From the NCBI GenBank assembly GCA_963815555.1, contig CAWFHH010000002.1, positions 334,421 through 398,420 of the forward strand: a stretch of DNA of 64,000 nt, given 5' to 3'. The notes under the pieces were generated by a model that saw only the letters and a program-made list of their open reading frames with translations, was not told the DNA's origin and ran no database searches. The position numbers and the translations under genes are program-made. Positions 1-64,000 of this stretch are shown in pieces. Position 1 is the stretch's first letter. Each line of letters opens with the position of its first letter. Source of the stretch: an uncultured Acidobacteriaceae bacterium. GTDB lineage: Bacteria > Acidobacteriota > Terriglobia > Terriglobales > Acidobacteriaceae.

Positions 1-1
1 C

Positions 2-769
2 CAGTACGACATGAAGGAAATCATTGCGCGTATCGTCGATGGCAGCCACTTCGACGAGTACAAATCCGAATATGGCGAGACCGTTCTGTGTGGCTTTGCG
101 CGGATTGGCGGTTTCGCCGTCGGCATCGTCGCCAACCAGAAGACCCACGTCCATCAGATCGATCACAACGGCAACAAACGCACCGAGTTTGGCGGCGTCA
201 TCTATACCGAGTCCGCGGAAAAGGCGGCGCGCTTCATCATGGATTGCAACCAGAACCTGGTTCCGCTCATCTTCCTGCACGACGTGAATGGATTTATGGT
301 GGGCCGCGACGCCGAATGGAGCGGCATCATTCGCGCTGGAGCGAAGATGGTGAACGCGGTCTCGAACTCGGTGGTGCCGAAGATCGCGGTCATCGTCGGA
401 GGCTCGTTCGGCGCCGGCCACTATGCCATGTGCGGCAAGGCCTACGATCCGCGCTTCCTGTTTGCCTGGCCGACGGCGAAGTATGCGGTCATGAGCGGGG
501 CCGCGGCAGCCAACACGCTGGTCGAAATCAAGATCAAACAACTGGAACGCGGCGGCCAGAAGCTGAACGAAGAAGACAAAAAGAAGCTGTACGACGAGGT
601 CAAGGCGACCTACGACCAGCAGATGGATCCGCGCTACGGAGCGGCACGGCTGTGGATCGACAAGATCATCGATCCGGCCGAGACGCGTCCGGCGCTCATC
701 ACGGCTCTTGAAGCCGCGGCGCTGAACCCCGAGATTCCGAAGTTCAATGTCGGTGTGCTGCAGACGTAG
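2..769 (+). CDS. acyl-CoA carboxylase carboxyltransferase (beta) subunit, C-terminal part. Probably 3-methylcrotonyl-CoA carboxylase beta. The 5' end lies outside the window.
   Basis: The frame is open to the window edge. Carboxyltransferase motifs are present (GFAVGIVANQ, PLIFLHDVNGFMVG, KIAVIVGGSFGAGHYAMCG). HMG-CoA lyase and enoyl-CoA hydratase follow, giving a leucine-catabolism context. Confidence 0.85.
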   Translation, partial: QYDMKEIIARIVDGSHFDEYKSEYGETVLCGFARIGGFAVGIVANQKTHVHQIDHNGNKRTEFGGVIYTESAEKAARFIMDCNQNLVPLIFLHDVNGFMVGRDAEWSGIIRAGAKMVNAVSNSVVPKIAVIVGGSFGAGHYAMCGKAYDPRFLFAWPTAKYAVMSGAAAANTLVEIKIKQLERGGQKLNEEDKKKLYDEVKATYDQQMDPRYGAARLWIDKIIDPAETRPALITALEAAALNPEIPKFNVGVLQT

Positions 770-882
770 AACACTTGCCGGTTGCTAGTTGTCAGGTGTC
801 GGTCGCTGGAGGTGAATATCCCTTGACCCGTTCCGCTAAGAGCTAGGGCGGTTTAGGAAATAGTGTGACCTCAGTGAATACG

Positions 883-1024
883 GGTAGAGCGGCGCTTCAG
901 CGCCGCGTCGCGCCGCCCGTTTTCAAGTCGAGCCGGCTTCAGCCGGCGACGCAAGCTGTCGTCGGCTAAAAACCGACTCTGGCTGAGGGCGCACTAGGAC
1001 GCGCGCCCGAAGGCCCGCTCTACC
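883..1024. repeat. Compound REP/BIME-like element: an outer 10-bp stem enclosing four short GC hairpins, inside the leucine-catabolism operon.
   Basis: GGTAGAGCGG (883-892) pairs with CCGCTCTACC (1015-1024). Inside are GGCGC-TTCA-GCGCC (891-904), GCCGGC-TTCA-GCCGGC (932-947), GTCGG-N7-CCGAC (961-977) and GGGCGC-N10-GCGCCC (987-1008). Confidence 0.6.
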
Positions 1025-1058
1025 GGTCGCAGCAAAACTAAACTGTTCTAATTCCTCC

Positions 1059-1931
1059 ATGCCTGATTCCATCAAACTTATCGAATGTCCGCGCGACGCC
1101 TGGCAGGGGCTGCCGGGACAGATACCGTCTTCGACCAAAGTCGAATATCTCAAGGCTCTCGTCGCCGCGGGCTTCAAGCACATCGACGCCGTGTCCTTTG
1201 TGTCGCCGAAGGCTGTGCCGCAGATGGCCGACTCGGAGACGGTGCTGAGCGAGCTCGATCCGCCGGATGACGTTGAGATTATCGCCATCGTGGTCAACGA
1301 GCGGGGAGCCGAGCGCGCCATCGCCACCGACGCCGTCCGTACTTTGGGGTTCCCTTACTCGCTTTCGCCAACCTTCCTCAAGAACAACCAGAACCAGACC
1401 CTCGAAGAAAATCTCGAAATCCTGGAAAAGCTGAAGACCAAGGCCGACGAGGCGGGCCTCGATACCGTGGCGTACATCTCGATGGCATTCGGCAATCCCT
1501 ACGGCGATCTGTGGAATGTCGCCGAGCTCGTCGAGGGTGTGGGTCTGCTGGCCGACATGGACCTGCAGGCAATCTCGCTGGCCGACACCGTTGGCTTGGC
1601 GACGCCGCAACTGATCGCCGATCTGCTCGGCCCGACGCTCGAGAAATTCGACGGCATCGAGATTGGGGTGCATCTGCACAGCCGCGCCGACGATGCCATC
1701 GACAAAGTTCTCGCCGCCTACGATGTCGGCTGCCGGCGTTTCGACTCCGCTCTCGGCGGACTGGGCGGATGCCCCTTTGCCCAGGATGTCCTGGTCGGCA
1801 ACCTGCCTACCGAGAAAGTGCTGGAGGCGCTCAAGCTCCGTAATGTGCCGTCGCCGATCCCGAAGCCGTTGGACAACCTGCTGAAACTCTCCAACCAAAT
1901 GGCCGAGCGCTTCAGCGGGCCGAAGATGTAG
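1059..1931 (+). CDS. hydroxymethylglutaryl-CoA lyase (HMGL-like TIM barrel)
   Basis: 290-aa ORF. It starts IECPRDAWQG and contains LADTVGLATP and GGLGGCPFA, typical of HMG-CoA lyase. The RBS-like GGAGGAA is visible as its complement (ttcctcc) just upstream. Confidence 0.85.
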   Translation: MPDSIKLIECPRDAWQGLPGQIPSSTKVEYLKALVAAGFKHIDAVSFVSPKAVPQMADSETVLSELDPPDDVEIIAIVVNERGAERAIATDAVRTLGFPYSLSPTFLKNNQNQTLEENLEILEKLKTKADEAGLDTVAYISMAFGNPYGDLWNVAELVEGVGLLADMDLQAISLADTVGLATPQLIADLLGPTLEKFDGIEIGVHLHSRADDAIDKVLAAYDVGCRRFDSALGGLGGCPFAQDVLVGNLPTEKVLEALKLRNVPSPIPKPLDNLLKLSNQMAERFSGPKM

Positions 1932-2194
1932 TAACCGTGGCCAATGGTCAGTCCTTCGAGCGCCGCGATTCTCGCTTGCCAAGCCCGCGTGGCTGCGATC
2001 CCGAGTCACATTTCTAACCAACGTTCTTCCGCGACGGTGTGGGCCGTTTTGAAACAACTTGTCGGGTATTTTCGCAAAACATCATTGCATCTCTTGCAAA
2101 ACTTAGTTACTGTGCGCATACCACAAAGATGTTGAAGAAGCGCCTTGCGTGACCCAGCGCGCGAGACGAGTTTGAGCCGACCATACCCGACCGG

Positions 2195-2989
2195 ATGACG
2201 CAACACCGCTACACTACGCTCGACCTCAACCACGATGGGCCCGTCGCCACCATCACGCTCAACCGTCCGGATAAACGGAACGCCATCAGCCATGCGCTGA
2301 TCGACGAGCTTCTGCAGGCGCTAAACGCAGTTCTGAAGATCGAAGCAGCGCAAATCCTCATCCTCACCGGCGCCGGCAAGGCCTTCTGCTCAGGCATGGA
2401 CCTTGACGACCTGCGCGCGCTGACCAAGCGGACGGAAGAGGAGAACCGTGCGGATTCTGTCACTATGGCGCGCCTGTTCCGAACCCTCTACGACTTTCCC
2501 AGGACGACCATCGCAGCCGTCAATGGCCCCGCCATCGCCGGGGGATGCGGGCTGGCGACGCTGTGCGACTTCACGCTCGCTTCCTCGGCAGCCAAGTTTG
2601 GTTACACCGAAGTACGCATCGGGTTCGTTCCGGCAATCGTTTCAGCCTTTCTTGTACGCCAGGTCGGCGAAAAACAGGCACGGGACCTATTGCTCACCGG
2701 GCGTATCATCAGCGCTGACGAGGCGTTTCGCATAGGCCTGGCCACCGAAGTGACGGCTCCGGAAAGACTGATCGAGCGCGCCCGGGAATTAGCCGGCTCT
2801 CTGCTGGAGAACAGCCCCGCCTCGCTGGCCGCCACCAAGCGTCTGTTGCAGAGCTATTCACTCGCTGAACTCGACCAGCAAGTGGCGGTTGCCGTCGAGG
2901 AGAATGCGCGCATTCGCACCACCGCCGACTTCCACGAGGGTGTTTCCTCGTTTCTGGAAAAGCGCAAACCGCAGTGGAGAGGGAAATGA
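2195..2989 (+). CDS. enoyl-CoA hydratase/isomerase (crotonase) family, candidate methylglutaconyl-CoA hydratase
   Basis: ITLNRPDKRNAIS, GAGKAFCSGMDL and AAVNGPAIAGGCGLA are crotonase signatures. The neighbours are leucine-catabolism genes. Confidence 0.85.
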   Translation: MTQHRYTTLDLNHDGPVATITLNRPDKRNAISHALIDELLQALNAVLKIEAAQILILTGAGKAFCSGMDLDDLRALTKRTEEENRADSVTMARLFRTLYDFPRTTIAAVNGPAIAGGCGLATLCDFTLASSAAKFGYTEVRIGFVPAIVSAFLVRQVGEKQARDLLLTGRIISADEAFRIGLATEVTAPERLIERARELAGSLLENSPASLAATKRLLQSYSLAELDQQVAVAVEENARIRTTADFHEGVSSFLEKRKPQWRGK

Positions 2990-4086
2990 CTACATCACTT
3001 CGTCTGAATATCGCTGTTGTACTGCTGCTGTTGCCGTCGATTGGTCTGGCCCAGACTTCAACAGGAACGACGCAAGCTCCGCCAATGCCGTCGGCGGGCA
3101 AGCCGTACCCGGTGATGAGCACCGCCGCGGTGGCCCGAGCGCGGCAACTGAGCGAATCGTTTTCGGCGGGTAATACCGCGCCGATGTGGGCGGCGCTTAC
3201 GCCGGACATGAAGAAGCAGTACGGTAGTGCGGCCCACTTGGCAGGGGTAATCAAAAGCGCCGATGCCCAACTGGGTACGGTGAAGAAGGTGGTCACGGAA
3301 AGCGTAGCTCCAAATCTCCTGCGCCCCGGAACCGACTACGCCAGTCTCACCGAGTTCTCGAAATCGGCTGTCCAGATTATTACGATGGTGAATCTGAACG
3401 AGCAGGGCGAGGTTTCGGTCTTTCTTTTCCGCCCGGTGCCCAACGTCGAGGAAGGCCGCTACGCCGGTTACAAAGACACGACGAAACTGAAACTGCCGTT
3501 CTCCGGACCGTGGTTCGTCTACCAGGGCGGGCGGTCGCTGGCGCAGACGGCCCACTTCGGCAGCGACGAGGAGCGCTATGCCATAGACTTTCTTCCGCTC
3601 AAGGACTGGCACCCATTGTCTGGCGACGGCAGCAAGAACGAGCAGTTCTATTGCTTCGGACAGCCAATCCTGGCCCCTGCCGACGGTACCGTTATGCGCG
3701 TGCAAGACGGATTCGCCGACAACGAACCCGGCAGACCCGTGCAGGACGCGGGACTTGGCAATCTGGTCGTGCTCTCGCACGGTAGCAACGAATACTCCGT
3801 CCTGGGACACTTGAAGCAAAACAGCATTAAGGTGAAAAAAGGCGACAAAGTGAAGCAGGGGGATATCATCGCCGCCTGCGGCAACAGCGGCAACTCGCCG
3901 GCGCCCCACCTGGAATACCGGCTGCAGAACTCACACGGCTATCCTTTGCCGACCACCTTGCCAATCCAGTTTGTGGATTACATGTCCGACGGCAAGCTGG
4001 TGGAGTCCGGAGAGCCAGTGCGAGGCCAGATCGTGAGCAACGCTGGAACCGCAACCGCCAGCGCGACGTCCTCGGAAAAGAAGTGA
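2986..4086 (+). CDS. secreted M23 family metallopeptidase
   Basis: Signal peptide MTTSLRLNIAVVLLLLPSIGLAQ. The C-terminal M23 core includes YAIDF, GNLVVLSHGSNEYSVLGHL and CGNSGNSPAPHLEY. The ATG at 2986 overlaps the upstream stop (ATGA). An alternative ATG lies at 2974. Confidence 0.8.
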   Translation: MTTSLRLNIAVVLLLLPSIGLAQTSTGTTQAPPMPSAGKPYPVMSTAAVARARQLSESFSAGNTAPMWAALTPDMKKQYGSAAHLAGVIKSADAQLGTVKKVVTESVAPNLLRPGTDYASLTEFSKSAVQIITMVNLNEQGEVSVFLFRPVPNVEEGRYAGYKDTTKLKLPFSGPWFVYQGGRSLAQTAHFGSDEERYAIDFLPLKDWHPLSGDGSKNEQFYCFGQPILAPADGTVMRVQDGFADNEPGRPVQDAGLGNLVVLSHGSNEYSVLGHLKQNSIKVKKGDKVKQGDIIAACGNSGNSPAPHLEYRLQNSHGYPLPTTLPIQFVDYMSDGKLVESGEPVRGQIVSNAGTATASATSSEKK

Positions 4087-4163
4087 CAAGGCCACAAGTA
4101 TCGGGAGCCCCACTGTAGCCCATCCTTTGCCCCAGGCGGGGAATTCCACCGGGAGTAGGGACC

Positions 4164-4724
4164 GTGACCACGCGTCCACCCAGGATTCGCACCCAGCTCG
4201 GCCGACCCGCCGTCGAGATTTTTGCTGCCAACGAGCGCATGAACCAGCTTCTGCTCGAGCATCTCGACCCTGCGGCCTGGCGGGCGAAACCGCCCGCCAA
4301 CGTGCGCACCATTGCGGCCATCTTCACCCACGTACACAATGTCCGCTGCAAGTGGATCAGGCTTACGGCGCCGCACCTGAAGATACCCTTGCAGCTTAGC
4401 CGCGTGCGCTGCACGCCGCGGCAAGCCGGCGCGGCATTGGCCGAGAGCGCCGCCCGCTGCGAGGAGATGTTGGCGGAAGCGCTCGGCGATCGTGGAGGCC
4501 GCATCCAACAGTTTCTCAGAGACGGCTGGGCCCGGCCTTGGCCGGTCGGCCCCGAAATGCTCTGCTACATGCTGGCACACGAAGCTCACCATCGAGGACA
4601 GATATGCATGCTCGCGCATCAGCTCGGATATCGCTTGCCGAACCAGATCATGTCCGGACTGTGGAATTGGGAAAAACTCTGGAAAGAATGCGGCGCACCC
4701 CAGGGGCCCGGCCACGACTCGTAA
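4164..4724 (+). CDS. DinB/YfiT-like superfamily protein
   Basis: 186-aa ORF with a GTG start. It has a four-helix DinB-like pattern with HVHNVRCKW and HEAHHRGQI histidine motifs. Confidence 0.7.
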   Translation: MTTRPPRIRTQLGRPAVEIFAANERMNQLLLEHLDPAAWRAKPPANVRTIAAIFTHVHNVRCKWIRLTAPHLKIPLQLSRVRCTPRQAGAALAESAARCEEMLAEALGDRGGRIQQFLRDGWARPWPVGPEMLCYMLAHEAHHRGQICMLAHQLGYRLPNQIMSGLWNWEKLWKECGAPQGPGHDS

Positions 4725-4836
4725 ACAATTGCGGCTGCCCCTGCACGGCCAATAAACGATAACCAGGTTGCCCCGTGCTAACCCGACTCTGGCTAGCGTG
4801 GGGCTTTTCGGATTCCCCATTCGAAAGTCCCCCCAG

Positions 4837-5268
4837 TTATCGGTAGTCGTACGTTTCGATTGCACTCCAATCCCCGTACTCGTCGTAGATATATAGGCCA
4901 ACCCAGTTTCCGGTTTGGCAGGCTGCCAGCAGCAGGTTCTGATACGGAGCCGAGGTGGTCCAGAAAGAGCCTCCCTCCGCCGGATAAAGAATGAGGTACG
5001 TGTATCCATAGCTGTCGTACAACTCGCAGTTCGTTGCATGCACATAATTCCAGCCTGGCGCGTACGGCGTCTTGACCGCGTCACTGTTCGTCTCATTACT
5101 TGAGTGGTTGCCTGGACGCAGTTTGAGGGACAGGTGTTTGGCTGGTTGTGGCAGGTGCTGCGGCTGCTGGGCCTGGCTGACGGAAGCAATACTAATGATC
5201 GCAAGAGCAGTGATGATTGCTGCCCGGCTACACCGGCTGAACATTGAAATGTCTTGAACGCGTTTCAT
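4837..5268 (-). CDS. secreted hypothetical protein (Tyr/Trp-rich C-terminal domain)
   Basis: The internal start MKRVQD is followed by a signal peptide (AIITALAIISIASVSQAQ). Coding-like GC3. No family recognised. Confidence 0.6.
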   Translation of the reverse strand: MKRVQDISMFSRCSRAAIITALAIISIASVSQAQQPQHLPQPAKHLSLKLRPGNHSSNETNSDAVKTPYAPGWNYVHATNCELYDSYGYTYLILYPAEGGSFWTTSAPYQNLLLAACQTGNWVGLYIYDEYGDWSAIETYDYR

Positions 5269-5719
5269 ATATCTTCCTCCCAGTAGATAAGGCGTGACGG
5301 CGACCGGAAACCTTTGCATTTGGCGCCTTGGCCAACTGCAGCCGCCTACATCTACATAGGCGACATTTCCGTACGCATTCCCTCATGGAGAACGAAATAA
5401 CTTCACGGCTCGCAACTAAATGCTTGGAACTGGTGGGATAACCCGGGCTCCTGACACTCACCGGGGGAGGAAGGGCCCAAAAGGCTGGTTGTGATGTTAG
5501 ACAAGAATTTCCGGGGCGTGGCCCGGCCAACGGACACGCTTTAGGCGGGTGCCCCGGCTACCATTCTGAGGGTGGCCGGGTGGACGGGTGGCGCAGCCTA
5601 CCAGCCGGGGGCTCGCCTGTGGCTCGGAGAAACGAAGAAGCCGTCGAGCCTCTCATCTTCAGTGTTTCGTTCCAGCAGCGGGTTGAGCTGGCGCGTTGCA
5701 GAATGAAAGCCCCTTGGCC

Positions 5720-5890
5720 CTAACTTTCCAGCCTCTCTTCACTCTTGCGAAGGCGATCCTTCTCCAATGCAAGTCGCGCCTGCGCCTTCTTCAACTTCTC
5801 TTTCATCTTGTTGCATTCTTCTACGGCCTTCCCAACCCGTTGTCGGGCCGACTTGATCTCCGCCATCGCTCGCTTGTGTGATTGCAGCAT
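5720..5890 (-). CDS. small (56 aa) coiled-coil hypothetical protein
   Basis: Lys/Glu-rich heptad-like sequence MLQSHKRAMAEIKSARQRV...KLKKAQARLALEKDRLRKSEERLES. The RBS is weak, so this is uncertain. Confidence 0.25.
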   Translation of the reverse strand: MLQSHKRAMAEIKSARQRVGKAVEECNKMKEKLKKAQARLALEKDRLRKSEERLES

Positions 5891-6216
5891 GACCTTAGTG
5901 TAGACTCCCGGCGGTCGCAAAGAGAATGAACACACCGCCGCCCACCCATGGAGATGAAAATCACGCTCGTTCCCCAGCCGTCATTCAGAAAGCTTGTAAC
6001 CGAGAGATAACGAGTGGTCTCCACCAGCCCGGTGATAGCCTGCGTAACGTATCCGTCACAAAGGAGACGTACCTGCTATGGCGCCACAGACTTCTTTGCA
6101 CTTCGACGTCGAGAAGTTCCGATGAGGAGTCGGCTCTGGCAGGTTAGAAGGGCCTTTCTCGATCGCGATCGCTTAAGCCATCGCACCCATTGAGAAACTC
6201 GAGACGATTCGCCCGA

Positions 6217-8178
6217 CTAACGCAGCGCCGATCCCTTGTCCGGCGACACTGCCGGCGCGTCGCTCGTGGGAAGTTTTGAAACCTTCGGCTTGTCGACAGC
6301 CTCCGTCGCGAACAGCATGAAGTGGTCGAAGCTTTCGCTGCGGTAGAAGCGTCGCTTACCGAAGTGAACGTACAATTCCGCGCTCTTGGGCAACCACAGA
6401 TCGGTACCACTGCGTTTGAATTCCACCGGGCCATAGCTGACGCTGGTATGTTCGGTGAACAGGTGAATCTCCGGAATTGCCCGCACCAGATCGGTTTCCA
6501 GATGAACGATCTGCAAGTTGTCGGCTCGAACCCACGCCCGCCCCTTCAACCGAACCGGATAATAGTTTCCATTTACCACGTACGTTCGCAGCCGGCTGGG
6601 CTTGTCTTCGAACTGCCGGAAATGCACCAGCCATGCCGGCTGACCATTCCAATCGCCCAGGCCCTCGCAGCGCATCTCGAAGCCCTCTCGAAACAGCGGG
6701 TGAAAGGCGATCGCCAGCACCGCAAGACCGGTCGTTGTGATCTTGTCTGGCATGTCCAGGTCTCCGGAATCGCGATACTCCTGAACCGTCAACCCCCCTT
6801 CGGCCTGCTCATTGATGGCAACCACATAGTTATATTGGCGGGTCTCGCGATTGGTCGGCGTTCCCTGTGCCGAAAGATTCTCATGGACCATATGTTCAAT
6901 GGCTGAGAACTGCGCGACGCTATCCACCAGCTGCTTGGATGGGATTGAGGTGGCTTCCAGAATGTTCGCGGGACACGGAATCCCAGGCGCTAGCGACAAC
7001 TTTTGTGCATCCACGTCAGCCGGCATTCCCAAGCTTCCGGCCAGAGAGTCGTTTTCCTCCGCGAGCTCAGGATTGCCAATTCCCATGTTTGCTTCGGCAC
7101 TCACCCCCCCGGACGCTTCACTCTTTAGCCGGGCGATCAATTCCCGGATTTGCGGAGCAACAGGACTTGCCGGATCTTCGCCGAGGTAGGCCGTCAAAGT
7201 TTCGATAGCAGCCTGGTTCTTCTGCAGACCTGCGAGCGCCTGTCCCAGGACCAATCGAGCCGAAACTGCGTCTCTTCCTCCCTTGTCCACGATCCATTGC
7301 GAATTCTCGCGAGCTTCCTCGTAGTTCTTCAGTTTCAAACAGGAATTCGCCAGCACCCTCCGGGCGATCAGGGATTCGCCGTTACTGGCGACAACGATCT
7401 CTTCAGCTGCGGCAGCGTGCGCATAATCGCCACGCCCGTAATAGAGCTGTCCAAGCAGGTTTTGCGCCTGCACGTTTTTCGGATCGAGGTTCGTCGCGGC
7501 GGTCAAATACTGCAGCTCGCGGTCCTGGTCTTTCTGCTGCAGCGCCAGATAGCCAAGGAGAAAGTTGACAGACGAACTTGACGGGTAGCGCCGATTGGCC
7601 GCCTCCAGATGCTTCCGCGCCTCGAGGAAATTCGAGAGCTCCAATGCCTGCACTCCCTTCTCAGCGTCTTTGCGTGCCTTCGAGGGAAGTTGCTGCGCGT
7701 CTTTCAACCTTAAGTCAACCGCCAGCGGATCGCGCGACAAAATCACGGTCTCACTTAGGTCGTGGGTGAGATCGGCGAGCGAAATCTCCTCATGGACTCC
7801 CAGATACCCGGCGGCGCCAACCTCGATCAGGTATTTTGCCGGAGGAAGATCGGCAAAGCTGGTCTCAGAGTTGTTGGTCGTCTGAAACAAGATCCTGCCG
7901 CTCTCTTGGCTTGTCAGCCGAATCAGCGCCTGCTGTTTCAAGGGCTTCTTGTCTTCGCCGAGAATCTTTACGTGGACGGTTCCGCCATCCCGGGTTGCAA
8001 CGGGACTTCCCGGTACTCCCGTTCCCATCGGCGTCCCAACGCCTTGGGCACGAGCGCACGGCACCGCCGCCATCGCAGCCGCCACAACCAGCACGACAAC
8101 ACCCCGCTTGCCAATTTTTCTCGCGAAGTTTCGCAACGTATTCTGCCGCTCCAAGACGAGGATGGCGAAGAGTCTCAT
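6217..8178 (-). CDS. exported TPR-repeat protein with an N-terminal carboxypeptidase-regulatory-like domain and an unassigned C-terminal domain
   Basis: 653-aa ORF with a signal/anchor (VVVLVVAAAMAAVPCARAQ). TPR-like repeats are present (NFLLGYLALQQKDQDRELQYL, AQNLLGQLYYGRGDYAHA). Confidence 0.75.
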   Translation of the reverse strand: MRLFAILVLERQNTLRNFARKIGKRGVVVLVVAAAMAAVPCARAQGVGTPMGTGVPGSPVATRDGGTVHVKILGEDKKPLKQQALIRLTSQESGRILFQTTNNSETSFADLPPAKYLIEVGAAGYLGVHEEISLADLTHDLSETVILSRDPLAVDLRLKDAQQLPSKARKDAEKGVQALELSNFLEARKHLEAANRRYPSSSSVNFLLGYLALQQKDQDRELQYLTAATNLDPKNVQAQNLLGQLYYGRGDYAHAAAAEEIVVASNGESLIARRVLANSCLKLKNYEEARENSQWIVDKGGRDAVSARLVLGQALAGLQKNQAAIETLTAYLGEDPASPVAPQIRELIARLKSEASGGVSAEANMGIGNPELAEENDSLAGSLGMPADVDAQKLSLAPGIPCPANILEATSIPSKQLVDSVAQFSAIEHMVHENLSAQGTPTNRETRQYNYVVAINEQAEGGLTVQEYRDSGDLDMPDKITTTGLAVLAIAFHPLFREGFEMRCEGLGDWNGQPAWLVHFRQFEDKPSRLRTYVVNGNYYPVRLKGRAWVRADNLQIVHLETDLVRAIPEIHLFTEHTSVSYGPVEFKRSGTDLWLPKSAELYVHFGKRRFYRSESFDHFMLFATEAVDKPKVSKLPTSDAPAVSPDKGSALR

Positions 8179-8441
8179 GTGAGCCTTGAGCCGCTTGAGT
8201 TAGCAATCAGAATAGCAAGAATGTGTTGGCGATGCTGGTTGAAGTTCCGTAATTGCCGAATACGCGCCAAAACGGGGACGAACTGCACTACGCGATCGCA
8301 TGGAGCCTCACGGGGCCACCCAGACACTGAACTAGAAGGGGCTCGAACCTGAGCAACGGTTCCGCGAGGGCTCGGTGGTCGAAAGCTTACACGAGTCTGG
8401 AGTCCCCGCGGATCGGTACGTGAACCAAAGCTGAGGTTGCG

Positions 8442-8963
8442 TTATTTCTTTGGGGGGAAGTTCTTGAACATCTTCTCGACTGTTTTTTGCAACGCCTTCT
8501 CATTTTTTTCTGGCTTCTTCGACAGGGTCTTAGTCCCAACCGCACGCCAGACCAGGCGCTTGGTTTGGGCATCGTACATGTCGAGGACAAGTGTACCCAC
8601 TTCGTAGGTCACTGGGGTTGTGGTGGCCGTCCCGAATCCTCCCCAATACCACCCGCCGCCAAGATTGTCGTAGAAGGTCGTGTACTCTGTTTGAGCGTCG
8701 GCGGAGCCAACCGCGGTGAGCGCGACATCCCCGGCCGTATCACTTCGCTGCCACCCTTTCTTCTGCAGTTCTTGATCGACAGCATCCTTGATTCGCTGCT
8801 CCCAAAGTGGATCTGTAGTTTTTACTTTCAGCCAGTAATAGGTGTGGTAGCGCTCAAAGTTGGCATGGTGGTCGTAATCCACGGTGACGCTTTGCCCAAC
8901 CGCAAAACTACCAAGCATCATTGTCATCAGCATCGCCATGCATAAATAGCGGATCGCCTTCAT
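8442..8963 (-). CDS. DUF4136-like exported protein
   Basis: Start MKAIRY at 8963 with GGAGAAAGGAG upstream and a signal peptide. YDHHANF..YHTYYW and TLVLDMYDAQTKRLVWRAVGTK are typical of DUF4136. Confidence 0.75.
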   Translation of the reverse strand: MKAIRYLCMAMLMTMMLGSFAVGQSVTVDYDHHANFERYHTYYWLKVKTTDPLWEQRIKDAVDQELQKKGWQRSDTAGDVALTAVGSADAQTEYTTFYDNLGGGWYWGGFGTATTTPVTYEVGTLVLDMYDAQTKRLVWRAVGTKTLSKKPEKNEKALQKTVEKMFKNFPPKK

Positions 8964-9447
8964 ACTTTCTTTCTCCTTTCTCCTCATCTCTTGAGCTCCT
9001 GAGCCTGTGATCGATACTAGGTTTTCGATGCAGGCACTCAAGGCTGCGGGAATCGTCCGAAGGTAGTAGCGAGGGATAAGAACCTCGGCTAAATGGCGGG
9101 CACTCTACCTCGAGAACCGGATTCTTCTTCAGGTGTTATGGCGCACGAGATCCTTGAACAGGTTGAAATAACGGCAACAATTACCCTTGAGTCGCCCACT
9201 CTCGGGCTTGGGAAGTGAATACGAAGTTCGAATACTCTTTGGAAATCAGTGCCAGCCTACTCATGGCGAGTCTTATAAAAGGGGATGTCAAGAGAAAACA
9301 CTATTCCTGTGCGGGAGCAGCGAGTAGTTCGCTGGCATCCAGCGCGGTTAGTTGGGTCGTGCTTGCTGGCTGACGAATATGGCCTAAACCGGGACGAACG
9401 CACTGCGCCCTCGAACGGCGCCTGCTCCCAACCTTTGAAACTTGCAA

Positions 9448-9477
9448 TTGACAACCCGTTCTCGATAGTGGTATTAC
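9448..9477 (+). promoter_or_regulatory. putative sigma70-type promoter for the lgt-like operon
   Basis: TTGACA (9448-9453), an 18-nt spacer, then TATTAC (9472-9477). It lies about 75 nt upstream of the ATG at 9553, with AGGAGAGG just before the start. Confidence 0.3.
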
Positions 9478-9552
9478 TCTGCGGTCAGATCCTAAGGTCC
9501 CCCCGTATTCACGCAGTCCCATCCGTTCGACTGAGGCAGTCTAGGAGAGGTC

Positions 9553-10296
9553 ATGCGCAAGGTGCTGTTCCGTTGCGGCGGCATCCGAGTCTATCCCTAT
9601 CCCTTCATGCTGTATGTGGGGATCGTATCCGGCGTAATATCCGGCACCTACGCCGCTGAGTATCGCGGGATGAATCCGGTACTGACCTGCGTCGCCATGC
9701 TGGTGCTGGTTATCCCCGCGCTAGTAGGCTCGCGGTTCCTGTATGTCCTATCGCACTGGGGGGCGTATCGCGCACGTTCCGGCAGAATCTGGAATCGGGC
9801 TGACGGCGGAGCCTCGCTTTATGGTGGCCTGATTCTGGCGCTCGCGTGCTCCATCCCCCTGCTTTCTCTGCTCCATCTTTCGATTGGCAAATTCTGGGAT
9901 GCGGCAACCATCACGCTGGCTGTCGGTATGGCCTTCACCAAGATTGGGTGCATGTTGAACGGGTGTTGCGCCGGCCGCGAATCGAATAGTCGCTTCGCCG
10001 TGCGATTGCCGGATGCGCGCGGCGTCCGGGTCCGACGCTTACCGTCTCAGCTACTCGAATCTGCGGTGGCCCTGTTGGTTGCGGGAGCGGGCGCAATGGT
10101 ATGGCGCTGGCTGCCTTTCGACGGAGCCTTCTTTCTCGCGGCAATAACGGTGTATGCGGCGGCGCGCTGGGTCCTGGAGGGCACGCGGCATACTATCGAC
10201 CAGGCTGCTGGGGTCAGCTTGCATCGGGCTATCTCTCTGGCCCTGGGTGGCTTGTCATTTGCAGGATTTCTGCTGCTGGGCTGGCACTCTTTTTGA
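9553..10296 (+). CDS. prolipoprotein diacylglyceryl transferase (Lgt) family protein, divergent
   Basis: 247-aa polytopic protein. It has Lgt-like blocks DGGASLYGGLILA, FTKIGCMLNGCCAGRES (in place of RIGNFxNGExxG) and RRLPSQLLES (in place of HPxxLYE). Confidence 0.7.
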   Translation: MRKVLFRCGGIRVYPYPFMLYVGIVSGVISGTYAAEYRGMNPVLTCVAMLVLVIPALVGSRFLYVLSHWGAYRARSGRIWNRADGGASLYGGLILALACSIPLLSLLHLSIGKFWDAATITLAVGMAFTKIGCMLNGCCAGRESNSRFAVRLPDARGVRVRRLPSQLLESAVALLVAGAGAMVWRWLPFDGAFFLAAITVYAAARWVLEGTRHTIDQAAGVSLHRAISLALGGLSFAGFLLLGWHSF

Positions 10297-10360
10297 CCAG
10301 GTAAGCATAGCGCAGCCACGCAGATCGCGATGCTGCGCGGTTGCTGATTAAAGGACACGA

Positions 10361-11344
10361 ATGGGGCATCTTTATCTCCTGCTTGTGCCGTTGGTAGTTC
10401 TAATCGTTATCTCGCTCTTCGGTTTTGTAGGCTGCGCCTCCTTCACTTCTTCGAACATAGGAGCCAGCACGGGCGTGGACTATCCTTCGACGATCAAAGC
10501 TGAGGCCAGCCTTGTCGCGTACTGGCGTTTAGGCGAACCCGCTGCCACGGCGGTGGCGCCTCCTAAGCCCGGCGGAATCGCCGCCGAAGAGCTAGGAAAA
10601 CATCCCGGCAACTACTCCAGATTCCAGCCGCCCGGGGCCATCGATAAGAATCGCCACTCCTTCAATAACGGTGGAACGATCGTTTTGGGACAGACTCCAG
10701 GAATACTCGAACTGGATGCCGCCGCCACATGCATCGAGGTAAACGGCGGAATGGTCACGGTGCCATTCGACGCAGCCCTGAATCTGCCACAGTTCACCCT
10801 TGAAGCCTGGGTAATTGCGGAATTTAATGGCGACCCCCAGGGCAATTATTACTGCCTCTTTGAAAACGGAGCGCCGGCTACCGGGAAGCAGAAGACTGAG
10901 GGCTTCGGACTGTATGCCGGACCTGCCAGCCCCTCCACTCCCAATACACCCTATGAATGGCAGGTTTGGATGGGAGATGGAACCACCTTCACCCAGTTGA
11001 CCAACACCCTTCCTACGCCGGCGGCTGTCGTGTTTCAAAAACCAACGTATCTCGCGCTTACCTTCGATGGAACCAACGTCGTGCTCTACCTCTACAATCC
11101 CGGCACCGGACAGAACCTCTCCCTGCCTTCGGTTGCGCCGTATCAGGCGAAGTTTCCGACCTTCAAGCCTGCCACCTCCGGAAGCTTCGTGATCGGTTCC
11201 GGCAGAAATCTGTTTCCCGCATTTCCCGGCGGCACTCAGCTGTATGCATTTCGCGGAAAGATTCAGGAAGTAGCGCTGTACAACCAGGCGTTGACCATCC
11301 AGGACCACTTGGTAGGACATGAACAGTCGGGCGCCGGTTTCTAA
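10361..11344 (+). CDS. LamG/concanavalin-A-like domain protein with a signal anchor and near-consensus lipobox (putative lipoprotein)
   Basis: N-terminus MGHLYLLLVPLVVLIVISLFGFVGC-ASF. LVAYWRLGE, FTLEAWV, YLALTFDG and FRGKIQEVALYNQAL are Laminin_G_3-type motifs. Confidence 0.75.
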   Translation: MGHLYLLLVPLVVLIVISLFGFVGCASFTSSNIGASTGVDYPSTIKAEASLVAYWRLGEPAATAVAPPKPGGIAAEELGKHPGNYSRFQPPGAIDKNRHSFNNGGTIVLGQTPGILELDAAATCIEVNGGMVTVPFDAALNLPQFTLEAWVIAEFNGDPQGNYYCLFENGAPATGKQKTEGFGLYAGPASPSTPNTPYEWQVWMGDGTTFTQLTNTLPTPAAVVFQKPTYLALTFDGTNVVLYLYNPGTGQNLSLPSVAPYQAKFPTFKPATSGSFVIGSGRNLFPAFPGGTQLYAFRGKIQEVALYNQALTIQDHLVGHEQSGAGF

Positions 11345-11362
11345 CCACTGTAAGGAGATTGC

Positions 11363-11938
11363 ATGCCATCAGCACAAGACATACTTGACTCCATCAATGG
11401 AGCCGATGCGCGGCTGGATAACGTCAATACCAAGCTCGATACCGCCAACAACACTCTCACCGATATGGATGGCAAGCTGGATGCCATCCGCAATGCCATT
11501 CAGGCGGTTGACGCCGATGTCCAGAAGGTCCAGACCTTACTGCAATGGGGATTCAGCCAGCTCATCACGTTGGGGCAATATACCAACCAGGCGCTGTTTG
11601 AGAACGATCAGCAGAATCAGGCGATGATCTGCATTCTGGAACACATCTCGCAGAACACCTGTGCCTTGCTGAACGAAGCGCATACGCAGACCGGGTTGCA
11701 AACGGCCATCCGACACGCAACCCACAGCCTGGCAGAGCTGTATGCGGCGACCCATGCTGAAGCCGAGCTGGCTCGCGAGCGTGAGGCTGCGCTTCGGCGC
11801 AAGATCGAAGAGTGCTGCCCGCCCAAGACACCGGAACCGTTGTGCAACTATCAACCGTGTCCCGCCCCCGCGCCGCTGCGCGAGCCACCCCCACAGGTGC
11901 AGCCACCACCGGACTTAGGCAATCATCCGCCGAAGTGA
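11363..11938 (+). CDS. hypothetical protein: N-terminal Asp/Asn-rich coiled coil and a Cys/Pro-rich tail
   Basis: 191-aa ORF 18 nt after the LamG gene, with AAGGAGA upstream. Contains DARLDNVNTKLDTANNTLTDMDGKLDAIRNAIQAVDADV and the tail CCPPKTPEPLCNYQPCPAPAP. No signal peptide and no family recognised. Confidence 0.65.
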   Translation: MPSAQDILDSINGADARLDNVNTKLDTANNTLTDMDGKLDAIRNAIQAVDADVQKVQTLLQWGFSQLITLGQYTNQALFENDQQNQAMICILEHISQNTCALLNEAHTQTGLQTAIRHATHSLAELYAATHAEAELAREREAALRRKIEECCPPKTPEPLCNYQPCPAPAPLREPPPQVQPPPDLGNHPPK

Positions 11939-11964
11939 TGCCTTGGTTGGTCGGAGGATGATTC

Positions 11965-12384
11965 GTGCTTGCGTTGATCGTATCGGCTGGCTTGGTTATC
12001 GGGTTGGACCAGTGGAGCAAGCGGGCCATCGTGCTGAAGCTGGCGCCCGAGCAAACCCGGTGGTTCGGGCGCTACGTCCAGCTGCGCCACGCTGCGAATA
12101 AGAGTCTTGCGGGGACTTCTCTGAATCGCTGCGTCCTGCTGTGTCTGTGGCTAGGCGTGGCTGGCTGCCTGATTTTTCTGGTGCAGCGGGGCTTCTTCTT
12201 CACGAGTTCGTCGGCGAAGATTGCGATCGGTGCGGCATTGGGTGGATCCGCCAGCAATCTGCACGATCACGTTCGGTGCCAGCGGGTGATTGATTTCCTC
12301 GACATTGCCGGCTGGCCCGTCTTCAACCTCGCCGATGCCGCGATCGCCGCCGGTGCGCTGTTGTCTCTGTGCCTGATGCGCTAA
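11965..12384 (+). CDS. lipoprotein signal peptidase (signal peptidase II, LspA) family, short form
   Basis: 139 aa with a GTG start. Contains DQWSK, GGSASNLHDH (the GNxxDR box with Asp retained) and VIDFLDIAGWPVFNLADAAI (the FNxAD box). Confidence 0.7.
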   Translation: MLALIVSAGLVIGLDQWSKRAIVLKLAPEQTRWFGRYVQLRHAANKSLAGTSLNRCVLLCLWLGVAGCLIFLVQRGFFFTSSSAKIAIGAALGGSASNLHDHVRCQRVIDFLDIAGWPVFNLADAAIAAGALLSLCLMR

Positions 12385-12439
12385 GTGCCTGAAGGGCCGG
12401 TGCCCATCCTTCGACCGGGAATGTCGTCCAGCATTCTCT

Positions 12440-12481
12440 GGGTGCCCCATCCTTCTCGCCTGCTTTTGGCGAGAGGGTGGG
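12440..12481. repeat. GGGTGCCCC-type hairpin repeat (family B)
   Basis: GGGTGCCCCATCCTTCTCGCC-TGCTTT-TGGCGAGAGGGTGGG. Related copies occur at 13234-13270 and 34694-34900. Confidence 0.7.
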
Positions 12482-12589
12482 CCCAAGCTTCAGGAGAGGG
12501 TGGGCGCAAGCTTCACCTGCAATAAAATCCCTATGGACTGATAGCCGCGCAACGCTCACGACGGTACCCGGCCCCTAGCCAAGTTCAGG

Positions 12590-13033
12590 CTAGAACGGAG
12601 CAGCCATATCGAAAACGGTAGACCGGCCAAGCCGCTGCACCGGGTCGTGCTCTTTTTTCTTCTTCTCGAAATGAGCCGCAACGTCGACGCCGCACATCGA
12701 GAAAGGAGCGTCAGGATCGACAAACACCCGATAGTCTGCAGCGCCACAGTCGCCGCCGAAACCTGAGTCATAATCGTCCACCGGCCGGGTATTGAATGCC
12801 CCGCGATCTTCGAGTTTCTGCGGACCTGCAGGATGTCGTATGTAGAGTAAGGTCGATGGGAGATACAGCGGCACATGCACAACCTGACCATGATGAATGA
12901 TGGAAGCAGGCGATCTTACTAACTCTTTATCATCGAACACCAGGCTGCCCAAGAAGCGCCCAGGAAACACCACCAGGAATACCAGGACTACAGCGTGAAA
13001 CGCCGCGGAGACTATGAAATGCCTTACCTGCAT
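12590..13033 (-). CDS. hypothetical membrane-anchored protein
   Basis: Start MQVRHFIVSAAFHAVVLVFLVVFPG (one TM segment). The longer ORF to 13219 reads through repeat DNA, so it was trimmed. Confidence 0.5.
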   Translation of the reverse strand: MQVRHFIVSAAFHAVVLVFLVVFPGRFLGSLVFDDKELVRSPASIIHHGQVVHVPLYLPSTLLYIRHPAGPQKLEDRGAFNTRPVDDYDSGFGGDCGAADYRVFVDPDAPFSMCGVDVAAHFEKKKKEHDPVQRLGRSTVFDMAAPF

Positions 13034-13073
13034 CGGTAGCCGCTCAAAGATGTAGTAGCAAAAGCCAGTCGGA

Positions 13074-13194
13074 GGGTGGTCCAGCCTTTCCCAGTGGAAT
13101 TGTAGTCCACCCACACTGTGGGTGCCCGAGGTTGAAAATATCCAACTAATTTGAAAGGGTGGTCCAGCCCTTCCACCGGAATTGTGGTCCACCC
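13074..13194. repeat. two copies of a ~38-bp hairpin-forming repeat (GGGTGGTCCAGCC...GGAATTGTRGTCCACCC)
   Basis: Copies at 13074-13112 and 13157-13194, each with GGGTGG...CCACCC arms. They lie just upstream of the start at 13033. Confidence 0.75.
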
Positions 13195-13376
13195 CTACAA
13201 CGGCATACAACGCCTCCATATTTCAAATACAATGGGTGCCCCATTCAAGCTGTTTTCGCGTGAGCGGGGATTTTTCTTGTGTCAGACCAAGGCTCCCAAT
13301 CCAGGCCGGAGGAAGGCCTAGAGTGGTTCACCGAGTTCTTAGGTAGTAATTAAACCAACTCTATGTGGCACCGCTC

Positions 13377-15311
13377 TTACGCCTTGATCGCCGAGCGCAA
13401 CCTTGGCGAGCCGGTTACGGCGCTCTTGATTTCCGGGGTGTTGCGGATCGTTTCGAGTAGCTTGCGGGTTACCTGTTCATCGATGTCCGAGGCTTGTCGA
13501 ATATCGACGGGATAACGGACGACGAACTCCACTCCGTTGTCGCCCAGGCGTAAATGCGCGCGTGGCTCAGGGGCGGCCAACGGCGCATCGAACAATTGCT
13601 CTACCACGCGATGTTGCCGCTGAATGTCTGCTTCGTATTCTTTGTAGACCGACTGCACGGCTTCCAGCAAAGACTTTTCCACGACTGCCGCGTTCGCCTC
13701 CGGTGTCAGGGCGATGGCGACCTCGTGCCAGGTATAGGCGGTTCCCGGAATCTGCTTGAACAGCGGCGAGGGCTGAAACATTACGGAATTCGAGAACACA
13801 ACCGCCCTGCCCGTGGGATACAGATCCACGCCGGTGCCCGCCAATTCCATCAGCGACAAACGGATCAGGCCGATGTCAATCACGTCGCCGGTGACTCCCG
13901 CTACCGTGATGCGATCGCCGACGCGCACGCCATAGCGGCCAATCAGGAAGAAGTAAGCTGCCATGGAAAGGATGACCGTCTGCAGAGCGACGGCGAGACC
14001 GGCGGTGAGAAAGCCGGCGAACGTGGCCAGCGAACTGAACTCGCTGATGAAGCCGATCGCAATGACGATCGCCATCAGAAATCCGGTAACGAATCGCCGC
14101 ACCAGCAACACCTGGCGGCGACGCCGCGGGTCGTGAATGTAGCGTAAGGTGGCACGCCGCCACAACGCAGACAAGATCGCGACCAGGCCCAGGGCGCCGA
14201 GGATGATGGCCACGCGGGTCAGCAGCGAGCGCAGCACGTGGGTGTATTCCTTCACCACCGAACGGCGCCATTGGGTGAGGTTCCCCGCGCATTCGTCGAG
14301 CAGGATCATCTCCTGGCGCAACGGGACGGCCGCGCCGGAAACGAGTTTGAACCTCGCGGTCAGTTGGGCCAGGCTTCTTTGAATGGCCTCGGCCTGCGCC
14401 GGATCGGAAGACGGCGGCTGGGTCGCGGCGGCGCGTCCCTGCTGTATGGTCTCGCGCAAAGCGGCGCGTAGCGGCGCCTGCAACTGGTCGGCTGTATCGC
14501 GCAACTGGTTCGTCTGCGCGATGAGCTGGTCAATGTCGTGCACGTCCCCCATCTGGCTGATCAGGATGGACGCCTGCCCAATCAGTCCCGCCGAATCGGC
14601 GCGCGTCGACTTGGTGGTCTGTCCATTCGACGGAGCTTTTGCCTTCGCATTGTCGGTGGTCGCGGCTGCCACTTCGGGCACCGACCGCTTGAGCTCGTTG
14701 ATCTTGCCCAGCAGTCCGGTGCTGGCGTTCTCGCTGCTGCTGGCGAAGGCTTGAATTTTTTCCAGCGCTTGCTGCAACGCTTTGTCGAGCTCCATCTCGC
14801 CTTGCAGAGCGCTGCGCTGCGACATGAGCTCCTGCCGCTTCTTGCCGGACGCACGCTCGATCTGTTTATCCAGGTCATCGATCTGCCCTTGCGTTTGCTG
14901 AAGGCGTTGCGCCGTGTCGGCCGTCGCCTTCTCGATGCTCTGCTCGGTCGCATTCTCCTGCACAGGGGACTCGCTGCCGGCCGCAGCATTCTTTTCGCTC
15001 GCCAGCAGACGCGCTTCGGCCTCGGCCGAGTCAAACGCCAACTGCACCGCCTGGCTGGCCAAGCTGCGGGCGTTCTGCAGATACAGCGTGTCGCTCGGCT
15101 GGCCGGCGGTGACGTCTACGTTTTGGACGTTGCGGTACCAGCGAATGGCCGCGTTTAGATGGTTGAGAATTGCCGAACTATCGATCTGGGTTTGCGGAGT
15201 GTTTTGCGCCAGCATGACCCAGACGCCGCCCGTCGCTGCCACAAAAATAAGGAGTGAAGTCGCGAGCCACTTCCTGTGCTCCCGAAAACCAACGAGCCTG
15301 CTTCTTGCCAA
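13377..15311 (-). CDS. mechanosensitive ion channel (MscS family) with a long N-terminal coiled-coil periplasmic region
   Basis: 644 aa with a TTG start. The C-terminal MscS core reads AGLAVALQTVILSMAAYFFLIGRYGVRVGDRITVAGVTGDVIDIGLIRLSL. Confidence 0.85.
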   Translation of the reverse strand: MARSRLVGFREHRKWLATSLLIFVAATGGVWVMLAQNTPQTQIDSSAILNHLNAAIRWYRNVQNVDVTAGQPSDTLYLQNARSLASQAVQLAFDSAEAEARLLASEKNAAAGSESPVQENATEQSIEKATADTAQRLQQTQGQIDDLDKQIERASGKKRQELMSQRSALQGEMELDKALQQALEKIQAFASSSENASTGLLGKINELKRSVPEVAAATTDNAKAKAPSNGQTTKSTRADSAGLIGQASILISQMGDVHDIDQLIAQTNQLRDTADQLQAPLRAALRETIQQGRAAATQPPSSDPAQAEAIQRSLAQLTARFKLVSGAAVPLRQEMILLDECAGNLTQWRRSVVKEYTHVLRSLLTRVAIILGALGLVAILSALWRRATLRYIHDPRRRRQVLLVRRFVTGFLMAIVIAIGFISEFSSLATFAGFLTAGLAVALQTVILSMAAYFFLIGRYGVRVGDRITVAGVTGDVIDIGLIRLSLMELAGTGVDLYPTGRAVVFSNSVMFQPSPLFKQIPGTAYTWHEVAIALTPEANAAVVEKSLLEAVQSVYKEYEADIQRQHRVVEQLFDAPLAAPEPRAHLRLGDNGVEFVVRYPVDIRQASDIDEQVTRKLLETIRNTPEIKSAVTGSPRLRSAIKA

Positions 15312-15504
15312 TCTTTTCCTCGCGTAGTTTGATCTTTAAGTGGGATGCAAAGAACTCGGATTCGGCGAGTCAGGAGCTCAGCCGGAGTTGGTGAAAACTG
15401 CGGTGCACTCGTGATGGGCGCAAACCCGTTGAGAAGCCCACGGCGCGATCAGCGAATGTGCCGTAAACCATTGAAAGCGTTAGGCCTACGAGATTGCAGC
15501 GAGG

Positions 15505-16389
15505 TCATTTTGGGCGTCGGTAGACCACTTTGAGGTTGTCGCCCTCGAGGATGCGCGCGATCTGCGTTCGTGCGTGCACCGACCAGGGACCTGATCGGTC
15601 GAGCTTAATGTAAGCCCTCCAATGGTTTAGCGCCTTTCGAGGCTGCTGCAGCCGCTCATAGGCGAGAGCGAGATTGTAGTGCGCATCGCCGTAGGTCGGC
15701 GCCAGCAGGAGGGCGGTTTGATATGCGGCCACCGCGTCGGGAATCCGGCCAGTCTCATCCAGCACGTTGCCTAAGTCGAAGTAGGCCAAGGCGTAACGGG
15801 GATCGGCTTCGACCGCGGCCCGGTAGTGGGTCTCGGCTCCTTCGAAGTTCTGCCGGTTGTAGAACAGCGTTCCCAAATTGATGTGGGCCGCCGCATGCTT
15901 CGGATCTGCTTCTAAAACCTGGAGATAGATCTGGATCGCCTCGTCATGGGTGCTCGGATGCTCTTCCAGCGCCACACCCCGTGCGAACAGGTCCGTGGGA
16001 TTTTCACCTTTGACCTTGCCGCTGGGCTTGGCCTTGGTCGACAGAATCGTGCCGACTGGGCCGAAATCCATGACGAATTGCCCCGCAATGGGCTCGACGG
16101 AACGGCCCTCGTGGCGGAACGCTACCCGCCGGCCAACGCTGAACGAACTGGATTCCAGCAGCGGATTTTCCATCCCGGCCACTTGTTTCTGCATGGCTTC
16201 CAGCGATTCACGAATCGCTGCCGGACGCACACGCTTGGCGCGCAAGTCGCGAATCTGCTTGATTTGTGTCAGGTCGGAGAACGAGAAGGTGTCAGAAAGC
16301 GCGACCAACCCCGCACGCTGCCACCCGGCCAGCTGCTTCGCCGTTATGTGCAGTATCCGAAGTACGTCCGCTCGAGCAAATCTGTTCAT
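15505..16389 (-). CDS. MerR-like HTH plus TPR-repeat protein
   Basis: N-terminus MNRFARADVLRILHITAKQLAGWQRAGLV (MerR-type HTH). C-terminal TPRs include AHINLGTLFYNRQNFEGAETHYRAAVEADP and similar. Alternative upstream starts extend to 16458. Confidence 0.7.
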   Translation of the reverse strand: MNRFARADVLRILHITAKQLAGWQRAGLVALSDTFSFSDLTQIKQIRDLRAKRVRPAAIRESLEAMQKQVAGMENPLLESSSFSVGRRVAFRHEGRSVEPIAGQFVMDFGPVGTILSTKAKPSGKVKGENPTDLFARGVALEEHPSTHDEAIQIYLQVLEADPKHAAAHINLGTLFYNRQNFEGAETHYRAAVEADPRYALAYFDLGNVLDETGRIPDAVAAYQTALLLAPTYGDAHYNLALAYERLQQPRKALNHWRAYIKLDRSGPWSVHARTQIARILEGDNLKVVYRRPK

Positions 16390-16534
16390 GTAAGCTCGAA
16401 GAATCGCCGCAGAGCTTTCGATCATTATCGGATGCGGTAACAGCTTACGCAAGTGCAAATTGCCGGAAACCAGTGGAAAACAGCGACTTACGCTCCTTTA
16501 CGGTAAACACCCCGGCATTTACAATCGAGCACAG

Positions 16535-16610
16535 GCCGACGTAGCTCAGTTGGTAGAGCAGTCGATTCGTAATCGACAGGTCATCGGTTCAAGTCCGATC
16601 GTCGGCTCCA
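16535..16610 (+). tRNA. tRNA-Thr (anticodon CGU)
   Basis: The 76-nt sequence folds by hand into a cloverleaf. Acceptor GCCGACG/CGTCGGC, D arm GCTC-AGTTGGTA-GAGC, anticodon arm GTCGA-TTCGTAA-TCGAC, T arm ATCGG-TTCAAGT-CCGAT, with encoded CCA. Confidence 0.95.
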
Positions 16611-16902
16611 TCCTTTTCAATCGCTTACCGGCAATCCGTTCACCGACTGCTGCATACGCGAGTCTTTCTTTCCAACCTTTTCCTGGCGTCCATTGCGTTT
16701 TCGTGTGCGGCCTTGATCCAGACACGCTGCGTTGTGCTGACGCCCATGTCTAATCACTACGACCCCGTGCTTAGCATGCCGCACGACCTGACTCGCAATC
16801 CCAACGACCTTTACAGGCGGCGGCACGAGGTAGGGAATCCGGCTCAACAGCCGCAGGGCATTCTCATCTTCGAGTCCGGCGGCGGCCGCTGGAACCATGA
16901 GC

Positions 16903-17286
16903 TCAGATGGCGGCAGGCGGGATCGCATCGGGCGACGGTTTCCCGATTGTCGAGCTCAGCACTTGCAGGAGTTGTTCCGGATCGCCCTTGCGGACGAATG
17001 CCGAAGCGTAAGGCGCCACGTCTTCCGGCATGAACAACATATCCGAAAGAATCAAAATTGGTATCGATGGATAAAGGGCCCTCACGCGCCTCGCCACATC
17101 GACCGCAGTAAGCTGAGTTCCCAGGCGATAGTCCAGTAAGGCGACATCGATCAGTTCAGCCTGCGGAAGTTCGACAACGTTTCCTCGCACCAGCGCACCA
17201 CATGAGCGAAACCCGCCGCGCTCGACGACCCAGCAATAGAGCTTTAAATGTGAGGGGTCGTCATCAACGACCAAAACGGTTGTCAT
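16903..17286 (-). CDS. stand-alone response regulator receiver (CheY-like)
   Basis: Start MTTVLVVDDDPSHL, then VALLDYRL (phospho-Asp) and ILILSD. It is divergent from the TonB-dependent receptor gene. Confidence 0.75.
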   Translation of the reverse strand: MTTVLVVDDDPSHLKLYCWVVERGGFRSCGALVRGNVVELPQAELIDVALLDYRLGTQLTAVDVARRVRALYPSIPILILSDMLFMPEDVAPYASAFVRKGDPEQLLQVLSSTIGKPSPDAIPPAAI

Positions 17287-17470
17287 ATCGAAACCCGCTC
17301 CCGACCGTAGGGAGTATATAGCGTATCCGGCAAGGCCCATAAAGTTCGTTGAGCTCGTACAACCTGAGCTGCTGATTGCTGCATCCCACGTGATCGCTGT
17401 CGGCAGGCCCAAGGGATTCCTGTGTCTTTTTTTGACTTGTTGTTGTCGTAACGGTCAGCGTACTCCGACG

Positions 17471-19522
17471 ATGCTCGTCATACCCACCACGTCCGACAGA
17501 TCACCGCTTTACTGCATCGTCTGGCTCCTCCTCATGGCGGTCTCCACCTTGTCACTGCCTTGCGCAGCGGATAATCCCACTGCTCCTGACGACAATCAGT
17601 CGCTGAAGAGTCTTAGCCTGGAACAGCTTGGAAATCTGGAAGTCACGACCGTGACCAAGGAGCCCGAGGTCATCTGGAAGACACCGGCGGCAATCTTTGT
17701 CATAACCCAGCAGGACATTCAGCGCTCCGGGGCGACCAATATTCCGGAGGCGTTGCGGCTCGCGCCGGGTGTAGAGGTTGCGCGTATCAGTGGCGATGAG
17801 TGGGCGATTGGTATCCGCGGCTTTGGCAGTCGGTTGTCGCGTTCTGTGCTTGTGCTCATCGACGGCCGTAGCGTCTATTCCACGTTCACTGCCGGTGTGT
17901 ACTGGGAGGTGCAAGATACGCTGATCGAGGACATCGACCGGATCGAGGTCATCCGGGGGCCTGGCGGCACCATATGGGGACCGAATGCGGTGAACGGTGT
18001 CATCAACATCATCACAAAACACACGAAAGACACGCAGGGAGGCCTGCTTTCAGCAGGCGGCGGCAATGTTGAACAGGGCTTCGCCGAAGCCCGCTACGGC
18101 GCCGGCAACGGAAAGAATTTTACCTACCGAATCTATGGCAAGGCCTTTGACCGCAGTTCCGAGTTTCATCCGGATGGCGTCAACTACGACGACTGGCAGG
18201 GAGGTCAGGCCGGCTTTCGCATGGATTGGAGTGCGCATAATCGCGACAATTACACACTCCAGGGTGATCTGTACGATCAGAGCTTCGGCGAAAGCGTGCA
18301 AGCCACGACCTACGACCCTCCCGCGACCTACATTCTTAACGGCGACGGCCATCTCGCCGGCGGGAATATGCTGTTTCGCTGGAAAAGAACGCTGGGCGAT
18401 GGAAAGGATTTCCAGCTCAACGCTTACTATGATCGGACGACCCGCCACGAGTTGAACTTTGGAGATGACCGGAACACCGTAGACATTGACTTCCTCGACA
18501 GGTTCAGGCTGCCACGTCAGCAAATCTCCTGGGGTCTGGAACTGTATCTCAGCCATGGCGATGAAATCGAGGTTGTTTCCGGGCTCACCTTCGTGCCGCC
18601 GGTTCGCACCGATCAGCTCTACACCGCCTTTCTTCAGGACGAGATCACTCTGGTGAACAACCGGCTCGCCTTGCTTGCCGGAACCAAGGTCCTGAAGACG
18701 AACTATACCGGCGTCTTGTGGGAGCCCAGTGTTCGGCTGCTGTACACGCCTTCCTCAACTCAGACAGTGTGGGCGGCCTACACTCATGCGGTGCGCACTC
18801 CCGCCGACGTGGAACGGGACTTCTTTCTTTCCAGCTACCTCGGTCAAGGTCCGGGCGGACTGCCGTACTTCGCGCGTTTCAACGCCAATCCACTTTTTCG
18901 ATCGGAAGATCTAAATGGTTATGAACTCGGATACCGCCGTCTTATCAGCTCCAAGCTCTACGTCGATATTGCGGGGTTCTTCAACCAATATGCCAATCTC
19001 TTCAGTGAAGACATCATTGGCCCGACATTCGTCGAGACCGATCCTGCCCCCACACACCTGCTGCTGCCGGCCAATTTCGGCAACGGACTCAAAGGGACGA
19101 CCGAGGGCGGCGAGATTGCTTCCGAATGGAGGCCAGCCACTTTCTGGCGTCTGCGCGGGTCCTATTCGTTTCTCGAGATGCACATAAAAAAAGGACCGGG
19201 CTCGACGGACATCGGCAGTGCACCGGGCGTGCAAGGATCAAGTCCGCAACATGAACTTTTGCTCCAATCCGGCTTCGACCTGCCCAAGTCGATCACCGCG
19301 GACCTTCAGATTCGTTACGTGAGCTCGCTGCCCGCCCAGAAAGTACCGTCCTATTGGACGGGCGACCTGTCGCTGGGCTGGGGTGTCACCGAACATCTTC
19401 GATTGTCGGCCGTAGGACAGAATCTGTTCCAGCCCTATCATTACGAGGCCCTTTACGATCCGCTGGGCTTGGTTGGGATCAAAAGGTCCATTTTCGGCAG
19501 GGCCACCTGGCAATGGAAGTAG
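17471..19522 (+). CDS. TonB-dependent outer-membrane receptor
   Basis: Signal peptide and plug motifs (NIPEALRLAPGVEVARISGDEWAIGIRGF, IEVIRGPGGTIWGPNAVNGVINIITK). Ends in an aromatic residue (WQWK). The start is uncertain (17390 or 17471). Confidence 0.85.
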   Translation: MLVIPTTSDRSPLYCIVWLLLMAVSTLSLPCAADNPTAPDDNQSLKSLSLEQLGNLEVTTVTKEPEVIWKTPAAIFVITQQDIQRSGATNIPEALRLAPGVEVARISGDEWAIGIRGFGSRLSRSVLVLIDGRSVYSTFTAGVYWEVQDTLIEDIDRIEVIRGPGGTIWGPNAVNGVINIITKHTKDTQGGLLSAGGGNVEQGFAEARYGAGNGKNFTYRIYGKAFDRSSEFHPDGVNYDDWQGGQAGFRMDWSAHNRDNYTLQGDLYDQSFGESVQATTYDPPATYILNGDGHLAGGNMLFRWKRTLGDGKDFQLNAYYDRTTRHELNFGDDRNTVDIDFLDRFRLPRQQISWGLELYLSHGDEIEVVSGLTFVPPVRTDQLYTAFLQDEITLVNNRLALLAGTKVLKTNYTGVLWEPSVRLLYTPSSTQTVWAAYTHAVRTPADVERDFFLSSYLGQGPGGLPYFARFNANPLFRSEDLNGYELGYRRLISSKLYVDIAGFFNQYANLFSEDIIGPTFVETDPAPTHLLLPANFGNGLKGTTEGGEIASEWRPATFWRLRGSYSFLEMHIKKGPGSTDIGSAPGVQGSSPQHELLLQSGFDLPKSITADLQIRYVSSLPAQKVPSYWTGDLSLGWGVTEHLRLSAVGQNLFQPYHYEALYDPLGLVGIKRSIFGRATWQWK

Positions 19523-19609
19523 AAGATGGCAAGCGCAAAATAATGGTCTAGCACGCCCATGCCTACTGCGGATCCAATCCAGATCGGGAGTCATTCCCAA
19601 GCCCGGCGA

Positions 19610-20182
19610 ATGACGTTCCGGCGTCAGGTTGCAGTCTGGATCGGAGCGGCCCTGCTTCTCACCTCATATTCCGCCCCTCATTTGGACGCGCAGAATGCGA
19701 AGCCTACCGAATACGAAGTAAAAGCCGCCTACCTTTTCAATTTTGGAAAGTTCGTTGAATGGCCCAGGAAGAGCTATGCGCCGGGCGATCCTTTCGTGAT
19801 TTGCGTGTTGGGGAACGATCCGTTCGGGCCGATTCTGGACAAAATCACCTCGGGCGAAACCATCAACGGCCGAAAGATCATCGACAAACGTGTCTCCCAC
19901 CCGCGGGAAGCCCTCAGTTGCTCGATCCTGTTTATCGGCAGCTCGGAGGAGGAACATCTGAGAAATATTCTTGCCACCCTCCACGACGCTCCGGTGCTCA
20001 CGGTAAGCGATATGTCTGACTTTGTTGAGCACGGCGGAATGATCCAGTTCATCGTGCGCGATGGGAGAGTGCGTTTTGCGGTGAACCTGGGCCCGACCGA
20101 GCAAGATGGCTTGTCGTTAAGTTCTGAGTTGCTAAAAGTCGCCGTCAATGTCATGCGAGGAAGCGCTGAGGAAAGCCACTAA
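19610..20182 (+). CDS. YfiR/DUF4154 family periplasmic protein
   Basis: Signal peptide, then EYEVKAAYLFNFGKFVEWP and RVRFAVNL, typical of DUF4154. Confidence 0.8.
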   Translation: MTFRRQVAVWIGAALLLTSYSAPHLDAQNAKPTEYEVKAAYLFNFGKFVEWPRKSYAPGDPFVICVLGNDPFGPILDKITSGETINGRKIIDKRVSHPREALSCSILFIGSSEEEHLRNILATLHDAPVLTVSDMSDFVEHGGMIQFIVRDGRVRFAVNLGPTEQDGLSLSSELLKVAVNVMRGSAEESH

Positions 20183-20185
20183 CGA

Positions 20186-21637
20186 ATGTTAGACCTACGA
20201 CACTCACCGATCTCGAAAAAGCTCACGTGGATGAATGTCCTGGTGAGCGGTGTCGCCCTGCTCTCGGCCTGCGTAGCGTTTTTCCTGTATGACCAGTACA
20301 CCTTCCGCGAAAGTCTCATCCGCAGTCTCTCCGCGCAGGCGCAGATCATTGGGTCGAATAGTGTCTCAGCCTTGACCTTCAACGATCCGCAAGCCGCCGA
20401 GAACACGCTCGCGGCCCTGCAAAGCCTGCCCAATATTGTGGCCGCGGGAATCTTCACCGCCGACGGACACTTGTTCGCGCAATACTCCAGAAATTCCGGA
20501 GAGCGTGTTCTCCGGGCGCCGGGAGATGGGGCTGAAAAGCCGTTTTACCGGTTTCGCAACGACGAAGTTTACTTGCGCCAGCCAATCGTATTCCAGGGAC
20601 GCCAGATCGGGAGCGTATATATACGGTCTGACCTGAATGAAAGAACTCGGCGCCTGGAGAGGTATCTGGGGATCGCAGGAGCCATCCTTTTGCTATCGCT
20701 GATCGCCGCCCTGCTGGTCTCGATGGCTTTCCGCAGGTCGGTGGCGGAGCCGATCGTACGACTGGCCGAAACAGCGCGCGTTGTTTCCCAGGAACAGAAC
20801 TACTCGATTCGAGCTGTCCCCACGGGAAAGCAAGACGAAGTCTCGGTACTGATTAATGCTTTCAATGAGATGCTGTCCCAGATTCATCAGCGCGATGGCG
20901 CGCTCCAACATGCGCGCGATGAGTTAGAGCAGCGGGTTGAAGATCGCACTCGGCAACTGCAGGCGGCAAATCGTGAACTGGAGGCTTTTTCGTATTCCGT
21001 CTCGCATGATTTGCGGGGACCCTTGGAAATTATCAACGGATTCAGCCATATCCTTCAGGTCGAACACGCTGCCAGGCTCGACTCCTCCGGCAGAGACTGC
21101 GTTCAACAAATCAGTAACGCCACTCGCCGCATGGCTGAGCTGATTGAGGACCTGCTGAACCTCTCTCGCGTGACCACCACGGGCATGCACCGGGAGAAAG
21201 TGGATCTCGACACCATGGCCAGGTCGATCGCCGAGCAATTGTGCCGGCGTGAGCCGAACCGACAGGTCGAGTTCGTGATTCATGACTGTGTCCCGGTGCA
21301 GGGTGATTCACGTCTGCTGCACATAGCGGTTGAGAACCTGTTACGCAATGCCTGGAAATACACCTCCAATCACGAGCACGCCCGTATCGAATTCGGCTGC
21401 GAAGATCGTTTAGGGCGCACGGTCTTTTTCGTCCGGGACGATGGCGCGGGATTCGACTCCAGCCTGGTGGACCGGCTATTCAAACCGTTCCAAAGACTGC
21501 ACGCCACCAGCGAGTTTCCCGGCACCGGTATCGGACTGGCCACGGTCCAACGAATCATCTCCCGCCATGGAGGCGAAGTCTGGGCAGAAGGTGCGGTCCA
21601 GAAGGGCGCTACTTTCTACTTCACTTTGAGCCCGTAG
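20186..21637 (+). CDS. sensor histidine kinase with a CHASE8-like N-terminal sensor, HAMP, HisKA and HATPase_c
   Basis: SNSVSALTFNDPQAAENTLAALQSLPNIVAAGIF is CHASE8-like. H-box FSYSVSHDLRGPL, N box LLRNAWKYT, G boxes DDGAGF and GTGIGLATV. Confidence 0.85.
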   Translation: MLDLRHSPISKKLTWMNVLVSGVALLSACVAFFLYDQYTFRESLIRSLSAQAQIIGSNSVSALTFNDPQAAENTLAALQSLPNIVAAGIFTADGHLFAQYSRNSGERVLRAPGDGAEKPFYRFRNDEVYLRQPIVFQGRQIGSVYIRSDLNERTRRLERYLGIAGAILLLSLIAALLVSMAFRRSVAEPIVRLAETARVVSQEQNYSIRAVPTGKQDEVSVLINAFNEMLSQIHQRDGALQHARDELEQRVEDRTRQLQAANRELEAFSYSVSHDLRGPLEIINGFSHILQVEHAARLDSSGRDCVQQISNATRRMAELIEDLLNLSRVTTTGMHREKVDLDTMARSIAEQLCRREPNRQVEFVIHDCVPVQGDSRLLHIAVENLLRNAWKYTSNHEHARIEFGCEDRLGRTVFFVRDDGAGFDSSLVDRLFKPFQRLHATSEFPGTGIGLATVQRIISRHGGEVWAEGAVQKGATFYFTLSP

Positions 21638-21969
21638 CCTTCCGGTCCGCCTGCCGTTGCTGATTCAAGTTCGACAGGCCTGAGCGCGAAGAAAAAGCTA
21701 GTGCGTGCACATCTCAATGCCTAAGCTGCAGGCAGCATTGGCGGCCTTGGCCCCAATCCTCTCCGCAATGACCCTGGACACTCGTTTCGAGCCACAGCTT
21801 TCAGAAGACAGGCAACGATGGCTCCTGACCCGTATATTTGACGTACTGCTTATGCCGGGTTAGGGCGAAACGCCACTCCGATGAATCGCAATTCTTATGT
21901 GCGAAACTGTGGTGCAGCAAGGTCACAACCCAACCTGCGTCAATCACCGTTACGAATCCTTGGGGGCTT

Positions 21970-23709
21970 ATGTTTTGTAGCCGAGCGTTTCGACTTTTAC
22001 TATGGCGGGGCTTCACCGCAGGGTTGCTGGCAGTGGCCCTGCCGGCGCGTGCGGCGACGGGTGCGCAGCCTGACTTCGGACCCAATGTGCTGATCTTCGG
22101 TCCGTCGATGTCATCGCAGGCGATCGAGAAGCAGATCGACGCGGTGTATGCCACGCAGGAGCACAATGAGTTTGGGCCACAGCGGAATGCGCTGCTGTTT
22201 CTACCCGGAAAGTATTCGGTAGACGTGCCGGTAGGCTTCTACACCGAGGTAATCGGGCTCGGCCCCTCACCGGATGCAACCCAGATCGCGGGCAACATGC
22301 ATGCCGATGCGAATCACGAACACAACAATGCAACCACGACCTTCTGGCGGGCCGCGGAAGGGCTCTCGGTAACGCCGTCGGGCGGCACCATGCAGTGGGC
22401 GGTTTCGCAGGCGGTGTCGCTGCGGCGCATGCACGTGCGCGGCGACCTGGTGCTGCACCAGCATCGCGGATGGGCAAGCGGGGGCTGGATGTCGGATTCG
22501 CTTGTCGACGGCAATGTCGACTCCGGCAGCCAGCAGCAGTGGATCTCGCGCAACTGCGCTTGGAAGAGTTGGACCGGGGCAAACTGGAACATGGTGTTTG
22601 TCGGCGTGGTGCACCCGCCGGAAGGTGAATGGCCTTCTCCCCCGTACACCAAGGTTGCGCGTACGCCAGTGGTGAGCGAGAAGCCCTTCCTCCAGGTGAA
22701 CCCAGCGGGCGAGTTCAGCGTACGGGTTCCCGATCTACGCCGCGACAGCGTCGGCACTACATGGAGCGGCGGGGAAACCGCGGGAGAGACGATTCCGATT
22801 GAACGGTTTTATCTTGCCCGCCCGGATGTCGATACAGCGGAGACGATCAACCAGCAGCTTGCGCGAGGCAAGAACCTGATCCTGACACCGGGGATCTACG
22901 AACTGACCGCGCCCATTCGCGTGACACGGCCGCATACCGTGGTACTGGGATTGGGCTTCGCGACGCTACGTCCTGTGAAGGGCACGGCGGCGATGACGAC
23001 TGCCGATGCCGATGGGATCGAGATTGCCGGGCTGCTCTTTGATGCTGGGCCGAGCGAGTCTCCCGTGCTTCTCGAGGTCGGGCCAGAGGGAAGTCGGGCG
23101 CGCCACGAAAAGCAGCCAATCACGCTGCACGATATTTTCTTTCGCGTAGGCGGTGCAGGGGTGGGCCGGGCCAAGGTTAATTTAAGAATCAACAGCAACG
23201 ACACCCTGGTCGACCATACGTGGATCTGGAGAGCGGACCATGGCGCCGGAGTGGGCTGGAAGTTGAATACCAGCCAGAATGGACTGGTGGTGAATGGAAA
23301 CCAGGTCACGATCTATGGCTTGTTTGTCGAGCATCACCAGCAATTCCAGGTTCTGTGGAATGGAAATGGCGGGAGAACGTATTTTTACCAGTCCGAGATT
23401 CCTTACGATCCTCCGGACCAGGCCAGCTATACCAGCGCGCCGGGGGTAAACGGGTGGGCTTCGTACAAGGTGGCGGATGCAGTGACGAGTCATGAAGCGT
23501 GGGGACTAGGGATATACAGCGTCTTCCAACATCCGGATGTGGTGCTGACCCGGGCCATCGAGACGCCGAAGAACCCGGAGGTGCGGTTCCACGACATGAT
23601 TACCGTGGCGCTGGGCGATCATGGCGAAATCACCCATGTGATCGACGACACAGGCGAGGCAACCGCCATGAATCCTCGCGTGACCCCGAAGGTGACTAAC
23701 TTTCCGTGA
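21970..23709 (+). CDS. secreted protein, probably right-handed beta-helix/glycoside-hydrolase-like. The family is not confidently recognised.
   Basis: Start MFCSRAFRLLLWRGFTAGLLAVALPARA (signal peptide). Long coding-quality ORF. The function call is weak. Confidence 0.7.
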   Translation: MFCSRAFRLLLWRGFTAGLLAVALPARAATGAQPDFGPNVLIFGPSMSSQAIEKQIDAVYATQEHNEFGPQRNALLFLPGKYSVDVPVGFYTEVIGLGPSPDATQIAGNMHADANHEHNNATTTFWRAAEGLSVTPSGGTMQWAVSQAVSLRRMHVRGDLVLHQHRGWASGGWMSDSLVDGNVDSGSQQQWISRNCAWKSWTGANWNMVFVGVVHPPEGEWPSPPYTKVARTPVVSEKPFLQVNPAGEFSVRVPDLRRDSVGTTWSGGETAGETIPIERFYLARPDVDTAETINQQLARGKNLILTPGIYELTAPIRVTRPHTVVLGLGFATLRPVKGTAAMTTADADGIEIAGLLFDAGPSESPVLLEVGPEGSRARHEKQPITLHDIFFRVGGAGVGRAKVNLRINSNDTLVDHTWIWRADHGAGVGWKLNTSQNGLVVNGNQVTIYGLFVEHHQQFQVLWNGNGGRTYFYQSEIPYDPPDQASYTSAPGVNGWASYKVADAVTSHEAWGLGIYSVFQHPDVVLTRAIETPKNPEVRFHDMITVALGDHGEITHVIDDTGEATAMNPRVTPKVTNFP

Positions 23710-23826
23710 GCCGTGAAGGGCTGCGTCCCTTCGTGAATTCACGATTCCGAGTCCCGGCAAGGGACGGCATGGGATGGCGAGGGCGTGGGCACGGACCGCG
23801 CAGGCCAGGGACGCTTACCGGTCCGC

Positions 23827-24540
23827 CTAAGCAGCCGCAGCCGACGACGCTGCACCCGCCAACGGCTTTGGCTTGGCTCCCACGATCAGAAGCCATAGCA
23901 TGAAGAAGATCTCTCCGAATCCAAGCGGCATCATCCATCGGGAGACGATGTGGCCGTAATGTGGCATCAGCAAGAACGTGAAACTGTCGACCAGATAGGT
24001 GAAGCAATTCAGTATCAACAGCACCCCCAGGATGCGGGGAATAAAGCCGGAGCGGTAGACCAGCAGTCCGAGTGGGACGAGCCACAGACCCCAGAAGATT
24101 TCGGCGACATCGAATCCCCTGCCATGCAGATTGAGGAACAGCATGGCCAGGGCCTCCCGCTGCGGCTTTTCCATGACGGAGAGGAAATCGGCCCCACGCA
24201 CCAGGATGAGGGCAGCGATGGCGTTCAACTCATTCAGCAACGCGATCGGAACCGAGACCGCGAACAAGGTCAACATGAGCGAGGCTTGCCGCTGGTTCAC
24301 TCCTTTCAACAGGTCGTACAGAACCAGCGCGACCCACAGAAAAAGGGTTTGGCAGATGAGATTGCTGGCGATGCCGAGGCGAAACAGCCCCTCGTGGGCA
24401 GCGATGTTGCCGGCCGTCGCCGCTGCGTTGCCGTGCACGATCAACTTTCCGGGAACATACATCAGGGAGAAAAAGCCGGGGATCGAGACCAGCACGTACA
24501 GCAAACCTGCGAATCGGCCTGGATTCCTGGTGAAACTCAT
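23827..24540 (-). CDS. DUF4386 family membrane protein
   Basis: 237-aa polytopic protein. FAGLLYVLVSIPGFFSLMYVPGKLIV and AATAGNIAAHEGLFRLGIAS resemble DUF4386. Confidence 0.7.
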   Translation of the reverse strand: MSFTRNPGRFAGLLYVLVSIPGFFSLMYVPGKLIVHGNAAATAGNIAAHEGLFRLGIASNLICQTLFLWVALVLYDLLKGVNQRQASLMLTLFAVSVPIALLNELNAIAALILVRGADFLSVMEKPQREALAMLFLNLHGRGFDVAEIFWGLWLVPLGLLVYRSGFIPRILGVLLILNCFTYLVDSFTFLLMPHYGHIVSRWMMPLGFGEIFFMLWLLIVGAKPKPLAGAASSAAAA

Positions 24541-24841
24541 GTGCGCCTCGCTAGCGGCAGTTTAGCCTGAGGTACGTTGAAGATTGTTAAGAAAGTTCCG
24601 ACAAGCGCAAAGCACGCAGCGCGAACGAAACGGACGAAAGCTCTTGGGCACTTATGAGTTAGCGATGTAGCACGTCGGTATGCCGTTGAACCTGCAAAAA
24701 GGCAACGCGAATCGGGGTGTTTCCGGAGCAAGAATGTGGTAGAAATAGAGCCGATCTTGGCGCATTCGGTCCGGTTTCCCGCAGGATTGCGCTGCCGCTG
24801 CGAACCATCACGATCGCACCCGATGGTGCGAAGGAGGTACC

Positions 24842-25417
24842 GTGAGACGCTGGCTTTCTGTAACTGCCCTGGTCGCCGCGCTGCTGGGCTGCACACCGTT
24901 GGCACGCGCCGGCATTCTCCCCTCGTTAAGCACAACCATTACCATGGACTGCACACCTGCCGCGACCTTCTGCAACTTCAATCCCGGCAGTCTGGGCTCT
25001 CCAGAACAAGGGATGGCCAATTTCAATCCGGTTGCTCCCGGCTGGAGTGCCGATTTCAAATCGGCTCCGGCAATTTCATGGGGCGTTTTTGTCGGCGTCT
25101 ATCAGGCGGAGTTTGGCCCCGGGGGAGACTTCTCGATCGCTGCACCGGATGGTATGGAGTTTCTGGGGACGCTCACATCGGGCATCGCTTTCGAGTTCCC
25201 CGTTGGATTTATACAGACTGTCGCCTCCTTCCAGGGATACTGGAACAACGGGTTGTATGCGAACGGGGTCATGGTGGAGGATCCCTTCGGCCTCAATGGA
25301 CCGTTCGTAACTCTGTCGGTGACCACGACAGCAACGCCCGAACCGGGTAGCTTCTTCCTCTTCGGCTCTGCACTCGCCGGGCTTGCGGGCATTTTCAGAA
25401 GAACTTTCCCTGGATGA
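24842..25417 (+). CDS. PEP-CTERM sorting-domain protein
   Basis: GTG start with AAGGAGG upstream and a signal peptide. C-terminus TPEPGSFFLFGSALAGLAGIFRR (PEP motif, TM segment, basic tail). Confidence 0.8.
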   Translation: MRRWLSVTALVAALLGCTPLARAGILPSLSTTITMDCTPAATFCNFNPGSLGSPEQGMANFNPVAPGWSADFKSAPAISWGVFVGVYQAEFGPGGDFSIAAPDGMEFLGTLTSGIAFEFPVGFIQTVASFQGYWNNGLYANGVMVEDPFGLNGPFVTLSVTTTATPEPGSFFLFGSALAGLAGIFRRTFPG

Positions 25418-26021
25418 GGAGTAGTCGATCCATCCGTTGATTCGAGCGTTGTTCAGAACCCTTGGTCTTCAAGTTTAGCCGAACACGTTGCCCAGAAGCA
25501 CTGCGCAGGACAGTTCTGTCCGGTGACACCGTCTTCCACCCTGATAGATTTCAGCTCACGACGGCATGGCGTGTCCCGTTGCTAAACCATTTCTTGGCTG
25601 GTTCACCCGACCAAGACCCATTTCCACTTTTCCTCCCCATCCTTTGAAACTATGCGTCGACTGCCTGCACCAGCAGCGGTCTGGAGCGACGCCGGCCGCG
25701 AGCTTGTCCCGCGACAGCAAAGCTGGGCTGCTTCCACGGCTGCGTAGTTCTGCTAGCGTCTGTGGGATTCTTTATGCGAACACACGGAAGATATCCGCAC
25801 CGTGTGGACCCGAAGAGTTGCTACCGAAGCACCCGCAAGGCCTAAGTAATCCTCTATCGCGTATCGCGTCGAAGTTCATGGAGTCAACAGTTCAGGACCT
25901 TCTGACCCAACCCGTACACCTGAGTGCACAAAGGTGCCATTGACATTGCGCCGGAGTGGCACATAATGACGTTGTCCTCTCCCGCCATTCCCCCACCTTC
26001 CAGCGGCAGGACAAGACCCGA

Positions 26022-26864
26022 ATGTGGAAGCTCAGGAGATATCTCGTGCGCCTGTTCTGCGTTTGCCTGCTCCTCCAACTTTCTGCCTTAAGTCTTCATG
26101 CCAGTGTTCTTGGAAGCGCCGACGCCTTTGGTGTTCTGGGCGCCTCCGCTGTCACCAACACCGGCTTCAGCGTCGTCGATCAGGACCTCGGGGTCGCACC
26201 CGGGACCTCGATCACCGGATTTCCTCCTGGCAAGGTGCTAGGGACCATTCATGACGATGATGCCGTCGCCTCACAGGCGCAGGCTGACGCGCTGACTGGC
26301 TATAACTTCCTGGCAGGTTTGTCACCCACACAGGTTTTGACCGGTCAGGATCTCGGCGGCCTGACGCTGGATTCCGGCGTCTACTTCTTTGCCTCCTCGG
26401 CCCAGCTCACCGGACAGCTCACCCTCGACTTTCAGGGATTGAGCAACGCGATGATCGTCTTCCAGATTGGCAGCACGCTGACTACAGCCAGCGCCTCATC
26501 GGTCCTCGTTATCAACGGAGGGGCGAACGATCAGGTCTTCTGGCAGGTAGGCAGTTCGGCCACGCTTGGAACCACGACCGCCTTCTACGGGAGTGTTATC
26601 GCCGACCAGAGCATCACGCTCACAACCGGCGCGACGATTAATTGTGGGCGGGCTATCGCTTTAAATGGGGCCGTTACCATGGATACCAACACCATTGACA
26701 CGGGGAATTGCGCTGGCATCAAAACCACCACGCCCGAGCCCGCGACCTTATCGCTCGTCGCCACCGGAGCCGTTGCCGCGGCTACGACCACATGGTCCAC
26801 TGATTTTATCGGACTCGGCATGGCTGGCATGCTGGCTGCAATCCGCAGAAAGCTACTCCGATGA
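26022..26864 (+). CDS. ice-binding-like (DUF3494) protein with a PEP-CTERM-type anchor
   Basis: LGSADAFGVLGASAVTNTG, DLGVAPGTSITGFPPG, GGLTLDSGVYFF and AIALNGAVTMDTN are DUF3494 beta-solenoid motifs. The C-terminus has TPEPATLSLV...GMLAAIRRKLLR. Confidence 0.8.
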   Translation: MWKLRRYLVRLFCVCLLLQLSALSLHASVLGSADAFGVLGASAVTNTGFSVVDQDLGVAPGTSITGFPPGKVLGTIHDDDAVASQAQADALTGYNFLAGLSPTQVLTGQDLGGLTLDSGVYFFASSAQLTGQLTLDFQGLSNAMIVFQIGSTLTTASASSVLVINGGANDQVFWQVGSSATLGTTTAFYGSVIADQSITLTTGATINCGRAIALNGAVTMDTNTIDTGNCAGIKTTTPEPATLSLVATGAVAAATTTWSTDFIGLGMAGMLAAIRRKLLR

Positions 26865-26919
26865 AGCTTGCCTGAGTGATCAGGAAGCAGGGTAGGACAA
26901 TTCGAGATACTCGATCCTG

Positions 26920-26956
26920 GGTTGCTGCCTGCGAAGTTGGCAGCAACCTTTCTTTG
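26920..26956 (+). terminator. rho-independent terminator after the DUF3494 gene
   Basis: GGTTGCTGCC-N9-GGCAGCAACC followed by TTTCTTTG. Confidence 0.6.
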
Positions 26957-27030
26957 ATTGTGTTTTCGCATAGAGGCAGCCCCATCCCATCCCATCTCGT
27001 CGTGCGCCTCGGGCGATCCGCCGAGATACC

Positions 27031-27171
27031 AAAAAGAAGGACCCGGAGGAGGTCTCATCCGGGTCCATGGCCGCCCTTGGAATCAGTCTTACTTCATTGC
27101 GACCACGACGAGTTCCGCTGAGGCAGGACCCGAGTTCGAGGCGCGCAGTTCCTTCTCCAACTTGGTCTCCG
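27031..27171. repeat. 141-bp direct repeat, copy 1: an orphan 3' gene fragment plus terminator hairpin
   Basis: About 95% identical to 28649-28790. On the minus strand it encodes ...ETKLEKELRASNSGPASAELVVVAMK-stop. The hairpin GGACCCGGA-N10-TCCGGGTCC plus a T-run follows. Confidence 0.85.
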
Positions 27172-27288
27172 CCAGCTTTTGAAAGTCTGCGCGACTAGCC
27201 TACACCAGCACCGGCGTGGAAGCGGGGGCGGGCGCGAAGTGCCGTCGCGACAGAAACGAGCGGCCACGACCGGAAAATTCGGTCCTGC

Positions 27289-28467
27289 TTACCCGAGCAG
27301 CTTGAGCATGCGGATTAGTTCAGCGGTCGGCGTTGCATACAGAAGAACGGGAACCATTGGGAGTGCCGCTGAGATTGCCAACGTGATAAGCGTCGGCTTG
27401 TCGATGGGAACCAGTCGCATTTGTCTGACAACCGCGAAGCTGCTTCCCAGGTCGGCGAGGGACGAGGCGTCGGGGTTTCCCAGGAGCATCTCGCCCGCAG
27501 GATGTTCTTGCCGGATCCACTTCTGTTCGAACATCTGGTCATGGAGGGTCACTACAGCACCATATGCCAGCATCCCTTTTCTTTTGACCTTGAGCAGGAC
27601 GGGCGCAACCACCAGCAGGGGCAAGATCAGAAAGATAATGGCCAGAACTCCGTAGGCGATCATTATAAATTTCGTCGATGAGAGGGAAGCTCCCTGGTAC
27701 GCAATGGCATTGCCGACCTCGCCGGCAATGACAGCTCCCCCGGCAAAGACGATTGGGCTGAATGCCTTTTGCCCTTCGGAGAGGAAACCCAGACCCGCTG
27801 CCATGTCGGTGTGGGTGGCAACCAGGAACAGGTTGAGTCGCGAGACGCTCCACAGCAACGAGCTCCACAGCAACATCCTCCACATCCACCTCAACAGAAG
27901 AAACCGGAAGATCGGCGTGCTGACGTAATTAAACCACTCGCCGGCCACACTCATTCCGCCCGACGGCAGTCGATGCCAATTGGATGTCCCGGTCATCAGT
28001 AGCTCGGTCTTAACCACGAAGATAGAAGTGAGGATCGCGGCAATCGCCAACAAAACTTCCGGCAAGTCTCGATCGCGCCACCGAATTGTTCTTTCCAGCA
28101 CCGCTTCAAAGGAGGGGAGAGTTTTTTCGTCGACTAATCCGGATCGAAGAAATTCAACAACCAGGTTGCGCCATCGATGATCAATGTTTGATTCGGCCAG
28201 TATGAGGATGGGAACCGCAATCAAGAAACGGACGTTCACCGCCAGGTCCCGAACGAACGGAATCTGGATATGCCTTCCCCAGGCCAATCCTTGCAAGGCG
28301 GACAAGAGAAGCAAAGGGACCCACGTTATCGCAGTAGTGGCTAGCGCTCGACGTACGACCAGGAGCCGTTCGCTCCAGGAGCTTTCGAGACGAGCCAGGA
28401 CCCGATGCAGTGGGCCGCCGTCGGTGATCGAGAAATTTTCCGCTACCAGGGACTTTACCGGAGTCAT
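27289..28467 (-). CDS. polytopic membrane protein of unknown function
   Basis: 392-aa ORF with several hydrophobic segments and coding-like GC3. No family recognised. Confidence 0.7.
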   Translation of the reverse strand: MTPVKSLVAENFSITDGGPLHRVLARLESSWSERLLVVRRALATTAITWVPLLLLSALQGLAWGRHIQIPFVRDLAVNVRFLIAVPILILAESNIDHRWRNLVVEFLRSGLVDEKTLPSFEAVLERTIRWRDRDLPEVLLAIAAILTSIFVVKTELLMTGTSNWHRLPSGGMSVAGEWFNYVSTPIFRFLLLRWMWRMLLWSSLLWSVSRLNLFLVATHTDMAAGLGFLSEGQKAFSPIVFAGGAVIAGEVGNAIAYQGASLSSTKFIMIAYGVLAIIFLILPLLVVAPVLLKVKRKGMLAYGAVVTLHDQMFEQKWIRQEHPAGEMLLGNPDASSLADLGSSFAVVRQMRLVPIDKPTLITLAISAALPMVPVLLYATPTAELIRMLKLLG

Positions 28468-28648
28468 GAATGGCTACCCAATGGGCCGCATCGTCCGTGT
28501 CAGGAGACGTAATGGTCTCACGTGAGAAAGCAATGCGCCGAACCATACTACCTTGAGTGATCAGGACAGGGGATTCTGCTAGGTAAGGAAACGTCGGCAT
28601 CCCATTCGAGTATCTGGTTGTGGGGGTCGCGCAGAGGCGCTGAGGTAC

Positions 28649-28790
28649 AAAAGGAAGGACCCGGAGGAGGTCTCATCCGGGTCCATGGCCGCCCTTGGAA
28701 TCAGTCTTACTTCATTGCGACCACGACGAGTTCCCCTGAGGCAGGAGCCGAGTTCGAGGCGCGCAGTTCTTTCTCCAACTTGGTTTCCGG
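28649..28790. repeat. 141-bp direct repeat, copy 2: the genuine 3' end and terminator of gene 28707-29120
   Basis: See copy 1. The minus-strand terminator hairpin is at 28657-28684, with the T-run complement at 28648-28656. Confidence 0.85.
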
Positions 28791-29120
28791 AATCACCATG
28801 CCCTCGGTTCCGGAAGCATCCCAGATCTCCACCAGGATGTAAGTGTCTCCATACTTGTGAAACACCATCTTCGGCGCCGAGGCCTTGAGCCTCTCATCGT
28901 TACGGTAGGTGCTCAAAATGGCTGAGCCCGCGTCACCGTTCTGGAGCAGGAACGCATGATCGGCGGCAGGGCGAACCGTGTAGCTTCCCGCCGGCAAGGA
29001 TACATTTCCAACGCGGAATGCGAAAGGCACATCGGCTTTTACCTTGTTCTGGGCAAAGCTGGAAATGGTTAGAAGTGACAGAGCCACCATCGTCAGGGCC
29101 ACGATAACATTGCGTTTCAT
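28707..29120 (-). CDS. small secreted hypothetical protein (137 aa)
   Basis: Start MKRNVIVALTMVALSLLTISSFAQ at 29120, with AGGAGGAG upstream. The longer ORF to 29417 lacks support. Confidence 0.7.
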   Translation of the reverse strand: MKRNVIVALTMVALSLLTISSFAQNKVKADVPFAFRVGNVSLPAGSYTVRPAADHAFLLQNGDAGSAILSTYRNDERLKASAPKMVFHKYGDTYILVEIWDASGTEGMVIPETKLEKELRASNSAPASGELVVVAMK

Positions 29121-29578
29121 AACTCCTCCTCTTTGGGGGCTCCTCACAGTGGAACCCAAACTGAAGTTTGGTCGCTTGGGAAGCGCTTGGCTTCCGTTGC
29201 TGCTTACGCCTTTACCTAGAGCAGTTCGTGCGCCAAAGCGGGGACGCCGTACGCGACGGCTCGCAATCAGGCGGTAGTCTCCGTATTTGCAACGAGATCG
29301 GATACCACGGCAACCTTCCGGCCGGGTCCCACTCCTTGCCTTGAACGGCAATTCAAGGAGCCGAACGGATACCCTCAGAACGGCTTGGCTCCCCGCCAAT
29401 CCGTACCCCCCCGACACCCATTCCTGCCCAAGCGAAGGCTTTCTCCTTCATGTCGACGCGCTCGCAGCAGAGGCCCGCTCCAGAAATCTTGGAGGTGCAT
29501 GGAGGAATTCGCCGGTACATGTCGCATATGTAAGTGAGGGGAGAACGCCAGAGACTTCCGACCTCCGTGGAGGACCAA

Positions 29579-30724
29579 ATGCCAAGCACTAGAACTCCCG
29601 TCTCGTCACCCAGCACGATCGATGCAAATCGCTTCAACTTTTCCGGCGGCCCCGGGGCTCTGCCGGAGAGTGTCCTGGAGCAGACGGAGCGCGCGATTCG
29701 GCAGGTGCCGGGACAGGCTCTCTCGGTGCTCGGCATGAGCCATCGCTCACGCTGGTTTCGCGAAGTGGTGGAAGAAGCCGAGTCGAATATCCGCGAATTA
29801 CTCCGCGTCCCCACCGATTACCACGTCCTGTTTCTACAAGGCGGCGGAACGCTGCAGTTCTCCATGGTCCCCATGAGCTTCCTGCGCGGTACCGGCCTCG
29901 TGGCGGAGTACCTTCACACCGGCTACTGGAGCGGGAAGGCAATCGCCGAGGCGCGTCGCGAAGGACAAGTGCGGGTGCTGTGGAGCGGCGAGGAGAATGG
30001 TTTTCGCCAACTGCCTCGCGAAGAGGAGCTCACTTTCGACGCCAGCGCCGCCTACTTCCACTACGTTTCCAATGAGACGGTCGAGGGCCTCCAATTCCAT
30101 CGTGCTCCCTGGCGGCAGAATGTCCTGCAAATTTGCGACATGTCTTCGGACTTCCTGAGCCGGCCGTTCGACGTGAGCCGCTTTGGATTGATCTACGCCC
30201 ACGCCCAGAAGAACCTTGGCCCCGCGGGAGTCACCGTGGTGGTGGTGCACGACGACTTGCTCCGCCGCATTCCCGACAATCTGCCGGGCATGTTGGACTA
30301 CAGGAACCACGCCGGGGCCGGATCGATCTACAACACGGCGCCGGTCTTCGCGATTTACGTGACCATGCTGGTAACCCGGTGGCTCCGCGACGAAATCGGC
30401 AGCGTGGAGGCGATGCATTTACTGAATACCGCCAAGGCTCAGCGCGTGTACGCCGCCATCGACAACAGCAACGGCTTCTACCAGGGCCACGCCGCCGCCG
30501 AGGACCGCTCCTTGATGAATGTCGCTTTCCGGATGCCCACCGAGGAGCTTGAACACAAGTTTTTGGAACTCGCCCAGATCGCCGGCTTCCACGGTCTTGC
30601 CGGACACCGCTCGCTGGGCGGCGTGCGCGCCTCGCTCTACAACGCCGTGACGCTCGAGGCGGTCGAGGCCCTTTGCCGGTTCATGGAATTCTTTCACGAT
30701 ACGCATCGCGAGGAGGCGGCCTAG
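29579..30724 (+). CDS. serC: phosphoserine aminotransferase
   Basis: NFSGGPGALPESVLEQ, LGMSHRSRWF, LFLQGGGTLQF and the KNLGPAG (PLP-Lys) blocks are typical of SerC. Confidence 0.9.
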   Translation: MPSTRTPVSSPSTIDANRFNFSGGPGALPESVLEQTERAIRQVPGQALSVLGMSHRSRWFREVVEEAESNIRELLRVPTDYHVLFLQGGGTLQFSMVPMSFLRGTGLVAEYLHTGYWSGKAIAEARREGQVRVLWSGEENGFRQLPREEELTFDASAAYFHYVSNETVEGLQFHRAPWRQNVLQICDMSSDFLSRPFDVSRFGLIYAHAQKNLGPAGVTVVVVHDDLLRRIPDNLPGMLDYRNHAGAGSIYNTAPVFAIYVTMLVTRWLRDEIGSVEAMHLLNTAKAQRVYAAIDNSNGFYQGHAAAEDRSLMNVAFRMPTEELEHKFLELAQIAGFHGLAGHRSLGGVRASLYNAVTLEAVEALCRFMEFFHDTHREEAA

Positions 30725-30726
30725 CC

Positions 30727-31590
30727 ATGAAGCTTGAACCTGTTGTCCAGGAAGCCTGCTGGCCCGAAATTCGCAATGCCCTGATCGCTTTTTTCTGGCA
30801 GAGCCGGCCCCACGTCATCCACGGAACCACCGAAGTCGATGTCACCGACAGCCTGGCGGCCATTCGCCGGATCGAAAAAGACCTGCGCATTGCGATTTCC
30901 TTTCACGCCTTTGTCGTCTATTGCGCGGTGCAGGCCGCCATGCAGCATCCCGTGATGCATACCTATCGCCACGGGAAAAAGCTGCTGACCTTCGAGGACA
31001 TCGACATTCTCTCGCCCATCGACAAGCGACTTCCCGCCGGAGTCCGAATTCCCGTCGGCCACATCATTCGCGCTGCCCAGAACAAGACGCTGGCGCAGAT
31101 CAATTGGGAGATACGGCAGGCGGTGCGAGCTTCGGATCTGGCCGAGGATCCGGCGGTGCAGGCGCGCCGCAGGCTGGCGCGCTATCCCGGTTGGATTCGA
31201 CGCATCGTTGCCTGGCGCATCAAGCGCGATCCGTACTGGTTGAAGCGCATCAGCGGCACACTGCTGGTTACCAATGTGCAAAGCCATGGCGCGGGCAATC
31301 CCTCGTTCGCCATCGCCGGCACGGTCCACACCACGTCGATCGCCATTGGAAACATCACCAACCGGCTGCAGCTGGATGCGGAAGGGAAGGTGGTGCAGCG
31401 AAAGATGCTTTGCCTGGCGGGCTCGGCCGATCACGACATCGTTGACGGCATGGGCATCGCTCGCTTCGCTCACCTGCTCACCCGCTTGCTCGAGACCGGC
31501 GCCGGACTCGACGAAGGTTTTGTGCGCGAAACTCGAAAGCTGATGAAGGAGACCAACCGTGAACACGATCGTGTCACCGTCCATTCCTGA
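30727..31590 (+). CDS. stand-alone 2-oxoacid dehydrogenase acyltransferase-like (CAT-fold) catalytic domain protein
   Basis: The ATG is 2 nt after the serC stop. The C-terminal motif SADHDIVDGMGIARF matches the DHxxxDG catalytic motif of E2/CAT-fold acyltransferases. No lipoyl or E3-binding domain. Confidence 0.65.
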   Translation: MKLEPVVQEACWPEIRNALIAFFWQSRPHVIHGTTEVDVTDSLAAIRRIEKDLRIAISFHAFVVYCAVQAAMQHPVMHTYRHGKKLLTFEDIDILSPIDKRLPAGVRIPVGHIIRAAQNKTLAQINWEIRQAVRASDLAEDPAVQARRRLARYPGWIRRIVAWRIKRDPYWLKRISGTLLVTNVQSHGAGNPSFAIAGTVHTTSIAIGNITNRLQLDAEGKVVQRKMLCLAGSADHDIVDGMGIARFAHLLTRLLETGAGLDEGFVRETRKLMKETNREHDRVTVHS

Positions 31591-32989
31591 CGCCGAGGTA
31601 TCGCCACGCGAAGATGTCGCGCGACCGGCTCCCGCTGCGTCTACCTCCCGGCCTATTCCGAGCGCCGACACCCATTGGCTGCTGGGAAGCGCGAAGGAGT
31701 TTGCCCATGCTCCCCATCGGTTCGTCGCCGAGCAGGGCAGGCGCAACGGAGGCTTGACGAAGTTTCGCGTTCTTCACAAACGTTTTCTGGCGACTGCCAG
31801 CCCCGAGGTCGCCAATCACATCCTGGTCTCGCATCGCGAGCACTACGAAAGAAGCGCGCATTACAAGCGGCTGGCGATGGTCATCGGGAACGGCCTGGCT
31901 GCCAGCGAGGGCAATACCTGGCGCAAGCGCCGGGCCTTGATTAATCCGCTGCTGCGTGGTGAGCATTTGAAACAGCTGGTTCCCACCGTGTGCGATTCAG
32001 TATGTGAAGTGCTGAGGGATTGGGAAGACAAGCGGGTGAACGGAACCGCGGTCGAACTCGTGAGCGAAACCCAGCGGCTGGCCATGGGTGCAATCAGCCG
32101 CATGCTGCTGTCTACGGATATTGGCGCGGACGCGTCGTATCGCATGGGAAACGCCATGCGTGAGGCCATGCGGCTCTTGCGCGAATACAACACTTCGCTC
32201 TTTCCCATCCCACTGTCTTGTCCCGTACACCGGAATCGCAGGTTGAACGGCCATCGCGAAACCCTGGACCGTTTTATCGATTCGCATATCCGATCGCGCC
32301 AGGCAAACGGACAGCCCGGGCAGCCCGACTTTCTGAGCGTGCTGATGTCGGCAAAGGATCCCGATAGCGGAGAGCCGTTGCCGCAGCAGGCGCTCATCGA
32401 CGAAACCAAGACCCTCTTCATCGCCGGCTTTGAGACTACCGCCAGCGTGATGGCGTGGGCCCTCTATCTGTTGGCTTCGCATCCCGAGTGCGCCGCCAAG
32501 TGGCACGAAGAAGTCGACCGCGTGCTGCAAGGCCGGATGCCGCAGTGGGACGACTTGCCCCGGCTTCCCTATATTGCGCAGATTATCCAGGAGACCATGC
32601 GCCTGTATCCACCGGGGTACAACCTGGCGCGGCAGTGTGTCCGGGAAGACCGCATCGGTGACTACATAATTCCGAAGTCAGCGACGATCTTGATCTCGGT
32701 CTACGGAATTCATCGTGACCCGGCGTGGGGCCCCAACCCCGAAGAGTTTCGGCCGCAGCGCTTTGCCCACAAGGCGAACGTCCCTCGCACGGCCTACATG
32801 CCGTTCGCTACCGGCAAGCATATTTGCGTGGGAAACGACTTCACCATGACGGAGATGATCACCACGCTCGCCATCCTCGGCCAGCGCTACCGGTTGGTTC
32901 GCGCGGACGAGGAGCCAGTCGAAGCCAAAGCACAAATCGGACTGATACCGTCCCGCGCCATTCCCATGTATCTGGAGAAAAGAGGATGA
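31559..32989 (+). CDS. cytochrome P450
   Basis: Heme-binding loop FATGKHICVGNDF, ExxR (ETMRLYPP) and I-helix FIAGFETTAS. The GTG start overlaps the upstream gene by 32 nt. Confidence 0.9.
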   Translation: MNTIVSPSIPDAEVSPREDVARPAPAASTSRPIPSADTHWLLGSAKEFAHAPHRFVAEQGRRNGGLTKFRVLHKRFLATASPEVANHILVSHREHYERSAHYKRLAMVIGNGLAASEGNTWRKRRALINPLLRGEHLKQLVPTVCDSVCEVLRDWEDKRVNGTAVELVSETQRLAMGAISRMLLSTDIGADASYRMGNAMREAMRLLREYNTSLFPIPLSCPVHRNRRLNGHRETLDRFIDSHIRSRQANGQPGQPDFLSVLMSAKDPDSGEPLPQQALIDETKTLFIAGFETTASVMAWALYLLASHPECAAKWHEEVDRVLQGRMPQWDDLPRLPYIAQIIQETMRLYPPGYNLARQCVREDRIGDYIIPKSATILISVYGIHRDPAWGPNPEEFRPQRFAHKANVPRTAYMPFATGKHICVGNDFTMTEMITTLAILGQRYRLVRADEEPVEAKAQIGLIPSRAIPMYLEKRG

Positions 32990-33519
32990 GCGACCTTACC
33001 TTTGAAGTCCTGGATACCGCCAGCGACGCGGTGCGCGAATACGAGTCGGCCTTCTACCAATCATTCGCCAAGGTGGAGACCAACCGGTTGGTCCGCAACC
33101 TGTGGCACTGGGACACCGATGCACGCCGGATCAGGACACGCGTACCCTACGAAGACCAGGTGATTTGTGCCCTGCGGAATCAGACCGGCCAGTTCCTTTT
33201 GACCATGGCCTTCAACGTCGAACTGCGCCAATTCCAGGCAGCGGCCTATGGCTTCGCGCCTCCGCAAGCGTCTGCGGGGACGTTCGAGGTCCTGACATTT
33301 TTTACTCCCGCGGCACAGACGCTCGATGTGTGTGCCGGCTTTTGGTCGAACTGTCTCGCCGTGCTGCGTGGCCGCGGACTCACCGCCGGCTACGCCACCA
33401 CGGCGCGGCGTCCTCTGCCCATGTATCGCCGCGTGGGCTGGCGAGTCCTGCAGGAACAGGAAATCGAAGCCGAGAAGCGCTATTTCTTGCGGTATGAAGT
33501 CCCGCCGTGCAGACCGTAA
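32986..33519 (+). CDS. small (177 aa) hypothetical protein, possibly GNAT/acyl-amino-acid-synthase-like
   Basis: ATGA overlap with the P450 stop. PLPMYRRVGW resembles the acetyltransferase-fold beta-bulge region. The function call is weak. Confidence 0.55.
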   Translation: MSDLTFEVLDTASDAVREYESAFYQSFAKVETNRLVRNLWHWDTDARRIRTRVPYEDQVICALRNQTGQFLLTMAFNVELRQFQAAAYGFAPPQASAGTFEVLTFFTPAAQTLDVCAGFWSNCLAVLRGRGLTAGYATTARRPLPMYRRVGWRVLQEQEIEAEKRYFLRYEVPPCRP

Positions 33520-33664
33520 CCGAAAAGCTTGCTTCACCCCGTCTGCTCTCGCCCGCGGTCGAATCGGTCGCGAGCAGGGAATCGCTCGCATCGCCCGGGC
33601 CGCTTACGATGCGGCGACCGGGCGAGTCCAGGCTGCTCCTTGAGTATGGATGGGCAAGGCCGGG

Positions 33665-34006
33665 TCAGAGAAATCGCAGAAACTTGTTGTCGCCATCGAC
33701 CATGATCTGCTTTGTGGAGACCGGGTGGTCGGAGAGTTCGAACCCCATAACAATGACCTCTTCACCCTTCTTGATCAGCAGGGCTGCGGCCCCGTTCATG
33801 CATATCGTTCCCGAGCCGCGCACGCCCGGGATAACGTAGGTCTCCAGCCGCGCCCCCGAGGTGTTGCTGACCACCAGTACCTTCTCGCCATGCAGCAACC
33901 CCGCACGTTCGATGAGCGCTTCATCGATGGTAATGCTGCCTTCGTAATTCACATCGGCCTGGGTAACCGTTGCCTTATGAATTTTGGATCGTAAAAACCA
34001 CCGCAT
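33665..34006 (-). CDS. panD: aspartate 1-decarboxylase
   Basis: MRWFLRSKIHKATVTQADVNYEGSITID (with the self-processing G-S site) and ...GEKVLVVSNTSGARLETYVI. Confidence 0.9.
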   Translation of the reverse strand: MRWFLRSKIHKATVTQADVNYEGSITIDEALIERAGLLHGEKVLVVSNTSGARLETYVIPGVRGSGTICMNGAAALLIKKGEEVIVMGFELSDHPVSTKQIMVDGDNKFLRFL

Positions 34007-34228
34007 TCCGCCATCCTCTCCTGCTTCAATTCTAACTGGATGGCTCACACACGGTGTGAAGTGAACTACAAATTGATTGGAAAGGGCGGCCCCGCCCAGG
34101 AATGTCGCCCTTTTCCCGGAGCCGTTTGGCCAAGGCCCTCGATGTCCGGGCAGCGAGCAATTGTGACCAGATTTGCCGCTAGAGGAAGCCTATCCTTGGG
34201 TCTGGCCAATGTAATCAAGGAGATTTAA

Positions 34229-34600
34229 ATGACATCCAAGAAACTATTTGCTTTTGCTATGGGATCGCTCGTCGTGCTTGCCGTATCGCTGCCCGTAATG
34301 GCGCAGAGCACCACCGAATCCAGCACCACCACGACAACACCAGCTCCCGCGCAGACGCAGAGCACCACCACAACAACCACCAAGGATGCGACGCCGATGC
34401 CGGCGCAGACCACGCAGACGACGGATACCACCACGAAGTACAAGCATCATGGCAAACAGGTAAAGCAGACCAACACCAACACCACAACCACCACTCCTGC
34501 GCCGATGCCGAACGAGACCAAGCAGACCACGACCACCACCACTCCTGCGCCTGACGTGCAGAAGGAAACCACCACGACCACCACCACCGATCCCAAGTAG
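34229..34600 (+). CDS. secreted Thr-rich low-complexity protein
   Basis: AAGGAGA RBS and signal peptide MTSKKLFAFAMGSLVVLAVSLPVMAQ. The rest has T(5-7) runs alternating with PAP motifs. Confidence 0.6.
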   Translation: MTSKKLFAFAMGSLVVLAVSLPVMAQSTTESSTTTTTPAPAQTQSTTTTTTKDATPMPAQTTQTTDTTTKYKHHGKQVKQTNTNTTTTTPAPMPNETKQTTTTTTPAPDVQKETTTTTTTDPK

Positions 34601-34693
34601 CTATCGCGGGGGTAGGGTCGGCTGGTCCGGCCAAACAACTTCGATATCATCTTCGCCGCGTGCCGGGTGCCCCGCCAATCAACTTCTATACAT

Positions 34694-34900
34694 GGGTGCC
34701 CCGTTCTAGCGCGGTTTTCGCTAGGGCGGGGCCGGGCGCCCCGGGTCTCGCCGGTTTCGAGACTCGGGCGAGGCGCCCCATTCAAGCTTCTTTTGCTTGA
34801 GTGGGGATTTTGCGCGAGTGGCCTACTCTTTTCCGGTCTCTTCCCGCGCCTCTCAATGATGTGGGTGCCCCATCCAAGCCTGTCTTTGGCTTGGGTGGGA
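34694..34900. repeat. array of four family-B hairpins (G[GC]GCCCC-stem-TTT loop-stem-GGGG)
   Basis: Hairpins at 34694-34731, 34734-34770, 34771-34807 and 34863-34900. Confidence 0.7.
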
Positions 34901-34965
34901 GCGACGGACCTCATATCACCACCGCGAACTAGAACTTATAGCGGTTATCGGGCCTCGCCGGGTGC

Positions 34966-35104
34966 CTGGGACTCCATGCCCTCATGAGGGGAGTGGTCCG
35001 ATTGAACGAGCAGGATGGGCTGAAGCTGAAGTTTCTTCAACGAACGGTTCTCCCGTGTTAAGGCTTCGCCCAGGTCTCGGAAGACGCGAGACCCGGGGCA
35101 CCCG
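34966..35104. repeat. 139-bp structured repeat, copy A (family E)
   Basis: Roughly 85% identical by eye to 35506-35644, at exactly a 540-bp offset. Contains the palindrome CCCTCATGAGGG, the hairpin GAAG-TTT-CTTC and GGTCTCG-N6-CGAGACC. Confidence 0.8.
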
Positions 35105-35505
35105 TCCGTGCCAGCGCTTCAGACCTTAAGGCGGGTGGGTAGGATAGAAACTTTAGGTCGTGTTGTGTGTTGATGGACGGCACACCACAGTTCCGATGAC
35201 GAAGATAGTCCCAGTCTCGAACAGCGCCAAACCTGGGGCACCCGACCTATGACGTGCTTTCACGTTTCGCCTCACCGCACCGCCCTCCCACTTCACTCCA
35301 GTTACTTCCGTAATAGTTGCTTCGCTCTAGCGACATAGCTGCTCCGCTCTATTGACTACAACCCTCGCGCTTGTAAGCCTGCTAATAAGGAGTCGTGTGC
35401 CTGGAGGATGGCTAAAGTCTTCTATGGACGGGGTGAATATCTAGATGAAACTTATTGAGAGAAGTGCCACGAGCCGGGTGCCCCAGGTCTCGCGCGGTTC
35501 GAGAC

Positions 35506-35644
35506 CTGGGACTCCATGTCCTCATGAGGGGACTGGTCCGAGCGAACGAGTGGGATGGGCTGACGCTGAAGTTCCTTCAACGGACAGTTCTCCCGCGTTA
35601 GGGATTCGCCCGGATCTCGAAAGACGCGAGGCCCGGGGCACCCG
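35506..35644. repeat. 139-bp structured repeat, copy B (family E)
   Basis: See copy A. It is preceded by an extra hairpin CCAGGTCTCG-N7-CGAGACCTGG (35483-35509). Confidence 0.8.
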
Positions 35645-35687
35645 GCCTCGGTGGGCTAAAGGCCCACATGATTGAACGTTCGCATGC

Positions 35688-35708
35688 GGCACGACTAAAG
35701 TCGTGCCC
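35688..35708. repeat. REP hairpin, family A (GGCACGAC-loop-GTCGTGCC), inverted relative to the RAYT-proximal copies
   Basis: GGCACGAC-TAAAG-GTCGTGCC followed by CTGATACA. This is the reverse complement of the TATCAGGGCACGAC...GTCGTGCC copy at 37835-37860. Confidence 0.7.
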
Positions 35709-35741
35709 TGATACAAAGCGAGAAGTGAGAGCGAACCAACA

Positions 35742-35848
35742 ACTGACAACTGCAACAACTGAGAACTGACAACTGAGAACTGACAACTGAGAACTGACAA
35801 CTGAGAACTGAGAACTGAGAACTGAGAACTGAGAACTGACAACTGCAT
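35742..35848. repeat. heptanucleotide tandem repeat (AACTGAG/AACTGAC): 13 uninterrupted units plus 2 degenerate leading units
   Basis: Read directly. AACTGAC AACTGCA ac, then (AACTGAG AACTGAC)x3, AACTGAG x5, AACTGAC, AACTGCA. The array ends 5 nt before GGAG and 15 nt before the ATG at 35864. Confidence 0.95.
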
Positions 35849-35863
35849 TACTGGAGCTACTTC

Positions 35864-36565
35864 ATGGAAGACGAAATTCAGACCTGCAATCACATCAAAG
35901 AGAACGGAGCATTTTGTGGATCGCCGGCCCTGGCTGGCCGCGATTACTGCTACTTTCATCTCCGCCTGCGCGTGCGCGGTGTAGCCATGGCGCGTGCCCG
36001 GGCCCACGGCCAGCGCTGGCGTCTCGACCTGCCCGCGCTCGAGGACATGTACTCGGTGCAGGTTGCGCTCATGCGCGTCGTCGAGGCCCTGGCCGACGAT
36101 CAGATCGACACCCGCCGCGCCGGACTCATCCTGTATGGCCTGCAACAGGCCGCCACCAACCTGCGCGACGCGAATGCCTGGGGCGAGGACTGCAACCGCT
36201 TCGAGGTGAACGAGGATAGCGCCGGAGTTGCCGACGAGTATGACTGCATCGAAGCCGAGTTCGGCCTGCCCGAAGACGCCGAGGTGGACGACAGCCAGGG
36301 ATGGGCCTTTCCCACTCCCGAAATAGTGGGCGTCGCGTCAAAGTCTCCCTCCGTCAAGAATCCCACGGACCACGAGCAGGTCGCGGCGCTGCCGCCGGTC
36401 CCGCTGCCGGAAGCCACGCAGCCGGTAGCTGTTGAAGAATGCGTCGTGCCGAAGAAGCCTGCCCGCTCCGTGTCCGCCGAACCGGATGTGGCGCCGAAGA
36501 AGCCTTTGCGATCGGTGGCCGCAAGGCGCGGGCACCAGGTCACGCCGGCCGGCGAACGGGCTTAG
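35864..36565 (+). CDS. hypothetical protein with an N-terminal Cys/His cluster and an acidic/Pro-rich tail
   Basis: GGAG lies 6 nt upstream. N-terminus CNHIKENGAFCGSPALAGRDYCYFH (C-x-H-x7-C-x11-C-x2-H). Coding-like GC3. Confidence 0.6.
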   Translation: MEDEIQTCNHIKENGAFCGSPALAGRDYCYFHLRLRVRGVAMARARAHGQRWRLDLPALEDMYSVQVALMRVVEALADDQIDTRRAGLILYGLQQAATNLRDANAWGEDCNRFEVNEDSAGVADEYDCIEAEFGLPEDAEVDDSQGWAFPTPEIVGVASKSPSVKNPTDHEQVAALPPVPLPEATQPVAVEECVVPKKPARSVSAEPDVAPKKPLRSVAARRGHQVTPAGERA

Positions 36566-36870
36566 CCGCTGCAAGCTTATTCCCGCGCGGGGCGACACAT
36601 TCGGTAAGCAGCGGGGGAAAATCGGGCTCGGGACGAATCTGCGAATGCCATCCAGCGCGCAGGGTGGGACGAGTGTGCCCGATCGCGGCTTTAGAAATTG
36701 CGAAACTGAGTGACTGTCCGCCTGCGTCGCTTTCCGCGCCCTCGCGTGACCTGATTCGCAACGCCTTTTCGTCCAGCGGCCGCTTCCGGCGAATGACGGC
36801 GGCGCCAAGACACCGCTGAGCCAAGGGAGTGTACTTGAAGACGGCATCTAAGTCCTTTGTACTCAATATT

Positions 36871-36899
36871 TTGCCCTGTAACTCGTTTGGTTTTAATAT
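36871..36899 (+). promoter_or_regulatory. possible promoter upstream of scoA, with a flanking AATATTTTGC direct repeat
   Basis: TTGCCC, a 17-nt spacer, then TAATAT. AATATTTTGC occurs twice (36865-36874 and 36895-36904) in a locally AT-rich patch. Confidence 0.25.
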
Positions 36900-37029
36900 T
36901 TTGCGGGAAATTCGCCCGCTAAGTGATTGATTCCAGATCAAACGTCGAAGGGGCCTTCTTCCACTCGCCGCGATCGGCTCGGGCACAAACTGCCTGCTAC
37001 AATCGCGAGTTCGCTTCCGAGAAATTTCT

Positions 37030-37707
37030 ATGCCGATGAGTAAGGTCGTCGCCAATGCCGACGAAGCCATCCGCGACATTCACGACGGAGCCACCATTAT
37101 GGTTGGAGGCTTCGGGTTGTGCGGGATTCCGGAGAACCTGATTCGCGCGCTGGTGAAGAAGGGCGTCAAGGAGCTGAATACCATCAGCAACAACGTTGGC
37201 GTCGACGAGTTCGGCCTCGGCCTGATGCTTTACGCGGGACAGATCAGGTCGCACAAGGGAAGTTACGTGGGCGAGAACCGCCTGCTGGAAGAAATGGTGC
37301 TGACCGGCCGCATCGATCTGGAGCTGATTCCGCAGGGAACTCTGGCGGAGCGGATTCGCGCCGGCGGCGCAGGCATTCCGGGCTTCTATACGCCGACGGG
37401 TTTCGGCACGGTTGTGGCAGAAGGCAAAGAGACGCGCCAGTTCGATGGACGTCCTTATGTGCTGGAGCGCGCGCTGAAGGCCGACTTTGCGCTGATCAAG
37501 GCGTGGAAGGGCGACACGTGGGGCAATCTGGTGTATCGCAAGACGGCGCGCAACTTCAGTCCCATGATGGCGACGGCAGCGAAGGTCACCATCGCCGAAG
37601 TCGAGCAGCTGGTCGAGCCGGGAGAGATTGATCCGGATCAGGTGCACACGCCGAGCGTCTACGTGAAACGCATTTTCCAGGGCAACGGATTACGAGAAGC
37701 GCATTGA
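37030..37707 (+). CDS. scoA: 3-oxoacid CoA-transferase subunit A. The 3' end appears frameshifted.
   Basis: GGFGLCGIPENLI, SNNVGVDEFGLG, ELIPQGTLAERIRAGGAGIP. The expected C-terminal YEKRIERRT is encoded in the +1 frame from 37691 to a stop at 37730-37732. Confidence 0.85.
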   Translation: MPMSKVVANADEAIRDIHDGATIMVGGFGLCGIPENLIRALVKKGVKELNTISNNVGVDEFGLGLMLYAGQIRSHKGSYVGENRLLEEMVLTGRIDLELIPQGTLAERIRAGGAGIPGFYTPTGFGTVVAEGKETRQFDGRPYVLERALKADFALIKAWKGDTWGNLVYRKTARNFSPMMATAAKVTIAEVEQLVEPGEIDPDQVHTPSVYVKRIFQGNGLREAH

Positions 37708-37751
37708 GAGAAGGACCCTGAGAAAAGCGTGATTGTGTGAAGTTTCGGCGA

Positions 37752-38610
37752 ACGGCTTATATCAGGGCGCGACTTTTGGTCGTGCCGTTGGGATGCGAAC
37801 GAAAGAGTCGCATCAGGGCCTACGAACGGTTCGTATCAGGGCACGACTTTAAGTCGTGCCGCAACACGGCAATCTAAGAAAGGGCTTTAGCCCCTGTTTA
37901 TGGCGAAACCTACTCGAAACGCGCTAGCCGATGAGATCGTGAGGTCGTCACGTACGTTCTTTGTCACGACCAAGACCAGCATGGGTCGCGCGCTGTTGCA
38001 ATCCGAGCGCAATGCCACACTTTTCATCGACGTACTGCGCTCGTATGTGGCAGCGGGAAAATTTCGAGTTCATGACTTCGTGGTGATGCCGAATCATGTT
38101 CATTTATTGGTCACAGTGGGCGCCGATATGTCGATCGAGAAAGCCGTGCAGTTCATAAAGGGTGGATTTTCCTATCGTGTGAAGAAAGATCTCGGATATG
38201 CGGGTGAGGTCTGGCAGCGCGGCTTTTCTGAAGTGCGGGTGAAGGATCGCGAGAGTTTCCTGGAGCACCGGAAATACATTGCGCAGAACCCGGTGAAAGC
38301 GGGTCTGGTGGATTCTCCCGAGGCGTTCCCGTTCAGTTATGCGTCTTTGGCGCGGCAAAAGAAGACAGGGGCTGAAGCCCAGGAGAGCGGGCGTCGCTGC
38401 GGCCCGGCTGAAGCCGGGCCCTGATACGAAGCGTCGTGCGACACACGAACGGTCTGTAGCAGCATCATGAGGCAGTCGTGCAGCAACACAGGAACGGTTT
38501 TTGACAGCACGTTATCTCGGTCGTGCCGCGACACACGAATGGTTGGTAGCAGCCTATGACTTCAGTCGTGCCGCAACGACGCAACATTGAAGGGGCTTTA
38601 GCCCCTGAAC
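37752..38610 (+). mobile_element. RAYT-REP unit: a Y1 transposase gene flanked by REP hairpin clusters, between scoA and scoB
   Basis: Upstream hairpins lie at 37766-37786, 37821-37835, 37840-37860 and 37882-37893. Downstream, three degenerate GTCGTGC...ACACGAAYGG units lie at 38433-38560. A 44-bp direct repeat, GTCGTGCCGCAAC...GGGCTTTAGCCCCTG, occurs at 37853-37896 and 38565-38607. Confidence 0.7.
37900..38424 (+). CDS. REP-associated tyrosine transposase (RAYT; IS200/IS605-type Y1 HUH transposase)
   Basis: HUH motif MPNHVHLLV and the catalytic Tyr region HRKYIAQNPVKAGLV. The last ~25 codons run into REP-like hairpins (GGGGCTGAAGCCC, GGCCCGGCTGAAGCCGGGCC). Confidence 0.8.
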   Translation: MAKPTRNALADEIVRSSRTFFVTTKTSMGRALLQSERNATLFIDVLRSYVAAGKFRVHDFVVMPNHVHLLVTVGADMSIEKAVQFIKGGFSYRVKKDLGYAGEVWQRGFSEVRVKDRESFLEHRKYIAQNPVKAGLVDSPEAFPFSYASLARQKKTGAEAQESGRRCGPAEAGP

Positions 38611-38636
38611 GGCATCCGACGCATTGAGGGAATCGC

Positions 38637-39326
38637 ATGGCGACACCTCCGAAGCTCGACAAGCAGAAAGACAGCGAGAAGCGCGATCGCATCGTGCGCC
38701 GCGTGGCGCGCGAGTTGCGCGACGGCTACTACGTCAACTTAGGCATTGGCATGCCGACGCTGGTGGCGAACTGCGTGCCTTCTGGTATCGAAGTTGTGCT
38801 GCAGAGCGAAAATGGGATGCTCGGCGTCGGACCTTATCCCATCGCCGGCGAAGAAGATCCGGACCTGATCAATGCCGGCAAAGAGACCGTGTCGGAGCTG
38901 CCCGGGACAGCTTATTTCTCCAGCGCCGATTCGTTTGCCATGATTCGCGGCGGCCACATTGACCTGAGCGTCCTGGGCGCGATGGAGGTCGATGAAGAAG
39001 GCAATCTCGCCAACTGGATGATTCCCGGCAAAATGGTGAAAGGCATGGGCGGCGCGATGGACCTGGTTGCCAGCGCCAAGCGCGTGATCGTCGCCATGGA
39101 ACATACGACGCGCGACGGCGCCCCAAAAATCCTGCGGCGCTGCACGCTGCCGATTACCGGTCTGCGCGTGGTGAACACCATCGTCACCGAGATGGCCTAC
39201 ATTCACGTGACGCAAAGCGGGCTGGTGGTGGACGAGATCGCCGAAGGCCTTACCTTTGAGGATGTGCAACGCGCGACCGAAGCGCCGCTGATTGCCAGTC
39301 CGCAGTTGAAGCGGATGCCGGTTTGA
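38637..39326 (+). CDS. scoB: 3-oxoacid CoA-transferase subunit B
   Basis: [17 protein letters not shown] (catalytic Glu), GGAMDLV. Confidence 0.9.
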
Positions 39327-39732
39327 CTGCGTCGGCCGAATCAACGATGCGCGATCTACGGCGACAGGCTCAGGCGAGAACGCCACATTTTCCAGCCCCG
39401 AGAAAAGCAGAACAAGCAGCCTAGCGATAAATCCGGAGATGGACATTCGCGCAGGCAGATCAGACACGTGATCAGGCCGAAGACCGCAGCGCATCCGATG
39501 ACCAGGCGGCGTGTTGGTCGGGAAACCTCGGCGGTCGGCGTCATAAGCCCCGTCCTTTTGCCGGTGCGATCGGATCCGCTGTCATATGCGTTCGCTTTTT
39601 GGAATCGGTTCCCATTGCAGGACGGCCACCTCAAACTAACCTTGGTCTGTGACGCCGCGCACTGCTGCGCGTCCGCCAAGGTTTGATAGTTAACCGTTAA
39701 CGATCACCCTGCGTGATCGGAAAGAAGCGCCT

Positions 39733-40197
39733 ATGTCTACCCGTGTAAGCGCCATTATGGTCGCGTCGCTGCTGATCTTTGCCGTCTCGATGGTCGCGCA
39801 GAATAACTCGGCGAAGCCTGGCGCGTCGCAAGCCTCTACTCCTGAAATCAAACATGGACCTGCACCTTACTCCAATCCCACATCCGGCAAGGCGATGTAC
39901 CAGGCTTATTGCGCTTCCTGCCATGGGATCGATGGCCGAGGAGATGGACCAGCGGCTCCGGCGCTCAAAACGTCTCCCACCGATCTCACTCGACTGGCGG
40001 CGAACCATAACGGTGTCTATCCTGAAGCGCATGTCGCGGCCGTGATTCAGGGCGATGCGCTTACGCCCTCGCACGGCAGCAAGGACATGCCGGTTTGGGG
40101 ACCGGTGTTTCTGTCGCTTGGACAGCATCAGCCGACGCAGGTGCAACTGCGAATCCGTAACCTGGTGAAATACCTGGAGAGTATTCAGCAGAAGTAG
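39733..40197 (+). CDS. periplasmic class I c-type cytochrome
   Basis: Signal peptide, a single CASCH heme-binding motif and a distal Met (KDMPVWG). Confidence 0.8.
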   Translation: MSTRVSAIMVASLLIFAVSMVAQNNSAKPGASQASTPEIKHGPAPYSNPTSGKAMYQAYCASCHGIDGRGDGPAAPALKTSPTDLTRLAANHNGVYPEAHVAAVIQGDALTPSHGSKDMPVWGPVFLSLGQHQPTQVQLRIRNLVKYLESIQQK

Positions 40198-40206
40198 AGC
40201 AGCGAA

Positions 40207-40230
40207 AAAGGGCGCGGATGTGCGCCCTTT
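40207..40230. terminator. bidirectional hairpin terminator between the convergent cytochrome c and ilvE genes
   Basis: AAAGGGCGC-GGATGT-GCGCCCTTT, with an A-run on one side and a T-run on the other. Confidence 0.55.
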
Positions 40231-40252
40231 GAGGTTCGTTCTGCGAACGCCG

Positions 40253-41197
40253 CTAGACCGTGACCGGCTGCTTGACCGGAACTGGTGTCAACCAGCCAAA
40301 GCGGTCTTCCGCGGTGCCTTTGACGATGCCGTAGAACTGATTGCGGACCGCCTTCGTGACCGGGCCAATGCGGCCGTTACCGACCTTGATCTTATCGACC
40401 GAACGAATGGGCGTAATTTCGGCCGCGGTGCCGCTGAAGAACAGTTCTTCGCAGATGTACAGCATCTCGCGGGGAATGATCTGCTCGACGACGGGAATCT
40501 GCAACTCCTGCGCGATGTGCAGCACCGAGTTGCGGGTGATTCCAGGCAGCACACTGTTGCCGAGCGGCGGTGTATAGAGCCGCCCTTTATGCACGACAAA
40601 AACGTTTTCGCCCGAGCCTTCGCTGACGTAGCCATTCACATCGAGCGCGATGCCCTCGGCGTAGCCGTTCACGATGGCTTCCATCTTGATGAGCTGCGAG
40701 TTCATGTAGTTCGCGCCCGACTTGGCCATCGTGGGCATGGTGTTGGGCGCAATGCGCGACCACGACGAAACGCAGACCTCGACGCCTTCATCGGCATCGG
40801 CGTCGCCGAGGTACTTGCCCCATTCGTAATTCACGACGTAAACCTCCGTCGGCGAGTTAAAGGGATTGACTCCCACCTGTCCGTAGCCGCGCAGCACGAT
40901 GGGGCGGATGTAGCAGGGTGAGATGTTGTTCCTGCCGACGACTTCCACCGTCGCCTGGCAAAGCTCGTCGAGCGAATAGTCAACGTCGATGCGATAGATC
41001 TTGCAGGAATCGAGCAGGCGCTGCAGGTGGTCGCGCAGGCGGAAAATTGCCGGCCCTTTCGCCGTCTGGTAGCAACGAATGCCCTCGAACATCGAGGAAC
41101 CGTAGTTAACGACATGAGCCATGACATGCAGTTTGGCGTCATCCCAGGGAATCAGTTGCCCGTTGTACCAGATGTACTCACTTGCCTTAATGGCCAT
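40253..41197 (-). CDS. ilvE: branched-chain amino acid aminotransferase
   Basis: SSMFEGIRCY, EGSGENVFVV, GITRNSV, ELFFSGTAAEITPI. Confidence 0.9.
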   Translation of the reverse strand: MAIKASEYIWYNGQLIPWDDAKLHVMAHVVNYGSSMFEGIRCYQTAKGPAIFRLRDHLQRLLDSCKIYRIDVDYSLDELCQATVEVVGRNNISPCYIRPIVLRGYGQVGVNPFNSPTEVYVVNYEWGKYLGDADADEGVEVCVSSWSRIAPNTMPTMAKSGANYMNSQLIKMEAIVNGYAEGIALDVNGYVSEGSGENVFVVHKGRLYTPPLGNSVLPGITRNSVLHIAQELQIPVVEQIIPREMLYICEELFFSGTAAEITPIRSVDKIKVGNGRIGPVTKAVRNQFYGIVKGTAEDRFGWLTPVPVKQPVTV

Positions 41198-41467
41198 TCT
41201 GGTGCTCCTTGAAAATCGAGATAGGTACGGGTGTTAGGCTGACTGGCCGAAGCTGCGAAATGCGCGAGCCACTTGCGAGCGAAGCCGTGCGGCGATCGAT
41301 GGCACTGTACATCAGGGATTCAGCTTAACTCCAGATTATAAATGAGGATTGCCATGGCCGCGGCAGGGTTTTCAACAGCACTTTCCGCCGCGGGACAAAA
41401 CTCCAGGAGAATGGATGCAGGCCGCGAGGCACGAGGCTTTGAAATTCCAGCCAATAATACAGAGTAG

Positions 41468-42550
41468 ATGTCACTGAACCGTAATCGATCGCCAGCTAGA
41501 ATGGAGGAGCGAACGCAGAAGCTTAGTTTGGGAGACACCGGCATTCGTACTTTGAACCTGTGCCTGATCGGCTTCGGCAACGTAGGCAAAGCCGTCGTCT
41601 CGCTGCTCCAGAAGAAAGGGCAGGAGTTAGCGGCCTGCTACCACATGCAGTGCCGGCTGACTGGAATCGCGTCGCGGCGCCTGGGCTGGCTGGTGGCGGT
41701 CGAGGGTTTTCCGTTGGACAAGCTGCTTGCGGGAGACTTCTCGCAAGGGCGTAAGGTTTCCGACGTCGAGGAGTGGCTGCGGCTGGGAAAGGCCGACGCG
41801 TTGTTCGAGGCATCGTCGCTCAACGCTGAGACGGGCCAGCCTGCAACCGACTACCTTCGTGCCGCGCTCGAGGCCGGAGCGCATGCCATCAGCGCCAATA
41901 AGGGTCCGGTAGTGCATGCCTATCGCGAGCTGACGGAGCTGGCCGAGCGGCGAGGGAAACGCTTCTTCTTCGAGTCGGCGACGATGGACGGTGTGCCCGT
42001 CTATTCGCTGTTTCGCGAGGTGCTGCCGGCCATCGAGGTGCTGGGCTTTCGTGGCGTTCTGAACTCGACGACCACCGTCATTCTCGACGCGATGGAGGTG
42101 GGAATGACCTTTGACGATGCGATTGCCGAGGCGCAGCGGTTGGGCGTGGCCGAGACCGATCCCAGCGCAGATATCGATGGAATAGACGCAGCCGTGAAAG
42201 TCGTCGCCCTGGTGAATGTGCTGATGAATGGCAGCCTGAAGTTAAGCGACATTTCGCGCCAGGGTATCCGCGGAATCACCTCGGATGACTTGCGCAAGGC
42301 GCGCGCCACAGGCGAAGCTTGGAAGTTGATCGGCAAGGCACGCCGCCAGCCCGACGGAAGCATTCGCGGCTCGGTTGCGCCGGAGCGGCTGAGCCTGAGC
42401 GATCCGTTGGCCTCGGTGCGAGGCACGTCTCTGCTGATCGCGTTTGAGACCGACATTTTCCCGGAGCTGATCGTAGGCGAGCGCGATCCCGGGCCGCAAG
42501 CCACGGCGTATGGCATGCTCGCCGACTTTCTGAACGCCGTGAAGGAGTAA
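41468..42550 (+). CDS. homoserine dehydrogenase
   Basis: NAD-binding LIGFGNVGKAV and the catalytic region with FFFESATMDGVPV and GVLNSTT. The alternative start MEERTQ is at 41501. Confidence 0.8.
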   Translation: MSLNRNRSPARMEERTQKLSLGDTGIRTLNLCLIGFGNVGKAVVSLLQKKGQELAACYHMQCRLTGIASRRLGWLVAVEGFPLDKLLAGDFSQGRKVSDVEEWLRLGKADALFEASSLNAETGQPATDYLRAALEAGAHAISANKGPVVHAYRELTELAERRGKRFFFESATMDGVPVYSLFREVLPAIEVLGFRGVLNSTTTVILDAMEVGMTFDDAIAEAQRLGVAETDPSADIDGIDAAVKVVALVNVLMNGSLKLSDISRQGIRGITSDDLRKARATGEAWKLIGKARRQPDGSIRGSVAPERLSLSDPLASVRGTSLLIAFETDIFPELIVGERDPGPQATAYGMLADFLNAVKE

Positions 42551-42556
42551 CGTATT

Positions 42557-43834
42557 TTGTCATCCAGTCCCCAAGCAATTGCCGCTCGCAAGATCGATCT
42601 GGAGTGGGTTCGCCGGCAGTTTCCGGCGCTCCACCAGAGGGTGAACGGCCAGTCGGCGATTTTCTTCGATGCTCCCGGCGGCACGCAGGTTCCGCAAAGC
42701 GTGATCGATGCCATCTCGAGCTACCTGTCGGGATACAACGCCAACACCGGCGGCGCCTTCGTTACCAGCCGACGCACCGATGAGATGATTGCCGACGCGC
42801 GCAGTGCCATGGCCGACTTCTTGAATTGTGCGACGGACGAAGTCGTCTTCGGGGCAAACATGAGCACGTTGACCTTTGCCCTGAGCCGCGCCATGGGCCG
42901 CGAACTGAAGGCAGGTGACGAACTGCTGGTGACCTGTCTCGATCATGATGCCAACGTTTCTCCCTGGGTATGTCTGGAAGAGCGTGGCGTGAAGGTGCGC
43001 ACCGCCGACATCAAGCCCGGCGACTGCACCATCGATATGTTCGATCTGTCGGCGAAGATTCGCCGCAGCACCCGACTGGTTGCGGTCGGCTGGGCCGCCA
43101 ACGCGGTGGGCACGATCAACCCGGTGGAGGAAGTTGTGCGCCAGGCGCATGCCGCGGGAGCGATGGCGTTCATCGACGCCGTGCATTACGCGCCGCATGG
43201 CCCCATCGACGTGCGCGCGCTGGATTGCGACTTCCTGGCATGCTCCAGCTACAAGTTCTTCGGGCCGCACCTGGGGATTCTGTACGGCAAGCGCGAGCAA
43301 CTGCTGCGGCTGCGTCCTTATAAGCTGCGCGCCGCCACAGAGCTGCTGCCCGACCGCTGGGAGACCGGCACGCAGAACCACGAGGGTTTAGCCGGGTTAA
43401 TCGCGGCCATCGATTACCTTGCAGATCTCGGACGGCATCATGCGCCTGAGGCGAGCACGCGCCGAGAGGCTATCCTTGTGGCTTACGACGTGATCCAGCA
43501 GCACGAGCGCGAAGTGGGCGAACAATTGGTCACGGGTTTGCTGGCAATTCCGGGGCTGACGTTCTACGGCATCACCGATCCAGCGAAGTTCGACCGGCGG
43601 ACGCCGACCGTGGCGATCCGCATGGAGGGACACACGCCCCGCGAACTCGCGACCTATCTTGGCGAGCGCGGCATCTTTACCTGGGATGGCAACTATTACG
43701 CGATCAACTTGACCGAGCGGTTGGGCGTGGAAAAAAGTGGCGGCATGCTGCGTATCGGGCTGACCCACTACAACACGGCGGAAGAAGTGGATCGGTTGCT
43801 GGGCGAACTGCGGGCTCTACGCGCTAAGGACTGA
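42557..43834 (+). CDS. class V aminotransferase, cysteine desulfurase-like family
   Basis: TTG start. IFFDAPGGTQVP, DHDANVSPW, ACSSYKFFGPHLG (PLP-Lys), RIGLTHYNT. Confidence 0.8.
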   Translation: MSSSPQAIAARKIDLEWVRRQFPALHQRVNGQSAIFFDAPGGTQVPQSVIDAISSYLSGYNANTGGAFVTSRRTDEMIADARSAMADFLNCATDEVVFGANMSTLTFALSRAMGRELKAGDELLVTCLDHDANVSPWVCLEERGVKVRTADIKPGDCTIDMFDLSAKIRRSTRLVAVGWAANAVGTINPVEEVVRQAHAAGAMAFIDAVHYAPHGPIDVRALDCDFLACSSYKFFGPHLGILYGKREQLLRLRPYKLRAATELLPDRWETGTQNHEGLAGLIAAIDYLADLGRHHAPEASTRREAILVAYDVIQQHEREVGEQLVTGLLAIPGLTFYGITDPAKFDRRTPTVAIRMEGHTPRELATYLGERGIFTWDGNYYAINLTERLGVEKSGGMLRIGLTHYNTAEEVDRLLGELRALRAKD

Positions 43835-43911
43835 CGGCCATTTGGCTGGGCTGGCGCAATCTGGCGCTTGCCGTGCGACGGCAACAGCGTAGAGTCAAAC
43901 CATCCCTTTTA

Positions 43912-43941
43912 GACCCTTCTCCCCCCAGCATCGGCTGAGGG
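43912..43941 (+). terminator. rho-independent terminator
   Basis: CCCCAGC-ATCG-GCTGAGGGG (one bulge) followed by T8. Confidence 0.55.
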
Positions 43942-44094
43942 GATTTTTTTTGCCCGGAAGCGAATCTTCTTCAAACCTAACCCGGAGTCACGGGACGCGG
44001 GCAGTGGAGCGAGAGTTTTGCGAAACCGGGCGGAGTAATCGTGGCGCTTTCGAGTGTGGGTTATAATCCGCGCTTCTCCGGAGGGTAACGATTC

Positions 44095-45144
44095 ATGCGC
44101 GGCCTGCCTCGCTGGTCCGCAGTGTTGGCCGTCGTCGCGATCGCGACGGTGGTCTGTGCTCTTACCATCCGGCGAGCCCTGACGCCTGCGGTTTTGCAGT
44201 TGCAACTATCGGAAACCACGTTATCCGCCGATGGATTTTCTTCCGCCGAGCTGAAAATTCTGGGCTTCCGCGGCAGCGATCTGCGGGGGCTACGCGTCGA
44301 GACGGACTCACCGCACCGCGTGGTTGTGGAATCGGTAAGCGCGGAAGGCCGGTCCGCGATAGCGTTGCTGCGGGCTGGCGTGATGGCAGGCGACGCGACG
44401 GTCCGGGTTATCGCTCCAGGTTATCCCCCGCAACAGATCACGGTTAAAACAACGCTCGACGCGGGCGACTTGACCGGCAACGGCACACCCGACTTCCTGC
44501 GCCTGCATGACGCGGCCGATCGGGCGGCGTTTCGGCGATGGTTCACCCTGCTGGCGGAGTCGCAATATTACCGCCCCGGTGCATTGCCGGCGGAGATTCA
44601 CGATTGCGCGGCGCTGTTGCGCTTTGCCTATCGCGAGGCCCTGCGCCGGCATGACTCCGCATGGGCCCAGGCAATGGCGCTGCCGGTAGCCGCGGACGCG
44701 GGCGATATTCGGCAGTATCAGTTTCCGTTTACTCCGGTGGGAGCAGCGCTGTTTCGCGTGCGAGGGGGAAACTTTCAGGAGGCTGACCTGCGGGAAGGCG
44801 CGTTCGCGGAGTTCGCCGATGCCGAGACTCTGTGGCGGCGGAACACGCATTTCATCAGTCGCGACCTCGGCCGGGCGCGCCCCGGCGATCTCTTGTTCTT
44901 CCGGCAAGAGGGCCACGACATGCCGTTTCACGCCATGATTTTCGTGGGCCACAGCCAGGTCGAGCCCGGCAGCGAGGAGTTTGTGGTCTACCACACGGGA
45001 CCGATCGGGCGCGGCCCGGGAGAGATTCGGCGACCCTCGATTGCGGAACTGATGAACCATCCGGAGGCACGCTGGCATCCGGTGGCCTCCAATCCGAGTT
45101 TCCTGGGAGTGTATCGGTGGAACATCCTCCGAGGTGGCGATTGA
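44095..45144 (+). CDS. DUF1175 (YfaT/MagB-like) protein with an N-terminal Ig-like extension
   Basis: HDCAALLRFAYREALRRHD, PGDLLFFRQEGHDMPFHAMIFVG, VVYHTGP, HPEARWHPVASNPSFLGVYRW. Confidence 0.8.
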   Translation: MRGLPRWSAVLAVVAIATVVCALTIRRALTPAVLQLQLSETTLSADGFSSAELKILGFRGSDLRGLRVETDSPHRVVVESVSAEGRSAIALLRAGVMAGDATVRVIAPGYPPQQITVKTTLDAGDLTGNGTPDFLRLHDAADRAAFRRWFTLLAESQYYRPGALPAEIHDCAALLRFAYREALRRHDSAWAQAMALPVAADAGDIRQYQFPFTPVGAALFRVRGGNFQEADLREGAFAEFADAETLWRRNTHFISRDLGRARPGDLLFFRQEGHDMPFHAMIFVGHSQVEPGSEEFVVYHTGPIGRGPGEIRRPSIAELMNHPEARWHPVASNPSFLGVYRWNILRGGD

Positions 45145-45161
45145 GGCGCAGAGGGAGCGAG

Positions 45162-45281
45162 TTGAAGGGGCGCAGCTGGAACGGACGTTGCCGGAAGGGG
45201 CGCTACTTGAAAGCGCGCGGCTCGAAAGCGTGCGGCTTGAAGGGGCGCGTGTTGAAGGGGCGCGGCTTGAAGGGGCGCGGC
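45162..45281. repeat. 15-bp tandem repeat, about 8 units (consensus TTGAAGGGGCGCGGC, degenerate at the 5' end)
   Basis: Units start at 45162, 45177, 45192, 45207, 45222, 45237, 45252 and 45267. Confidence 0.8.
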
Positions 45282-45371
45282 TTTAGCCGCGCCGCAACAG
45301 CCCCTTTGATGCCTGGGGGCTTTAGCCCCGCCTTTAATAAGGCAGGCGTCATTCAACTGCAAGCGTCGGAA

Positions 45372-45411
45372 CCGCAGATCCCTCGCGGACTAAAGTCCGC
45401 TCGGGATGACA
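45372..45411. repeat. solo arm of the family-C repeat (CCGCAG.TCCCTC.CGG...TCGGGATGACA)
   Basis: CCGCAGATCCCTCGCGGACTAAAGTCCGCTCGGGATGACA. Compare 51416-51453, 54423-54460 and 63783-63918. Confidence 0.7.
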
Positions 45412-45438
45412 AAAATAGTGCGTTTAACGGCGCGCCTA

Positions 45439-45850
45439 AAGGCGCGCCCCTTCAGTCCATAGGGTTGAATGGTGCACCCTTCGGCGAGCTCAAGGCAGGG
45501 TCTAAAGGCGCGCCCCTTCAGTCCATAGGGACGAACGGCGCACCCTTCGACAGGGTCAGGGCAAGCTCTAAAGGCGCGCCCCTTCAGGCCATAGGGTTGA
45601 ATGGTGCACCCTTCGGCGAGCTCAAGGCAGGGTCTAAAGGCGCGCCCCTTCAGTCCATAGGGACGAACGGCGCACCCTTCGACAGGGTCAGGGCAAGCTC
45701 TGAAGGCGCGCCCCTTCAAGCCATAGGGTTGAATGGTGCACCCTTCGACAAGGTCAGGGCAAGCTCTAAAGGCGCGCCCCTTCAGTCCATAGGGTTGAAT
45801 GGTGCACCCTTCGACAAAGTCAGGGCAAGCTCTGAAGGCGCGCCCCTTCC
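45439..45850. repeat. 66-bp tandem repeat, about 6.2 units in two alternating variants
   Basis: The unit AAGGCGCGCCCCTTCAGTCCATAGGGTTGAATGGTGCACCCTTCGGCGAGCTCAAGGCAGGGTCTA recurs at 45439, 45505, 45571, 45637, 45703, 45769 and 45835. Each unit carries the palindromes GGCGCGCC and GGTGCACC. Confidence 0.9.
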
Positions 45851-45860
45851 GATCTTGCGC

Positions 45861-48800
45861 ATGATTCTGGCGCTTCTGCTGTGCTTCTCGTTAGTTTCGC
45901 CGCTGCTGGCGCAAGACGACGCCGATACAGCGGTGTCGTTCTCGCTTACCAGCCAACGCACCTATTTGCCGGGAGAGAAGCCGGAGGTCTCGGTCTACTC
46001 GCATAACGTCGGTTCGCTGGACTTCCGCGTATACCGGGTGAATGATCCGATTAAATTTTTCGCCCAATTGCAGGACTTGCACACCTTTGGCGGGCAGGCG
46101 CCGCGCATGCCGAGGCAGGCGCACACCTGGCTGGAAAAGTTTCATGCCTGGAAGCACCGTCGCTGGGCGTGGGTGCGCGACTTCGTGCGTGCGCAGTTTT
46201 CGCCAGGATCGCGACACGAGATCCGGATATGGCAGGCGGGAGCCAGGGAGGAGAAAAAGAGTCCGCAGGCGCAAAGCTATGCCCAGGTGCCGATCCTGAA
46301 TCAGCAACAAGTGGTGTCGGTGTGGAAGTGGACGGTACCAGCGCATGAGCGTTGGGAGAGTCAAGCGGTACCGGTTCCCGTGACCGACAAGGGCGTGTAC
46401 CTGGTCGAGGCGACGAACGGAACGCTGCGCGCTTACACCATCCTCGTGATCACCGAGATTGCCGTCATCACCAAGGCCGCGCCCGGCAGGCTGATGAGCT
46501 TTGTCGTCGATCGCCGCACGGGAGACCCGATTGCCGGAGCGCAGCTGCGGGTGTGGAGCGACGGCAAGCAAGTTGCCGCCAAGCCCACTGACGCACAAGG
46601 TCTGATGGACACGTCGATCGAGGTCGGCAAAGAAGCCAACGTCGCGGTGCTGGTCACCAGCGGCGACCAGTTTACTGTCAACACTCCAGGTGCGTGGAGC
46701 CTGGGGAATAATCCCGATCAAAACCTGAAGGGCTACACGTACACCGATCGGCCTGTCTACCGGCCGGGCGACACGGTGCATTTCAAGACGATTGTGCGGG
46801 CGCAGGCGATGAGCGGTTATCAGGTTCCGCGCAATCGCGACCTGCGGCTGGAGATGCGCGATCCGCAAACCTATCAGCCGATGTGGACGCAGACGGTGAC
46901 GTTGTCGGGCATGGGAACCGCGCATTGGGACTACACCATTCCTGCCGATGCCAAGCTCGGTTTCTACTACCTTTCGATGCAGGCGGGGGAGACCTATGTC
47001 GAGGGGACGAGCTTCTCCGTCGAGGATTACAAGAAGCCTGAGTACCAGGTGAAGGTAACGGCGCAGACGCCGCGCGTATTGCAGGGGCAGCCGATCAAGG
47101 CGACCATCGACGCGCGTTATTACTTCGGCGAGCCAGTTGCCAACGCGAAGGTGACGTGGGTGGTGCACGCCACTCCTTACTGGCCCGTGCCGCGTGAGGA
47201 CGATGACGAGCAGGTCCAGGCTGGTGCTGCTGAAGGCGACGAAGAAGGCGACACCAGCGGTGGCGAGCAGCAGAGCGAGAATACCGGGAAGCTCGATGCG
47301 GACGGCAAACTGCAGATCACGATTCCGACCCGCGTAAACAGCAAGAAGCAGGACCAGACCTACCGTATTGAAGCGCGCGTGACCGACGCCGGCAATCGCG
47401 AGATCGCAGGGCGCGGCTTTGCCATTGCGACCTATGGCAGCTTCTTCGTCACCGCGCAGCCGGACGCCTATGTCTACAGCAAGGGAAGCGTGGCGACCAT
47501 CAACGTCATCGCGCAGGACTATGACAAGAAGCCGGTGGAGACAGCGTTTCGTGTGGAGATGAATCGCTGGGACTGGCGCAAGGGCGCACTCGCTTCGGTT
47601 GCCACGGCGCAAGGTCAAACCGACGTGAGCGGCAAGGGGCAGGTCAAGCTCACAATTCCGGAAGCAGGCGAGTTCCGCGTACTGGTGACGGCCACGACGC
47701 CGGAGAAGCGCGACGTGCAGGCAAGCGCGTTTCTGTGGGCGCCGGGCGAGAGTCCGTGGTTCAGCGGCCCGACCGAGGAGCGGGTGCAAATCGTGCCGGA
47801 TAAGAAGACCTACCAGGCGGGCGATGTGGCGCATGTGCTGATCGTGACCGGCAAGGGGAACACCTCGGCGCTGGTGACGGCCGAGGGTAACGGCCTCTAT
47901 TCCGGCCAGGTGGTGAAGAGTACGGGCGGCAGCATCACGGTTGACGTGCCGGTCAAGGCCGAGTATGCGCCCAACTTCTATGTGGCGGCGGTCTTTATTC
48001 GCGGCAACAGGCTGTACCAGGGCTCGAAGAGCCTGAAGGTGCCTCCGGTGCAGCACGAGATGAACGTGCAACTGCTGCCCGCGAAGCCGCAGTATCAGCC
48101 GGGCGAGGCGGCCACCTATACCTTGAAGGCGACGGACGCCAGCGGCAAGGGAGTCGCGGGGGCCGAGTTCAGCCTGGGCGTGGTTGACGAGGCGATTTAC
48201 GCCATCAAACCGGAGACGGTCCCGCCGATCCTGAATGCGTTCTACGGAACGATTTATTCGCGGGTGAGCACCGAGAGTTCACTGAGCTACTACTTCACCG
48301 GTCAGGCGGGCAAGCGCGCCATGCAACTGGCGGCGGTGCGATCGCGCAGTGGCCTGGCGCAGTTGAAGCCCGAGCGACTGGTGCAGCCCAAGATTCGCAA
48401 GGCGTTTCCCGATACAGCTTACTGGGTGGCGGACCTGCGCACCGATAGTAACGGACAGGCGACGGTGAAATTCAATTATCCCGACGCCATCACCTCGTGG
48501 CGTGGGACTACGCGAGGCGTGACCCAGGACACGAAGGTCGGCGGCGCGGTGGTGAACACCATTGTTCGCAAGAACCTGATGGTGCGGCTGGTGGTGCCAC
48601 GATTCTTCCGGCGCGGCGATGAGATCACGTTGTCGACGATCGTGCAGAATTACCTGCCGATGGAGAAGACAGCCCACGTTTCGATGGACTTTACGGGTTT
48701 GCAGGTGATCGATGGCGGGGAGAAGAACGTGGCGGTTCCGAGCCGCGGACTGATGAAGGTGGATTACCGCGTGCGCGTGCTCGACGTTGACTCGGCGCGC

Positions 48801-50492
48801 GTGCTGGGCAAAGCGCTGACGGATGCCGAGAGCGATGCGATGGAGTTGACGCTGCCGGTGGTTCCGTTTGGCGTGAAGCTGGCGGTCGCGAAATCGGGCT
48901 CGGTGGCAGGCACGGGAACCAACGACACAACGCAAACCATCGAGTTTCCGGCGGAGACCGAAGCCGGCACGCGCAAGCTGTCGGTGAGCCTGACGCCGTC
49001 GATTGCCGGGACGGTGTTTGCGGCGCTCGACTATCTCACCTCTTATCCTTACGGCTGCACCGAGCAGACCATGTCGAGCTTCCTGCCCGACGTGCTGGTT
49101 GCCGATGCGATGAAGAAGCTGGAGGTGAAATCGAATATCGATCCGGCGACACTGAACAAGCAGGTCAACGCCGGGCTGGATCGGCTGTACACCTATCAAC
49201 ATCCTGATGGCGGTTGGGGCTGGTGGCAGACCGACGACAGCGCCGCGTTTATGACCGCGTACGTGCTTGCCGGGCTGAGCCAGGCGAAGGCCGCGGGCTC
49301 GGACGTGAAGCAAGAGGCGATCGACAAAGCAATTGCGTGGTTGCGGCCACAGTTCGATCGGTCGCAGAAGGTGAAGACGGATTTGCGGGCCTATATGGCC
49401 TACGCGCTGGTGATCAGTGGAACGCGGGATCCGGCGGTGCTGAATTCGGTATGGGAGCAGCGTTCGACGCTGACATCGTACGCGCAGGCGTTACTCGGAC
49501 TGGCGATGGCCGAGGCCGGCGACGCGCGGGCCCAGGAGTTGGCGAAGCAGCTCGAAGCTGCGGCGAAGCAGGATGACTCGCAGGCCTGGTGGCCGAGCGA
49601 TAGCAATTACCTGATGGAATACTCGGGAGACACCACGCCCGAGACGACCGCGTACGCGCTAAAGCTGATCAACCGGGAAGACGCGAGCAGCCCGCTGCTG
49701 GCGAAGGCGGCGGATTACCTGGTGACGCATCGCAGCCAAGGCTACTACTGGGAGTCGACCGAGCAGACGGCGATGGTGATCTATGGGCTGACCGATTACC
49801 TGGAGCGCACGCAGGAGCTCAAGCCGAACTATAGTGTCGAGGTCCAGGTGAATGGCAAGACGGTCACGACCAAGAAATTTACCATAGCGGACGCGATGGC
49901 CCCTGCTACCACCGTGACCCTCAGCGAGGCGCAACTCGCGCCGGGCGCGAACCAGGTGCGCATCGTGAAGACCGGCGACGGCCGGTTGTATTGGTCGGCG
50001 CGCGGCGACTACTACTCCAATGCATCGAAAATAGTGAACTCCGGCACGTTCCAACTAAGCACCGTGCGCGAGTACTACAAACTGACGCCGCAACAGAAAG
50101 ACGGCCGCGTGGTCTACCACCTCGATGCGTTGCCGGGAGCAGTGCGGGTGGGCGACACGCTGGCGGTGCGGATCACGGTCGGCGGCAACGACTGGAAGTA
50201 TCTGATGATCGAAGATCCGATTCCGTCGGGAACGGAGTCGATCGCCCGCGACGATCTGTACGAGCTCGATGACCGGCCCAACTGGTGGGGCGGCTTCTTC
50301 AGCGATCGCGAGCTGCGCGACGATCGCACCACGTTCTTCAACTATTACTTCCCTCGTGGGCAGCATGAGTACGTCTACCTGTTGAAAGTGGTGAACCCGG
50401 GCGTCTTCCGCGTGAGCCCGACCAGCGTGCAGCCGATGTATCAGCCGGAATATCTTTCGACCAGCGGTCCGTTGACGGTGACGGTGCAATGA
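45861..50492 (+). CDS. bacterial alpha-2-macroglobulin with an intact thioester motif
   Basis: Start MILALLLCFSLVSPLLAQ (signal peptide), about 1540 aa. Thioester SYPYGCTEQTMSSF, with an MG-domain-like N-terminus. The listed ORF from 44832 reads through repeat DNA and was trimmed. Confidence 0.9.
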   Translation: MILALLLCFSLVSPLLAQDDADTAVSFSLTSQRTYLPGEKPEVSVYSHNVGSLDFRVYRVNDPIKFFAQLQDLHTFGGQAPRMPRQAHTWLEKFHAWKHRRWAWVRDFVRAQFSPGSRHEIRIWQAGAREEKKSPQAQSYAQVPILNQQQVVSVWKWTVPAHERWESQAVPVPVTDKGVYLVEATNGTLRAYTILVITEIAVITKAAPGRLMSFVVDRRTGDPIAGAQLRVWSDGKQVAAKPTDAQGLMDTSIEVGKEANVAVLVTSGDQFTVNTPGAWSLGNNPDQNLKGYTYTDRPVYRPGDTVHFKTIVRAQAMSGYQVPRNRDLRLEMRDPQTYQPMWTQTVTLSGMGTAHWDYTIPADAKLGFYYLSMQAGETYVEGTSFSVEDYKKPEYQVKVTAQTPRVLQGQPIKATIDARYYFGEPVANAKVTWVVHATPYWPVPREDDDEQVQAGAAEGDEEGDTSGGEQQSENTGKLDADGKLQITIPTRVNSKKQDQTYRIEARVTDAGNREIAGRGFAIATYGSFFVTAQPDAYVYSKGSVATINVIAQDYDKKPVETAFRVEMNRWDWRKGALASVATAQGQTDVSGKGQVKLTIPEAGEFRVLVTATTPEKRDVQASAFLWAPGESPWFSGPTEERVQIVPDKKTYQAGDVAHVLIVTGKGNTSALVTAEGNGLYSGQVVKSTGGSITVDVPVKAEYAPNFYVAAVFIRGNRLYQGSKSLKVPPVQHEMNVQLLPAKPQYQPGEAATYTLKATDASGKGVAGAEFSLGVVDEAIYAIKPETVPPILNAFYGTIYSRVSTESSLSYYFTGQAGKRAMQLAAVRSRSGLAQLKPERLVQPKIRKAFPDTAYWVADLRTDSNGQATVKFNYPDAITSWRGTTRGVTQDTKVGGAVVNTIVRKNLMVRLVVPRFFRRGDEITLSTIVQNYLPMEKTAHVSMDFTGLQVIDGGEKNVAVPSRGLMKVDYRVRVLDVDSARVLGKALTDAESDAMELTLPVVPFGVKLAVAKSGSVAGTGTNDTTQTIEFPAETEAGTRKLSVSLTPSIAGTVFAALDYLTSYPYGCTEQTMSSFLPDVLVADAMKKLEVKSNIDPATLNKQVNAGLDRLYTYQHPDGGWGWWQTDDSAAFMTAYVLAGLSQAKAAGSDVKQEAIDKAIAWLRPQFDRSQKVKTDLRAYMAYALVISGTRDPAVLNSVWEQRSTLTSYAQALLGLAMAEAGDARAQELAKQLEAAAKQDDSQAWWPSDSNYLMEYSGDTTPETTAYALKLINREDASSPLLAKAADYLVTHRSQGYYWESTEQTAMVIYGLTDYLERTQELKPNYSVEVQVNGKTVTTKKFTIADAMAPATTVTLSEAQLAPGANQVRIVKTGDGRLYWSARGDYYSNASKIVNSGTFQLSTVREYYKLTPQQKDGRVVYHLDALPGAVRVGDTLAVRITVGGNDWKYLMIEDPIPSGTESIARDDLYELDDRPNWWGGFFSDRELRDDRTTFFNYYFPRGQHEYVYLLKVVNPGVFRVSPTSVQPMYQPEYLSTSGPLTVTVQ

Positions 50493-51256
50493 ACACGACC
50501 ACCAATTCGAACCGGCCGGGCGTGGCGAAACTCTGGCTGCTGAACGTTCTCGGCAACGCGGCTGCGCTTTCGGTCGCCTATTTCTGGCTGGTGATTCCCG
50601 ATGCGCGAGGCTGGCAAGTGGCCGGCTCGGCAGTGCTGGCGATACTTGTCGTTTTTCTCATAGCCTGGCTGCGAGCGGGAACGTTCGCGTACTTCCGGGT
50701 TGCCGAGTTCCGGCAGCAGGGCGAAGCAGGCGATGCGTTTCGTCGAGGATTGCGGCACGTCATTCCTCTCATGATCTTGGCGGCGGTGTTTGCGTTGCTG
50801 GCATGGTGCTTGTGGAGCCTGTACCTTTACACGCCGCAATTCGGGGTGTGGTTGCGACAGAAGATGGGCGGCGGAGCGTCGCCTCGAACTGTGACGCGGG
50901 TAGCGGACTGGCTCATCACCGCGGTGATGTGCATACTCCTGCCGGCGCTGTGGCTGCCGGTCGCCAGCACGGTGTCCGCTTTTGGCGTACAAGCGGCGCG
51001 GGTCAAGCGCAGCTGGAGAGTGCTGAAGCGCACGCGCTATTGGCTATGGTTGTGCGTGTTGTTGGCGCTCGGGGCGTACGTGCCGTATCGGCTGGTGTGG
51101 TGGATTCCGCAATTCGAAACCGTGCGTGCCCAGGCATGGAGCATGGGGCTGCGCTTTCTCGCGGCGTATCTCATCGCGGTTACGGCGTGGGTTGCGCTGA
51201 ATTGGATGGTGGGGGTGTTTGTGGAGCGGGAAGATACGGGACCGGCCTCGGATTAG
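50489..51256 (+). CDS. polytopic membrane protein, translationally coupled to the macroglobulin gene
   Basis: ATGA start/stop overlap at 50489-50492. About six hydrophobic segments. No family recognised. Confidence 0.65.
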   Translation: MNTTTNSNRPGVAKLWLLNVLGNAAALSVAYFWLVIPDARGWQVAGSAVLAILVVFLIAWLRAGTFAYFRVAEFRQQGEAGDAFRRGLRHVIPLMILAAVFALLAWCLWSLYLYTPQFGVWLRQKMGGGASPRTVTRVADWLITAVMCILLPALWLPVASTVSAFGVQAARVKRSWRVLKRTRYWLWLCVLLALGAYVPYRLVWWIPQFETVRAQAWSMGLRFLAAYLIAVTAWVALNWMVGVFVEREDTGPASD

Positions 51257-51312
51257 TGGGTGATGCCGGTGCCGTGCCTCGATGTGCCTCGTTCTCCACT
51301 CCCTTTCTGTAC

Positions 51313-51453
51313 TGTCATCCCGAGAGAGGACGTAAGTCCGACGAGGGATCTGCGGTTCCCGGTCGAAATATGCGGGAGGCGAGGGCGGTACACCCGGACA
51401 GCGTAGCCAATGGACCGCAGGTCCCTCACGGCTGAAGCCGCTTCGGGATGACA
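51313..51453. mobile_element. MITE-like element (family C) with ~40-bp imperfect terminal inverted repeats
   Basis: Left arm TGTCATCCCGAGAGAGGACGTAAGTCCGACGAGGGATCTGCGG. Right arm CCGCAGGTCCCTCACGGCTGAAGCCGCTTCGGGATGACA. Confidence 0.6.
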
Positions 51454-51573
51454 AACATGAAATATTCCGGCTTAGGATGGCAAAGGTAAAAGTCTCAGTC
51501 GGCGTACCTGAAGGTACGCCCCTTCAAGATCGCTCCTCGACAGCTCCGCACTACAACCGCATCTACAACCGCT

Positions 51574-53328
51574 CTACAACCCCGCGGGCAGGCCGTTCTG
51601 CACCCATTTCATCACTTCAGGCTTTCCGTACTTGCGGACGAGTTGCGCGACGCGCTCGCGCGCGCTTGCGTAGGCTTGCCGCAGTTGCTGTTCGCTGGCG
51701 GGATCACGCATTGTCTTTTCCAGCGCCGCGACGTCCTGCGACCCGACAGAATTGGGAGACTGAGAGTCAGGCTCGCTCAGGTAGAGCACGAGTCCCTCGC
51801 GGAACCACAACGGGGTTCCGGGCCGGGCATTTGCTTCGATGAGCATGTGCAGCAGTTCATGACGCAGTGTGCCGTCGAGCGTGCCCGCTGCCCGAAGCAC
51901 CTCGGGCGGCTGCAACTGGATGGTGCGCCCGCGAGTGGTGGCGGCCACCCATCCCGGCTCGCCGGTTGAGTTGCGAAAGAGTGCAACCGTTGCGTAGACC
52001 TTCAGCCGCGGCATTGGTTGCAAGACCAACCCGGTATCGGTCTCGGACTCGCGCAACAATCGGGTGGCCAGCGGAAGTAAGCTGCCATCCCGGTCCGGCT
52101 GGGTGGTCAGAAGTTCGATCGTTTCGTTCGAGAGCTTCTGCCATGGTATAGCCTGCGCATTCACACCGAGCCTGGCTCCCGGATAGTAAAAGCCCAGGAT
52201 CTCGCGATAGGAGTGTCCTTCCTCGCCCATGACCTCGGCGCCGACCTGGCAGAGTCCGACACCATGTCCCGATCCGCGGCCATTGAAAACGATGTGATCG
52301 CCCGCGTTGGTCACGTCGTACCAGTTGCTCTTCAGCCGCTCCCAGCCGATGTGGCGCCCGATGGCAAAGCGGAAGGCCGGGGCGGGGACGGTAATGGCAC
52401 CACTTCCGGTGAGGCGCAGGAATTCCACGCGGCCGCTGGGTGTGCGATGGAGCACGGACACGCTGCGCAACTTCCCTGGGACTGCGACGCCATCCGCGGC
52501 CAAGGCGCGTTGCAGATCGCGCGTCGAGACTTCGGTGCGCCACTGACTGCCGCCGTTGCGGATGCAGTACTGGTCGGAGTGCTGTTGCAGGTAGGGCGCG
52601 GGGGTCTCGTCGTTCCCCATCAGGTACCGGCCATCTTCGGTGGTTCCCCCGCAGTTGGCATGGTAGTAGGTCGCAGCCGGCTTGCCCTCGTACCAGAGAA
52701 TCTCGCCTGCCGTGGAGTTCGCGATTGTTCGCAGCCTGTCGGTAATACCGCCGGCTCGCAGATCCTGGCAGTGCGTGGTATCGCAGAAGTCGAAACCCTC
52801 TTGCGCGTGCCGGCTGCCGAAGTGAAGGGCGAAGGTGCGGGCGGCAACCGCGATGGCCTTCAGCGCCTCGTCCGACTTGAAGTTGCCCGCCTCGCCTGCC
52901 AGGACTCCGGCAATGTACTCCTCCATCGGCATGGTCGCGACCACGAGCAGGCGGCCTTCGGCAGCGCGGACCTCGACCGGGAAGTCGGCCTTCAGCGGCG
53001 GTCCTTCCGTGGGGATGATTTGATACGCGCCGGTGATCTCGACCTCCGTGGTTGCGGATTTGCCGTCGAGCTGGAGGCGCGAGGCGGTGGCATGGAAGGT
53101 GAGCGAAGCAAGGTCGACCTGCTTGCAGTTGTCGCACTTGCGTAGCTGGGCCTTGTCCGGAGCAGCTTTGAATCGCAATTCCCGCGGAGGGTGCAGATAC
53201 CAGAACCGAACCCGGACCGTCTGCGGAAAGCCGGCGCTGGCCGTGGGCGCAGTCTTTTCGCGGGCAGGCGTAGTGCCTGCGCTCCACACAAGCAGCAATA
53301 CAGCCACAGCCGCAAGCAGTCGCCTCAC
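51574..53328 (-). CDS. SpoIID/LytB-domain protein fused to a C-terminal HExxH (MA-clan-like) domain
   Basis: GTG start overlapping the upstream stop (GTGA). EEYIAGVLAGEAG...EALKAIAVAARTF...CDTTHCQ...YYHANCGG is SpoIID-like. The C-terminal region contains LRHELLHMLIE. Confidence 0.85.
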   Translation of the reverse strand: MRRLLAAVAVLLLVWSAGTTPAREKTAPTASAGFPQTVRVRFWYLHPPRELRFKAAPDKAQLRKCDNCKQVDLASLTFHATASRLQLDGKSATTEVEITGAYQIIPTEGPPLKADFPVEVRAAEGRLLVVATMPMEEYIAGVLAGEAGNFKSDEALKAIAVAARTFALHFGSRHAQEGFDFCDTTHCQDLRAGGITDRLRTIANSTAGEILWYEGKPAATYYHANCGGTTEDGRYLMGNDETPAPYLQQHSDQYCIRNGGSQWRTEVSTRDLQRALAADGVAVPGKLRSVSVLHRTPSGRVEFLRLTGSGAITVPAPAFRFAIGRHIGWERLKSNWYDVTNAGDHIVFNGRGSGHGVGLCQVGAEVMGEEGHSYREILGFYYPGARLGVNAQAIPWQKLSNETIELLTTQPDRDGSLLPLATRLLRESETDTGLVLQPMPRLKVYATVALFRNSTGEPGWVAATTRGRTIQLQPPEVLRAAGTLDGTLRHELLHMLIEANARPGTPLWFREGLVLYLSEPDSQSPNSVGSQDVAALEKTMRDPASEQQLRQAYASARERVAQLVRKYGKPEVMKWVQNGLPAGL

Positions 53329-54266
53329 GGGTTGCGGCCTTTGCCGGGCGACGAGGCAGAGGCCATCGCGCTGGCGAACGCTTCGAAGATTTCTTGTGCG
53401 ACTGAGGCGGCATCGGAGCCGCCGTGACCTTTTTCCAGGAAGACCACCAGGGCAATCTCAGGTTTGTCTGCCGGGGCGTAGCCGGCGAACCAGGCGTGCG
53501 TCCAAGGGCCCTCATCGGCCGGGGCTGTGCCCGTCTTGCCTGCAACCCTCAAGGAAGATGCGGGCTTCGCTGCGTGTCCCATGCCATAGGAGACGGACTG
53601 TATGAGTCCATCGAACAGGGGTTCCAACTTTGGGTTGTCTTTCTTTGACAGCAGCGCCAGTTGGCGATAGGCGGACAGTAACTCGATTGGGGTGAGACTC
53701 ACGCCCCATTCGCCGATGGCCTGTAGCTGGAGTTCTTCCGGAGAATGCGCCAAGTCGACGAAACCGGTGGCTTCGGCCGGCAGCAGTCCCGAGGTCGCGG
53801 CGAAACCTGCCTGCAAGAAGGCGTCTCGCAACTGCTGCGGGGTAAGCCGGGTAGCGACGCTGGTGAAATATGAGTTACACGAGTAAGCCAGCGCAGCGGC
53901 CGGATCAAGCGGCTCGGCGGTTTCAGGATGAGTGCAATCGAGCTTGCGGCCTGCGATCGACACCTTCCGTTTGCAGATCAGAGCGGTTTGCGGCCCGACC
54001 TTGCCGGACTCCAACAGTGCCAGAAGCGTAAAGGGCTTGAGGCTTGATCCCGGAGCAACAACCCGGCGGGCTGCCACTTCTGGACGATAGGCGGCCAGAA
54101 TCTTGCCGGACTGCACGCTGATCACGACGGCGGTGCCGCGGCGGCCTGTCATGGCGCGGGTGACGGCGCTCTGCAATCCAGCTGTGTCGCCTTCGGCCAC
54201 GGCACACAGTGTGGAAGTCCACACGAGTAGCGCGGTCATACAGAGGCGCACTGGCCAGGGGAGCAT
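53325..54266 (-). CDS. penicillin-binding transpeptidase-domain protein (no glycosyltransferase or dimerisation domain)
   Basis: Start MLPWPVRLCMTALLVWTSTLCAVA. SxxK (GSSLKPF), SxN (YSCNSYF), KTG (GKTGTA). The upstream ORF extension to 54479 is encoded by a family-C repeat. Confidence 0.8.
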   Translation of the reverse strand: MLPWPVRLCMTALLVWTSTLCAVAEGDTAGLQSAVTRAMTGRRGTAVVISVQSGKILAAYRPEVAARRVVAPGSSLKPFTLLALLESGKVGPQTALICKRKVSIAGRKLDCTHPETAEPLDPAAALAYSCNSYFTSVATRLTPQQLRDAFLQAGFAATSGLLPAEATGFVDLAHSPEELQLQAIGEWGVSLTPIELLSAYRQLALLSKKDNPKLEPLFDGLIQSVSYGMGHAAKPASSLRVAGKTGTAPADEGPWTHAWFAGYAPADKPEIALVVFLEKGHGGSDAASVAQEIFEAFASAMASASSPGKGRNP

Positions 54267-54422
54267 GGCTTCGATTGTAACGGTGCCCCGCGTGAGAATG
54301 AACGCTGTCGACGCAGGAACCGACGCGGTCAACCAGAACTCACTAAATTTCCGAAGAGCATCAGGACAGGGCTTCAACGATGAGGGAACTGTGGCTCCCG
54401 TCAGTATTCCAATGCGGGGGAA

Positions 54423-54460
54423 CCGCAGGTCCCTCACGGCTGAAGCCGTTCGGGATGACA
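54423..54460. repeat. solo family-C arm
   Basis: CCGCAGGTCCCTCACGGCTGAAGCCGTTCGGGATGACA. Confidence 0.75.
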
Positions 54461-54529
54461 GACGGAAGAGGAAAGGCACCCTGGGATCTACCAGATCGCG
54501 CCTGATACAAACGATCTAATCGATAGCTT

Positions 54530-55495
54530 CTACGGAACCAGCACGATCTTCCCGTAGGCGCCGGAATGTTGCATGACTGCTTCGTGTGCCTTGGCGGCGT
54601 CGGCGAGCGAAAATTTCTGGCCGATCACCGGACGCAGGGTTTGTTTTTCCAGAGCGGCGGTGAGTGCCGCGTAGATGGCCTTGCGCTCCTGATCGGAGGC
54701 CAGGACCAGCGTCACACCGCGAATATCGGCTTCACGCGCCATCGCATCGCGAGGATTGATCTCAATGGTGCCACGGTTGCCGATCACTACCGCGCGACCT
54801 CTTTTTGCCAGCACGGTTAGATCTTTGGCAAGATTCTTGTTGGCCAGCATCTCAAGGATGATGTCGGCGCCGCGCCCTTCTGTCAGCTTCATCACCTCGT
54901 CATAGTGCGCGTCGGAGGAATGATCGAGCGCGTGGTGCGCGCCTTCGTCCAGCAGCAATTTCAGGCCGCGCTCGGAGCCGGCAGTGCCGATCACGGTCAT
55001 GCCGGCGGCTCGCGCCATCTGCAAGGCCGAGCTGCCAACGCTGCCACTGGCTCCGTGAATCAGCACAGTCTCTGCGGCCTTGGCTTCTCCACGCTGAAAC
55101 AGACCGTGGTAGGCGGTTCCAGCGGGAATGCCAACGGCAGCGCCCTGTTCGTAGGTGACGTTTGGCGGAAGCGGATGTACCTGGGCTTCCGTGCATAACG
55201 TTAGCTCGGCATACGTCCCGGTGAGCGATCCGGAGGTGTAGACCCGGTCGCCAACCTTAACTTTCTTGACGGATGACCCGACGGCGGCGACGTCTCCCGC
55301 CGCATCCTGTCCCGGAGTATAGGGAAGGTTTGGCTTGACGGCGTAGGTTCCGGTACGGATGTAAGTTTCGACGGGATTCACGCCGGCAGCGCGGACGCGC
55401 ACCAGCACCTGGTCAGGACCGGCTTGCGGGTCGGGAACTTCTTCCAACTTCAAAACCTCGGGGCCGCCGAACTCATGCACGCGAATGGCTTTCAC
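54530..55495 (-). CDS. NADPH:quinone oxidoreductase (zeta-crystallin/MDR family)
   Basis: GTG start after GGAGG, giving (M)KAIRVHEFGGPEVLKLEEVPDP. Also VLIHGASGSVGSSALQMA. Confidence 0.85.
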   Translation of the reverse strand: MKAIRVHEFGGPEVLKLEEVPDPQAGPDQVLVRVRAAGVNPVETYIRTGTYAVKPNLPYTPGQDAAGDVAAVGSSVKKVKVGDRVYTSGSLTGTYAELTLCTEAQVHPLPPNVTYEQGAAVGIPAGTAYHGLFQRGEAKAAETVLIHGASGSVGSSALQMARAAGMTVIGTAGSERGLKLLLDEGAHHALDHSSDAHYDEVMKLTEGRGADIILEMLANKNLAKDLTVLAKRGRAVVIGNRGTIEINPRDAMAREADIRGVTLVLASDQERKAIYAALTAALEKQTLRPVIGQKFSLADAAKAHEAVMQHSGAYGKIVLVP

Positions 55496-55561
55496 AGACG
55501 CCTCCTTAGATAAAGAAACGTAACAGATTTCCACCGCGGTCGGAGAAGTTGCCCGGTGAAG

Positions 55562-55957
55562 TTATGGCTGCCCGAGTGAAGTGTGCAAGGTGCCCACGGG
55601 ACTGGCCAGGGTGCCGCCGCTACCTTGGGCGTCAGGCGAGCTAGCGCGGAAGTAGTAGGTTGTGTCGGGCTGCAGATTGCGCAAGGTAACGCGATGGGTG
55701 TAACCACCCCACGGCATGGCAGAGCCGCTATTCAGGTGGTCGGGATCGGTGCCGAACTGCACGACGGTCCCGGAGCTTACGTTGGTTGTCCAGGCGATCA
55801 CGGCCGAGTTCGCCGTGGTCGATTCCACGACGGGGCCGTGGGTGATCGATGCCTCGACGGAAGCCTGCGGCGTTGCGGGCGTCGAGCGCTCCTGTCCGAG
55901 AACGGGGAAGGCGGTCACCAGCAGAACACAGGCGAGGATTGAGGTTCCGGCTTTCAT
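55562..55957 (-). CDS. small secreted fibronectin-III-like domain protein
   Basis: Signal peptide. ITHGPVVESTTANSAVIAWTT...GTVVQFG...LQPDTTYYF resembles the N-terminal domain of purple acid phosphatase or an FN3 domain. Confidence 0.6.
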   Translation of the reverse strand: MKAGTSILACVLLVTAFPVLGQERSTPATPQASVEASITHGPVVESTTANSAVIAWTTNVSSGTVVQFGTDPDHLNSGSAMPWGGYTHRVTLRNLQPDTTYYFRASSPDAQGSGGTLASPVGTLHTSLGQP

Positions 55958-56115
55958 GAGTTTCGTCTTCTAAAGGAGATGCAGAAGACGGGAAATCACG
56001 TTGCTTGCTGCTGGCCGGCGTGAAAGATCCGCTTGGCGGCATCAACTCGATGTGGCCGCTGTTTCGGCATCGCCAACCAGTTACTGGCGACGGCCTCGTC
56101 GAAAGGTACTCATAA

Positions 56116-56136
56116 TGTATATACTATGTGTATACT
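56116..56136 (+). promoter_or_regulatory. AT-rich palindromic boxes upstream of mazE (candidate operator/-10 region)
   Basis: TGTATATACT and TGTGTATACT lie in tandem, containing the palindromes GTATATAC and GTATAC. They are about 20-40 nt upstream of the ATG at 56155. Confidence 0.35.
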
Positions 56137-56154
56137 GAGGAAAGGGAGTGCGCG

Positions 56155-56403
56155 ATGAAAGGGCGGATTACAACCTGGGGGAATAGTCTCGCTATACGCA
56201 TACCGAAGGCCATTGCCGGGGAAGCTCAGTTACGAGAAGGCGATGCGATCGATCTTTGCACCGTCGCTCCCGGCAAGGTACAGATTCGGTTGCTGCCGGC
56301 CATCCCGACGCTGGAAGAATTGGTGTCGAAGATAACCCCTGCCAACCGACATGGAGAAACCAGCAGCGGCCGGAGCGTCGGGCGAGAGTCGGTCGAGTGG
56401 TAG
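56155..56403 (+). CDS. mazE: AbrB/MazE/SpoVT-type antitoxin
   Basis: MKGRITTWGNSLAIRIPKAIAGEAQLREGDAIDL is a swapped-hairpin SpoVT/AbrB motif. Confidence 0.8.
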   Translation: MKGRITTWGNSLAIRIPKAIAGEAQLREGDAIDLCTVAPGKVQIRLLPAIPTLEELVSKITPANRHGETSSGRSVGRESVEW

Positions 56404-56753
56404 TTGCCGCCCGTTCTTATGTGCCGGACGCTGGGGACCTGATATGGCTCGACTTCGATCCGCAAGCGGGCCGGGAACACAAGAAGCGCAGGCCTGCCCT
56501 GGTCTTGACGCCGTTAACCTACAACCGGGCCAGCGGCCTCGCGGTGGTGTGCCCATGTACCTCAGTTTTGAAAGGCTATCCCTTCGAGGTCCATACGACG
56601 GTCGCAGGGCGGCAGGCGGCAATCCTGAGTGACCAGGTGAAGAGTCTGGACTGGCGGGAACGGCATGCGGATCGCATCGGCCGAGCCGACAATGCCGTAG
56701 TCGACAAAGTTCGAGCTTACGTGGCTGTGCTGCTGCAGCTTCCTGGGCGCTGA
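56397..56753 (+). CDS. mazF: MazF/PemK-type endoribonuclease toxin
   Basis: YVPDAGDLIWLDFDPQAGREHKKRRPALVLTP and AVVCPCTS. The GTG start overlaps the mazE stop. An alternative GTG lies at 56421. Confidence 0.8.
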   Translation: MVVAARSYVPDAGDLIWLDFDPQAGREHKKRRPALVLTPLTYNRASGLAVVCPCTSVLKGYPFEVHTTVAGRQAAILSDQVKSLDWRERHADRIGRADNAVVDKVRAYVAVLLQLPGR

Positions 56754-56856
56754 AAACCTCGGCAGATTCGCTGAGCAGCCATGCTGGCGAACCCTTCACG
56801 GCACTCCGGATTAGCTCGGCTGTGGGGCTTTTCTGCTGCTACACTCTCGCCAGACC

Positions 56857-57360
56857 ATGCGGGTGCTCGGCATCGATTGCGGCGGGGAATACACCGGCTA
56901 CGGCGTCGTCGAACAGGATGACGACGGCCATCTCAGGCACGTGGCCAGTGGCGCGATTCGGCTGCTGCCACGCGAAGCGCTGGAACTGCGGCTGAAGAAG
57001 ATCTGCGAGCGTCTGGCCGAAATCATTGCCACCTACGGGCCGGAACAGGTCGCGATTGAAGACGTTTTTTACGCTGTGAATGTGAAGTCCGCGCTCAAGC
57101 TGGGACACGTTCGCGGCGTGGCAATGCTGACCGCGGCCCAGGCTGGGTTGGAAGTTGTGGCGTATTCTCCGCTGTCGATCAAGTCGGCCGTCGTGGGTTA
57201 CGGCCGGGCGGAGAAGTCGCAGGTGCAAATCATGGTCGCCCGTCTGCTCGCACTTGCTGCGCCGCCCGAGCCACCAGATGTAGCCGACGCTCTCGCCATT
57301 GCGATCTGCCATCTTCACACCGCCGGTACTCTGCGGCGGCAGCACGCCGGCGCGCGCTGA
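56857..57360 (+). CDS. ruvC: Holliday junction resolvase RuvC
   Basis: MRVLGIDCGGEYTGYGVV, VAIEDVFY, ADALAIAICH. Confidence 0.9.
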   Translation: MRVLGIDCGGEYTGYGVVEQDDDGHLRHVASGAIRLLPREALELRLKKICERLAEIIATYGPEQVAIEDVFYAVNVKSALKLGHVRGVAMLTAAQAGLEVVAYSPLSIKSAVVGYGRAEKSQVQIMVARLLALAAPPEPPDVADALAIAICHLHTAGTLRRQHAGAR

Positions 57361-57496
57361 ATCGTGCCCCTTCTATGAGCTGCGGTGCAAAGGCGAAACC
57401 GCTGGTCCTAAATCTGAACTGCTTGCGGAAAAAGACCGAAGTGCCTGCGCGCGTGGACTAAAGTCCGCATGGCATATCGAGAATAAAGACCTTAAC

Positions 57497-57522
57497 GGCA
57501 CGACTGAACGTGCCCTGATACA
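57497..57522. repeat. degenerate family-A REP hairpin
   Basis: GGCACGAC-TGAA-CGTGCC-CTGATACA. A nearby GGACTAAAGTCC hairpin lies at 57457-57468. Confidence 0.6.
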
Positions 57523-57776
57523 AGGCTAGTCGGAATGGCTTTTCAGCAGCCTGTGAAAGCCGCGCCCCGATAGAAAGCCGTGTCTTGATAAGGCTGTGCA
57601 GAAACGAGTTTGTGAAGTCTTGGGATGACAGAGAAAAGCTTTATGACGGCGCACCTGAAAGGTCCGCCCCCTCCCAATGCGAAAACACGCTCCTTACAAA
57701 TGCGGCAGAGCAATTTCCGCCAGCTCTCGCTTGCTTCGCAGGTGTTGCTGCAAATCAGTTAGAATTTCCTGTCAGA

Positions 57777-58552
57777 ATGCAATCCAGTCGCCGGGCCGTG
57801 ATTTTTGTAGCAGTGCTGTTGTTCGCGTCCTTGTCCGGCGCCCAGGAGGCAGCCTCTCCAGCGGCCCCGCGAGCCCCCGCGGTTTCGTCCGCTCCTGCAG
57901 AACCGGCACAAGTGAAGTTCCTCTTCGACTGGAACCAGGGAAGGCCGTGGATCAGCTATTCCATCCTGGTGCGGTCGGATGGCAAGGCGCATTTTGATGG
58001 CGATCCTAATCCCGTAGAAGGGGAAGGGGAGGATTCTTTCCAGCAAGACTTCACGGTTTCGGAGGCGAACCGGCAAAAGATCTTCAGCACGGCGAAGAAG
58101 CTGAACTATTTCAATGAAAGCTTCGAATTTCCCAAGAAAATCGCGCAGACGGGCAGGAAGACCTTGGAGTACCAGTCTGCTTCCGGCCACGGCTCTGCCA
58201 CGTACAACTGGTCCGAAAACAAGGACATTCAGGAGTTGACGCGGATCTTTCAGGCAATCGCCACCACGCTGGATTATGGTCGGAAATTGGCGTTTCAGTA
58301 CCGGTTTGACAAGCTTGGCATGGATCAACAGTTGCGCGACCTTGAGCAACTGGTCAGGCCGAAGGCTACATCGAGGAACTGGATGCGATTGAGCCCATCC
58401 TGCAGAAGATCGCCGATGACCCAGCGATCATGCACATCAGCCGTCGGAGCGCCAAACATCTGCTGAAATCGATCAACAGCCCTACTTCAGCGGGCGAGAC
58501 GGCCCAGCCCGTCGGCAGCGCTCCGCCGCCCCAGAGCCCTGAACCTGAGTAG
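57777..58552 (+). pseudogene. secreted hypothetical protein gene with an apparent 1-nt frameshift near 58357
   Basis: The frame from the ATG at 57777 (signal peptide MQSSRRAVIFVAVLLFASLSGAQ) turns into low-quality sequence after ...LRDLEQLVR. Another frame reads EGYIEELDAIEPILQKIADDPAIMHISRRSAKHLL... to a stop at 58550-58552. Confidence 0.55.
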
Positions 58553-58737
58553 GGGCCCGCCTATCAACGCGACACCTAACTTTTACAACTGCGTCGCCGA
58601 ATTTCAGCAACAACGCATCAAAAGGGTGTTAAATAGCTACAGGGAGAAGGAGGGCGGGGGGAGTTCGCCTGATCTGCCTGCTGCTTCTCCGGGGTTCAAG
58701 TCGTAATGGGGCTCCCAGGCCCAAGAGGGGTATAGGG

Positions 58738-60153
58738 ATGGCAACGCGTATGCGGATCGCATTGTCTTTGGCGACGGGCATGTTTTTGCTCTTCGTTGCT
58801 GCTGGAGTGCAAGCTGAGTCACACATCAGAATCGTTCGCCTGAGTTACATCGACGGAAAAGTCGGCATGGAGCGGGCCGGGCAGGGGTTGGAGCGCGCAA
58901 TCCTCAACGCTCCCATTGTGGAAGGGACGGTGCTCGCCACCGGCAGCAGCGGGTTGGCTGAGGTTGAATTCGAAAACCGCAGCACCCTGCGGCTGGCTAG
59001 CGACTCCGAGGTGAAATTCCGTCGCTTGCTGATGAATGACTCCGGCGCGAAGGTCAACGAGATCGAGGTTGTGCACGGTGTCGTCTATCTCAACGCTGAG
59101 AAGAGCGACGATCTGTACACCGTAGCGACGAAAGATGGAAGCTTCCTTGTCCGCAAAGGCACGGAGTTGCGGCTCACCGTCAGCGATGACAAGGCTGAGG
59201 TCGCGGTGTTCAAGGGAGAAGTGCAGGTCCAGAACCAGGCGCAGCCGCTCGAAGTAAAGAAAAAGCAGACGCTGACCCTGACGGCGAATAACGCGAATCC
59301 TATCGTGGTTCCCGGGGTCGACGGGATTTCTTACGACGCCTGGAACAACGAGCGCGAAGCCTACACCAGCGCCTACTCGCAAAATGAATCGACGTTTGGC
59401 AGCGGCCCGGTTCGTGGCTATGGCATGCAAGATTTGAACTACTACGGTTCTTACTTCTATGCACCGGGATACGGGTACGCCTGGCAGCCTTATGGCCTGT
59501 TCGGCATGGCTGGCTGGAATCCTTATATGGCAGGCGCCTGGATGTATAACGCGGGCATGGGCTACAGTTTCGCTTCAGCCTATCCATGGGGTTGGCTGCC
59601 TTACCACTACGGGTCCTGGGCCTACGTACCGAATGCGGGATGGGCGTGGCTGCCGGGCGGCGGGTCCGCTTACAAGGGAACCGCGATGACGACGGCGTTT
59701 CAAGCGGCCCCTAAGATCACGCACGCGCCGGCCGGCTTTGTCGCGCCAGTGCCTCCGGCCAGCATGACGACGCAGCATCAGACGGTAGTGTTGGGACGTG
59801 CCGACACGGCAGCCTCCATTCCTGGAGGTCGCATGCCGCCGAATTTCCGGGCTGTTCTGCCCTCCACCGTGCAGCAGGCGGGCAACGCCAGAGCGGCATC
59901 GGGATCGACGTTTGCCGCCGCGAATACAAAAACTGCCAGCCTGGCGTCAGCGCACAACGAGCTGGCGCGGCCGGTTTCAGGCCATGTATTCATCGCACCG
60001 ACGGCCCGTAACACAGCCGTTGGCGAGCCAATTGGCTGGGGTCCCACGCAAACCGGACTGGCAGGATCGTCGCCCTCCACCCGAAGTATGCCGATGGGGA
60101 CCACGTCAGCCGGTCACGCGACAGGACATGCCGGCTCGGGTTCGCAACACTAA
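58738..60153 (+). CDS. FecR-domain exported protein with a Trp/Tyr/Gly-rich central region
   Basis: Signal peptide. VRLSYIDGKV...GTVLATGSSGLAEVEFENRSTLRLASDSEVKF is FecR-like, followed by YGYAWQPYGLFGMAGWNPYMAGAWMYNAGMGYSF... Confidence 0.7.
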   Translation: MATRMRIALSLATGMFLLFVAAGVQAESHIRIVRLSYIDGKVGMERAGQGLERAILNAPIVEGTVLATGSSGLAEVEFENRSTLRLASDSEVKFRRLLMNDSGAKVNEIEVVHGVVYLNAEKSDDLYTVATKDGSFLVRKGTELRLTVSDDKAEVAVFKGEVQVQNQAQPLEVKKKQTLTLTANNANPIVVPGVDGISYDAWNNEREAYTSAYSQNESTFGSGPVRGYGMQDLNYYGSYFYAPGYGYAWQPYGLFGMAGWNPYMAGAWMYNAGMGYSFASAYPWGWLPYHYGSWAYVPNAGWAWLPGGGSAYKGTAMTTAFQAAPKITHAPAGFVAPVPPASMTTQHQTVVLGRADTAASIPGGRMPPNFRAVLPSTVQQAGNARAASGSTFAAANTKTASLASAHNELARPVSGHVFIAPTARNTAVGEPIGWGPTQTGLAGSSPSTRSMPMGTTSAGHATGHAGSGSQH

Positions 60154-60223
60154 GGGCTCGTTCCTCGGACGATTCCAAGGGTGGCCATCCGGCCACCCTT
60201 TTTCGTTTTGGGGATCGGAAGGT

Positions 60224-61066
60224 TCACTGAACGGCGATTCCCGCGTATCCCACCACCATTTCGCGGTCGTTCGAAACGTCGCCCGACGTGGCGTAGTGAA
60301 GGAGTTGGGCTTGCGACGCTCCTAATCGGCACGCCGCGGTCAGCATGGCTGTAGCCGGTCCGTAGCCGCACATACTGATGTTGTTGTGCTGGACAACATC
60401 GAAGAGCCCACGCGGCTTCAGCGCCAGAACCTGTTCGATCGCTTTGCTGTCTTTTTCGCGCGTGACGACATCGTCTTCGTAATGATTCATGTCGCTGGAG
60501 GCGATAACCAGCACCGGTTCGCCACGGCTCTCCAGGACCCTTGCGATCACGGTGCCGAGCGCACTCAGGACTTCGAAGTTGCCGGTCCCAACCGCGATGG
60601 GGACGAAGTGAAATCCCGGCGCTAACACCTGCAGGAAGGGAAGCTGTACCTCGATGGCGTGTTCATACCGATGGGCGGTGGAGTCTTCCGCGAGCAGCGG
60701 CATTTTTTCCTTGAGGGCTTGCGCCAACTCCTGGTCGATCGCCGCGTCTCCGAGGGGCGTCCTCCATACTCCCTCGCTCATGATGGCCAGCGGCTCACCC
60801 ATGCCGGTGTGATTAGGACACAGAATGACGTAACGGCGCGGAAGTTCCAGGCGCCGATAGACTGTCCCCGCAACGCCTCCGGAATATACATAGCCGGCAT
60901 GGGGGACGATGCAGCCCATCGCACGAAGCTTGGCTTCGGGCCTTCTGGATTCAGCCTCGGCTTCGGCGCGAGGGGTGATAAACGTCTCGATCTCCGCCCG
61001 CAGGTGCTGTGCGTTGGCGGGATAGAAGCGGCCGGCCACGGCAGGAGGTCGCATGATGCTATTCAT
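60224..61066 (-). CDS. AmmeMemoRadiSam system protein B (Memo-like)
   Basis: PPAVAGRFYPANAQHL, GCIVPHAGYVYSG, SSDMNHY. Confidence 0.85.
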   Translation of the reverse strand: MNSIMRPPAVAGRFYPANAQHLRAEIETFITPRAEAEAESRRPEAKLRAMGCIVPHAGYVYSGGVAGTVYRRLELPRRYVILCPNHTGMGEPLAIMSEGVWRTPLGDAAIDQELAQALKEKMPLLAEDSTAHRYEHAIEVQLPFLQVLAPGFHFVPIAVGTGNFEVLSALGTVIARVLESRGEPVLVIASSDMNHYEDDVVTREKDSKAIEQVLALKPRGLFDVVQHNNISMCGYGPATAMLTAACRLGASQAQLLHYATSGDVSNDREMVVGYAGIAVQ

Positions 61067-61152
61067 CTCCTGGCCATCCTTTCCCCGTGCGATGCGCCGC
61101 TTGCGATTAGCGTTTGCTGACGGGAATCCGTCGCACTTGGTTCGCCCGGCCG

Positions 61153-62040
61153 CTATGACGGTCGGAGCTGGCGGAAGATCGCTGCCATTTTGTCCAGGGG
61201 GACAGCCTCGGCGCGAAGGTCAGGCCGCACGCCAGCGGCCTTGAGTGCCGCCTGAACCCTCTTACTGTCCTCCTGCTCACGCAAATTGTTGACCAGGGTT
61301 TTGCGCTTCTGGGCAAAAGCCAGCTTCAGAAAAGCGATAAATGGCTCTTCTTCCACCTGCAACTCCTCCAATCGAGGAGCCATCGTCAGGCGTAACACGC
61401 TGGAATGCACTCCCGGCGGCGGCTGGAACGCACTGGGAGGCAGCGTGAATAGATTGTCGACGCGCGCAAAGAGTTGAGCCGTTGCCGAGAGCAGTCCGTA
61501 GTCTCGCGTGCCGGGCTCGGCGGCAATGCGATCGGCCACTTCGCGCTGCACCATGATGACGGCGCGCGCGATGTTCTGATGCAGTTCCAGCAGCCGCAGC
61601 ACGATGTCGGAAGTGATGTAGTAAGGCAGATTGCCGACCACGTCTACAGTGTCAGCCTGCGTGGGGCGAAGGTCCTGCAAGGGACCGGCTTTACGGCCGA
61701 GCAAGGTGGGGAATTCGACGGTCACGAAATCCGACTCAAGGATTTCGACGTTGTCACGCGTGGCATAGCGCATGCGCAATTGGGCTGCCAGTACCCGGTC
61801 TAACTCCACGCCGATAACGCGGCGCGCGCGTGAAACCAGCAGGTCGGTGAGGATGCCAGGGCCGGGACCAATCTCGATGACGGTGCGATCGGCGATGTCG
61901 CCCAGCGCCTCGACGATCTTCTGCGCGGCCCCGCGATCAACCAGGAAATTCTGCCCGAGCTTGGGCTTGCGTTTTTCCCCACTCACCGCCGTTTTCCCGG
62001 TCACGGTTTTCTCCACATTGACCCTCTTTCGATTGCACAA
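61153..62040 (-). CDS. rsmA: 16S rRNA (adenine1518/1519-N6)-dimethyltransferase
   Basis: KPKLGQNFLVD, VIEIGPGPGILT, VVGNLPYYITS. The start may be a few codons downstream. Confidence 0.9.
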   Translation of the reverse strand: MCNRKRVNVEKTVTGKTAVSGEKRKPKLGQNFLVDRGAAQKIVEALGDIADRTVIEIGPGPGILTDLLVSRARRVIGVELDRVLAAQLRMRYATRDNVEILESDFVTVEFPTLLGRKAGPLQDLRPTQADTVDVVGNLPYYITSDIVLRLLELHQNIARAVIMVQREVADRIAAEPGTRDYGLLSATAQLFARVDNLFTLPPSAFQPPPGVHSSVLRLTMAPRLEELQVEEEPFIAFLKLAFAQKRKTLVNNLREQEDSKRVQAALKAAGVRPDLRAEAVPLDKMAAIFRQLRPS

Positions 62041-62142
62041 TTAGACTCAACTGTTTCGTTGCCTAGGACATCATAAGGGCGTTTGCGTCATCCTGCAGTT
62101 CGGCATGTTCGCGGGGCCGCGCTCCGGGCGTTTGGAGGTTTC

Positions 62143-63594
62143 ATGCATATTGCCTTCGCGGCATCCGAGTGCGTCCCGTTTGCCAAGACCGGCGGACTGG
62201 CAGATGTGGTCGCAGCCTTGCCTCCTGCCCTGGTCAAGCTGGGACACAAGGTTACTGTATTTCTTCCACGTTACAAACAAACCAAGCTGGAGAAACCACG
62301 CCGCGTCATCTCCAGCATCACCGTGCCCTTCGATGACCGTTATCGTTTCTGCTCTTTGATCGACGGCGGCGAGCACGATGGAGTGCAATTCTATTTCATC
62401 GATTATCCACCGTTCTTCGACCGTGATGGCCTCTATGGCACACCTTTAGGCGACTATCACGACAACGCCGAACGTTTTGCGCTGTTCTCGCGCGCCGCCC
62501 TGGAAGCTTCGAAGATCGTCGGCGCTCCCGACCTGTTTCACTGCCACGACTGGCAGACGGCGCTGATCCCGGTGCTGCTGAAGACCCTCTATGCGGAAGA
62601 TCCAGCCTTCAGCAGTACGCCGTGCGTCTTCACCATTCATAACATGGGCTACCAGGGAATTTTCGCGCCCGAGATACTTCCACTGCTGATGCTGCCATGG
62701 GACCTGTTCACCATCACGAAGCTGGAATTTTACGGCAAGGCAAACTTTCTGAAAGGCGCCATCGCGTTCGCCGATTTCATCACAACGGTCAGCCGCAAGT
62801 ATGCACAGGAGATTCAGACGGCGGAATACGGCTTCGGCCTGGAAGGCGTTCTGCGGGCGAGAGCCAGCACGGTGGTGGGAATCCTTAACGGCGTGGACTA
62901 CAGCCAGTGGAATCCCGAGACCGACCCATTCATCGCGGCGCAGTATTGGGTCGATGATCTGCGCGGCAAACAAGCCTGCAAGCAGGACCTGCTGAAAGAG
63001 TTTGGCTTACCTGCCGACACGAAGTTGCCGGTGATCGGAATTGTCTCGCGCTTCGCGGCGCAAAAAGGGTTCGACCTGATTCTGCAGGTGGCTGACCGGC
63101 TGGCGCGCGAAGACGCAATGCTCGTCACGCTCGGAACCGGCGATCGCGAATACGAAGATCTGTTCCGTCGCCTGAACAAGCTGCATCCCCAAAAGTTTGC
63201 GGTAAAGATTGCTTACGACAACCGCCTGGCCCACAAGATCGAAGCGGGCAGTGATATGTTTCTGATGCCCTCGCACTATGAGCCGTGCGGCCTGAACCAG
63301 ATCTACAGCCTGCGCTACGGAACGGTGCCGATCGTGCGCGCCACCGGTGGCCTTGACGATACGATTGAGCAATTCGATCCGCACACGCTCAAGGGCACCG
63401 GCTTCAAGTTCAAGGAGTACACCGGCGAAGCGCTGCTGGAAACCATTCGTGCGGCTCTTGGCGCCTTCAAAAATCAAAACGCGTGGCAGGCCTTGATGCG
63501 CAACGGCATGGTGCAGGAATACTCGTGGGCCAGCGCAGCCAAAGAATACGTGAAGGTCTACGAGCGCGCCAGGCAGGGCAAAACGGGCGGATAG
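62143..63594 (+). CDS. glgA: glycogen synthase
   Basis: MHIAFAASECVPFAKTGGLADVV, HCHDWQTAL, PSHYEPCGLNQIYSLRYGT. Confidence 0.9.
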   Translation: MHIAFAASECVPFAKTGGLADVVAALPPALVKLGHKVTVFLPRYKQTKLEKPRRVISSITVPFDDRYRFCSLIDGGEHDGVQFYFIDYPPFFDRDGLYGTPLGDYHDNAERFALFSRAALEASKIVGAPDLFHCHDWQTALIPVLLKTLYAEDPAFSSTPCVFTIHNMGYQGIFAPEILPLLMLPWDLFTITKLEFYGKANFLKGAIAFADFITTVSRKYAQEIQTAEYGFGLEGVLRARASTVVGILNGVDYSQWNPETDPFIAAQYWVDDLRGKQACKQDLLKEFGLPADTKLPVIGIVSRFAAQKGFDLILQVADRLAREDAMLVTLGTGDREYEDLFRRLNKLHPQKFAVKIAYDNRLAHKIEAGSDMFLMPSHYEPCGLNQIYSLRYGTVPIVRATGGLDDTIEQFDPHTLKGTGFKFKEYTGEALLETIRAALGAFKNQNAWQALMRNGMVQEYSWASAAKEYVKVYERARQGKTGG

Positions 63595-63665
63595 CTCCTA
63601 GGAAGCGACTAGCGGCTAGCAACTAAGTGCAGTGTGGTTTGCCGTGCCTGCCCTTCCGCTGGAGT

Positions 63666-63918
63666 TGTCATCCCGAGTGAGGACGTCAGTCCGACGAGGG
63701 ACCCGCTGCACCGCAATGTGCGCGATCTTTCCTGCGAGTGCTGGGACCGAGCCGCACTGGATACCATCGCGCTGCGGACGAACCGCAGGTCCCTCACGGC
63801 TGAAGCCGTTCGGGACGACAATTCATAATGACTGCAGGTCCCTCGCGGCTGAAGCCATTCGGGATGACAATTCATAATGACCGCAGGTCCCTCGCGGCTG
63901 AAGCCGTTCGGGATGACA
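63666..63918. repeat. family-C element whose right arm is expanded into three 49-bp tandem units
   Basis: Left arm TGTCATCCCGAGTGAGGACGTCAGTCCGACGAGGGACCCGC at 63666. Right-arm copies lie at 63783-63820, 63832-63869 and 63881-63918, separated by ATTCATAATGA. Confidence 0.8.
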
Positions 63919-64000
63919 ATTCCTCAGTTGATGGCAGCTCCTCCGTTGACGAGGGCGTACCGGGAGCCGCAGCAACGCGTCGCGATTGCTGAATGCTGAA

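Follow-up and report, generated by a model that had tools for sequence, protein, structure and literature searches.

In the housekeeping lipoprotein pathway, Lgt acts before LspA. The structure of E. coli Lgt conforms to the positive-inside rule, and its periplasmic face is negative (PMC4728403). The signature motif of Lgt is the proposed lipobox-binding part, and a membrane-embedded helix delivers the substrate Cys to both Lgt and LspA (PMC8048626). N146C/E151C variants have been recorded among housekeeping Lgts, N146C and H103Y are both found in genuine Lgts, and MSMEG_5408 of M. smegmatis is a second Lgt copy with N146C (PMC13251419). Among more specialised systems, lipidated RiPPs that arise via the lipoprotein pathway are known (PMC13056109), and in dedicated sorting systems the lipidation of an invariant Cys is predicted to precede helix removal (PMC11980579).

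We analysed a stretch of 64,000 nucleotides (the window) from an uncultured Acidobacteriaceae bacterium, in which homologs of both enzymes enclose a LamG protein and a coiled-coil protein. This cassette is a real, undescribed, conserved, and horizontally spread module. The whole reading proposed here, a dedicated lipidation-cleavage cassette that probably works in inverted orientation, has in our view about an even chance of being correct.

Organisation of the locus

The earlier note on this DNA described four closely spaced genes on the same strand. All four ORFs were found, separated in order by gaps of 64, 18, and 26 nt. The features of the locus, all on the plus strand, are:

9042..9552, +, upstream intergenic leader, 511 bp
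9448-9453 and 9472-9477, +, weak sigma-70-like match in the leader (TTGACA and TATTAC, spacer 17/18 nt)
9544-9550, +, good Shine-Dalgarno sequence GGAGAGG, 5' of the first ATG
9553-10296, +, Lgt-like ORF, 247 aa
9946..9978, +, Lgt-like signature block G132-C-M-L-N-G-C-C-A-G-R142, corresponding to E. coli G145-N146...E151-L-W-G154-R
10361-11344, +, LamG cargo ORF, 327 aa
10361..10435, +, cargo signal, residues 1-25 (MGH, 17-residue helix 4-20, G-F-V-G-C25)
10433-10435, +, codon of Cys25, proposed lipidation site with putative cleavage at G24/C25
11363-11938, +, coiled-coil partner ORF, 191 aa (variable N-terminal heptad repeats, conserved core WGFxQLITLGQYTNQALFxNDQQND...)
11813-11824, +, codons of partner C151-C152-P-P (six invariant Cys in the partner overall)
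11965-12384, +, LspA-like ORF, 139 aa, GTG start
12265-12267, +, codon of LspA-like catalytic Asp101, in SNLHD (N98, D101)
12334-12336, +, codon of LspA-like catalytic Asp124, in FNLAD (N121, D124)

The Pfam searches that the note had suggested were run and matched LGT (104.9 bits), Laminin_G_3 (32.8 bits), and Peptidase_A8 (77.5 bits) in the respective products. The leader had been described as AT-rich with a good promoter. Its GC content is indeed lower (approximately 50–52%) than that of the flanks (55–63%), but the promoter is weak: the TTGACA/TATTAC match fails the criteria of the promoter scanner, and promoter-like matches in the leader are not enriched compared to shuffled sequence.

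The Lgt-like and LspA-like proteins

The Lgt-like protein has seven predicted TM helices and a head domain cut to approximately 22 aa. It scores 55.6 bits against TIGR00544, under the equivalog cut-off of 118.9. Residues 132–143 (GCMLNGCCAGRE) align with E. coli G145-N-F-I-N-G-E-L-W-G-R, and GCxxxGCCxG, including its three Cys, occurs in 120/120 of the best-listed database homologs. The equivalents of E. coli Y26, G154, Y235, R239, E243, and R246 are kept, that of R239 in 91/91 representatives; at the position of R143 the family has R or K, and His103 is lost.

The canonical GNFxNxE block is replaced, as previously noticed. We rejected the GC...GCC block as a special mark of divergence, however, since it is common to bona fide housekeeping Lgts (PMC13251419), for example those of Atribacterota. 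Such GC...GCC housekeeping Lgts are also the closest non-cassette relatives in an exhaustive search.

The LspA-like protein is minimal, with four TM helices in 139 aa, and scores 47.8 bits against TIGR00077, under the equivalog cut-off of 73.95. It gave profile matches to 6RYO, 5DIR, and 9EMZ. In the alignment, SNLHD and FNLAD correspond to the motifs that hold the catalytic Asp residues in solved LspA structures, and N98, D101, N121, and D124 are invariant in 34/34 sequences, bearing out the description of a short LspA with both catalytic Asp boxes.

Conservation and distribution of the cassette

Among loci from other genomes with enough flanking sequence, the full set (Lgt-like, one to five LamG, coiled-coil, and LspA-like genes) was complete in 29 of 32. 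Because the gene set recurs in this way, the four-gene arrangement is far beyond chance. The loci span at least five phyla, all sources being MAGs, and belong to Acidobacteriota, Rokubacteria, Desulfobaccales, Alphaproteobacteria, Chthonomonadales, Gemmataceae, and others. Neighbouring genes are unrelated from locus to locus, searches seeded with divergent Lgt-like proteins recover the same linkage, and several MAGs carry two to three copies. No fifth recurrent family was found at the cassette loci. The proposed enzyme-substrate-partner-enzyme cassette is upheld by this co-occurrence of four families across phyla amid unrelated flanks; conserved synteny, whose absence would have spoken against it, holds across the loci.

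Loci that deviate from the full set include L028, an enzyme-less satellite pair of LamG and coiled-coil genes whose MAG carries a complete cassette at another locus, and L057, which comprises the enzymes and four LamG genes without the coiled-coil gene.

It is extremely improbable that the two enzyme genes are ordinary housekeeping lgt and lspA flanking two unrelated genes by chance. Both products match the Pfam families, and public annotation pipelines call the Lgt-like protein prolipoprotein diacylglyceryl transferase. However, the set is conserved with differing neighbours and sometimes multiplied within a MAG, and the Lgt-like clade is discrete, with 95 representatives at E≤1e-30 in the exhaustive search; the 120 best database matches all score at least 200 bits, none of these being a canonical Lgt. 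The Lgt-like protein falls under its cut-off while the nearest non-cassette relatives pass and stand alone in housekeeping contexts, and the cassette is also found in Alphaproteobacteria, a group expected to have a canonical Lgt.

The LamG cargo and its relationship to the enzymes

In the LamG protein, a flexible acidic linker joins an N-terminal sorting signal to a LamG/ConA-like beta-jelly-roll. The AlphaFold model of the protein (pLDDT 91.9, pTM 0.87), which shows disorder in the linker near the Cys, matched jelly-rolls of CBM, lectin, pentraxin, and BoNT-Hc proteins in Foldseek, PTX3 among them. Of 120 independently called homologs, 118 have the GC box, for which the consensus is G-F-V-G-C; one of the two exceptions is a fragment, and the other has an overcalled start. 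In 87 homologs, the Cys is residue 25. Every paralog has an uncharged N-terminus, a helix of approximately 20 residues, and an invariant G-F-V-G-C-type box. Lys/Arg in the N-flank average 0.04 per protein, an Arg in the signal, when present, directly precedes GC, and behind the Cys the closest homologs have an acidic flank (1.5 Asp/Glu), not a basic one. F-V-G-C matches the PROSITE lipobox pattern. Of the signal anchor with a near-consensus lipobox described earlier, the box F22-V-G-C25 behind a hydrophobic helix stands; the signal peptide as a whole is not near consensus, as it lacks a Lys/Arg n-region and has a helix long enough to span the membrane. Likewise, the idea of a module dedicated to one lipoprotein is sustained as to a dedicated LamG cassette, but the cargo is a family of one to five tandem paralogs per locus. 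Some members carry FN3-like and sub-threshold He_PIG-like modules. Of 106 homologs, 92 have both C124 and C165, and an even number of Cys is seen in approximately 73%.

At least 13 representatives (50% identity) fuse the Lgt-like protein in frame to the helix, GC box, and cargo, with linkers that contain 0–3 Lys/Arg (0 or 1 in 11/13); loci L009, L021, and L022 also hold such fusions. In addition, enzyme motif and cargo box co-vary: GCxxQGCC pairs with LRF[R/K]GC in 14/14 loci, and motifs of the N/H type pair with F[VAIS]GC in 24/24. Together with the conserved Cys, fusions and co-variation support the earlier proposal that the LamG protein is a substrate of the flanking enzymes, and we consider a dedicated enzyme-cargo relationship highly probable. 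The cargo would be made with a signal of three to four uncharged residues, a membrane-spanning helix, and the G-F-V-G-C box. Judging from homology, the Lgt-like enzyme would move diacylglyceryl from phosphatidylglycerol onto the invariant Cys, and the LspA-like enzyme would then cleave after Gly(-1), directly before the lipidated Cys. The jelly-roll would stay lipid-tethered to the membrane via its flexible acidic linker.

Alternatively, the N-terminal helix could be a permanent anchor and the enzyme homologs structural subunits, pseudo-enzymes, or self-resistance copies. Extra LspA copies act as resistance determinants in antibiotic gene clusters, which would favour the last variant. Globomycin provides the context for LspA-targeting antibiotics (PMC9943842). 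The loss of His103 and the position of both enzymes under their equivalog cut-offs would also fit. Nevertheless, we judge such a non-processing role quite improbable: the catalytic Asp pair, the R239 equivalent, and the three Cys of the Lgt-like block are kept throughout the sets given above, no biosynthetic genes, including those for antibiotics, flank the cassette at any locus examined, and a plain anchor leaves the invariant Gly-Cys at the helix end and the enzyme fusions unexplained.

The coiled-coil partner

The third gene product is modelled as a single long helix (residues 4–129) followed by a CCPP...C...C Pro-rich tail, in agreement with the earlier description of a signal-less coiled coil. 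C151-C152-P153, C161, and C166 are invariant in 110 partner sequences, and the Pro-rich tail beyond varies. With 249 homologs, all unnamed, the partner is the most conserved cassette protein. Aligned homologs start at a conserved MPSAxD-type N-terminus, no signal peptide was found in 120 listed homologs, and no family in Pfam, NCBIfam, PHROG, or PADLOC matched. The acidic partner may form a long oligomeric coiled-coil stalk of approximately 19 nm and would pair with the LamG cargo as its obligatory partner.

The invariant Cys, the high conservation, and the known lipidated RiPPs would also be consistent with the partner itself being the real or a second substrate. Its CC-P-P would then be S-lipidated by the Lgt-like enzyme and possibly cleaved by the LspA-like enzyme in a RiPP-like manner, giving a Cys/Pro-rich lipopeptide that is released or anchored, with the LamG proteins as recognition or scaffold subunits. 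A signal-less protein could meet the enzymes if these face the cytoplasm. This is improbable, as the CC motif is preceded by a highly charged helix (REREEALRRKIEE) and not by a hydrophobic one of the kind that delivers the substrate Cys to Lgt and LspA. Moreover, the fusions link the enzyme to the LamG signal, the lipobox-like box and the enzyme co-variation reside on the LamG proteins, and L057 manages without a coiled-coil gene.

Charge distribution and membrane orientation

The positive-inside rule is a statistical one. In the window, the Lgt-like protein has 16 Lys/Arg on the side that is periplasmic in canonical Lgt versus 3 on the cytoplasmic side; the corresponding values for the cassette clade (n = 110) are 14.1 versus 2.0, and the bias is reversed in 110/110 cassette proteins and 87/91 representatives. 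The LspA-like protein displays a bias of 10 versus 3, concentrated in loops that canonical LspA exposes to the periplasm, and cassette LspA-like proteins have 9.9 versus 1.1 (reversed in 34/34). Control proteins, counted identically, are normal: the periplasmic and cytoplasmic sides hold 5 and 9 Lys/Arg in E. coli Lgt, 4–8 and 10–14 in the four nearest equivalog-passing GC...GCC Lgts, and 3 and 7 in E. coli LspA. On the basis of this reversed pattern, both enzymes are taken to lie upside-down compared to the housekeeping pair. Provided that the cassette is dedicated, we regard the inverted orientation, read from charge counts, as rather probable. The cargo helix would then lie N-out and C-in, lipidation and cleavage would occur at the cytoplasmic leaflet, and the LamG cargo and the signal-less partner would remain cytoplasmic, on the inner side of the membrane. 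We propose that private enzymes are needed because the housekeeping enzymes are oriented towards the opposite side. The surface display suggested in the earlier note is accordingly disfavoured, the charge patterns of both enzymes pointing to cytoplasm-facing active sites.

The main competing explanation, which we consider possible but distinctly less probable, is the same dedicated cassette in canonical orientation, with an N-in/C-out cargo, periplasmic processing, and envelope or surface display. A private pair would be needed since the atypical cargo signal is a poor housekeeping substrate, and the partner would arrive by an unspecified route or act from the cytoplasm. Linkage, invariant Cys, fusions, and catalytic residues fit equally well. 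All known Lgt and LspA act at the periplasmic face (PMC4728403, PMC8048626). LamG/ConA-like, FN3-like, Ig-like, and He_PIG-like modules are typical of extracytoplasmic proteins and speak against a cytoplasmic cargo, and the conserved C124/C165 pair would suit a periplasmic disulfide. The acidic flank after the cargo Cys fits as well and alone does not favour a C-in helix, and the six invariant Cys of the partner could equally form periplasmic disulfides. On the other hand, the enzymes would defy a strong reversed bias (14 versus 2 and 10 versus 1), the cargo would be targeted to Sec without a Lys/Arg n-region, the Cys comes immediately after two basic residues in 14 loci, and none of the 120 listed homologs of the obligatory partner carries an export signal. 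Furthermore, F-V-G-C fits the PROSITE pattern, so the housekeeping enzymes might be expected to suffice.

A literature search found no precedent for cytoplasm-facing Lgt/LspA-type lipoproteins, nor do we know of one. If the inverted orientation is true, lipid anchoring on the cytoplasmic face would be a process undescribed in bacteria. As a speculation, the cassette could build an array for binding or sensing close to the membrane, in which the LamG heads diversify.

Comparison with known systems

The cassette shares with the housekeeping pathway the enzyme families, the expected order of chemistry, a substrate Cys that immediately follows a hydrophobic helix and has small residues at -1 and -2, the catalytic Asp pair of LspA, and the majority of essential Lgt residues. 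It differs in that the enzyme genes are clustered and transferred with their own cargo, both enzymes are under the equivalog cut-offs, the Lgt head domain is nearly deleted, and LspA is minimal. The cargo signals also depart from housekeeping signals in n-region and helix length, and the Lys/Arg distribution is reversed relative to E. coli in both enzymes. GC...GCC housekeeping Lgts, such as those of Thermatribacter velox and Atrimonas thermophila (both Atribacterota), share GCxxNGCCxG and a similar length (approximately 255 aa). Unlike the cassette protein, they keep His103, pass TIGR00544 (150–164 bits), have a normal positive-inside bias, and stand alone in housekeeping neighbourhoods.

Second Lgt/LspA copies, such as MSMEG_5408 and the LspA of antibiotic producers, are likewise housekeeping paralogs with altered residues. 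In contrast to the cassette, they have been reported neither with a cognate cargo or coiled-coil partner nor as an enzyme pair or charge-reversed, and the cassette has no adjoining antibiotic biosynthetic genes. The lipidated RiPP DybA (PMC13056109) also comes from a specialised cluster and matures via Lgt/LspA-type lipidation and cleavage; however, it has a canonical lipoprotein signal and uses the host Lgt, LspA, and Lnt, its cluster holding no private enzymes. The laminin long arm with its LG domains and PTX3 resemble the cassette in combining a coiled-coil stalk, Cys near its end, and a LamG-like head. This is an architectural analogy only, without sequence relationship, as stalk and head of the cassette are separate polypeptides in a presumed complex. 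Finally, MYXO-CTERM/myxosortase, PEP-CTERM/exosortase, archaeosortase, and rhombosortase systems likewise combine a family motif by a helix with a private enzyme that is nearby or co-distributed, and serve multiple, variable clients. Their tags are C-terminal, on Sec-exported proteins, and processed by unrelated enzymes, whereas the cassette employs an N-terminal tag and Lgt/LspA paralogs and includes a coiled-coil partner.

A conserved four-gene cassette

The four genes of the cassette lie on the forward strand and are separated by gaps of 64, 18 and 26 nt. The earlier note had predicted four open reading frames with this placement and spacing, and both were reproduced; every sequence block quoted in it is likewise present. 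The profile searches it had called for (PF01790, PF01252 and PF13385) each yielded a match above the gathering score.

Cassette genes and neighboring features in the window
6217-8178, minus strand: TPR protein gene
8442-9041, minus strand: DUF4136 gene
9553-10296, plus strand: Lgt-like gene; Pfam PF01790 (LGT), 104.9 bits (gathering score 24.9), residues 4-231
10361-11344, plus strand: LamG cargo gene; Pfam PF13385 (Laminin_G_3), 32.8 bits vs 27.6
11363-11938, plus strand: coiled-coil protein gene; no significant Pfam match
11965-12384, plus strand: LspA-like gene; Pfam PF01252 (Peptidase_A8), 77.5 bits vs 25, residues 9-136
12590-13219, minus strand: convergent 209-aa ORF directly downstream of the cassette; no Pfam match
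13377-15311, minus strand: gene of a mechanosensitive-channel-like protein
16535-16610, plus strand: tRNA-Thr(CGT)
17390-19522, plus strand: TonB-dependent receptor gene

The neighbors are ordinary chromosomal genes, and no integrase, transposase or mobility gene was found near the cassette in the window. A profile search of the 64-kb window revealed no second copy of lgt or lspA. None of the four proteins has a database name; all fall into singleton, unnamed clusters. The leader upstream of the operon comprises 511 bp and is somewhat AT-richer than its surroundings, as had been described. The good TTGACA/TATTAC promoter proposed for it was not supported: the motif pair did not pass a standard consensus scan and shows no enrichment relative to shuffled sequence. 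Upstream of the first gene lies a strong Shine-Dalgarno sequence.

At E <= 0.001, 249 homologs of the 191-aa coiled-coil protein were retrieved, none of which bears a name; those listed are 50-84% identical. An alignment of these homologs was used to retrieve 49 loci from species-representative genomes. All 49 originate from MAGs, mostly of soil, peat and wetland surveys, and none from a cultured isolate, though the genome collection includes many isolates. Loci on long contigs include Acidobacteriota (Terriglobia, Bryobacterales, Vicinamibacteria), Rokubacteria, Desulfobaccales, Alphaproteobacteria and Solirubrobacteraceae, and those on shorter contigs are labelled Chthonomonadales, Gemmataceae, Limisphaerales and others. 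Among the cassette-bearing contigs are complete or near-complete ones such as CAVYEF010000001.1 (4.27 Mb) and contig_39284 (1.78 Mb). Two or three copies occur in several MAGs. According to profile searches of the loci, the genes occur in the order Lgt-like, LamG (one to five tandem copies), coiled-coil and LspA-like, with the LspA-like gene occasionally placed first. Conservation of the neighborhood, which the earlier note had suggested as a check, was borne out, all four components being present in 29 of the 32 loci with enough flanking sequence. The genes surrounding the cassette vary from locus to locus, and all-against-all clustering of flanking ORFs identified only antisense shadow ORFs and no fifth recurring family. 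The same cassette was recovered when the search was started from two divergent Lgt-like proteins. Taken together, this distribution implies horizontal transfer of the cassette.

At two loci (L040 and L041) pairs of LamG and coiled-coil genes are duplicated as units. An enzyme-free satellite pair (L028) resides in the same MAG as L040 (MFD02159.bin.1.34), which has a complete cassette at this other locus. Similarly, a Methylobacteriaceae MAG (L029, L031 and L032) contains satellite pairs or lone coiled-coil genes without adjoining enzymes and a full cassette elsewhere. This arrangement suggests that several sets of cargo are served in trans by the enzymes.

Some loci depart from the common organization. 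Two of them, L057 (11870-12475) and L058 (10276-10908 and 12895-13500), harbor inside the cassette an additional family of ~200 aa with the motifs YVRCGP, PRPGD-ILVRG, HWSH and QGC, without signal peptide and without Pfam match. In L057 the corresponding gene is adjoined by a gene for a PAP2_3 membrane phosphatase, and no coiled-coil gene was found within 14.7 kb. The Solirubrobacteraceae locus L026 (5930-8525; Actinomycetota, a lineage that is presumably monoderm) is a variant whose 580-aa cargo has two LamG-like regions and an FN3-like segment; a coiled-coil gene is present. No Lgt-like gene was detected at this locus, and the LspA-like gene only as a 73-aa fragment.

We also considered a phage or defence origin. 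This was rejected, as PHROGs and PADLOC returned mere marginal coiled-coil noise for the four proteins; the coiled-coil family had no match in IMG/VR, phage or plasmid collections.

The cassette enzymes score below the housekeeping Lgt and LspA models

Both enzymes score well below the equivalog cut-offs that serve as thresholds for naming housekeeping orthologs: the Lgt-like protein reached 55.6 bits with NCBIfam TIGR00544 (cut-off 118.9) and the LspA-like protein 47.8 bits with TIGR00077 (cut-off 73.95). The LspA-like family profile matches the structures 6RYO, 9EMZ and 5DIR over nearly its whole length (E 1e-16 to 1e-19), and its motifs align to GNFIDR/GNLYDR and FNIAD/FNLAD of solved LspA. 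N98, D101, N121 and D124 are invariant in all 34 sequences, so that the retention of both catalytic Asp boxes, already noticed in the window protein, extends to the family.

In E. coli Lgt, Y26, H103, R143, N146, G154 and R239 are absolutely required (PMC13251419). Among 91 Lgt-like representatives, the equivalent of R239 (R205 in the protein encoded here) is present in all and that of Y26 in 80; the equivalents of G154, Y235, E243 and R246 are kept as well. The R143 position is occupied by Arg (76) or Lys (15), H103 is mostly replaced by Tyr and N146 by Cys throughout, and the signature block always reads G-C-x-x-x-G-C-C-x-G. The altered block had been taken as a mark of divergence. However, four of the nearest non-cassette relatives, among them the RefSeq Lgt of a cultured member of the Atribacterota, carry the same GC...GCC block, retain His103 and score 150-164 bits with TIGR00544; the one relative whose surroundings were examined stands alone in a housekeeping neighborhood. 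Since the block is thus common to equivalog-passing housekeeping Lgts, it was rejected both as a mark of divergence and as a sign of new chemistry (PMC13251419). According to a 2026 survey, distant genuine Lgts can have N146C and E151C/D, and H103Y is found in Firmicutes (PMC13251419); an Lgt-type activity of the cassette enzyme is therefore plausible. Its residue set, though not canonical, would be compatible with activity.

The cargo signal and its partner protein

Gly-Cys occurs within the first 60 residues in 118 of 120 independently gene-called LamG homologs, the two others being a fragment and a protein with an overcalled start. The Cys falls between residues 20 and 36, in 87 homologs at position 25; the consensus reads G-F-V-G-C, and the same signal architecture was found across all phyla sampled. 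The box of the window cargo, G-F-V-G-C25, satisfies a PROSITE PS51257-type lipobox pattern ([LIVMFWSTAG](2)-[LIVMFYSTAGCQ]-[AGS]-C, uncharged residues before, Cys at 15-35), whereas the Acidobacteriaceae variant LRF[R/K]GC violates the no-charge condition. The N-terminal flank contains on average 0.04 Lys/Arg per protein, with a net charge of 0 in 110 of 118 homologs and -1 in seven, and the signal therefore lacks the required n-region Lys/Arg (within the first ~7 residues). Hence, the near-consensus lipobox recognized in the earlier note stands as a box, but the uncharged n-region sets the signal apart from a classical Sec/SPII signal peptide. An in-window contrast is provided by a 191-aa ORF (24842-25417, plus strand) with a PEP-CTERM motif (PF07589, 23.8 bits) and the classical Arg-rich signal MRRWLSVTALVAALLGC; this ORF implies an exosortase-type sorting system in the same genome.

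According to the confident structural model of the cargo (pLDDT 91.9), a helix spans residues 4-20, a disordered linker contains the Cys, and the remainder folds into a jelly-roll. The latter matches CBM40, a GH43 CBM, BoNT Hc, pentraxins and the PAPP-A LamG domain (E 1e-7 to 1e-5), and as modelled it most resembles carbohydrate-binding and lectin-type modules.

Among the 120 coiled-coil homologs listed, none has a signal peptide. The 191-aa protein was modelled as a single helix of about 19 nm followed by a Cys/Pro tail; a fold search with this model had no hits, which is unsurprising for a lone helix, and NCBIfam, Pfam, PHROGs and PADLOC hold no model for the protein. Three database homologs of 317-330 aa (P0040, P0060 and P0086) have a beta-rich C-terminal extension of ~130 aa after the Pro/Cys tail.

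Enzyme and cargo are linked by fusions and co-variation

At three loci (L009, L021 and L022) a single reading frame runs from the Lgt-like enzyme through helix and GC box into the cargo, and at least 13 representatives at 50% identity have the same fusion. These fusions are direct genomic evidence that enzyme and cargo signal work together. The Lgt signature motif has been proposed to be the lipobox-binding site (PMC8048626). In the cassettes, GCxxQGCC in the enzyme is paired with LRF[R/K]GC in the cargo in 14 of 14 loci and an N/H-type signature block with F[VAIS]GC in 24 of 24; this split follows lineage, and the co-variation thus stands for few evolutionary events. We consider a dedicated enzyme-cargo relationship probable.

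Three further database proteins (P0443, 1038 aa; P0463, 558 aa; P0466, 342 aa) have a long N-terminal extension preceding the Lgt-like domain, or this domain is attached to an LspA-like N-terminus. Given their Arg-rich, low-complexity junctions, these proteins look like merged or overcalled ORFs in high-GC MAGs; as fusions they are unreliable. The N-terminal extensions of P0443 and P0463 were discarded as a topology test for the same reason. A domain that might serve as compartment marker in the long fusion proteins was limited to a sub-threshold He_PIG match.

Charge distribution and membrane orientation of the enzymes

In canonical LspA both termini are cytoplasmic and the catalytic side is periplasmic. 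In E. coli Lgt, whose cytoplasmic face is strongly positive, the periplasmic parts are the N-terminus, the arms, the head and the opening of the cavity (PMC4728403). We assigned the loops of the Lgt-like proteins by homology to E. coli Lgt and judged orientation via the positive-inside rule only.

Lys/Arg on the canonical periplasmic side vs the canonical cytoplasmic side
Cassette Lgt-like proteins (110/110): 14.1 vs 2.0
E. coli Lgt: 5 vs 9
Four equivalog-passing GC...GCC Lgts: 4-8 vs 10-14
Cassette LspA-like proteins (34/34): 9.9 vs 1.1
E. coli LspA: 3 vs 7

By this rule, the charge pattern of neither enzyme fits its canonical topology, that is, for Lgt, a periplasmic active-site cavity and a positive cytoplasmic face. 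The LspA-like proteins have 9.9 Lys/Arg in loops 1 and 3, 1.1 in loop 2 plus the C-tail and none in the N-tail (34/34). The reversed bias occurs in 87 of 91 Lgt-like representatives at 50% identity, the four exceptions being housekeeping-type proteins. Every loop counted is short, and short loops are the regime in which the positive-inside rule is most reliable. Two unrelated membrane enzymes of one cassette have lost charges on the cytoplasmic side and gained them on the side of the active site. Interpreted most simply, both sit upside-down in the membrane, with active sites toward the cytoplasm.

Several features of the cargo and its partner agree with such an inversion. No Lys/Arg precedes the cargo helix, and any charges present are negative at the N-terminal end (MSEWY, MTDWY) and positive right before the Cys (FRFxGC, LRFRGC). 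Fusion linkers beyond the last helix of the enzyme contain 0-3 Lys/Arg (0 or 1 in 11 of 13). The coiled-coil partner has no signal peptide, and both it and the LamG cargo are acidic, complementing the basic loops on the active-site side. An inverted system would also explain why the cargo has to be accompanied by enzymes of its own. Other features speak against inversion: the flank after the cargo Cys is acidic in the closest homologs, a jelly-roll Cys pair (C124, C165) co-occurs in 92 of 106 homologs, and modules of the LamG, FN3-like and Ig-like kinds typically lie outside the cytoplasm. Given a dedicated enzyme-cargo relationship, we consider an inverted orientation of the two enzymes the somewhat better-favored reading of the sequence data.

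We propose, tentatively and as a possibility short of probable, a second, inverted bacterial lipoprotein pathway serving a horizontally spreading, diversifying assembly of LamG heads and coiled-coil stalks. In such a pathway, Lgt and LspA paralogs whose active sites point into the cytoplasm would equip an N-out, C-in precursor with a diacylglyceryl anchor and remove its helix, so that the products are tethered by lipid to the inner membrane at its cytoplasmic leaflet. It is tempting to speculate that tandem diverging LamG heads together with a stalk of variable length form a binding or sensing array.

Significance and relation to known systems

Lgt and LspA are regarded as essential housekeeping enzymes that occur in single copy and serve as antibiotic targets. 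Here, the pair appears to be co-opted as a portable, cargo-specific maturation module, and no description of the cassette or of an inverted Lgt/LspA was found in the literature searched. The cassette provides a handle on several hundred 'hypothetical' proteins of soil and wetland bacteria from many phyla and accounts for a class of genes now mis-annotated as housekeeping transferase. With four genes, a single Cys and feasible heterologous expression, it is testable. If the inversion is true, it would constitute the first evidence of bacterial thioether-diacylglycerol protein anchoring at the cytoplasmic membrane face and a clean natural case of whole-enzyme topology inversion via charge redistribution, in two unrelated membrane enzymes together.

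By analogy to the housekeeping Lgt/LspA pathway, the same chemistry would be expected for the cassette. Lipidated RiPPs rely on the housekeeping enzymes (PMC13056109). As a portable, cargo-specific maturation module, the cassette has its analogues in the exosortase and myxosortase sorting systems. The dedicated-sorting organization is similar in MYXO-CTERM/myxosortase, where an invariant Cys adjacent to the helix is thought to be lipidated before helix removal (PMC11980579); however, that tag is C-terminal and its enzymes are unrelated to those of the cassette. The inverted pathway, if true, would be the bacterial counterpart of eukaryotic lipid anchoring at the cytosolic face.

What the first reader, a model, noticed from the sequence alone, without database searches (positions are those of the whole stretch)
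29579..33519. serC translationally coupled to a CAT-fold acyltransferase, a cytochrome P450 and a small GNAT-like protein
Four genes are joined by a 2-nt gap, a 32-nt overlap and an ATGA overlap, so they are almost certainly co-translated. SerC is a housekeeping enzyme. Its downstream partners here are unusual:
- a stand-alone E2/chloramphenicol-acetyltransferase-fold catalytic domain (DHDIVDG motif, no lipoyl domain);
- a P450 with a canonical FxxGxxxCxG loop;
- a 177-aa protein with an acetyltransferase-like core.

An acyltransferase, an N-acyl synthase-like protein and a hydroxylase next to a serine-pathway enzyme could mean tailoring of an amino-acid-containing lipid or a small metabolite. 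That interpretation is speculative, and I cannot name a known pathway with this composition.
Basis: partly seen in the sequence, partly recalled or inferred. Interest (0 to 1): 0.6.

Follow-up and report, generated by a model that had tools for sequence, protein, structure and literature searches.

The report
Mobile four-gene acyl-serine lipid cassette
The "serC" here is not the cell's housekeeping serine gene: it is an imported extra copy that travels with three acyl-transfer and oxidation genes as a four-gene cassette, which probably makes an undescribed fatty-acyl (phospho)serine compound.

Summary
Four + strand genes (29579-33519) are joined by a 2-nt gap, a 32-nt overlap and an ATGA overlap. 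Each start has a Shine-Dalgarno sequence.

This SerC is not housekeeping:
- No SerC of this type was found in the same-genus genome or in any sampled genome of the same family.
- The native serine transaminase is a different class-V aminotransferase next to serA on another contig. It is inherited vertically.

The order SerC, lipoyl-less E2-fold acyltransferase, P450, 177-aa protein recurs in at least 19 loci, in Acidobacteriaceae, Bryobacteraceae, Opitutaceae and unnamed metagenome contigs. The flanks differ between loci.

The cassette SerC belongs to the beta/gammaproteobacterial PRK12462 type and keeps every catalytic and phosphate-binding residue. The small protein folds as a GNAT (pLDDT 90.8). 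It is closest to CoA-dependent LuxI-type synthases and has a sub-threshold link to FeeM N-acyl amino acid synthases.

Best reading: a horizontally spread pathway that N-acylates (phospho)serine, hydroxylates the product and acylates it again. The product is inferred, not shown.

This scan noted the same cassette before, in a verrucomicrobial genome (e1-5245000). I found no published description.

The parts
29418..29578 (+). Upstream intergenic region, divergent from the gene at 28707-29417 on the - strand. It holds the likely promoter, the conserved motif GTCGCATATGTAAGTGA (about 29505-29527) and the SD GGAGG.
   Evidence: Sequence. The motif and the start context are shared with loci L013-L015. 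No sigma-70 consensus match and no Rfam match.
29579..30724 (+). Cassette-borne phosphoserine aminotransferase, 381 aa, SerC of the PRK12462/NF009112 type.
   Evidence: NF009112 scores 583.5 bits against a cut-off of 563. PDB PSATs match at E 1e-101. H55, R56, W117, D187, Q210, K211, N252, T253, H343, R344 and R350 are invariant, and no cassette-specific residue was found. None was found in the same-genus genome or the sampled family genomes. It lies in a 100/100 clade with proteobacterial SerC.
30727..31590 (+). Stand-alone E2/CAT-fold acyltransferase, 287 aa, with no lipoyl or subunit-binding domain. It has an extra helical insert (about residues 142-176) and a C-terminal helix.
   Evidence: PF00198 scores 65 bits. 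DHDIVDG and GT..VT are conserved. AlphaFold pLDDT is 85.2. Foldseek best matches are E2 catalytic cores, E 3.5e-14, TMt 0.7-0.8. Not found in 40 relatives.
31559..32989 (+). Cytochrome P450, 476 aa, E-class, CYP170/CYP97/CYP102/CYP3-like. No redox partner lies in the cassette.
   Evidence: PF00067 scores 277.9 bits. Nearest PDB entries are 7wzl, 3dbg (CYP170A1), CYP97A3, CYP102 and CYP3A. The motifs AGFETT, ETMRL and FATGKHICVG are present in the translation.
32986..33519 (+). GNAT-fold protein of 177 aa from an uncurated family: a LuxI/FeeM-like putative N-acyltransferase.
   Evidence: AlphaFold pLDDT 90.8, pTM 0.87. Foldseek best TM-scores are to the CoA-dependent AHL synthases RpaI, MesI and BjaI, TMq 0.71-0.75. 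Orthologues in L050 and L051 hit Pfam FeeM at 25.8 and 17.5 bits against a cut-off of 27. E101, E20, F27, Y147 and G151 are nearly invariant.

Best explanation
This is a horizontally transferred four-gene biosynthetic cassette, transcribed and translated as one unit. It is not a housekeeping serC with neighbours.

Shown:
- The order is always PSAT (SerC), then lipoyl-less E2-fold acyltransferase, then P450, then a LuxI/FeeM-like GNAT, with overlapping or abutting reading frames.
- The unit recurs in at least 19 loci with unrelated flanks, in at least two phyla.
- The host lineage has its own, different phosphoserine transaminase beside serA.

Inferred mechanism:
1. The cassette SerC, which is unchanged in all catalytic and phosphate-binding residues, raises the pool of O-phospho-L-serine (or, after dephosphorylation, serine).
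2. The GNAT N-acylates that amino acid from an acyl-CoA or acyl-ACP.
3. The P450, fed by a host ferredoxin system, hydroxylates the product, most simply on the acyl chain.
4. The E2-fold enzyme uses its His/Thr dyad to move a second acyl group from acyl-CoA onto the new hydroxyl or another nucleophile.

The product would be an oxidised, doubly acylated (phospho)serine lipid or signal. The logic parallels the two-step OlsB/OlsA and GlsB/GlsA aminolipid pathways, but with different enzymes.
For: Cassette conservation. Seventeen loci carry all four genes and two more carry the last three.

Flanks are not conserved. There is no synteny with the same-genus genome across window 22000-36900.

SerC is foreign to the lineage:
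- None was found in the same-genus genome or in sampled same-family genomes.
- In the tree, cassette and beta/gammaproteobacterial SerC share a 100/100 branch of length 0.79, away from Acidobacteriota SerC.
- The nearest named relatives are from Rhodocyclaceae, Gallionella and Competibacteraceae, at about 65% identity.

Native alternative: an AGXT-type aminotransferase directly upstream of serA.
- It is 96% identical in the same genus and 54-73% across the family and order.
- It is missing in G027, the one sampled relative that has an ordinary SerC. G007 and G013 lack both types at these thresholds.

SerC is catalytically canonical. It is dispensable for the other three genes:
- Two genomes carry the trio with no SerC anywhere.
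- One cassette serC has an in-frame stop.
This fits a precursor-supply role.

Against: - No product, substrate or transcript has been observed.
- The window's small protein has no significant hit to FeeM or any curated family. Only 2 of 58 family members reach FeeM at E <= 0.01.
- The order of steps, the acyl donors, the site of P450 attack and the acceptor of the E2-fold enzyme are all guesses.
- The cassette has no SerA, SerB, ACP, acyl-CoA ligase, exporter or redox partner.
- SerC enzymes also handle 4-phosphohydroxythreonine, so the head group need not be serine.
- Several copies are decaying (L007, L017, L018), so the cassette may often be dispensable.
Confidence: 0.5

Rival explanations
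1. Chance adjacency. An ordinary housekeeping serC happens to have an accessory three-gene operon inserted downstream, with no functional link between SerC and the trio.
For: - SerC is catalytically indistinguishable from housekeeping enzymes.
- Two genomes keep the trio without SerC.
- In the locus L054 the cassette lies next to core genes (rpsO, pnp), so there it could double as the cell's only SerC.
Against: - The host family does not use this SerC type at all and has its own transaminase beside serA.
- SerC is joined to the trio in 17 of 19 loci, across two phyla, with unrelated flanks.
- The cassette SerC is of proteobacterial type, not Acidobacteriota type.
Confidence: 0.07
2. An acyl-homoserine-lactone-like quorum signal synthase. 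The small protein would work like a CoA-dependent LuxI enzyme: it acylates an amino acid that carries a leaving group and cyclises or eliminates it. With O-phosphoserine the product would be an N-acyl serine beta-lactone or an N-acyl dehydroalanine. The P450 and the E2-fold enzyme would tailor the diffusible signal rather than build a membrane lipid.
For: - The best structural matches by TM-score are the CoA-dependent AHL synthases RpaI, MesI and BjaI, TMq 0.71-0.75.
- A dedicated PSAT makes most sense if phosphoserine itself, with its leaving group, is the substrate. No SerB accompanies the cassette in any locus.
Against: - No LuxR-type receptor or other sensor is conserved beside the cassette.
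- There is no hit to the autoinducer synthase family in Pfam or NCBIfam.
- By my reading of the alignments, the conserved N-terminal Arg/Phe/Trp/Asp pattern of LuxI enzymes is not reproduced.
- The chemistry is speculative.
Confidence: 0.15
3. A catabolic or detoxifying module. The P450 hydroxylates an exogenous compound, the two acyltransferases conjugate it, and SerC serves unrelated nitrogen or serine metabolism.
For: P450s of the CYP102/CYP3-like group often act on xenobiotics and fatty acids. The cassette has no exporter and no carrier protein.
Against: - Translational coupling of all four genes is conserved across phyla.
- No regulator, transporter or downstream catabolic gene is conserved.
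- A canonical PSAT has no evident place in such a route.
Confidence: 0.08

Closest known systems
[quoted passage not shown]
   Same: - A small GNAT/LuxI-fold N-acyltransferase is the likely core enzyme.
- It is accompanied by tailoring enzymes in a compact, mobile cluster.
- Orthologues of the small protein approach the FeeM model (25.8 bits).
   Different: - The window protein does not reach the FeeM model at all.
- Its partners are a PSAT, an E2-fold acyltransferase and a P450, not ThiF, a nitroreductase or flavin oxidases.
- The amino acid is probably (phospho)serine, not tyrosine.
Two-step aminolipid pathways: OlsB/OlsA (ornithine lipids) and GlsB/GlsA (glycine and serine-glycine lipids of Bacteroidota; described in PMC12479983 and reviewed in PMC11631085)
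   Same: The proposed logic is the same: N-acylation of an amino acid, followed by O-acylation of a hydroxyl on the first acyl chain, giving a glycerol-free diacyl lipid.
   Different: - In the known pathways the hydroxyl comes from a 3-hydroxyacyl donor. Here a P450 would install it.
- The known O-acyltransferase is of the PlsC type. Here it is an E2/CAT fold.
- A dedicated precursor-supply transaminase is not part of the known pathways.
E2 (dihydrolipoyl acyltransferase) cores of 2-oxoacid dehydrogenase complexes
   Same: Same catalytic-domain fold (Foldseek E 3.5e-14). The DH..DG histidine motif and the Ser/Thr position are conserved.
   Different: - It has no lipoyl domain, no subunit-binding domain and no E1/E3 genes nearby.
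- It has an extra helical insert and a C-terminal helix.
- All NCBIfam E2 models score far below their cut-offs.
Beta/gammaproteobacterial housekeeping SerC (NCBIfam NF009112, PRK12462)
   Same: The score is over the family cut-off. It shares a clade with these enzymes. All active-site residues are kept.
   Different: It sits in Acidobacteriota and Verrucomicrobiota genomes as part of a mobile cassette. In this genome it duplicates the function of a native, unrelated transaminase.

Membership tests
Phosphoserine aminotransferase, SerC type (NF009112 / TIGR01364) | Score above the curated equivalog cut-off | tested here: met
   NF009112 scores 583.5 against 563, and NF003764 scores 444 against 253. 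TIGR01364 scores 434.6 against 443.6, just under its cut-off.
Phosphoserine aminotransferase, SerC type (NF009112 / TIGR01364) | PLP lysine plus the phosphate- and carboxylate-binding His-Arg pairs and Arg | tested here: met
   K211, H55-R56, H343-R344 and R350 are invariant across 53 of the 54 cassette and housekeeping sequences (the long-branch L009 was left out).
Phosphoserine aminotransferase, SerC type (NF009112 / TIGR01364) | Catalyses 3-phosphohydroxypyruvate to phosphoserine | not testable with these tools
   This needs an enzyme assay or complementation of a serC mutant of a laboratory E. coli strain.
2-oxoacid dehydrogenase E2 component | Catalytic domain with the DH..DG histidine and the Ser/Thr | tested here: met
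   PF00198 scores 65 bits. D235, H236, D240 and G241 are invariant and T182 is nearly invariant. Fold match.
2-oxoacid dehydrogenase E2 component | N-terminal lipoyl domain(s) and a peripheral-subunit-binding domain, with E1/E3 partners | tested here: not met
   The 287-aa protein is a catalytic domain only. Equivalog models score 12-35 bits against cut-offs of 378-722. No E1 or E3 gene lies in any of the loci.
FeeM-type N-acyl amino acid synthase (Pfam PF21926) | Score above the Pfam gathering threshold (27 bits) | tested here: not met
   The window protein has no hit, even at E <= 5. The best orthologue reaches 25.8 bits. Two of 58 family members reach E <= 0.01.
FeeM-type N-acyl amino acid synthase (Pfam PF21926) | GNAT fold of the LuxI/FeeM sub-type | tested here: met
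   pLDDT 90.8. Top TM-scores of 0.71-0.75 are to LuxI-type CoA-dependent synthases, and generic GNATs follow. FeeM itself (2g0b) was not among the 50 rows shown.
FeeM-type N-acyl amino acid synthase (Pfam PF21926) | N-acylates a free amino acid from acyl-ACP or acyl-CoA | not testable with these tools
   This needs an in-vitro assay or heterologous expression with LC-MS.
LuxI-type acyl-homoserine lactone synthase (PF00765) | Match to the autoinducer synthase model, and a cognate LuxR nearby | tested here: not met
   No Pfam or NCBIfam hit. No conserved neighbouring regulator.
Cytochrome P450 | Full-length PF00067 match with the Cys-ligand loop, EXXR and the I-helix acid-alcohol pair | tested here: met
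   277.9 bits over profile positions 3-447 of 462. FATGKHICVG, ETMR and AGFETT are in the translation. CYP family naming was not possible with these tools.

The most novel reading that the evidence does not exclude
The cassette makes a new class of glycerol-free phospholipid-like molecules or signals built directly on O-phosphoserine. Its own PSAT feeds phosphoserine to a LuxI/FeeM-like enzyme. A P450-installed hydroxyl and an E2-fold O-acyltransferase then add a second chain. In the alternative version, the phosphate serves as a leaving group, as methylthioadenosine does in AHL synthesis, giving an N-acyl serine beta-lactone or an N-acyl dehydroalanine. Either way it would be a new use of the E2 catalytic fold outside dehydrogenase complexes.
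Probability: 0.2. Interest if true: 0.8.

Novelty: new variant of a known kind. Interest (0 to 1): 0.55.

Why it matters
- **Annotation.** A gene that every annotation pipeline would label as primary-metabolism serC is here a pathway-specific, horizontally moving precursor-supply gene. The real housekeeping enzyme of the lineage is a non-orthologous transaminase beside serA. This matters for metabolic reconstruction of Acidobacteriaceae.
- **Discovery.** The cassette is compact (3.9 kb, four genes, no carrier proteins). It is spread across soil Acidobacteriota and Verrucomicrobiota, and I found no description of it in the literature searched. That makes it an easy target for heterologous expression to find a new lipoamino acid or signal.
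- **Enzymology.** It could assign functions to two uncurated families: a stand-alone E2-fold acyltransferase, and a GNAT family with 333 clusters at 50% identity.

Tried and rejected
- **Housekeeping serC with an insertion downstream.** Rejected by the absence of this SerC type from the sampled relatives, by the native transaminase-serA pair, and by the tree.
- **Clues from distant stand-alone E2-fold relatives** (30-40% identity; Kribbella, Chloroflexi, Anaerolineae). Their neighbourhoods are unrelated to each other and to the cassette, so they give no functional lead.
- **Cassette-specific residues in SerC** that might signal a changed substrate. None were found.
- **Flanking repeats, tRNA-type insertion marks and composition.** No bounding repeats. 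GC and GC3 are like those of core genes, so the transfer is not recent, or came from similar genomes.
- **Riboswitch or known RNA upstream.** None.
- **Promoter and terminator scan.** No more sites than expected by chance, and none at the gene junctions.
- **Profile search of the small-protein family against PDB sequences.** Nothing significant.
- **Literature searches** for this gene combination. No paper found. N-acyl amino acid papers describe other cluster types.
- **First genome-contig scan** with a 24-sequence alignment. It failed for lack of a conserved stretch. It worked with 12 closer sequences.
Full report
**Observation**

The junctions, read from the sequence:
- The serC stop TAG is at 30722-30724, followed by CC and then ATG at 30727, with GAGGAGG just upstream.
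- The acyltransferase stop TGA is at 31588-31590. The P450 begins at GTG 31559, seven bases after AAGGAG, which gives a 32-nt overlap. The only other in-frame start, GTG 31571, also overlaps.
- The P450 stop and the last gene's start share ATGA at 32986-32989.

ATG 29579 and its GGAGG are conserved in related loci. The same tight junctions appear in independent gene calls of seven other loci.

**What the four proteins are**

*Gene 1: phosphoserine aminotransferase.*
- It scores 583.5 bits on the NCBIfam equivalog NF009112 (PRK12462), against a cut-off of 563.
- It aligns over its full length to solved PSATs at E about 1e-101.
- The PLP lysine (K211), the two His-Arg phosphate-binding pairs (H55-R56, H343-R344) and R350 are invariant.
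- No column distinguishes cassette copies from housekeeping enzymes.

*Gene 2: E2 catalytic domain only.*
- PF00198 scores 65 bits.
- DHDIVDG is invariant at D235, H236, D240 and G241. The GT...T block keeps a Thr at the E2 Ser position.
- AlphaFold gives pLDDT 85.2. Foldseek matches E2 cores at E 3.5e-14.
- Helices at about residues 142-176 and 263-281 are additional to the E2 core.

*Gene 3: full-length E-class P450* (277.9 bits). The nearest solved relatives are 7wzl, CYP170A1, CYP97A3, CYP102 and CYP3A.

*Gene 4: a GNAT-fold protein with no curated family*.
- It folds confidently as a GNAT, with pLDDT 90.8 and pTM 0.87.
- The highest TM-scores (0.71-0.75) are to the CoA-dependent LuxI-type synthases RpaI, MesI and BjaI. 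Ordinary GNATs follow.
- Orthologues at 36-41% identity from other cassettes hit the Pfam FeeM N-acyl amino acid synthase model at 25.8 and 17.5 bits, against a cut-off of 27.
- The family is large: 333 clusters at 50% identity. Only 2 of 58 sampled members reach FeeM at E <= 0.01. It is therefore an uncurated family that resembles FeeM/LuxI enzymes but is not a member by the curated test.

**SerC is not the housekeeping gene**

This is the only SerC-type gene over cut-off in the genome. However:
- Neither the same-genus genome nor any sampled genome of the same family has a SerC of this type at all (0/15, 0/22; the two samples share some genomes).
- About half of the sampled genomes of the phylum have one, but at no more than 53% identity.
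- The genome's serA (568.6 bits) lies at C7:302272-303846 on the - strand.
- Directly upstream of serA, on the same strand, is a 397-aa class-V aminotransferase of the AGXT/BhcA-like type.
- That enzyme is inherited vertically. It is 96% identical in the same genus, 63-73% in the family and 54-58% in the order.
- It is missing from G027, the one order-level relative that has an ordinary SerC. Two family genomes (G007, G013) lack both types at these thresholds.

By position and by this complementary distribution, I infer that the AGXT-type enzyme is the native phosphoserine transaminase.

**A conserved, mobile cassette**

Homologues of the acyltransferase, the small protein and SerC led to the same four genes in the same order in:
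- eight complete Acidobacteriaceae MAG loci (L010, L013-L017, L019, L020);
- one 5'-cut copy (L018);
- a Bryobacteraceae MAG (L022);
- an Opitutaceae MAG (L050);
- six unnamed metagenome contigs (L005, L006, L007, L051, L052, L054), one of them 8 Mb long.

Clustering of all flanking ORFs shows that only the four genes are shared.

In the same-genus genome, synteny with this window starts only at scoA (window 36994). Nothing from 22000-36900 is collinear. The acyltransferase was not found in 40 relatives.

In a maximum-likelihood tree, the cassette SerCs and the beta/gammaproteobacterial housekeeping SerCs share a 100/100 branch of length 0.79. That branch separates them from the SerCs of other Acidobacteriota. 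A proteobacterial member of this clade sits in a context without the trio.

Within that clade the cassette copies form several groups that are not resolved from one another, so I do not claim a single origin or a donor. Composition is like that of core genes and there are no bounding repeats.

**SerC is an accessory to the other three genes**

- Two Acidobacteriaceae genomes carry the last three genes with no SerC-type gene anywhere (L011, L012).
- One cassette serC has an in-frame TGA.
- Together with the unchanged active site, this fits a precursor-supply role that the native transaminase can cover.
- No locus carries serA or serB. This mildly favours phosphoserine itself over serine as the building block. 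That is inference.

**Mechanism**

The shown and inferred steps are set out under the best explanation. In brief:
1. The PSAT supplies (phospho)serine.
2. The LuxI/FeeM-like GNAT N-acylates it.
3. The P450 hydroxylates the product.
4. The E2-fold enzyme adds a second acyl group.

The logic resembles OlsB/OlsA and GlsB/GlsA aminolipid synthesis (described in PMC12479983). Known N-acyl amino acid clusters use other partners: ThiF-like and nitroreductase enzymes in the stieleriacine-type pathways (PMC12479983). None of my literature searches found this gene combination.

**Rivals**

- Chance adjacency is largely excluded for this genome.
- An AHL-like signal route, in which phosphate acts as the leaving group, is compatible with the structural matches. 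It lacks a receptor and the family signature.
- A detoxification role has little support.

**Limits**

- The product is unknown.
- The CYP family could not be named.
- The genome-contig scan used two peptide patterns, so the number of carriers is a lower bound.

**Earlier scan note**

Note e1-5245000 describes the same four-gene cassette in a verrucomicrobial genome and reaches a similar reading. I found it after my own analysis and treat it as agreement, not as independent evidence. New here:
- the demonstration in an Acidobacteriaceae genome that the lineage's native transaminase is a different enzyme beside serA;
- the genomes that carry the trio alone;
- the residue-level test showing no change in the SerC active site.

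Noticed in passing
own genome, contig C7:302272-305255 (locus L002 covers part of it): The native serine-pathway pair is an AGXT/BhcA-like class-V aminotransferase (397 aa) directly upstream of serA on the - strand. It is vertically conserved, and it is absent from G027, the one sampled relative that has an ordinary SerC (two other relatives lack both).
   Followed up: partly
window 29505-29527: The motif GTCGCATATGTAAGTGA, about 50-70 nt before the serC start, is shared with the cassettes of L013-L015 but not with those of L005, L017, L019 or L020. It may be a promoter or an operator.
   Followed up: no
L013 and L018 (the same MAG contig, CAWJAO010000011.1): Two cassette copies lie head-to-head about 8 kb apart. 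One is decayed, with a 5'-truncated serC and a frameshifted P450.
   Followed up: partly
L006:8260-8457: A 65-aa ORF between the P450 and the small gene matches the C-terminal end of the P450 (residues 415-473). It is a duplicated fragment.
   Followed up: no
L021 (2.6-kb contig of a 'Dyella sp.' MAG): This cassette fragment is 75-81% identical at the protein level to the Acidobacteriaceae copies. The contig is probably mis-binned rather than evidence of a gammaproteobacterial carrier.
   Followed up: no
window 22000-36900: This stretch has no collinearity with the same-genus genome. Only scattered pieces match elsewhere (the ice-binding-like gene, the Thr-rich protein gene, REP-like repeats). 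Synteny resumes at scoA (36994). The cassette therefore lies in a variable, repeat-rich region.
   Followed up: partly
L007:4910-8727: A cassette copy with frameshifts in both serC and the small gene, followed by a second, more distant P450 (33% identity).
   Followed up: no
window 33520-33650: GC-rich hairpin-forming inverted repeats lie directly after the stop of the last gene. They are REP-like, not a canonical T-tailed terminator.
   Followed up: no
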